The translations under genes and the position numbers were made by a program. This document shows, in pieces, positions 1 through 36,296 of a DNA stretch of 36,296 nucleotides. The DNA is from Basidiobolus ranarum (taxonomy: Eukaryota). Within the stretch, counting starts at the first letter, position 1; the number at the start of each line of letters is the position of its first letter. The notes under the pieces are model-generated. The model did not search any database and was not told the DNA's origin. It worked only from the letters and a program-made list of their open reading frames with translations. Location: positions 1 to 36,296 of the forward strand of contig JASJQH010006934.1 in NCBI GenBank assembly GCA_040143965.1, given 5' to 3'.

Positions 1-508
1 TAGCAAGGATAGTCTCATAGGCGAGGGTCTTGACACGAGTGCGAGAGTGAAGAGAGGATCCGGGCTCGTTGAAAGCAATGTGACCATCAGGTCCAATACC
101 ACCGAGGAATAATTCAATTCCGCCAACGGAGCGGATTTTCTCCTCATAACGTAAACATTCAGCTTCAAGGTCAGGAGCGTTACCATTCAAGATGTTAACG
201 TTTTCGGGCTTGATATCAATGTGAGAGAAAAGGTGTCTCCACATGAAAGAATGGTAGCTCTCAGGATGATCCCTGGGGAGACCGACGTACTCGTCCATGT
301 TGAAAGAGATAACATGCTCGAAGGAAACTTCCCCAGCCTTGTAAGACTCGACCAAACGCTTGTAAACTTGGACAGGAGAGCCACCGGTAGGGAGACCAAT
401 GACGAAAGGCTTCTCAGCAGAAGGGTTGAATTCCAAGATACGACGCTTGATGTACTCAGCAATGTACTTGCTGACGTGATCGGCGTTATCGCGAATGACT
501 AATCTCAT
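1..508 (-). CDS. NAG1: Glucosamine-6-phosphate deaminase (NagB/GNPDA family), 5' part, runs off the window edge
   Basis: Missing from the ORF track. Manual translation from ATG 508: [45 protein letters not shown]...[21 protein letters not shown]...[20 protein letters not shown]...[14 protein letters not shown]. These are hallmark GNPDA motifs. Confidence 0.97.
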
Positions 509-2155
509 ATTGAAGTGATTACAGGTAGAATGGTGGATGCAATCTGAGGTAAATCCTTCAACCTTCGGTGACTTTATATGTTTTATTAGAATCTTGAATT
601 CAATCACCCAATGAGTAATTGAATTCAATCTATCCAATCATCACATTGACACATTTCTATTGCGTGTTCAATTGAATTTTTCGCATTCCAATAAATTCAA
701 ATTAATCCATATATAGAGACATACTTTCAATCCCACACAAGATACCACTCACAGCACTACACACAACAAGCACATACCGTGCCATGCAACAAACCACGCA
801 ACATACTATATTGAGTTATTCGGAGATTCAGTGTACTTAGGACGCGAAATGGGATTCTCTTTTGTTACATGTTTTGCAACATGCTGTGAACATTGGAAGG
901 TTGCTTCAGCATTTGTTGACGGTACATATCTGAGTGTGTCACGATACCGACACTTGTGAGTGATTTACTAAAATGACCAAAGTCGTCCCAAGTAAGCCGA
1001 GGCTTTGGAATAAATAACTGACCAAATACCATAATTATACAGATCTTTGGAATACCGACCGGTAATATGGAGAATAGGTTACAAGAAAGGTCTGGTATCC
1101 GGATGACCACCACTGAGGGGCACTTGATCTTAAGTTCATTTACATATCTATATTTGTATTGAGCTAGACCCCAACGGATTCTTTCGATTATTCTGAACTT
1201 CAACGTACCGCTTGATCATCACGGAATCTCCATAGAATTACCCAGCTTTCTCAGCCTTGCTCCGATTGCTGTGTAAGGATCGTTGGGATGATCACATCGT
1301 AATTTTCCAGATAATATTTGGCTCGACAAGATCTGAGGTGTCGAGACCTCAGCCCCAGATTAACCTCTTTGCACTTCTGGCATCATGGAGGAGTATCTTG
1401 GTGTATCTGAGTAGTATGGCTTGTCAGTGTTCGTTTGAGAAAGTTCATCTATACTTACCATAAACAATCTAAAAATACTCTCCACATTTGTGTTCCTGTA
1501 TTTGAATGTGAATGTGAATGTGGATGTGGATATGCCATTGATGTCAATTTTGCAATACTGTGAGTGGATGAAAAGCAGTCAAGGTAAGAGGGAAGAAATG
1601 ATTGTAAATGCTCTTAAATGCTCAGATGAAGATTGTTTGCTTATTGAATATAAGCAAAGGGGAAAAGTCTGAGGTTGAAAGTAATGTAGTACCAGAGACC
1701 GCTTTAGAGAATCTGACCAATTACTAGATGTGGTATTATTTCTTTAGATCGAGCCCTAGTTTGGATACATAGTAATCTCATCAAAGTATGGATGCCAGGA
1801 CATGTTTAAGGTACAATGGAATATGTGGCCAAGAATTTTTACTATCATTACTGAATCTTTATTAGACACAAAGTATCCAAGTTTAGAGGCCAAACTATAG
1901 GTTTGAATGTTTTAGAAATGGTGGTGTAAACCATTCACGCTAACAAACACATCTTATTGCTACATGTAGATCTGGAAATGAGGGCAAAAATCTAGTGCTC
2001 ATTCTGTTTCAAGATTTGAATGAATCTCTCAGTAATATCGATAGTATTTTATAAGCTTACAACTGAGGTAGCAAAGGTAGGCTCCCATTTATTATGTTAT
2101 AAAGGTGGCTATTTATTAGTAATGTAAAGGGAAAAAAGCTATGCCATATTAACAT

Positions 2156-2459
2156 TTAATGATGTTCTTTATGTTCACCATGACCGTGAGCGTCCCAAGG
2201 ATGTTGTAGGCGCTATTTGTAACGATAATAACACGAAAATACGTTTAATAATTGAACAATAATAAACCTTCAGGTAAGCACCTAAACAATGGAAAGTAAA
2301 TGGAAATCTTACCAAGGTGACTAGACCGTCTTGCTTAGCGCGATACATCATAAAAAACCACATAGTAGCACCGAGAAGCTTAGCGGTATATCTATGGAAA
2401 CGACCTGCGTGAGGAGCATTGAAAGCTCCCCAGTTACTAGAGGAATGAGTACCTGACAT
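2156..2459 (-). CDS. NADH:ubiquinone oxidoreductase accessory subunit, NDUFB2/AGGG-like
   Basis: Exons 2459-2313 and 2212-2156 with a GTAAG...TAG intron give ...FHRYTAKLLGATMWFFMMYRAKQDGLVTL|RLQHPWDAHGHGEHKEHH*. The LGATMWF-x-YRAK-D and HPW + His-rich tail pattern is typical of the fungal subunit. Confidence 0.85.
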
Positions 2460-2845
2460 TTATATTTGTTATTGGGGACTTTGAACTAGAAGGCAAAGTA
2501 TTTGTTTCTTGTGAATGTCGACCTTTGTCTAGATTTGATGCTGTACTAGCATTAACTAAGATCAATTTGAGGGCCCCAAATAAGTTCCATTTTGGGGTGA
2601 AAATTTAGCTTGGGGTAGCTTAACTCTGCAGTTAGTATAGTTAAATCAAGGTTAGACGAGGTGTACACTGATTAAAATAATGGAACCTCTTCTGGTCTAA
2701 GTAACTGAAAGATAAAGGTGAATTTGGTTTATATGAATTCTTGACGATTAAATGTTGTACATAAATGCTTATGACAGGAGGTAAATAATAGAGAAAAGAA
2801 TTAGATAGATTAAGAAGTGAGAAGCAGTAAGCGATAAAACGATTA

Positions 2846-3858
2846 CTATTGAGCTGAATCATCATCGATGAAACCCAATATAAGCTCCCAAAGAGGAGCC
2901 AGCTCTTTCTTATCAATCAAGTCGAATTCGCGCACAAAAAAGACAAAGTGTTTGAAGGAGGTGTTCAAATGTGCTTCTTCTCCAAGGCCGACCACTTTCG
3001 AGAAATGTGAGTGATAAATATGCGCATACACTCGGAATAATCTCTTGAATATGTTGCGTACAGTTTGTGGGAAAGCCTTGGGAAAAGGGACGCCTTTGAT
3101 ACATAACTCATTAGCATACTAATATAATCGCTGATATTTGCAGAAATAACATAATATATACCAATTTTCGAAGGAAAAAGGGATTCGTCGTCGATTTGAT
3201 TTTGTATCCAGTTCATAAGATAGTCTACATATTCCGGCGCTGATACCTTGATAGGCTTTTTGAACTGTTGTCCATCAGCCCAGTGATATTCATATCTAGC
3301 AAATAGAGCATTTTTTGAAGTGTTAAACGAAATTAGATCCCTTGATCTGATACATTGAATCAGTTACCTTGGACCAGCAGACATAATAGGACATTCATCA
3401 GAAGTACAAAACTCATTCAAAGTACCGTACAACATGTTGACTTGATTAAAAAAATCGACAGCTATCTCGCAAAAAGCATTAGTCTACTGACCATTGAAAG
3501 AGTTTGAATAAATCTTACTGTGGATTGCTAGCCATTCATCTAAATCCTCTCCTTCTGGGAGAGTTACTGCTTGCTTTAGATTCCCAGAGCCCAAAGTAGC
3601 TTCCGCAAATTTCTTAAGTTGGTATTGTTTGGTTCCCTCTGCTATGTCTTTTTTAGGTTTGAAGGTGGCATTTTTATTCGAGGAGTTCCTAAGTAAACTT
3701 TTGTTAGCACCCTGAGCTAGTCATCAAATATTTAGTGCAAGAAAATATATGGTCTGCCTTTAATAAGGTTGAAATATTACATCAAAGCTACAATAAAACG
3801 ACATATGAAGACTCTGAAACGAGATGGCTTGGTATACTCACAACTTCAGAAAATTCAT
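2846..3858 (-). CDS. MOB1: MOB kinase activator Mob1 (multi-exon)
   Basis: Spliced peptides [138 protein letters not shown]. Confidence 0.96.
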
Positions 3859-4172
3859 TTTGTTGGGATTATTGTAAGAGACTATTATGAGAAGGGAACA
3901 ACAGATAGAGTTAATGAATGCTCGACAGCCGTATAATAACACTGGAATGTTTTTAGACTTGATCAAGATACTCCCATAGTTTAAATTCGAATAAGTTATA
4001 CTCGAAAACACAATCTAGATTACCCAATTATAATTGGTATATACTACATGAAAGGATTATCCAAATTCCAACATATTTATTGAATGTTAGACGGAATTTC
4101 ACCAGTAAATATATCTGAAGGTATCCTTATTCAAGGGAATTGATTATGTACAAATTATCGAGTATATTCTTG

Positions 4173-5410
4173 TCAATTCAGCCCGCAAATAGTAAGATCT
4201 CTCATCTGGGCCATAATATCATCCACCTTTCCCTGCACTTGATGAAGTGTTAGGTCTGAATCAAAGTCTGAACTAACGCTTTCGAACCTGGCTTGAGATT
4301 CTCTAGCGAACTTCAACTGTGATTTCACAAGAGCTTTAAATGACGAGTCCAACACTGCAATACGAAGGTCAGCTAATTTAGGCATTTGCTCTATAAGCTG
4401 TTGGTTGATGCCTTCGTAAGTTGCTTGAGCTTTACTTGCTGACACCTCTACCTGTATGAATATTTTGTAAATGAGCCATTTCAATTCGAGTAACATCCAA
4501 AGCTCTACATACATGTGCCGCCTTGTCAGAATCGCCTTTTTCGTGTATTTTACGCACTTTGGCTCGATAAGCGTCATAATCTAGAAGCTTTCGTCCACGC
4601 TTCTTAATAGTTTCATTGATTTTTGGAAAATACTCGCGATACTGATTCACAGGATCCAATACAGTTCTATTCATATTTTCAACCTGCAATGAAAACACTT
4701 AATAGATGATACTAAAAGCAACAAACGTTTCTCTCACCAACCAGATCAATACTACAGCTTTCTTCTAAGTCCAACACTACTTCCATATATCTACGTCCAC
4801 ATAAAGATAACTCGCCACCTTCATCATAAAAAAGGTCAATAGAGCGTGCCACTTCCACATGACCAATTGCCAAGTCTTCAATATCGAAAATCAATAAAGT
4901 TGAGATTATATATCAAATAGTTAAATCAAAAGCTCTACAGATAATAATAAGAAGGTAGATTACATACTTCTGATCGACTCTACATATTCCTTAGCGTATT
5001 TATGAAGGTCGTCGGCTTTAAGTTCCAGACTAAGAAAGTTGATTATCGTATAAGTAATATTACCGGGCATTCAAGTACTCTCTGGTTAGGTTTGGTAAAT
5101 ATATATCTACTTTTTCAATTTATGTTCTTGTTCATCAAAGGTTCGATCAACCTATAAGAGATAAATTAGAGAGGGCTAGATGTCGAATATTTGCACGAAA
5201 TAACATACAGTTTTTTCGATGGCACCAGTTTTTTGTTTTAGCTACACATTCCTTGTTTTAGTAAAAATCACCAATTACAGTATAAAAACAATGGGAACCT
5301 ACAGTAGTTCCAGCTCTATCAACCGCTTTTTTGAAACCAGACCTAAAATATTTATGTATTTAGAAGCTACCAAGTATACCACGTAAGTCAGATAATACAA
5401 ACCAACTCAT
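4173..5410 (-). CDS. RVS161: BAR-domain amphiphysin-family protein, Rvs161/Hob3-like (7 introns)
   Basis: Microexon chain MSW|SGFKKAVDRAGTT|LKQKTGAIEKT|VDRTFDEQE..., then TVLDPV..YFPKINETIKKRGRKLLDYD and C-terminal ...MAQMRDLTICGLN*. No SH3 domain. Confidence 0.9.
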
Positions 5411-5897
5411 CGTCTTCTAAACAGTTAATAATCTCAACCACCAAGTATTTAGAAACAAATGGAAATTACGCGATTTAGGTACAGTTTAGGATTTTTAGTG
5501 TCTGTTGCTTTAGTCTGTCGGGTTATATCGGACCATATATTGAAATTAAACAGATCTGAACCTCTCAAGACAAATGAATAGATTTCCTAAGCCTTATGGA
5601 ACAAATAGTTCAAATCGATTTTGAGCAGCACAGCGTTCATAGTTTACAACGAGTGATATATATTTAAGGATCATGCAGCCATGAATTAATTCTACGAATG
5701 CATGATTGAAGAATCTTGCCCAATCGAGTTTACTTGTTATTATAGGAAAAAGAGAATGGCCACTTAATATCTTCTAATTCGTGAATCAACAGAACCGTAG
5801 ATTCTGACGACCAAATAATTCTTGAATAATTAGTGAACTCAAATATTTGAGTATTTAACCAACTTACATTCGTAAAAGGTAACAGAACTTCCTGAAA

Positions 5898-7988
5898 ATG
5901 GTACAAGAGAACAGTAGCGATGTGCAAGTGAAGCGGCAGGCCGCATTTAATTTTCTATCTTCAATTAACCTCGGAAAGGAGAAATCTTCAAAACCAATCA
6001 ACGCAGATAACAGCCTGGAATTGACCGAATTTACAACTTCCAAATCTCCTGAATCTGAAATTGATTTAACGTTTAGTAAAATCGAACCAGTTCCTCCAGA
6101 TTTACTAGAAGAAAACGTTTTAAATCGAATAGCTAACGAAGAGGAATCTGGTAAACTTAGAAGAAAACCTACTTATAAGCGCCAATACACTCTAAAAGAT
6201 CGGAAAGCTGCCGATTTCCTGTCTAACATTAGCCTAAAAGCTTCGGATAATGAGTCGAATATTTCGGAACCTTTACCTAATGAGAAACAGACTATGGATG
6301 GAGTTGGAACACATGTTTCAGCCCGACGTGGCTCGAATGTTGCCACAGTAGCAAATGGATCTCAAGGTGAGTTCAACTGGTAGTTCATATTCTTTCTATT
6401 CCTAATTCTTTTCAAACCAAGGCCTTACGATACACCACAATATCCCTGAAAGTTTCGAACCTTCAAGTGAACAATTTCTCTCCTCGTCCTATCGTTCTGA
6501 AGCGATGATTGCACAATCCCGCAATCCAGTTTATACTGTTCACAGTGGGAAATTTTCCCGTAGTCAAACAGCAATGGCAGACGTTCAAAACTCTAGATTG
6601 ATTCTCTCGTCGACATCGGTTTGTGAATATCTTGCTATATTTGGGTAAAGGAGCATCGTGTTAAATTTTATTCTGTAGACTCCGGTTATGGTCTTTTCAG
6701 TGTTGAAATATTATGACGAGAAAACTAGACAACGCCGACGTAAAAAGTTTCACAACATCTCTTTGTAAGTATATTTAGTGTTATTTTCTATAGATGGCCA
6801 CCCTCTAAACACTCTGAATTTAGTGACAAGCTTACTGGTATGAGTGAAAATCTAAAAAAGAAGAAGGTAACTACAATTCACACCACCTCCATATCGGAGC
6901 TTTGCAACGGAGTATATGTATATAATCATATGTACTTATCTATTCTTGTGGTTCAAAGGCCGAATCTTTCGCACATTTGCTGATTCCGAGCTACAGTCTT
7001 GAGTAAGTCAAGTCCATAAGTACATATTTTTGTGGGTTGCTTACTGATACAGATTGGAAATGTTAGTAATGAAGCAAGCGAAGAATCCGATTACGATCCT
7101 TATTATCTTGATGACCCTGATCTAAAAACTGGAAAGCGTCGTACAGTAATTAGTTTGCCGGGATTTATGGTTTGTCTTTTCGCACCGTTGAGTCATAGAA
7201 CTGTGTGCAGTTGTACTGATGCGCATCATTCAAATTAGGGATCTATTATCCAATTCACCAAGCCTGCAGAGCTCAAGAAAGAGATCAACGATCACTTCCG
7301 ACAGACCCATTCAACTATAGATCCGGAGTTAACTCTCAGTAAAATTCGAAGTCTGAAAAACAAACTCGTGATAATTGCCAAGTATCAGGTATTGAAAAGA
7401 ATTATCCAACTCCAGGCCAGACCATTGACCTAACTTTACTCTAGGATCTTGAGATATCCACTGTTGCGAATGCGTATGCTTATTTTGAAAAGTTGGTCTT
7501 AAAGGTAACAATTAGTTACAGCAATTCCAAGATCTTCATCGCAATTAACCGTAGAGTATAGAACTATGTCCGCAGAGACAACCGAAAGCTGATCGCCGGA
7601 ATATGTCTATTTTTAGCGACCAAAGCTAATGAGCCGAAAGAGCGCGACTATTTGTCCTTGCTTGAGGTAGGGCCCCGAAGATTTGTCTTTTACTACCTTG
7701 TATTCACTTAATTACTCTAGAGTATCAACCGAGTTTTGGAAGTCACTCCCAAAGAACTTCGGGAGCAGGAGTTTGCGGTGTTTGCTGCTCTAGACTTTAA
7801 TTTGTATCTTCCCCGCAACGATTTCATGGCTCATTTTGAGAGAATTTTTAAACAACTAGGTCGGTACACTCTTGAACAGGCTTTCCGTCGTCTTGTATTC
7901 CAACTACTAACTCTATCCGTATTCTAATTTAGATTACAACAACGTGCAAGATTACCTCGGTGAAAATCTATTTTTTGTAGCTGACTAA
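5898..7988 (+). CDS. CABLES-like (CDK5/ABL1 enzyme substrate) cyclin-fold protein
   Basis: N-terminal AAFNFLSSINL motif (echoed by AADFLSNISL). C-terminal YDPYYLDDPDLKTGKRRTVISLPGFMGSII...ELKKEINDHFRQTH...LTLSKIRSLK...TVANAYAYFEKLVLK...NRKLIAGICLFLATK...EFAVFAALDFNL. Last exon ends at TAA 7986-7988. Confidence 0.88.
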
Positions 7989-8462
7989 TGACTTTGTCTC
8001 CGCACCCCTCCCCGCGTCCCTCAGAACTGTAGTTGCATTATCTGTAGCATATATTCGATATCTGTAACATATGTTCAATTACATGTTGATTCTGAACTGT
8101 ACCTTTTAATTTGCATTTCCGTGGCCATCATCAAAATATAATATATCGTCAGATTTGATGGGAAATAAATATCTTCTATATTGTGATTATAATTCAATGC
8201 TGGTCAATCTTACTAGTCACTGTTTCAATGGTCTGATTGGAGATTAGCTTAAATCACTGGAATATACACGTATGAATCCATGAACCTGATGAACTAAATT
8301 TTAGCAAGCAATTGAGGTAGTCAACCAATGAAACGCGACCGCCCGGAAATTACGAAACTTGTGAATGTAATAAATGATGGTGACTGCCGCGTGAAGGGTT
8401 CCTTTTAGTGGAATTATTTTCTTCTTTGACTCCGTTTCAATCTTGAAGTTTCGATCTAGAAA

Positions 8463-11276
8463 ATGGCAGAGGCTTTTATAGGTTTAAGAGTGAAAGTCAG
8501 TTTAGCTGATAACTTTATCCTTGAGGGTTTAGTATCTAGTATTGATCAGCAAACCCAATACTTAACTTTAACAAATGGTAGTGATTGTCACTTGAATTTT
8601 TCTAGTACATATATACTCATATATTAACTTGCTTTTTTTTAACGAAAAGTGTTGACTTTTTCTAATGGTATTCAACAACACCTACCATCATACGGAGTGG
8701 CTGGTCCAGATATTAAAGATCTACAAATCCTACCCTCCCAAGCTCCACCTCCTCAGCCTCAGCATCATATGCACTCTCAACCGCAACCTTCGGTACAAAA
8801 AATGTTACCTCAAAAATCCATGCCCAATAAAAATCCAGCCCCGATGCCACATAATGGATACCCATCAAATACTAATTCGTACCCTATTGTAAATGGAACG
8901 CAATACTCGCCTCAAGAACTTGTCGCAAATTCTCAAGCTACTGTTAATGCGACAAAACAAAACTTACAACCTCATATTCAAGCCTACAATACAAGTTCTC
9001 AAGCTACAGCTAGTAAATCTCAAGAGCATAGACAACGACAACAGCAACAACAACAACAAATATCCCCTCAAATGCCTCCAAGGTATCAACAAGAGGTTAC
9101 TCAATCTGCTAAATACCAAGAGCCAGTTTCCACTTCCCCTAACTATCCAAAAGCATCGAAGGGCTATATCAATACTGCACCCGCTCAGCCTAAAGCCCCT
9201 TATGTAGATCCGGCCATTGTATCGGTGGGGTTTTTAAGCCTGTATTCATATAATTTCCTAGTCTGATTTTGTTTCTCCATTAAGTTTACGCAACCCACCT
9301 CAACCACTACTATCCTACCTCGCCATCAACAAACCCATAGACCATCGCATGGGTAATTTTTCCAATCTACTTGTTTGCCATTGTTCATGGCTAAAATTCT
9401 ATTCTTTTCAACAGGCTCAAGAACTCCCGTCAGGCTGACTTTGTGGTAAATGAATTAGCGAGTAAAATTGCTTTGTAACTTCTCTCATCTTATTTACTTA
9501 TAACAGGAATCCAGGACTTCACCATTTATTCCACCACCTTCAATCGAACTCTCTGTCAATGATAAAGTTGATATTTGCTTAGATTATGAAACTTTACGCT
9601 CCGATACTGAGAGTCAATTGATCAACGATTCTGATGCTTTGGATTCTGACCAACCTCACATTGTCCATGGTGGTCATAAAAATAGAAAACTCAAACCCAA
9701 ATCAGTAAAGCAAAGAGCTCCTCAGTCGCCCGGTAAAAATAGAGGATATTATTCCGCCATTCACGTCCATTGCAATGATGCTAATACTTATTTGTAGGAC
9801 CCAAAAACTCTAGATACCCCCGCTCACCCGGGAAGAACATGAATGGATGGGCAAATGAAAATGTTAATGATTTTAAAAAACAAGAGTTTGATTTTCAACA
9901 TAATCTGGGTTTGTTTGATAAAAAGAAAGTGTTTGCTGAGATTAAGGTATGTACCAGGTCCTATTTAGCTTATACACCGAGATACCTTTTTTGATGTTTA
10001 TATATATTTCAATAGGAATCGGACTCTACAGATCCCGATGGCTTGCTTGTTAACATCAACCGTAATACTGGTTATAAGCCAGGTCGTCCAGTACCTCAGA
10101 ATTATGGTCCGTTAGAAAATGTGTTGGAAAGATCAAGGAAGCAAAAGTATTACGAAGATGATGATGATGAGTTGGATGAAGAAGACAACGAAACCACCAA
10201 CGAGGAGTCTGACCTGGAAAACTGGAAAAAGAATCAAGAGCCGATTGTAACTATACGTACTCTTACCGGAATTACCTGTCCCTTCGTCACCAAAGCTCAA
10301 ATGGGCGAGATAGAGAAGATTGCTGGTAAATATTTGATTGATTATATTATTCATGAATGTAGAACTTATTCGACCACTTGTAGCAACCGAAACTGGACCT
10401 TCTGAAGACCAAATCATTGAGAACGCTGGTAGAAGTACAGCCATCATGTGTTTGAAGGCATTAGGTTAGAAGATATCAATCACGTCAATATGATCACTTG
10501 CTTACCCTCTATTCTTGGAGTTTAGGTGGATCTCGTCGTATTCAGCCAAACAACCATAATGATGCTCCCTTAGTAGTTATACTTGCTGGTAATACTAAGA
10601 CCGGTGCCTATGGCCTTAGTGCCGCTAGACACTTGACGAATCACGGATGCGAGGTTATCATATGTGTTGCCGGAAAAGAAAGAGATATCATCAAAAGTGT
10701 GTCTGTACAATCAAAATATCTTAGAGCCAGTGGCGGAAAGATTGTTAAAAGCGCTGCAGGTAAATAGCTATAGTACTATGGGAATTGGATATGTCCAGTA
10801 GACTAATAATCATTTGACTTTAGAATTACCCGAAGCCTATACAGCACCAGTAGATTTGATTGTAGATGCTCTTCTCGGATATCAACCTTCTGCCAGGGAT
10901 TCAGACCATGATTATGATTTGGCCTCTATTAGTGACCTAATCGATTGGGCTAATGACAATAAGGCGCCTGTTCTTTCTCTTGATATGCCTAGTGGCTTCA
11001 AAGGTAACTTGGGAATTACATTACATTTGATACACTCTTTGGAACATTATTAATGACCAGTACTTGTTAGGCCAATTTAAGAGTGGCAATGCCATTCACC
11101 CCAAATGGACACTCTGTCTAGGTGCCCCTCGTTATGGGCTAAAGAGTCGCAATATGACCGGAGAGATTTTCTTGGCAGATATTGGCATCCCACGCATTCT
11201 TTACAAAAAGGTTGGAGTACGTGGTTGGAAGATGCCATGGGGGGCTGATTATTTAATTGGCCTAGAATATGCTTAA
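8463..11276 (+). CDS. EDC3: Enhancer of mRNA decapping 3 (LSm - low-complexity linker - FDF - YjeF_N)
   Basis: Start MAEAFIGLRVKV (LSm domain), P/Q-rich linker, WANENVNDFKKQEFDFQHNLGLFDKKKVFAEIK (FDF motif), and YjeF_N segments IIENAGRS, LAGNTKTGAYG, DLIVDALLG, VLSLDMPSG, LADIGIP. Confidence 0.93.
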
Positions 11277-11864
11277 ACGAAACTCCCTCGTTGTTTCTAT
11301 TCATATATATACATATTCCTCTTTCTCTTTCATTCTTCCTGACCAAGATTGAGATTGGTTTATTTTGTTTGTTACGCATTCACAGAGTAAGCCTATACAG
11401 CGTATGTATACATCTATCCTTTCTCCATGTGAACAGTGTTAATCATTCACCAAATGCAAGGCCTTAATATTCTTATTTTATTTTCTCTTACTTACGAGGG
11501 ATAGCTAAATATTCGTTCGGCAATTTGTATTCTTAAAACCACCTTTAAAACTTCTATGCATGTTTCAATTTCACCATAAATAAATCCCGATTTTTTTGTT
11601 AGAGGCGACAGTTCCATCATAGACACTCCTGGCCAAAGAGCAGGGCAGAACACTTAATTATGCGATCCTGCACTGAAACGAGTTAAAATAGACAGCTCTG
11701 ACAAAGAATGCAAGTGGTAGTATAATGGTTTTGACGATGCTAGCTTCACCTCGGAGGTATTGAATTGCGAATATAATAAAAACGGGAGGTTCATGGTGGG
11801 AAGAATCAACAGATTTCTTCATAGATCAATCTCTTTGATTTATTATTTTTCAGAATTTATCTAG

Positions 11865-12878
11865 ATGAAGATGCTGATACCTTTGGTGAATTGGATCCTA
11901 TTACCATTAAGTGTCCTTCAGGTTGTTCAGTCCAATTTCACTTGCCCTTCGATCAATATACGAAAAGAGATTAGACAACTAGCCCCTAAGGATCTGGATG
12001 AGGTATTCCGAGTGATTGAGATATTACGAAATAATGGCGAATATGATAATATGATGGACCTATTCTACAAAAATGTTCAGGAGCGTGCTCTATCTCCCTC
12101 ACTATTTCCATGGCAACGGATTTTTCTGAAGAAATTGGAACTTGGAATGCAAAGAATTTCGCCCAACATTACTCTACCATATTGGGTAATGACAATATTT
12201 CCACTCCATTCCTTTCTCAAATCATAAAATGGCTAACATTCGAGTTGAAACTTAGGACTGGTCATTAGAAGTGAAAATTCCAGATCGTAGCACAATGTTA
12301 AGGTTATTCCAAAAAAAGTCAAATCCTGTTTGTATAGGAACATCGAGTGAGCGGAGTCCATTAGTGAGTAGGAAATCCCCTTGCTTAGACCTCAAAGTTC
12401 AAGATCCTATTCGCTTCTTTTCACCTGAGTTTTTGGTATTTTTCCTTGGGAAATATCCCACGTTTGAAGAATTCCATAAAAGACTGGAACTTTTGAATGC
12501 TAAAATCCATATGGAGCTACAGAATATGGCTGGGAATCGGATTCAGCTGAGAGAGTAAGTGGCATACCAAATACTGAATGACAACGATCTCTCAATACTA
12601 ACAGCTTGCTTAGTCCAATCAATCTGTTTCAAGCAGCATTCATGGATAAACTCTATGCCACTTGGCAAGAGTTGCACCCAAAAGCAGTCTACAACGAGAC
12701 AAATTCGAAAGTAGAAACCAAAGTGACACCACAAGCCTCTCAATCGGCACTTGTTAGTTTAGACTCCAAAGCCACCAACACCGCCGACCTGTGCTTTGAG
12801 TACTCCAAAGTGAACCATTCACTCTCCAAGTCACGGATTAAATTGATGAAGGACTCGTTCGGTTCACCAAAATATTAA
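11865..12878 (+). CDS. Secreted tyrosinase-fold protein lacking most copper-binding histidines (probable pseudo-enzyme)
   Basis: Exons 11865-12185, 12256-12554 and 12605-12878 splice in frame. Signal peptide present. IRKEIRQL, LFPWQR, LPYW|DWS, AFMDKLYATWQ and LCFEYS align with the tyrosinase at 15090-16408. Confidence 0.82.
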
Positions 12879-12934
12879 TATTATTGAATTCCTTTATTTA
12901 AACCATACAACTAAGTAATGAAGCGTTCAAAGTA

Positions 12935-13935
12935 TCATTCTTTACTCGCTTCAGCATTCTTTTGTAAACGAAGCTTGTAGGGTGGTGTCATTAATTTACA
13001 ATTCGGTTTAAATATACAACCGTCTTCATGCATACGTTGGACAATTCTCACGATATTCTTGGTATCGTCAATGCCTGAATGCTCTCTACCCTCAAATACT
13101 AAATCCAACTGGGTTAACATCCCATTGAGATTCCGTCTGTCACATTTGTAGAATCTTTCGAATAGTTTACGCAAATCTATCCAAGGTCTAGAGAAATAGT
13201 TAGGTCTGATGATATGAGAATGGTCATATTGCTTTTCAATAAAATCTCGAATATCGTATGGACCATCAGTGATGAAGAGACATTTTTTCGCTTTGAATAG
13301 GGAATAATGATTCATCCATCGTTCAAAGTCCAGAATTACCACATCAAAGGGGTCACTTCTATCGACTATATCCTATAAAAAGATAGTTGAGTCTTGGGGG
13401 CATGTGGAATTCAATAAACTGCCAGTAATCTCGGTACCTGGGTGATTCCAGTCAGATTGATGCAATACTCGGATAGGATTGGTTGTTTAACAGGCCTGAC
13501 GTAACGATGGAAAATATCCACCTAGCAATGTGTAAGTTTTGACGGGCTTTTGGATTTCAACATATAGAAACATACTATTTGAAAATTAGAGTCCAAGAGT
13601 ATCATGGGGAACTCAATGATTTCATTCAAGAAGTCAAAGGTCACTCCAGCTATACATGTAGCTTCTACGTCAAAGCACAGGTAATAGTCGGTTGGTCGAA
13701 AGCTGAAAGAATGTTAGATAGTTTCTTTTGAATATGAATCCTTAGAAGCTCACTATTTCTTCGGAGTGATCGCTTTTGTAACTGCAACTTCACCCACCTC
13801 AGTGGTAGGCTTTTTCTTGGACTTCTTTTTCGTTTTCTTCTTCTGACCCTCTGTATCAATAGCTAGCTCCGTCAATTGATTTGTTATGGCATCCTCAGTG
13901 AGGATCGCATCGTTGGTGGTACTTGATGATTCCAT
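12935..13935 (-). CDS. ERI-family DEDDh 3'-5' exoribonuclease (ERI1/2/3-like, no SAP domain seen)
   Basis: Spliced YYLCFDVEATC...EIIEFPMILLD, FHRYVRPVKQPILSEYCINLTGITQ, FITDGPYDIRDF, FEGREHSGIDDTKNI. Three introns and a Lys-rich N-terminus. Confidence 0.92.
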
Positions 13936-14152
13936 AGTGGAGAGAGGAAATGTGCCGATGCATTTCTAGCTCAGTTATATAGCTGAAAGTAAAATTCAAT
14001 TCGCACATGTAATTCAATAAAATTAGGATCATTGATATATATATACATTATCGATTTATTTACATTTTACAAATATATTCATTAGAATACCACAAAGTGC
14101 CTAAAGTGGGAAACATCATTAGATATAGTGACAGATGTAGGCGAGACAACGA

Positions 14153-14243
14153 TTATTTCAGATCATTTTTCTTATCACCAAGCAACTCTTTTGGTTGCTT
14201 TATACGAGCTGGGTTAAATAGCAAAATGATTTCATCACACAAT
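14153..14243 (-). ncRNA. Box C/D snoRNA, snR69-like (copy in intron 3)
   Basis: C box GTGATGA (14238-14232), guide AACCCAGCTC antisense to LSU rRNA GAGCUGGGUU, hairpin, C' TGATAA, D box CTGA (14161-14158). Flanked by the inverted repeat GACAACGAT/ATCGTTGTC. Confidence 0.85.
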
Positions 14244-14386
14244 ATTATCGTTGTCATCGGAGAGCGGAACATTAGAGGTGAACACTTACCACAAAACTTG
14301 TGTAATCCGGTACATGTAACCTGCTAAATTGAAACGCGTTTAGAAGAAGCACAAAAAGTAGATGGTTGTGTATAGAACAGTTCCAT

Positions 14387-14479
14387 TGATTTCAGATAAC
14401 TTTTGATATCATAAAGCAATTCTTTTTGAAATGCTTTATACGAGCTGGGTTAAATAGCAAAAAGTATTCATCATTTTAG
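14387..14479 (-). ncRNA. Box C/D snoRNA, snR69-like (copy in intron 2)
   Basis: C box ATGATGA (14474-14468), identical 30-nt core (14433-14462), hairpin ATAAAGCA...TGCTTTAT, C' TGATAT, D box CTGA (14395-14392). Confidence 0.85.
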
Positions 14480-14604
14480 GAAGCGATTCTTTCAAAGATA
14501 AATTAACTTACCAGTGATACGGAGTCAGACTCAATAAGATGTCCTAACAAGTAACGTTGGAGTAAGTATAAGTGTAACCAGATGGATTCTTATAGAAGAG
14601 TTGT

Positions 14605-14696
14605 AGAGTTCAGAGTGAATTTTATATCACAAAGCTCATCTTTTTGATGGCTTTATACGAGCTGGGTTAAATAGCAAAAATATTTCATCATACTAA
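14605..14696 (-). ncRNA. Box C/D snoRNA, snR69-like (copy in intron 1)
   Basis: C box ATGATGA (14691-14685), identical 30-nt core (14650-14679), hairpin, C' TGATAT, D box CTGA (14613-14610). Confidence 0.85.
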
Positions 14697-15089
14697 TGGG
14701 GGCTTTCTTTGAAAGTGGATGGAATACTTACTATTTGACTACCGATGAGAGGCTGAAGGAGAGATGGTGTAAACTTACGGTGAAGCGGTGCCTTTATGTG
14801 CTTACGCCCCTTGTCATACTAAATCTTTTTTTTCCAAGCTACTCTACTAAGCAAGGGTAAGTTAAAATCATCGATATTTACCCTGCTTTCGTGAATTTTT
14901 TTCGTACCATTTCAATTGGCTACAGGGTATTCATCCTAGTATCTCAAACTTTGGTCTAGGTTCCACCTAGTTAGGTACACACAATCATGAAATGTATTAT
15001 AGTTTAATAATCTAATGTTGAATTCTTCAATTATAAATGCTAGAGAATGAACATAGATAGATGCATGCAATGAGTAGCTTCAGTGATAA

Positions 15090-16408
15090 TTAGAAGTTCG
15101 ATATTCTGGAATCAGATATTTCCGTAAATAAGGAACCTAATGTTCCGCGAACTAGTTTAGTTAGAGTTTCTAAACGTCTTGCGAGTGCATTTGGTGAAAT
15201 ATAATCCTCTAGTAGGTTGAGTTCTTGAATAATTCCTTCAAGTTGGCGTTCTTTCGAGCGGGTTTCTTCCAAGTTACCTCCATTTAGTTGAACCCAGTTC
15301 GGGTCAAGTTTCTCTGGAATGTGAAGCTTGAGCGCTTCAGCACCCTTCATCAATGTTTCGGCCGGATTGAAGTTTGGTATCGCTCTTCTATTGTTTCGAG
15401 TTGTTCGAGGCGAGTTACTATAGCGGTAACAAAGACCGGGCGATGAGGTATCCAAAACTGCCGATACGGTGACGTTGAACGGATTCATTACATCAGTTGG
15501 AAGTGCATTTCCTCCATTGGTACGTTTTCCGTTGTATTCTCGGGACCGACTTTGTTCGGTTGCTTGCCAATCCGCCCAAATTTTGTCCACGAAAGCGTGA
15601 TGCAACCAGAAAAGCGGACTAAGTTTCGACAATAAGTTAGAGGAGGAACTCTAATCAAGTAAACACCTTTATTCGATGACTACTTACTCATTTGGACTGG
15701 TCATGACCGTCATATCCCCTCCAATGCCCATATGAACAACACCATGAATTGGACTCTCCAATTGGCTTCGAAAGTCTGCGTAAGTTCGTGATTTACTTGC
15801 TATCCTGCTGATAACATCACTAGAGTAAAAAGAGCCGATCTTTCCTTGGCGATTGAATTTTCTGGATAAGCAGTGAGGCTTGGGATATCTCATCCGCCAT
15901 CCAGCGAAGGGCCCGTTGGTGATACAGCCTCCATTGCCACCATCACCACCTAGATAGTTTTCATTGAATATTTCACTTTGATGAGGGCTTTGTGAGTCAA
16001 TTGTCCAATCCTATTTATGAATGCAATATGAGTAATTTAGCGAATATAGAATTTGCGTGGGAGGGACTTTACCCAGTACGGTAACACCACTCTAGGGTTG
16101 ATTCTCTGAAGTTTCTTTTCCAACTCACGTAGATATTGACGGTGCCAAGGGAAAAAAGCAGATCCGCTATGGACCTCTCCTGCGTAATTCGAATGGATCT
16201 GAGACAAAGCATCGTACGCGCTGACCGATTGTGATGAAGCATGAAGTGTTTTCAAAGCGTCAAAAAATTCATTCCGTTCACTTACGCTCAACTGACGAAT
16301 TTCTCGTCGAATAGAGATCGATCCACATCCTTGCCCACTCACAAATTCTAATGTTGCAGTGAGTAGTACAACGGCAAAGAGGAACCAAAGTAATTTCTGG
16401 GGGAACAT
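15090..16408 (-). CDS. Secreted tyrosinase (type-3 di-copper protein)
   Basis: Exons 16408-16073, 16010-15688 and 15618-15090. Signal peptide. CuA ligands in SQIH, EVH and FFPWHR; CuB ligands in ESPIHGVVH and SPND|PLFWLHHAFVDKIWADWQ; LCYRY motif. Confidence 0.95.
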
Positions 16409-17427
16409 TCTAACACGGTCAATATTAACGATGATGGGGGTTTCTGAGTTGGCCCTTGGACAACCATCCAATATTTATAAAATCAGCAAAGAAGTCAGCT
16501 GAGAGAGACGAAATGTACGCTGCAATGCTCATGATCCACGACAACACCCCTATTACTCTGCTTATATTATTTGAGATGGTTTTCGAGCCACTCAAGTCTT
16601 CTAACTAACGAGTCCTAATTTGAATCAATCCACTAGCAGAAGAATGTATATCCCACCCACTTCACCGCTTTAAATTAAACATCGCCCCTGGTGAGGTGCT
16701 CCTATCTCATCATTTGTAGAAGCTAGTGTGTGTAATTCAGGGGGTTCCATCACTTCATGAACATTCATCGCATATACCAATCATAACTGAATGCTTGTAT
16801 GAATTGAATGTAAATAAATGCAGTGCAAATTGATCAACACAAAATCTATTTTTTCTGCAACTCTATCGCTCTAGGAGTAATGGTAAGAATAGGCTTGGGG
16901 TGCATGCTCAACATCAGTAAATATTAGCTAACCAATTTACTGGTTATGCGTGCCATAAGTTGGTTGCAACGGTACGATGTGTGATCACTTGCATGTTGTG
17001 TAGATCTTTCAACTATTTGATGATGTCAGGTGGTGAGATATTAGTGCTATTCCATGGTTGAGCCCTTATATTTGTCACTCTATACAGAGTTAATCTGGAC
17101 GTCGATTGTTTGGTATCGTTGCTGCGAGATTGGATCACGAGGTTTTTATTTCAAGACAGTTAGTTGGTCTTGGAGAGTTCACATCTGCGTTATATAAATT
17201 TACAACTAGGAAACAAACCCATTTCTTTTCACTGATTTCTACATAAATTGCGAGTACGTTTAAGGAGCCAATTAAAGTGTTTAGAGAGCATATTTGAGAT
17301 GAAATGAATGTGTAGGTGGATGGATTGATATTCAACCGGTGTTTTGATGAAAGCAAGCAAATTTTAAGAGGTTACGAAACACAACTGAGGTAGCTGGTAA
17401 TTACACTATTAAAATACAGTCAATCAA

Positions 17428-19114
17428 TTAGGCCGCAACCTCGGTGGAATCAGGTGTAAGCTCAGGTGAGCCTTTTCGAGATTTATCGGATTTCTGACTC
17501 ATCGCACGAACCCACATTCTTCTCCTGGTAACACTGGTGAAGGAGGGTTTGGCTCTGGGGTTCTTCCAATAATGGTCTGTGTAAACCCAGCCCTCATCAT
17601 CCGCACCTGATTCACGCCAGTCGTTAATGATGGACCATTCCGCATCCTCCCATTTCTGCCCTCTTTGCAATTGTAAGGTTTCTTTCGAATCCATGGACAC
17701 TTCTCCGGTCTCATCACTCCAACTGGTTCGCTCTGAAGATAACATATTCGTCACCCACCCAAGGCCAGCCCACCACCTAACGACAATACACAGCTGTTAG
17801 CAAAGCAATTTAAAGTAATCATTTCCAGACTGCAACGTACCTTTGATTTTCAAACAAAACCACATCCAGTATGTCCTCACCTGGATCAAATCGGCCATAC
17901 TTCAACACTTTGGTGGCCAAATCAAATGTAGTATGGAATCGAGTGAGCACCATCGGTGTAAGTATCGTGATAATGGCACGGAAGAGTGAAGAATTGGCAA
18001 GGAAAGCCAATAATCCACCAGTAAGAATCAAGTAATTCCATGGAAATATATAGAGTAAGCCCATTGTAGCTACTCCCGATGCAAGAATTAACTTCATCAT
18101 GTACGAAGTCTCCTTCTCATCACTCCAATTGATCTGTTGGTAGAAACTCACTATATTATCATAAGCTTCACAATACATTCCCATGGAGTTTTGAATGAAC
18201 TGCATGTTGCGAGAATATGATGTATCTTCGATGGGAGTTGCTTTAACTGTTTTGGATGCTTGGCTGGAGGCTCTTTCACGGACCTTACTGAAATATGATT
18301 TACTAATGATATTCAGCAGAATAACCTGAGGGATAAGGAAGAGTAGTTTCGGATTCAAACCTAAACGTACAGAGGGAAAATATTTGTAAGTGGAGTTGCT
18401 TTGAAACTGAACGGAACAATCTGCTTACAAAAGAATGAAAATATTGCCATGACGCAGAGAGTTTGTGTTGTACTTTCCCATGTGAGGATTTCCACAGCCC
18501 TATCTTGAAAAGTAGCAACGGGTCCAACTCTTTCCACAAACTTGGCGAAATTTTTAGGCGTAGTGGAAAATAGATTTAATGGAGCTTGTGTCTTGGCCTT
18601 TTCTTTGTCTTTTTCTATATCTTGTCGAGCAGAGGAAACAAATATTTCGTTTACTAGTTCATTTACGGAAGAAAATTGGGTTTTTGCAGCGTTTGTGTAG
18701 CGCTTACGAAGTGAGGGTTTAACTTTGGCTTCAGTATTTGATGCTGCCGAGGCTGTGCTAATAGTAGTGGCTACAGTAGGAGTTCTATTGAGGTCTACAG
18801 CTGTTAGTTGGGTGGGTGTTACGATTTCTGCTGCTTTTTTTGAGCTAACGCTCTCAGGAGGAAAAGCACTTTCAGTCCCGGATTTTGGTCTACATATGTT
18901 TGGTGCGTCAGTTTGACAGTGACGATGAACAACATAGCTACAATCTAAAAGGAAAGGTAAATATTAGAATATTGAGGGACATAAATAGTGGCAAGATGAA
19001 GTGCTGAGTACCTTGACATTCTAGTCCTTGTTTGTGTAAACCCCATAGAAGTTTTTCACAATAGTCACATAGTGTAGGTACATGAAAAGTCTTTTCTTTG
19101 AAAACATGCGACAT
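17428..19114 (-). CDS. Pex24/Pex23-family integral membrane peroxin with N-terminal C1 zinc finger and C-terminal dysferlin (DysF) domain
   Basis: Start MSHVFKEKTFHVPTLCDYCEKLLWGLHKQGLECQ|DCSYVVHRHCQTDAPNIC is a complete C1 domain. Followed by PLNLFSTTPKNFAKFV, YSRNMQFIQNSMG, LFENQR|WWAGLGW, DDEGWVYTDHYW and TRRRMWVR. Three introns. Confidence 0.85.
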
Positions 19115-19729
19115 GCCAGCTAAACTATGGATGAAATTATCTCAGTGTGCGCAAAGAGTGGGACTACCGGGAATGAGTAAAAACAGTAAATGTTGAGAGA
19201 AAATGCTGAGATAGATCAGTTTATTAAATATTATATAGCTTGGTTACAGTACACTTCTTGGATATCGAACTACGCGAATTTATAAAATTACTTCGCCATA
19301 GATTTTAGGCTTGCGGCTTTAAGCATTATTGAATGACGTTTCAATTATATATTAATTATCACATGTTTCTCTGTTAAACATCGCCTTTTCAATCAAACCA
19401 TGACAAACTAGGTTAATGATGAGCCCAAAGACTTCCTGTGGAACTTCTGCTGGCCTAGCATCCACTCAACTGGGTATTTATCATTCTAGGATGCTTTAAG
19501 TAGAGTTCTCAGAAATTGATCAAATTATGATTAGTTAAAACCCATAGATAATCTCTCAAGTTACCACCGGAAGGTTTAGCAATTTTTTTTCATTGATCGT
19601 TACTGATGAAGTCCTTTGGATTTTACCTACTTTTTTTTCTTTTTTTCTCTCTTGCTAACAAGCGTTTAGTTTGGCAAAGCTCTCGCCTTGTAACAGTTTC
19701 ATCTGCATCTGAGAAACATAGTAGAAAAT

Positions 19730-20927
19730 ATGGGCTTTAACACTCACGCTTCTTCTCTTCATATTCCTTCTAATAACGGAAAGACTTCTTCTTCCGTCTC
19801 TGTTACTGTCAATCCCATTGTCTTTTTTTCCATTCTTGACCATTATCTCAGACGTAATGAAAATCAAGATCGTGTAATTGGTACCTTATTGGGTGTTAGA
19901 AGTGAAGATGGTAGTGAAGTCCAAATTAGAAACTGCTTCCCCGTTCCTCACGATGAAACTCAAGACCAGGTAAGTATTAAGAAAACGTTTCATCTACGAG
20001 TAATTGCTCATTTTTTCATATCGATGAATAGGTTGCTGTTGATATGGAGTATCACAGAACTATGTATGAACTTCATCAACGTGTTAACCCTAAGGAAGTC
20101 ATTGTTGGATGGTACGCTTTCATTATAAAGAAATTGTACAAGTTTGGTATTTTAAAGCAACCTTTAATCTAGGTATGCCACTGGTGGAGCCCTTAACAGT
20201 TATTCTGCTTTAATTCAAGACTTCTATTCCCGTGAAGTTACTCCTTTCCAAGCTGTCCATTTAACTATGGATACCAACCTAACCAACGATAACTTGGGTG
20301 TTCAAGCTTTCACCAGGTATGTCATAGATTGGTCTAATTTAATATCCGCCCAAACGCTTATTAATTTCTCACCTCACTTAGCTCCCCTATTGGCGTTGAT
20401 GCTAAGGCTGAAAACTGCATGTTCCTTCCTGTCCCTTGTGAAATCAAGTATGGAGACTCTGAGAAGAGCGGACGTAAGTTCAAGTATAACTGCTTTTACC
20501 AAGTATGATAGATTCTAATATTCCATGAAGTCGATATCCTTTCTTTGACCAAGGAATCACCAAAGAGCACCTCCTCAATTGTTTCCGACATGGATAACCT
20601 TGAGCGTGCCATCGTTATGCTTCAAGAGATGTTGGAGCGTGTAGTGACCTATGTTGATAGTGTCTTGGTTAGTATTTAATTGTAAGCTAACACATCACCT
20701 AAAGCATACTAAAAGATCAATTCATACAATAGGAAGGTAAAACTCCTGCCAATAACACCATTGGTCGTTTCTTGATGGATACCGTCTCCGTTGTTCCTAA
20801 GATTGATGCCTCATCCTTTGAAAAGCTTTTCAACAGTCATTTGCAAGACTTGCTTATGGTTGTTTATCTTACTAATATGACTCGCGCTCAGCTGTCTATT
20901 GCTAATAGCTTACACAATTTGGCTTAA
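19730..20927 (+). CDS. eIF3f: Translation initiation factor eIF3 subunit F (MPN domain)
   Basis: [29 protein letters not shown]...[22 protein letters not shown], and C-terminal [25 protein letters not shown]. Five introns, stop at 20925-20927. Confidence 0.95.
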
Positions 20928-21197
20928 ATCACCAAGAAATATTCCCACAATTCCAAAGAATTCTCCTTGCTCATTGAAAACTTAATAAATATGTAGTTAT
21001 ATACACGTTGAAATGATATCTTACCATGCATATTAGAAATCCATCGAGGAACCAATTATTTAGCTAGATATGGATACAAATCATCATATAGATTACAATT
21101 CTAGAATAATTGATTTTCGAAAATATCGGGATTTTTCAAGAATCATAAATACTAAACCATTTTCACTAAGTTTATCTTGTCTCTCTAAAGTTTCAAG

Positions 21198-21959
21198 ATG
21201 GAGGAATTTTTTGGACAAAGTGTTAACATCGTCGAGTTAGAAGCGGTTCGTTCAAAACTTCTTCAACTTCAAGAAACGTTCAATTTTTTTTTACAAACTG
21301 TTAATCCAGAGTTACCTATTGCCGCATGGTAAATATATTTTATGAAAGAGGTTAAAAGTGGTGTTTTGGTTTCTAATGAAGTATATATTTGGGTTTTCTT
21401 TCGTTTTATTTAGGCCGGAAATATTGAATAAGTTTAACATTTTGGTAGCGAAATATGTGAATCTTAATAACGAGATTATCAACCCAATTTTTAAAAAGTT
21501 GGTATTACATCCTAATGAACCTGCGACTACTGATCAAGAGAACCAAATTATGGGAGTTTTATTACGTACAAAGCAAATCCCTGAGATAGAACGAGGTGAG
21601 CAAGAAGTCAAAGAAGAGGTTTCTATTCCTGAGGATATCAAAGCTCTGATGGAGAATGACATAGCAGCCATGCAAAATGCTTTATCTATATGGCAGGTAA
21701 GATACAAGCGGATATGTTGAATTTTTCGTATGATTATTGTTTAATATCTATTGAACTGTTATAGGCAAAGATTAAAAAGTACGACTCATTTTGTAACTTC
21801 GCTGAAGAGACCTTTGACAAGCACATGGATAAAGCTATATTGAAAACTAGATATGTACCAGAAGAAGAAAAGGATATCTCGGAGGACATAGGGATGGAGG
21901 AAGTCGATAAAAAATCTTTGGAAGAGACACTTGCTTGGATTTCTAGCGGACCCAAATAG
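21198..21959 (+). CDS. MED8: Mediator complex subunit 8
   Basis: MEEFFGQSVNIVELEAVRSKLLQLQETF...W|PEILNKFNIL...LVLHP...LLRTKQIPEIE, ending LEETLAWISSGPK*. Two introns. Confidence 0.82.
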
Positions 21960-22268
21960 CGCGCTTAAAGATACACCTACAGCATGGCATTAGGTAATTA
22001 AAGGTATTATAGATTCAAGACTATGTAGTTCAGGTCTGTGAGGATTCTTCGTTGTAGTTATATCAAGTACGTAGGATACACAAACCTGAATTCAGAAACA
22101 TTCTGATCAGTCTATCAATCCTGCTCTCATAGATTTATACTTTGCAAGGGATATTGATATTTCACATTAAACCACATATGTTATCATCATATGTATCATT
22201 GAATCCAATCTACGCTTCAGCAATACTGTTGATAATATTGTGCTACCATTCTTACGCTAGCGACATGA

Positions 22269-23433
22269 CTACCTTGTATTTACGGGATGAGCTAAGTGGT
22301 CACGAAGTAAAGCGGTTCTTTCGGTTCTGATATCCAGGGGATTGTGGACTAATGCTGTTCCAACTGTGATTCTTTGATTGGGTTTCATGGCCCAAACAAG
22401 GCACATGATTAGCAAAGTCCCTTGTAGTATACCGCTTGCAACAAATGTCATCCAAGAAGTCCAGTTAGTTCCTGGTCTCAAGTAGATAGAGTAGGCAAAT
22501 AAGAATGCACCAGGTGTCTGCATCAGCATCGTTGGAATACTGAGGGCACCTACCGCCTATTTAGATTTACATATCAATAATGCTAGTCTTTTAACATCAT
22601 AAACAGTTATGAAATTCGTGATTTTAATACCTTCAGTCTCCAAGTACGATGGATTTGTGGGATATACTGTAAGGTCGCCATCGAGGTACTAAGTAGACCG
22701 AGAAAGCCCGCCCACAGACTAGCCTGTTTGGACATGGATCCAAAAGAGCCTAATATCCATATACTTACACTCAAAGAGAGAACAAAGTGAGCGCTCACAA
22801 TAAATGAAACTAGTATCGAGTGTCTCCAGTCTGAAGTTGGTACAGTATTCGCAAGTCGGTTGTCGTCAATCAGGATTTCAGTTTTCTTATGTTGTGGGAA
22901 GTATATCATATACAATAACAGACTAAAAATCCATATCTTGCGGTGAATACGTTTTAACCTTCAAAATAGTACAAAATAACAAACGGTTTACATTATGACA
23001 AACATTGACCACTGAATACCAACTTGAACTATTCCAAGGACGCTTTCAAAACACTCGCCTGAAGACTACGTAAATAACTAGGTGGTCAAAACCTGGCTAG
23101 AGAGGTGGGATATAACCAACACTCACCAAATATTTGCAGCAAGTTAAAACAGGGAATTGTAATATCAAAATATTTAGAAAGCTAGAAGCACTGGAGATTG
23201 ACCCCAACAATAGAAACCAAGGACTGAGACCTTCGCTTGTTTTGTTAACAATGATTTTGATGTGCTGAAACATGGAATCAAATTCACAATAAGATTTAGT
23301 GTGACAGAACGTAGACTACTTTGGCTGTTACCTGTGGGAGATACGAAGCCAGCATACCAATAGTTAAAAATACGGATATGATAAACTCAAAACTGTTATG
23401 AGAGGGTACACATATTGGTGGAGGTTGAACCAT
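22269..23433 (-). CDS. PQ-loop repeat membrane transporter
   Basis: First PQ motif LASYLPQ|HIKIIVNKTSEGLSPWFLLLG; second LQYIPQIHRTWRLK|AVGALSIPTMLMQTPG. Multiple TM segments and a C-terminal ERTALL dileucine-type signal. Confidence 0.9.
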
Positions 23434-23979
23434 TGTAGAGCAATCGATTGAGATTAAAGCAGCTTTATTCGGGTTATATTATTATAAATTAGCACTCTTT
23501 TAGCTCTTTAAATGAGCCAGGTAAACTTATACAGTGAAGGGAGATAATTAGATGAATATTAAAGTTTATAAAATGTCAAAGCAATACACCTCTTGGTTAG
23601 ATGACCAATAGATGTCTCATCAAGTATTTCCAATTGGAATGAGGATAAGAACTGAAATAACATACAGTCATCAAGTCTCTGAATTCGTTCATTGAAATGC
23701 AACTTGTAATTACCTGCTAATATAACGTAAATAACACTATATTCTTGATGCAGGATTTATAATCAACCCAGGTCAGATCCTCAAAAGGTAAGAAAGGATT
23801 TCCATATTTTACGAAAGCCGAAATGCCTCTGCCGATCATGTATTTCTTGGATCAGATAAAATATGAGCTAAATATGCGTAAGAGCAGGAATTAGTGCAGG
23901 AATTCAGACCCCAAATTAGACAATTCGCTATGTTTGATCGAAACTTGTTCACCCACTGAAATTACTAATTGATCACTGT

Positions 23980-24034
23980 GATTTAAAACACAGAATTGGT
24001 TTAAAATACAGAATTGATTTAAAATACAAAATTG
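23980..24034. repeat. 3 x 18-bp tandem repeat (GATTTAAAATACAGAATT consensus)
   Basis: Units at 23980, 23998 and 24016, each with one mismatch to the consensus. Confidence 0.9.
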
Positions 24035-24682
24035 GAGAACCTACTCAAAAAAAAGCTATCCTGCGAAAACTGCGAAAATCAAAGTAATGTACAGATTGCG
24101 TGCTTTGCGTAATCAGAGTGGCTTTCGGTATTATCACTAGCACTTTAGGCATTCTAGGCACATATATTCATAACTAAATCGGTTTTCCAAGAAGCTGGTT
24201 CCATGTTACATGTTTCTTTGGCACGTATAATTTTTACCATTATTATCGCCCGTTCCAAATTGGAGTAATAGCCTAACTTTTGCTTACGATGGCGACATTT
24301 CTAGCACCTAATATTTATATCAATGGGTATTTTAAAAATGTTTTCCCAAATAAGATTTCTCTTCCAAATTAGACTTCATTTCCGAAATAGCTCAGAATGG
24401 GGATGGCCCTGATGTTACATAACATCAGTATCAATTGGATAAGAGCTGAAATGCAATCTGTGGTGTAGATAGAAATCTGAGTTCTGAGCACTTATCTACT
24501 TTTGGAGAATGTTATGCTTTACACAAATGATGCCATCGAGAGTGATGATTCTGACATTAGGGCTGCTGAGAAATCAAGAAGTTACCGAATCCCATATAAA
24601 CTGTGAATCTTGTCTCATTCAATTCACATTTCCGATCTCTCTCTTCATTAGTTACTTAGATATCATAGACTATATACCCTCA

Positions 24683-26348
24683 ATGTCGAACAAGGTTAGT
24701 ATTCGTGGAATTTGGTGATAGCTTCATCTCAAATGTTAATCTATTTTCTCAGAATTTTGCAGCGTCGCAAGACAACCACATCGATAAGTACGATGTCACC
24801 GAAAAAAGCATCGAAGATGTAGAGCACAGACCTAAAGATACGTTAAAGCGTGCTCTTACCGCTAGACAGGTCCAAATGATCGCCATTGGCGGTACTATTG
24901 GCACCGGTCTCTTTCTTGGCACAGGAAAATCTCTGAGTACTGGTGGTCCGGGTAGCATGTTGATTGCTTATGCAATCATTGGTGTTATTGTATACTTCAC
25001 CATGATATCGCTGGGTGAAATGGCTACTTACATCCCTGTTGCCGGTTCTTTTAACACATATGCCAACCGCTTTGTTGATGAAGGCTTAGGCTTTGCTCTT
25101 ACTTGGAATTACTGGTTCAATGATGCGGTGAGTGTTGCTTCCGATCTAACCGCCGCTCAAATAATTTTGAATTATTGGAATGTTGATTTTCCTGGATGGG
25201 CTATCTCGCTTATTTTCCTTGTTTTCCTGGTTTCCATTAATGCGATAGACGTTAGATTCTACGGCGAGATAGAGTACTGGCTATCTCTACTCAAAGTCAT
25301 CACCATCATTCTATTTATTATCATTGGTATTTGCGTTAACCTTGGCGCCAATAAGGGGTACGGATATATTGGCTTTCAATATTGGACACTTGGAGATGCG
25401 CCTTTTGTCGGTGGTATTGGTGGATTTGCATCTGTGTTTGTCACTGCAGCATTCGCTTATGGTGGCACTGAATCAATCGGTATCACTGCCGGTGAAACAA
25501 AAAACCCTAGAAAGAATGTACCCAAAGTTATTCGCAACGTTTTCTGGAGAATTTTAATGTTCTACATTATGAGCATTTTTGTCATCGGTCTCGACGTCCC
25601 TTACAACGCGGAGAATTTGACCGAAAAGAATTCCAGAGATTCTCCTTTTACTTTAGTCTTCAAGATGACTGGTTTCGAGGTTGCTCCTTCCTTCATTAAT
25701 GCTGTTGTGCTTACTTCAGTTATTTCTGCTGGTAATCATGCTCTGTTTGCTGGTACTAGACTTCTTCACACTCTTGGAGAACAAGGACATGCCCCTAAGT
25801 TTTTTACCAAGCTTACTAAGAATCGTGTACCCATCTATTCGTTGCTCGCTACTGCTGCTATTTCTTGTGTGTGCTTTGCTTCCTCCTACGTTGGTAGCGG
25901 TGCTCTTTGGAATTGGTTGCAGAATTTAGTAGGTGTATCTAACCAGATGAGTTGGATTGCCATTGGTGTCACTTCTTATCGTTTCCGTAAAGCCTATGAA
26001 ATCCAAGGAAAAGACCTGAATGAGCTACCCTTCAAGAGTCCATTGTATCCATATGGACCCATATTCGTTGTTGTTGCTAATAGCATTCTGGTTTTGGTTC
26101 AAGGATGGAGTTCATTCAAATCTTCCCCCACTGGTGGCTTTGACTTTGTCACATTTCTCTCATTCTATATTCAAATTCCATTCATGGCTGTCATGTGGCT
26201 AGGATGGAAGTTCTTTAAAGGCACTAAGGTTGCCAAATACGAGGATATGGATCTCGATACAGATAGGTATTACGATACTGCAGAAGATCTTCGTGATAAT
26301 GAGAAAGGAGATGGATTTATCCAGCGCGCTCTCCACTATTTCTTCTAG
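24683..26348 (+). CDS. Amino-acid permease (APC superfamily, YAT family)
   Basis: LKRALTARQVQMIAIGGTIGTGLFLGTG, FYGEIEYW, FAYGGTE...AGETKNP and ~12 TM segments. The likely true start is ATG 24683 (MSNK), with intron 24695-24752 joining the long ORF in frame. Confidence 0.96.
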
Positions 26349-26414
26349 AAAGGAGAATAGTATTATTAATGCCCTTGATAACGATACGTTCTTTGTAAGT
26401 TATTCAATTTTGTA

Positions 26415-26491
26415 ACTATCATATTAGATTTCTACACATTCCTATACCTCATCACTATCATGTTAGATTCCTACACATTCCTATACCTCAT
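26415..26491. repeat. 2 x 39-bp tandem duplication in the permease 3' flank
   Basis: actatcatattagatttctacacattcctatacctcat is repeated with 2 substitutions. Confidence 0.9.
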
Positions 26492-27276
26492 ACTGTACAT
26501 TACCAATCTAATCATTTTCGACAAATAAAATTCGAATTAAATCAAATATAATCATTGGAGAGGATTGGCCCGGTTTCGAGAAACGTTGAGCCATCCAAGG
26601 TTGCTGGGTGAAGTAGGGGGTACATGTAGGGGATGGATGTGTATCTCTTCATTGCATTACTCAGCTGGATCTAGTTGATCGTTTCGAGAATGATTAATCG
26701 CTATTCATATTGAGGTGATCGACCGTAACCCTAACCCTAGATTAAATAAATCAACGTGCTTGGTTGGATGCACATCATGTAATCAAGTAAAAGGATGTAG
26801 ATGAATTGCATGATGAAGGTGGTGGTGTGGATGGTGTAGATGAATAGTATACAATGGTACAGATGAATGCTATAGATGAATGGTACAGAGCATAGATGAA
26901 TCCCCTAAACAATTTGAGAAAAGTGACTTGATTATGAAATCATAATGTTGTTTTGGGATTCTGGATGACTCCTGATGCTGATGTCGACACACACTAATGT
27001 GATGTAACTTATCTAGATCAGGAAACTTATGCAAAGTGAACTGAGTCAGCATCTAAATCACATATTTCATATCGCATATCGTATATCACTTACCACCTAG
27101 CAGTAAATCCCAACTCTCGCCTGTTGCAGCGATGTTGCTAGGTGGGAGGACGGGAGGATGGGAAATTCCTATTTTATATATTAAACCTTTGCAAGTAATG
27201 TCGTCAGTCAAGATGACGTTGGGATTTCTTGCAACCATCTTCGAATTTAATTTACTCCTCTATCTTCTTTCAGCAT

Positions 27277-27284
27277 TGACGTCA
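27277..27284. promoter_or_regulatory. Perfect CRE palindrome TGACGTCA upstream of the bZIP gene
   Basis: Exact match ~340 nt upstream of ATG 27620, with additional TGACG half-sites at ~27202 and 27214. Confidence 0.45.
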
Positions 27285-27619
27285 CCAAGTCATCTTGTTC
27301 CAGCTATTTAGCTCTCTCTCCTCAGCATTCCACTACTTGTATTCATTCGAGTGAATTTGCTATTACTTTGGTGTTCCTTTTGTCATCTTCCTTACGCGCG
27401 CTGTTCCTGATACTATTTCATTCTACAGTTTCTAATATCCACAAGTTAGTCGTCGTCATTATCCTCTCGATTTGTAACCTTTATCCGCAATCGAACTTTA
27501 GTTCCGAATAAATAGCACCAACTTCCCGAGGTTATATCACGTTGTTCTAACAGTACACAAAACATAGCTGAACAATCCTTTACATTAAGCGTGACATCCC
27601 CAGTTGCTTTCAGTCAAAG

Positions 27620-28450
27620 ATGACTGAGCAACTCTCCTCTAACCCAAATCCTTACTACACCACCCATTCTTCGCATGGCTGGAAAGAAGATCAATCGAAT
27701 TCCACTCACCCTTCCAGTCCAGACTTTCAACAACGAAAAGTTGCTTCCCGTAGAAGGAAAGCCCAAAATCCATCTATCGATAATCCTGCCTCTCCAAGGG
27801 TTCAGCCCCCATTTCCACATAATACCTCTCCACATCTACCTATTCTTCCTCCGCCAATTGCCACCTCTTACCAAAATCCCATGCCGAACACTGTGATTAT
27901 GTCACCGGCATCAATATTGGATCAAAGTTCTTCTCCAACTGATCCATTGCCGTTTACCAGACCCATGTCACATATACATCTACCGTCTCCAGATATGCTA
28001 CAACTACGACACTCAGTACCTCCGGCAATACCAGTATTTCCAAGCATGGCAAACATGTCGTCATCTTTACCATCATCATCTTTTGCAACATCGGCCTTGC
28101 CAGCATATTCATTATCAAATTCTTTCCCACCTACATCAATGTCCGAGCTCTCACCTAGTCCAGGTGCTGACAATGATGAGGGATTTAGTAGCTATGCTCA
28201 ATCCGAAGCAATGAACGAAGAAACCGCCCATATACAAGTACGAAGCGGTGTATTAAAGAGCCTTACCAGTGATGAGCGCAAACAACGGCGACTGTTGAGA
28301 AATAGACTTGCGGCGAAAGAATGTCGAAAGAAGAAAAAAGCATACGTGATAGAGCTTGAAGATAAAGTTCAACAACTGGAGGGAGAAAATTCCCAACTAA
28401 AATCGGAAATTCAACAACTGAACACTAAGCTCAACTCATCCACATGGTGA
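27620..28450 (+). CDS. bZIP transcription factor, CREB/ATF-like
   Basis: S/P-rich N-terminus, basic region RKQRRLLRNRLAAKECRKKKKAYV, leucine zipper LEDKVQQLEGENSQLKSEIQQL. Confidence 0.93.
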   Translation: MTEQLSSNPNPYYTTHSSHGWKEDQSNSTHPSSPDFQQRKVASRRRKAQNPSIDNPASPRVQPPFPHNTSPHLPILPPPIATSYQNPMPNTVIMSPASILDQSSSPTDPLPFTRPMSHIHLPSPDMLQLRHSVPPAIPVFPSMANMSSSLPSSSFATSALPAYSLSNSFPPTSMSELSPSPGADNDEGFSSYAQSEAMNEETAHIQVRSGVLKSLTSDERKQRRLLRNRLAAKECRKKKKAYVIELEDKVQQLEGENSQLKSEIQQLNTKLNSSTW

Positions 28451-29024
28451 ATAGAATCACCGAATACTTCTGTTTCGGAATAAGTAGCGCAGGGTTTCTG
28501 GCTCATGAGTTCTTGTCGTAACAATGTTCATCTTGAAACAGGAGACTTTCTCATGCGATGATCATTACAGTATCTCGATAATGAAGCTCGTTATTACTGC
28601 GTGTGGAGTTCAATAGTTTGGTGGAGTTCAATGGTTTGGTGTATTCCAAGAAATTTCATCACGATTGTAGCAGCACTCAGTTTAATTCAATATGCTCTCT
28701 ACGTGATCAAGTGGACTTTGATGCAGATTAGAGTTCCTTTCAATTTACTTTATTATAGAGCTATTTCTACAGTTGTAATTATTTCCTCTTTTACTAATTC
28801 ACGTGCATATACACATGATTTGTAAATATTCATTTATTTTGTTTAGCCATCTTGTTGAACTGCTCAACCTTCAGTATAATTGGTCAACTATATATATATG
28901 GTTGATTCGAGCTGTATTAGGAACTCTGCATTGGAGTCACGGGGCTTTGTAATAAAACCACTCAGCATATTCCATATGAACAAATTGTGTTCTACTCCTC
29001 CTTGCTTTCCTATCATCCTTTCAT

Positions 29025-29969
29025 ATGATGAGGAGTCTTCGAGGCATCCTTCCAAATTTTTACTTTCGTCGCTTATTTTATGCTGGAATAACTGCCATTT
29101 TCTTATGTTCCTTTGTATTGCCTGTATTCATTATTTATCTACAGAAAGGCCCGAAATATATCAACACACAATATGGCTCCACCTTGGAAACCCGTCTCGA
29201 TATGATGATCACTGTTGTGACTGTTGATAGTATTTCTCTGAGGTCAACGCTCAGTGTTGACTTTAATCCCATGGGAAGCTTGATAACGGACGGGAAGTTA
29301 AAGCTCAACGACACAGTCTCAGTCAATTTTTTATACAAATCATTCACCTTTCCACAGAACAGTTCTTCAATATTGCCCAGTGGCGAGATATCGGTACCAT
29401 TCTACGAAGGGACCCGTCGAAATTATCCTTTTGATGTTTATAAAGGGGATGTACTGCTCTACGCCGCTATACCAAAAGTAGGGGATGACTTGGTGGTTCC
29501 TATTTCCGTTTCATTTACCGCCAATGTACAAAATTTCGAAATCTCGCCAGTGTTTAGTGTTCAGGATGAATTTAATATGATCACTTTCACAGCTAGAAGA
29601 TCTAACAATACTAAAGTCTTTAGTATTTGTGTGATCATACTGATGTGGGCTTTGTCCCTTGGTATCAGTTCGTTAGCTTTTCAGATTGTGATGCTGAAAC
29701 GGGAAATACAACCGCCTATTATGGCCCTGGGTGTATCTATGTTGTTCTCGTTACCAGCGTTGCGAAATATTCAGCCAGGCATTCCAAGTATTGGGTGCGG
29801 TGCGGATATGATTGGATTCTTCTGGAATATGTTTCTGGTAGCTATCTCAGCTATTGGTTTCATATGGACATACTCAGCTACTTGGTCACGTCCACCACGA
29901 GTAGTGGATGCACCAACACCAGCATCGACCGACTCCTGTCAAACCTCAACTATCCAGAAGATAAATTAG
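29025..29969 (+). CDS. DUF4436-like membrane protein (N-terminal TM, beta-rich domain with YPFD, three C-terminal TMs)
   Basis: Intronless 314-aa ORF. RNYPFDVY and MLFSLPALRNIQPGIPSIG...D...FFW match the DUF4436 pattern as I recall it. Confidence 0.78.
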   Translation: MMRSLRGILPNFYFRRLFYAGITAIFLCSFVLPVFIIYLQKGPKYINTQYGSTLETRLDMMITVVTVDSISLRSTLSVDFNPMGSLITDGKLKLNDTVSVNFLYKSFTFPQNSSSILPSGEISVPFYEGTRRNYPFDVYKGDVLLYAAIPKVGDDLVVPISVSFTANVQNFEISPVFSVQDEFNMITFTARRSNNTKVFSICVIILMWALSLGISSLAFQIVMLKREIQPPIMALGVSMLFSLPALRNIQPGIPSIGCGADMIGFFWNMFLVAISAIGFIWTYSATWSRPPRVVDAPTPASTDSCQTSTIQKIN

Positions 29970-30552
29970 TAGTAAGTAAAATGATTTAGATGTGGATGCA
30001 GTTGCAGATGCAAATGTAGATGTATATGAAGTTCTGAAACAATGAATAATAAATTGGCTAGCAATACACGTCCGACACCTTGATGCTTTTACTGATCTAC
30101 TACTACCATTGTCATATCCGGAAGGATCTACAGAATGTGGATTTTTTACTGACAGTTACGGAGTTATTCCTTCATTATACTAGATATAGATGCTTCTGTG
30201 ATCAATACATTCAGCTCGTTAACATGCACGATATTGGATAATATAAAGGTTAGCAAAAGGGTGCCACTTAAGCCATTTACTGTAAGTTGTTGACACTCAT
30301 AAACTCACAAGTACTGACATATTGGAGCTTAGCCACATTTTGGAATCTTGCCAAGCTCAATCATGTAGCTTTAAATCACCATTGTAAGCATTACTTTTTT
30401 TGCACATGAAAGGAATAAAGTCTATAAATATCATCTTTACACCACTGTTTTGTATCAAAATTACAATCTAGTCATCATTTCTAGTAACATTGAGCAAAGG
30501 TGGGACATGTTTGAACTTGTAGTAATTTCTATATATGATTAAACTTACCAAC

Positions 30553-31487
30553 AAACTGTTGAAGTATTTTGGGAGTTTGTTGCAAGTGGTTTGGAGAACT
30601 AGAAGATTTGGTGGTTTTCACTTATTGATTTATGGAGTAGAAAGCTGACATTGATAGATTTGTCAAGAGGTAAGCAAACAACATGTGTTAAGAAAGGTCC
30701 AGGAACATGTGTGCAAGGTTTGGGGGCTTCTAGGACAGGTTTGAAATATATATATCTTTAAGTAGATTCCTCTTGAGAATAGTGGGTGATATCTTGGTGA
30801 AATATGGAACAACTAAATACTAAGCTATACATGACCATGTAGAAGTTTAGGTTATGCTAATTTTAACACAAACTAGTTATAGATACTTTCATTGAAATTT
30901 GATTTCCATTTTTTATTAGGAATACTTTAGCTGAGTGTATGTTTTGAGAGTTTTCATTGCAATATCACTTGATAATATTTAGATTTTATATAAAAATTAA
31001 GCAAAATATATTTTAAATCTTATTCAACATTATGCTACTGCATGTTACATATATGTATATATTAAATGTTAGTACATATATATATATATATGAATATAAT
31101 ATCAAATGCAAGGCCTAAGATTGCTCAAAAGAGCAATCAACTTTCATATGTATGATTGAAGTTAGCATGCCTAAGCACCTATATAGTCATATATATCTTA
31201 GTATTTAGCTATCCTATATTGAACTAAGATATCACTCATTATTCTTAATTGGAATTTACTTAGAAGTTCTCAGATGTATAGGTTTTTCAAGCTTGTGCTA
31301 GAGACCCCAAACTTTGCGCACAGGTTCCTGCATCCTTCCTTAACACATTCTTCATGTTATTATGTCTACATCTCAACAAAACTATCAATATCAACTTTCT
31401 ACTCAATAAATCAATAAGTGAAAACCACCAATTTCTCTAGTTCTCCAAAGAACTTCCAACGGGCTCCCAAAATACTTTAACAGCTTT
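30553..31487. repeat. Long imperfect inverted repeat (foldback/MITE-like relic)
   Basis: The arm at ~30553-30866 is the reverse complement of ~31155-31487, e.g. ggtggttttcacttattgattta vs taaatcaataagtgaaaaccacc. The spacer is AT-rich, ~290 bp. Confidence 0.9.
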
Positions 31488-33293
31488 TACTTCCTACAAA
31501 CCTAACATTATAATTATGCACACAAGTAGATGTTTCTTGGCGATTCTTATTGATATGAAGTGATGAGTACATATATATTTGATCTCTTGCTTTTATTACT
31601 GGGCTTGAGCCTTTATCAACCAGACTAGTCATAAACAACAATTATATAACTCTGTTTTGCTTTACCATTTACTATATCAAAGTATATAAAGATTGCCACA
31701 GTAATTGCAGTCTGACTTTCGCCAAGCATTCCTCTTTCATTTACTACTGGGTTGAGTGTGAGTGAGAGCTGAAGCTGAGTCAGAGAGACTTTAGCAACAA
31801 TTTCAAAACATTGGCAAACATGCAGTATTGCATTTGACATATTAATCAACTAGAGACATAACGTCTACTTTGGACATTTCTCAGAAAACACCAAATTCAC
31901 CAACTCCTTAAACTCTGTGCATCTCTTCTGTAGTACCCTTGCACAAAATCTAGCTGGCCTTTTCTTCGATTTAGTAAAAATAGGTATAAAATCAAAGTAA
32001 ACCAATCCTAATCAGTCTTAAATACTTACAACAACATGTATCATTTCCTAGCGTATCCTCTTCCCAAATATTCCCATTAATGCAAAATGCCTTCAAGCCC
32101 GATAAGGCAAAGAGTGAGAATGCAATGACAATAACAATATGCAAAGTGTAGCCAAGATCCAATATCTGTTACTAAACCCCTTAGATTTAATATTGTATCC
32201 AGTTATTCAAGTACAGATAGCCATACAAAATCTAACCATACAATTCTCTTGTCGATAGAATTAGCGTAGTTTAAGTTCAAGATGTATATCGAAGTAAGAA
32301 ATCGGTTCAGTATTCCTAATTCAGGATGACTACTCCGGATGTACTTACTGTGGCTAAAGCAATTGTAAGAACGCAATGATACCGATCTATACTAATACCT
32401 CCAATGAAAGATCTTAAACATTCCCTGCAGGTGGTCAACAGTAATAAAACCTCTACCGAACTTATAATATTGGTAGACTTTGTTAGTGGATAAGCCGTAT
32501 ATGATTTGCCCCAGAGACCTTGCACTATGATTCCTACTACTTTCGTATTAACAATGCAAATCCTTGATTTGAATGAAATATTATAACACCTAATCATCAG
32601 TGACAATCCACAGCACGGAGTCGGAGTAGGGGTGATGAATAGATACAACAATCGCGGAAAAAAGCGTCAAACTCCGATGGATATACAATCTATTACCTTT
32701 TCATACATATAAATGTTGTTGCGAGTGGCAACTAGTGCATACTGAGAAAGAGGGGCAAAATAGTGCTGAATAGTATAGCCCAAGTTCGAGTCCGTGCCAT
32801 CAGAGCTTCCCTAGGAAAATGCTGATGATCGCAGAACTTGAAATACCCCTAGTGCCATCATCTCCGCCTTATTACATAAGCCTCATGACACAAGTTTTGT
32901 GGATACCTGCTTCATGGATACGATACCATGAATTTTAAATGAAACGGTTGGAAAATCTAAGAATAACATAGGAAGTAGTAGCCGCCTTCAAGTCTTGGGT
33001 TATTTCACTGTAGGTGAGGTGCAAGTGAAGCATATGTCTGACATATCACTTTGTGGAAGAACAATGACAGTTCCGAATTAGGATACAGACAAGTGATCGC
33101 CCTGTTTTGACATATCAGAATTGTACTGAGTTACATCATGTCGCATTTGTGGTTCAGAGGTTCTCGCTTAGTACTTAGAGTCGAAACATTTCCAATGAAA
33201 GACGGAACGGACTTTGAGTGCTGTATATATATTAATTCGAGGTAAGCAATCGATTTACCAAATTGTAGAATTATCATCGCTTTGGAATTTACA

Positions 33294-33506
33294 ATGGAAA
33301 GCCAGAAGCGTCGTTTCGTCCCTCAGAAGTTCCTCCCAAAGGTTTTATCACAGAAGGGAATAAAGAATCTCCATACACATACAAATAAGACAGTATCCGC
33401 TTACCTAGCAAGGTGTCAAGGCCACGGGTCTCTTCCACCTTTCGAAGAATTGGTGGAAAACGAAGTCACCATCTATGTTTGCCTTACACCGTCCGTTGCT
33501 CGCTGA
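33294..33506 (+). CDS. Small hypothetical protein (70 aa), paralog of 34704-34925
   Basis: ATG 33294 in ACAATGG context, TATATATA ~70 nt upstream, AATAAA ~55 nt downstream of the stop. C-terminus LPPFEELVENEVTIYVCLTPSVAR*. Confidence 0.7.
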   Translation: MESQKRRFVPQKFLPKVLSQKGIKNLHTHTNKTVSAYLARCQGHGSLPPFEELVENEVTIYVCLTPSVAR

Positions 33507-34703
33507 AAGTAGCATATATATCACTTGTACATATACATAATTATTTACCGTTCCATTTGAATAAACAAATGTTCATAGATTAAATTATGCATTCATTGAT
33601 TACATTCTACGCTATACTGCTAACGTGCTTCAAAATAGTCCATTTTATATAAATTATCCCGAAATATCCATCTAAATTATTGAAAGTCTTAGAATTTCTA
33701 TCAATAAAGTAAGATTTCCGGTAAATACTCCTTATGTTCCGTGGCACTAAGAAGAGACAACACCAATGGGAAAGCATGCAACTATACCTAATAATATGGT
33801 AGTTTTTCCATTCTGAGTTGTATTTGTGGCTTATATATGAAACATGTAAATATTGTAGTATCCATTACGTTTGGTGTAGGGGGCATGAAAGGGTATTATA
33901 GAAGCTGATAGTAAGAGTCGAAGTACAAGAGAGCTCTTAGTTGCTGACTTAAATTCAACAATTGCTCTTCAAGGTTTTACACATACACAAGTTCTAAATG
34001 AAGTGAAATACTAAAGGATAATTGCTAAGAGAGGTGAGAGAGATATCTATGATGAAGTCGTACAGCTAATCATTTTTCCTGCAATAGAACCCTATTTGCA
34101 CCAATCGTACATTTCAGATACCGCCTTATTTAACATAATATGTCCAAACGAGCAGTCCCTGTCAGGTCAATAGACTTGTAGATAAGGTTATTAGTCATTG
34201 CGTGGTTCTGAAACCCATTATATCACCTTGCATCCATCCATTAGAATCACTTTGGCCCAAAGCTGTGATGTCATGGAGAGGAGAGGAGTATGGTGATGTA
34301 GGCTACTTACATTCATAACGAGTAATGGGTAACAAAGACTTCGAGTTCCACCACTTGTAATGAAGCCCCGAATTAGTTTAACTTCTTACTAAGTTCACAC
34401 TCAGCTGGATCTTTGATATCTCGCTTTAAAGCAAGATAACATAAAATGTTCGGGGTATAAATTTGGCTCAAAACGAAACATCAAATAAAGAAAGCTGTCT
34501 AGATGATTCACCAGGGGAGTGAAATTTAAACGATGACATCTACAGTGCAGCAGAATGATTCATAATTTCCAATATTCACGAGAGAACATTTTGAAGAATA
34601 AAACGTCTCAAACTTATATAAAGGAGCGCACCTCGTACATTCTTTTCTCAGCAAAGAGTATTCTACATTAGCAATCAACTCCAAACATCAAACTTATATC
34701 GCT

Positions 34704-34925
34704 ATGATTGATCAATGCCTCCAAAGAACTACCAAGAACTCGAAATTACCTTTTCCACGCAGACCATCTTTAGAGAGAACCGTGAGCTGTCACTATCTCA
34801 ACAATGCAGATGAGCATACTTACCAGAAGCTGTCTCGGAAAAGAAGCCTTCTTCCTTCTTTTGAAGAAATCGTTCGTACTGAGTCTACGATGCGTATATC
34901 ACTAACTCCAACAGTGGCTCTCTAA
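34704..34925 (+). CDS. Small hypothetical protein (73 aa), paralog of 33294-33506
   Basis: TATATAAA at 34615, AATAAA at ~35050. C-terminus LPSFEEIVRTESTMRISLTPTVAL*. Confidence 0.7.
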   Translation: MIDQCLQRTTKNSKLPFPRRPSLERTVSCHYLNNADEHTYQKLSRKRSLLPSFEEIVRTESTMRISLTPTVAL

Positions 34926-36296
34926 TCTGGCATAGTTATTGAAGTAACTGTCTCTTAACATTGTAAATAATCACTATACCCATTTGATACCTCTAAATCT
35001 TTGTCATAAATTAACTATTCCCAGCTTTTTACTGTACACCTGTAAACCAATAAAACTGATAACGTTAAAGATATATATTTGCTTTGTTAAATTGTCTGTG
35101 CATTGAAAATCATCCAGTGCCCTTTCGACATAAATATGAGATTGAAGTTTGTTAAATGCCACGATACTGTGGCTTACTGAGCTTTCTCCTTATAAATACA
35201 TAAACTGCGCAACTACTTTTCAGCCAATAGTAGATCTCATAAATGCATGACTGGGTCCGTTTATATCGAGTTGAGTAATTCATACTAGCTGAAATACATG
35301 TGGTATTTTAATTAATCTAAAACCTCTATCATTTAAAGATATAGTAACAATCATGTTCATCGAGGCCGATTGATAGAACCGTCTCCATTATTCGGATTTC
35401 ATATGAATCTTACCGAAGTAACATCGATCAGATGTGCTTAGCTTGGATCATATTCTCAGCGTGGCGATACATGTAGAAATAAACTCAAAGGTACTTTTTA
35501 GCTCCTGCGATCTCGATTTGTAACAACCTAGCAATCACCTAACCTAGCAATCACTCCACTATCCAAATGAAAAGTTTGAGCGAAGATCGATCGCCAATTC
35601 ATAGTTCTAACATCCGTAGCAGATGAACTGATCGACTAGATGATATGGTGGTATGGCCTTGTTCATATCTCTAATTATTGTCAGCTTTGGACATCTAAAC
35701 ATTATTATTAAACGATCCAGTGTTAGAGTCATTCAGATTAATAATCTCTGTATTATAACAGCGCGTTTTTAACTTCATTACATTATGGCCATTTCAATTC
35801 ATGAAATTTATATCAAGCAGTTGAGCTACAGCAGCGACGAAGGAGGTCATATTTAATGACTTCTAATTAGATTCTGATGTTGTTGATTAGCATGGATAAT
35901 GCTATACAGCATATGCCATTGTATTTTTTATAAGCTGGTGCTATGAAATTGATCTACATGAAGGGTACTTCTATGAACAAGTTCTTAACTCTATTTGAGA
36001 GTAATTGAAATTCATGCTACACTATTGCTCATAACTGATTCAATGTTCAACGTGCGTTTCTTAAATAACAATATCACTGCATCCACTGTATGAATTAACT
36101 TTCTATTTAACTTGATCAGAGCCCAACTATCTCACCACATTTTTATATTATATCAAGCCACTTGTTTTGCAGCACATAGTACATATTGCCAGAGGAAAAC
36201 AACAAGTCCCCCTCAAATCTTATTCCTGAATATCATAGCTGTTTTACAATGATAGGTCAAAGTGATAATATTGAAGGGTTTGATTTTAAATAATAG

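Follow-up and report, generated by a model that had tools for sequence, protein, structure and literature searches.

Three probable snR69-like box C/D snoRNA genes in tandem candidate introns of Basidiobolus ranarum

Results

Location of the array and absence of coding potential

The stretch of Basidiobolus ranarum DNA analysed here (the window, 36,296 nt) contains a tyrosinase gene and an ERI1-like exonuclease gene and, between them on the minus strand, an array of what are very probably three genuine box C/D snoRNA genes, together with a putative host (14040-14860). A paralogous tyrosinase-exonuclease region lies on a 31,871-nt contig. As the locus tags of the two flanking genes are consecutive, nothing is annotated between them, which agrees with an initial reading of the sequence (the first-pass annotation) in which the locus was described as invisible to annotation based on open reading frames.

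The array is marked by a 30-nt core that recurs exactly at 14197, 14433 and 14650 (plus-strand positions), whereas no occurrence was expected in the 36,296 nt on the basis of 100 shuffles. Allowing up to three mismatches revealed no further match to this core in the window. The block spans the guide and the D' box and is identical in all three copies; the 11 nt lying 5' of the guide and the stretch UUUUGCUAUUU are also conserved among them, while flanking sequences score at about the level of shuffled DNA, so that the pattern first reported, of an exact core with diverged flanks, was borne out. Tandem Repeats Finder reported nothing over the array, because the likeness between units is now confined to the snoRNA bodies. 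We looked for a fourth, decayed copy upstream (15090-14779) and downstream (14100-13936) of the array, where local alignment scores were at shuffle level, and an exact 28-mer scan of metagenome contigs gave zero matches.

The first-pass annotation had named a conserved protein-coding frame over the repeats as something that would refute it; neither a reading frame conserved among copies nor a Pfam match was found over the array. Stops are abundant in all six frames, ruling out a protein-coding reading of the repeats, and the longest ATG-started open reading frame in the spliced host exons has 14 codons. On the plus strand, a stop-free run of 104 aa (14013-14327) was discarded, as it lacks a usable start and matches no Pfam family below E 0.2.

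Anatomy of the three copies

All three copies lie on the minus strand between RUGAUGA and CUGA boxes, as originally proposed, with a 10-nt guide and a UGAUA motif in between, and measure 81-83 nt from the start of the C box to the end of the D box. Each was delineated from its box motifs, from sub-threshold Rfam matches and from matches to model R1 (see below). Copy A (14610-14691, 82 nt) has its C box, ATGATGA, at 14691-14685, the guide AACCCAGCTC at 14668-14659, C' (TGATA) at 14629-14625 and D (CTGA) at 14613-14610, with a putative D' box, UAUA, and a putative internal hairpin. In copy B (14392-14474, 83 nt) the corresponding elements are ATGATGA at 14474-14468, AACCCAGCTC at 14451-14442, TGATA at 14411-14407 and CTGA at 14395-14392, and in copy C (14158-14238, 81 nt) they are GTGATGA at 14238-14232, AACCCAGCTC at 14215-14206, TGATA at 14177-14173 and CTGA at 14161-14158.

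The C' box reads (R)UGAUA in every copy. The D' box, whose position follows from alignment with the Rfam models, is UAUA and so departs from the consensus in the absence of GA; on the D' side, all copies share the guide sequence ...UUGCUAUUUAACCCAGCUCG-UAUA. A hairpin is predicted between D' and C' in each of the three, with compensatory changes at two of its 15 predicted pairs. A 9-bp external stem is predicted around copy C (14145-14255), in which GACAACGAU (14255-14247) pairs with AUCGUUGUC (14153-14145); the fold of this copy (14262-14140) has a predicted energy of −27.6 kcal/mol (z −3.25), matched by none of 200 shuffles. For copy B an interrupted external stem joining the flanks is predicted, and for copy A no terminal or external stem was predicted, only 3 bp being paired by eye.

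Family identity

The guide 10-mer AACCCAGCUC is identical to the guide of the Rfam snR69 consensus and to that of two loci that reach the snR69 gathering cutoff. Afu_304 has CCCAGCUCGU in common with the guide of the copies, whose D' register aligns with the UCGA of both snR69 and Afu_304. A UGCUAU element 5' of the guide is present in the window copies, in the snR69 consensus and in metagenomic relatives, while Afu_304 has a similar stretch, UGCUCGAUAU.

The Rfam comparison suggested by the first-pass annotation yielded no family at gathering scores, and a search of the whole window at E ≤ 0.5 listed nothing. In a 1-kb search, sub-threshold matches were confined to snR69 and Afu_304: snR69 (RF00475) scored 22.7 bits for copy C, 18.8 for copy B and 18.4 for copy A, short of the gathering cutoff of 50, and Afu_304 (RF01511) scored 22.9 bits for copy A and 19.9 for copy B, short of its cutoff of 35, with copy C unlisted. 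The Rfam snR69 model looks narrow, however: when it was used to scan 13 of 16 metagenomic loci (the other three, exact duplicates, being left out), just two of the 13 reached the gathering score, although six more (L004, L008, L012, L013, L014 and L015) share the same architecture by eye.

We also used R1, a profile built from eight metagenomic relatives with the window's own copies excluded. R1 matched copy A at 30.4 bits (E 5.3e-9), copy B at 30.5 bits (E 5e-9) and copy C at 27.8 bits (E 3.5e-8), scores that are in part circular because the relatives were retrieved with a pattern (C box, GCTAT, ACCCAGCTC) drawn from the window copies. The next best among 33 listed matches had an E of 0.86, leaving no other significant site in the window. 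With boxes, guide and internal hairpin present and R1 matching exactly these three sites, the initial identification as snR69-like C/D snoRNAs is upheld, and the best interpretation of the three copies is that they are paralogues belonging to the snR69 / Afu-304 / Nc-CD27 type of box C/D snoRNA gene.

Predicted rRNA target

The guide of the copies is presumably complementary to large-subunit rRNA, in a duplex that we judge to comprise only ten Watson-Crick pairs, which counts against the assignment. Each snoRNP would then guide 2'-O-methylation to a large-subunit cytidine of the peptidyl-transferase region, the equivalent of yeast C2948, which is also the predicted target of snR69, Afu-304 and CD27 in the accounts available (PMC8053091, PMC2377427, PMC2780460). 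The adenosine two positions upstream (A2946 in yeast) may be a second or alternative site, since the D' box is degenerate.

In yeast, snR69 directs Cm2948 and snR71 directs Am2946 through overlapping pairings, and the site that overlaps that of snR71 is reported to be methylated sub-stoichiometrically (PMC8053091). Afu-304 has been cloned, runs at 95 nt on Northern blots, is intronic and is a predicted guide for Cm2925 (PMC2377427). Neurospora CD27 is intronic too, with one guide element predicted for both sites (PMC2780460), and degenerate C'/D' motifs have been reported for snR69 itself (PMC3116282).

Candidate introns and exons

Each copy lies within a putative minus-strand intron that opens with GTAAGT, as recognised at the sequence level. 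Intron A (14544-14731, 188 nt) has a branch-like CTTAC about 19 nt before its AG and ends in TTAG. Intron B (14321-14511, 191 nt) has a branch-like TCTAAAC and ends in AGCAG, with an alternative AG 3 nt upstream (14325-14324). Intron C (14101-14289, 189 nt) has a branch-like CTAAT and ends in TTTAG, at an acceptor that is also used in the public model of the exonuclease gene. Across the three, CTTAC, CTAAAC and CTAAT stand 18-19 nt before the respective AG. The five annotated introns of the two flanking genes have similar motifs (CTAAC, CTTAC and CTCAAC), but are just 51, 54, 65, 62 and 69 nt long.

On its minus strand the window contains 18 instances of GTAAGT, four of which fall inside 14289-14778 (starts at 14731, 14511, 14289 and 14778). 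An exact GTAAGT stands 31-45 nt upstream of the C box in every copy; by our own arithmetic, a GTAAGT in the ~50 nt before every one of the three C boxes would arise by chance with a probability of around 1e-5. The fourth GTAAGT, at 14778, may be an alternative donor; a 26-nt intron between it and the CAG that ends at 14753 was rejected as too short.

These introns would separate a first exon (14732-14860, the 14860 boundary being arbitrary), exon 2 (14512-14543, 32 nt, non-coding), exon 3 (14290-14320, 31 nt), whose ATG opens a frame of just 14 codons if no additional intron is spliced out, and a terminal exon (14040-14100). In the last lies AATAAA (14060-14055), with a (TA)n run after it at ~14045-14030; alternatively, this exon may form part of a 5' leader towards the exonuclease ATG at 13935.

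From the end of the D box through the terminal AG, the distance to the 3' splice site is 66 nt (A), 71 nt (B) or 57 nt (C), and from the D box to the putative branch point it is 39-52 nt. We take these distances to the 3' splice site to be within the usual range for intronic snoRNAs. In the Neurospora survey, the spacing of a snoRNA from the 3' splice site is said to matter for how efficiently intronic snoRNAs are processed (PMC2780460). The first-pass annotation had given the same picture, with GTAAGT...AG units of 188, 191 and 189 nt, non-coding spacers of 31-32 nt and D boxes 57-71 nt from the 3' splice sites, and our measurements and the lack of coding capacity in the spacers match it on each point.

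Selective conservation of snoRNA bodies and splice signals

Identity among copies is concentrated in the snoRNA bodies, which are 82-87% identical, whereas exons and intron flanks average 51-60%, against 48-53% for shuffled sequence. The donor is nevertheless exact in all three units and intron lengths remain within 188-191 nt despite the drift of the flanks. This retention of splice signals and spacing while exons and flanks drifted argues for splicing-dependent release of the snoRNAs, which we consider probable. The locus is a clean natural case in which selection has held snoRNA bodies and splice signals while leaving exons free to drift, the hallmark of a gene with introns as its product.

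Residual flank homology is limited to units A and B, with none for unit C or for any exon. The tandem triplication of an intron-exon unit proposed at first sight therefore retains support from A and B, but finds none in unit C or in the exons.

Discussion

A putative host transcript and its rivals

We propose that each snoRNA gene sits in its own intron of ~190 nt within a short Pol II transcript, from which splicing, debranching and exonucleolytic trimming would free the snoRNAs with their presumed RNA ends. The two internal exons, of 32 and 31 nt, are without coding information and would serve merely as splice-site providers, a role resembling that of the exons of UHG/GAS5-type hosts and SNORD116-type arrays. 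We favour an independent non-coding host, which would end near the AATAAA at 14060, a motif at most suggestive of a host 3' end, and in which three copies would supply a higher dose of a single guide. Taken whole—three C/D snoRNAs, spliced from their own introns in an independent non-coding host, with copy number raising dose—we hold this statement to be evenly balanced between true and false. The dedicated non-coding host of the first-pass annotation is weaker than it was claimed to be: a live rival assigns the introns to the exonuclease gene, the public model of which uses the acceptor at 14101.

Under that alternative, which is possible if on balance doubtful, the three introns sit in the 5' leader of the ERI1-like 3'-5' exonuclease gene, which would tie guide production to a protein gene, the situation of most intronic snoRNAs. 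The coding sequence begins at 13935 on the same strand, just 166 nt from the acceptor at 14101 to the ATG. The public model, P0121, has residues 3-5 at 14099-14091, and so uses the exact acceptor of intron C, followed by a further intron (14090-13966); once that intron is removed, the ATG of exon 3 opens an 82-codon frame that continues in frame into the exonuclease open reading frame. Moreover, the snoRNA has a protein-coding host in all four non-yeast metagenomic relatives with readable context, and Afu-304 and Nc CD27 are likewise described as intronic. Yet the leader would carry seven upstream ATGs unless a fourth intron is removed, and the donor of that intron, GTATTC, is poor. The first two residues of P0121 require a 14-nt 'intron', so that its N-terminal extension looks like an ab initio artefact, and the paralogue P0122 begins at the equivalent of the ATG at 13935. 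The AATAAA at 14060 and the (TA)n run downstream of it would also suit a 3' end with a distinct TATA promoter after it. The 5' end of the neighbouring exonuclease gene is thus likely to be mis-modelled.

An improbable account holds that the snoRNAs are real but reach maturity by RNase III-type and exonucleolytic processing of a polycistronic precursor or of three independent units, on the model of budding-yeast and plant clusters, the GTAAGT...AG signals being unused or incidental. Yeast and plants commonly have polycistronic C/D clusters (PMC2780460), the external stems on copies C and B are of the kind used in such processing, and metagenomic locus L011 has three near-identical snR69-like copies with a 159-nt period and one upstream GT donor-like site. 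Such an account leaves unexplained, however, why exact donors precede all three C boxes in flanks that are otherwise at shuffle level, why a branch-like motif and AG follow at near-constant spacing in units of 188, 191 and 189 nt, and why neighbouring genes use the same splice signals.

A last reading, in which the copies are decaying or functionless, or belong to a short repeat of another kind with a chance likeness to a snoRNA, is very hard to credit: the degenerate D' box and the lack of an Rfam match at gathering score would suit it, but the guide and D' block is identical three times over, boxes C, C' and D are intact amid diverged surroundings, the internal stem has compensatory changes, R1 gives E ~1e-8 per copy, and decay would not have left precisely the functional elements untouched three times over.

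Under our preferred reading, of intronic snoRNAs in a non-coding host, a genome whose annotation covers proteins only gains three snoRNA genes and a probable host transcript; a literature search found no discussion of Basidiobolus snoRNAs, the single paper to mention both being, to judge by its title, on a springtail genome. The array leaves the present understanding of snoRNA biology unchanged.

Relatives in a UAP56/SUB2 intron

In four metagenomic loci (L008, L013, L012 and L015) an snR69-like snoRNA lies in one conserved intron of UAP56/DDX39B/SUB2, which follows the ...DECDKML..G codons. These share with the window copies the guide, the UGCUAU element, the box layout and the internal hairpin, which is predicted at the same place in all four from unrelated sequences; L008 and L013 also have a degenerate D' box (UUUA). 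They differ in being single copies within a helicase gene, whereas the window copies lie between tyrosinase and exonuclease genes. Given the UAP56/SUB2 setting of these four relatives, the window locus looks relocated and amplified. No UAP56-like frame was seen in the flanking 'exons' of the window when these were read by eye against the peptides of the relatives, and a literature search for UAP56-hosted snoRNAs in fungi gave nothing usable.

A bolder scenario, which we think unlikely, is that, in this early-diverging lineage of fungi, the snR69-type guide left a widely shared site in one particular UAP56/SUB2 intron and was rebuilt as a dedicated three-intron homo-array with exons that act purely as carriers of splice sites, selected for a higher dose of a guide whose target site overlaps that of snR71 and is reported to be sub-stoichiometrically methylated in yeast (PMC8053091). 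If true, it would make the locus a fungal miniature of SNORD116-type arrays, but with a canonical rRNA guide. Together, the array and its UAP56-intron relatives make a case of relocation and gain in snoRNA copy number that can be put to the test.

Comparison with known systems

The window copies resemble yeast snR69, Afu-304 and Neurospora CD27, as these have been described, in having the predicted form of box C/D snoRNAs of ~85-105 nt with a single active guide beside D'. They depart from snR69 and Afu_304 in their D' box (UAUA rather than UCGA) and in Rfam scores far under both cutoffs. Yeast snR69 is an independent gene. Afu-304 resides in intron 2 of a protein-coding gene (PMC2377427). All three are described in these sources as single genes, unlike the three tandem copies here.

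In host organisation, the locus recalls the UHG-type hosts, such as Neurospora clusters I-V and animal UHG and GAS5, which have one snoRNA per intron, canonical splice signals and short exons without meaningful open reading frames (PMC2780460). The Neurospora and UHG hosts carry different snoRNAs in successive introns, as reported there, whereas the same guide appears three times in this array; the Neurospora hosts were confirmed by RT-PCR (PMC2780460), while this array is known from sequence alone. The exons here are also extremely short, at 31-32 nt, compared with those of UHG-type hosts. Among animal hosts, Drosophila dUHG provides a precedent.

The mammalian SNORD113, SNORD114, SNORD115 and SNORD116 arrays and rat Bsr come close in their repeated intron-exon units, with the same snoRNA family in each intron, and arrays of this type arise by tandem duplication (PMC11028025). 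Those arrays comprise tens of copies, are imprinted and encode mostly orphan guides; the present locus, from a fungus, holds a canonical rRNA guide in just three copies. Set beside these systems, the arrangement is neat but of a familiar kind: three apparently intronic copies of one guide that most likely directs a single rRNA methylation.

Structure of the repeated element

The three-copy snoRNA locus is a real feature. Its 30-nt core matches exactly at three plus-strand positions of the window (14197, 14433 and 14650), with no fourth match in the window at up to three mismatches and an expectation of 0 from 100 shuffles. On the minus strand, the three copies (A, 14691-14610; B, 14474-14392; C, 14238-14158) each begin with a C box (ATGATGA at 14691 and 14474, GTGATGA at 14238), carry AACCCAGCTC 16 nt after it and a C′-like box, TGATA, and end with a CTGA D box (14613, 14395 and 14161). 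Every copy is predicted to form a hairpin between D′ and C′, two of whose 15 pairs show compensatory changes; among the metagenomic relatives described below, four are also predicted to form a hairpin in the same place, from unrelated sequences. Copy C has an external stem of 9 bp (z −3.25), that of copy B is predicted to be interrupted and copy A shows none in the fold prediction. On re-checking, the coordinates and numbers in the first-pass annotation for repeats, boxes and units proved correct.

Family membership and predicted rRNA target

Nothing in the window matched an Rfam family at gathering scores, and a whole-window search at E ≤ 0.5 was empty; a targeted 1-kb search returned full-length sub-threshold alignments to snR69 (22.7, 18.8 and 18.4 bits; cutoff 50) and Afu_304 (22.9 and 19.9 bits; cutoff 35). 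In the Rfam alignments, the guide AACCCAGCUC agrees with the snR69 consensus at every position, while CCCAGCUCGU is common to Afu_304 and the window guide. D′ in both families is UCGA and the aligned window position reads UAUA, an alignment that makes the G pairing with the target cytidine the fifth position upstream.

On established knowledge, the window guide is predicted to pair with LSU rRNA. In yeast, snR69 directs 25S-Cm2948 and snR71 directs Am2946, with overlapping pairings (PMC8053091). Afu-304, which is intronic, was cloned, detected at 95 nt and predicted to guide Cm2925 (PMC2377427), and for the intronic Neurospora CD27 a single guide element was predicted for both sites (Cm2948 and Am2946 equivalents; PMC2780460).

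Among metagenome contigs, an exact 28-mer gave no matches and a motif pattern gave 16 loci, of which 12 (nine distinct sequences) were judged by eye to be box C/D RNAs laid out like the window copies and four, by appearance, to be chance matches. Of the 13 loci scanned with Rfam (three exact duplicates were omitted), two exceeded the gathering cutoff of snR69, with 89.5 and 53.9 bits. R1, a sequence-only model built from the distinct relatives other than L011, whose D box is ambiguous (eight of nine sequences), recovered the three window copies at E values of 5e-9, 5.3e-9 and 3.5e-8, the next best match standing at 0.86. Part of this score is circular, because the pattern that found the relatives was itself taken from the query; the match also extends over parts that this pattern left free, namely a U-rich run just ahead of UGCUAU, the region of D′, C′, the D box and the spacing. 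We conclude that the three copies are very probably box C/D snoRNA genes of the snR69/Afu-304/Nc-CD27 functional type.

All three copies share the same 11 nt, UUUUGCUAUUU, on the 5′ side of the guide (14669-14679, 14452-14462 and 14216-14226, minus strand). UGCUAU is present in most relatives; the search pattern imposed GCTAT but not the U-rich run ahead of it. This stretch presumably adds nothing to the rRNA duplex. It may make extra pairing elsewhere, of the sort described for many yeast snoRNAs (PMC3116282).

Probable introns

On the minus strand, each C box is preceded by GTAAGT at a distance of 31-45 nt (at 14731, 14511 and 14289) and each D box is followed by a putative AG acceptor at 57-71 nt, delimiting units of 188, 191 and 189 nt (14731-14544, 14511-14321 and 14289-14101) separated by spacers of 32 and 31 nt. 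Four of the 18 minus-strand GTAAGT sites in the 36,296-nt window fall inside the 490 nt of the array, and a branch-like CTTAC, CTAAAC or CTAAT sits 18-19 nt before the AG in every unit. The snoRNA bodies are 82-87% identical, while the spacer exons and the intron flanks on either side show no excess identity (mean 0.51-0.60, against 0.48-0.53 when shuffled). Alignments among units, judged against shuffles, found short colinear homology to either side of the snoRNA between units A and B (score reached by 2 of 1000 shuffles per side) and none left with unit C or among any exons. That the flanks have drifted, yet retain three exact GTAAGT donors, a branch-like motif and a near-constant unit length, argues against chance and for ongoing selection to keep splicing.

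In the two flanking genes, five introns mapped from public protein models measure 51, 54, 65, 62 and 69 nt. Their donors (GTGAGC, GTATGT, GTACCG, GTAAAG and GTAAGT) and branch motifs (CTAAC, CTTAC and CTCAAC) are of the same kinds as in the array. At 188-191 nt, the array units are roughly three times as long as this local norm, much of the excess being snoRNA. Between the D box and the putative branch point there are 39-52 nt, a range that favours assembly of intronic C/D snoRNPs. A general point on the 3′ distances of intronic snoRNAs has been made for Neurospora (PMC2780460). Summing both models of the host transcript, it is likely that the snoRNAs would be released by splicing.

A fourth minus-strand GTAAGT occurs at 14778, with CTTCAG only 26 nt on (14753-14778). 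No intron would fit in that interval, so the site may serve intron A as an alternative donor, in which case intron A would span 235 nt.

Host transcript and neighbouring genes

The array lies between a tyrosinase gene ending upstream at 15093 and an ERI1-like RNase_T exonuclease gene starting downstream at 13935, both on the same strand and with consecutive locus tags, so that no annotated gene intervenes. The proposal that the exons are non-coding held up: the longest ATG-started ORF in the spliced putative exons is 14 codons, and the array contains neither a copy-conserved reading frame nor a Pfam match. At 14060 an AATAAA precedes a (TA)n run, an arrangement compatible with a host 3′ end and then the exonuclease promoter. 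We give an independent non-coding host transcript about even chances.

A serious, though less likely, alternative is that the array forms the 5′ leader of the exonuclease gene. In P0121, the public protein model of that gene, 15 residues precede the ATG at 13935. This model places residues 3-5 at 14099-14091, before a further intron at 14090-13966, so the acceptor used is exactly that of intron C, and with 14090-13966 removed an ATG in exon 3 shares the reading frame of the exonuclease ORF. However, residues 1-2 of P0121 (291 aa, MMHFVK...) require ATGAT at 14119-14115 plus a 14-nt ‘intron’, the extra intron has a weak donor (GTATTC), and the model of the exonuclease paralogue has its start where 13935 would correspond. 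Residues 1-15 of P0121 are thus probably an ab initio prediction artefact, with the ATG at 13935 the more likely start codon.

The tyrosinase, exonuclease and amino-acid permease genes (12938-16408 and 24669-26348) have paralogues at 75%, 69% and 86% identity, all on one other contig (31,871 nt) assigned to Basidiobolus ranarum; there too the tyrosinase and exonuclease paralogues carry adjacent locus tags, which points to a duplicated segment. Tyrosinase-domain genes on opposite strands flank the locus (11865-12878, plus; 15093-16408, minus), the plus-strand gene with a weak, below-cutoff Pfam match in the tested fragment (E 0.006).

Relatives in other genomes

In four metagenomic loci (L008:1156-1240 and L013:1648-1734, minus; L012:2313-2401 and L015:401-507, plus), from evidently different organisms (GC 0.36-0.49), an snR69-like C/D snoRNA occupies one shared intron of a UAP56/DDX39B/SUB2 helicase gene, between ...HFVLDECDKML..G and DMR(R/K)DVQ.IF.... 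The L013 helicase was named by PDB sequence search (DDX39B, 3e-103) and the others by eye from near-identical peptides. L008 and L013 have a degenerate D′, UUUA, akin to that of the window. This looks like a deeply conserved host association, on which our literature search found nothing. The window array, in contrast, lies outside any such helicase gene, and looks like a relocated and amplified version of the UAP56-intron snoRNA.

L011:4913-5390 (plus) holds three near-identical snR69-like copies with a 159-nt period and a single donor-like site, GTGAGT, just upstream of the first. It looks like a polycistronic tandem array, so the snR69-type guide has been amplified elsewhere too, in polycistronic form. 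Another C-box-like ATGATGA lies farther upstream.

Comparison with known systems

A full-text literature search returned no paper evidently on snoRNAs of the Basidiobolus lineage. The three-copy locus is a good annotation catch, of a kind of arrangement already known. In fungi, C/D snoRNAs encoded in introns are documented, as are UHG-like non-coding hosts in which each intron carries one snoRNA (PMC2780460). In mammals, SNORD113-116 and Bsr are arrays of tandem intron-exon units, each built on a single snoRNA family and housed in a non-coding host (PMC11028025). As read from sequence, the Basidiobolus locus would join features of both, on a small scale and with a canonical rRNA guide.
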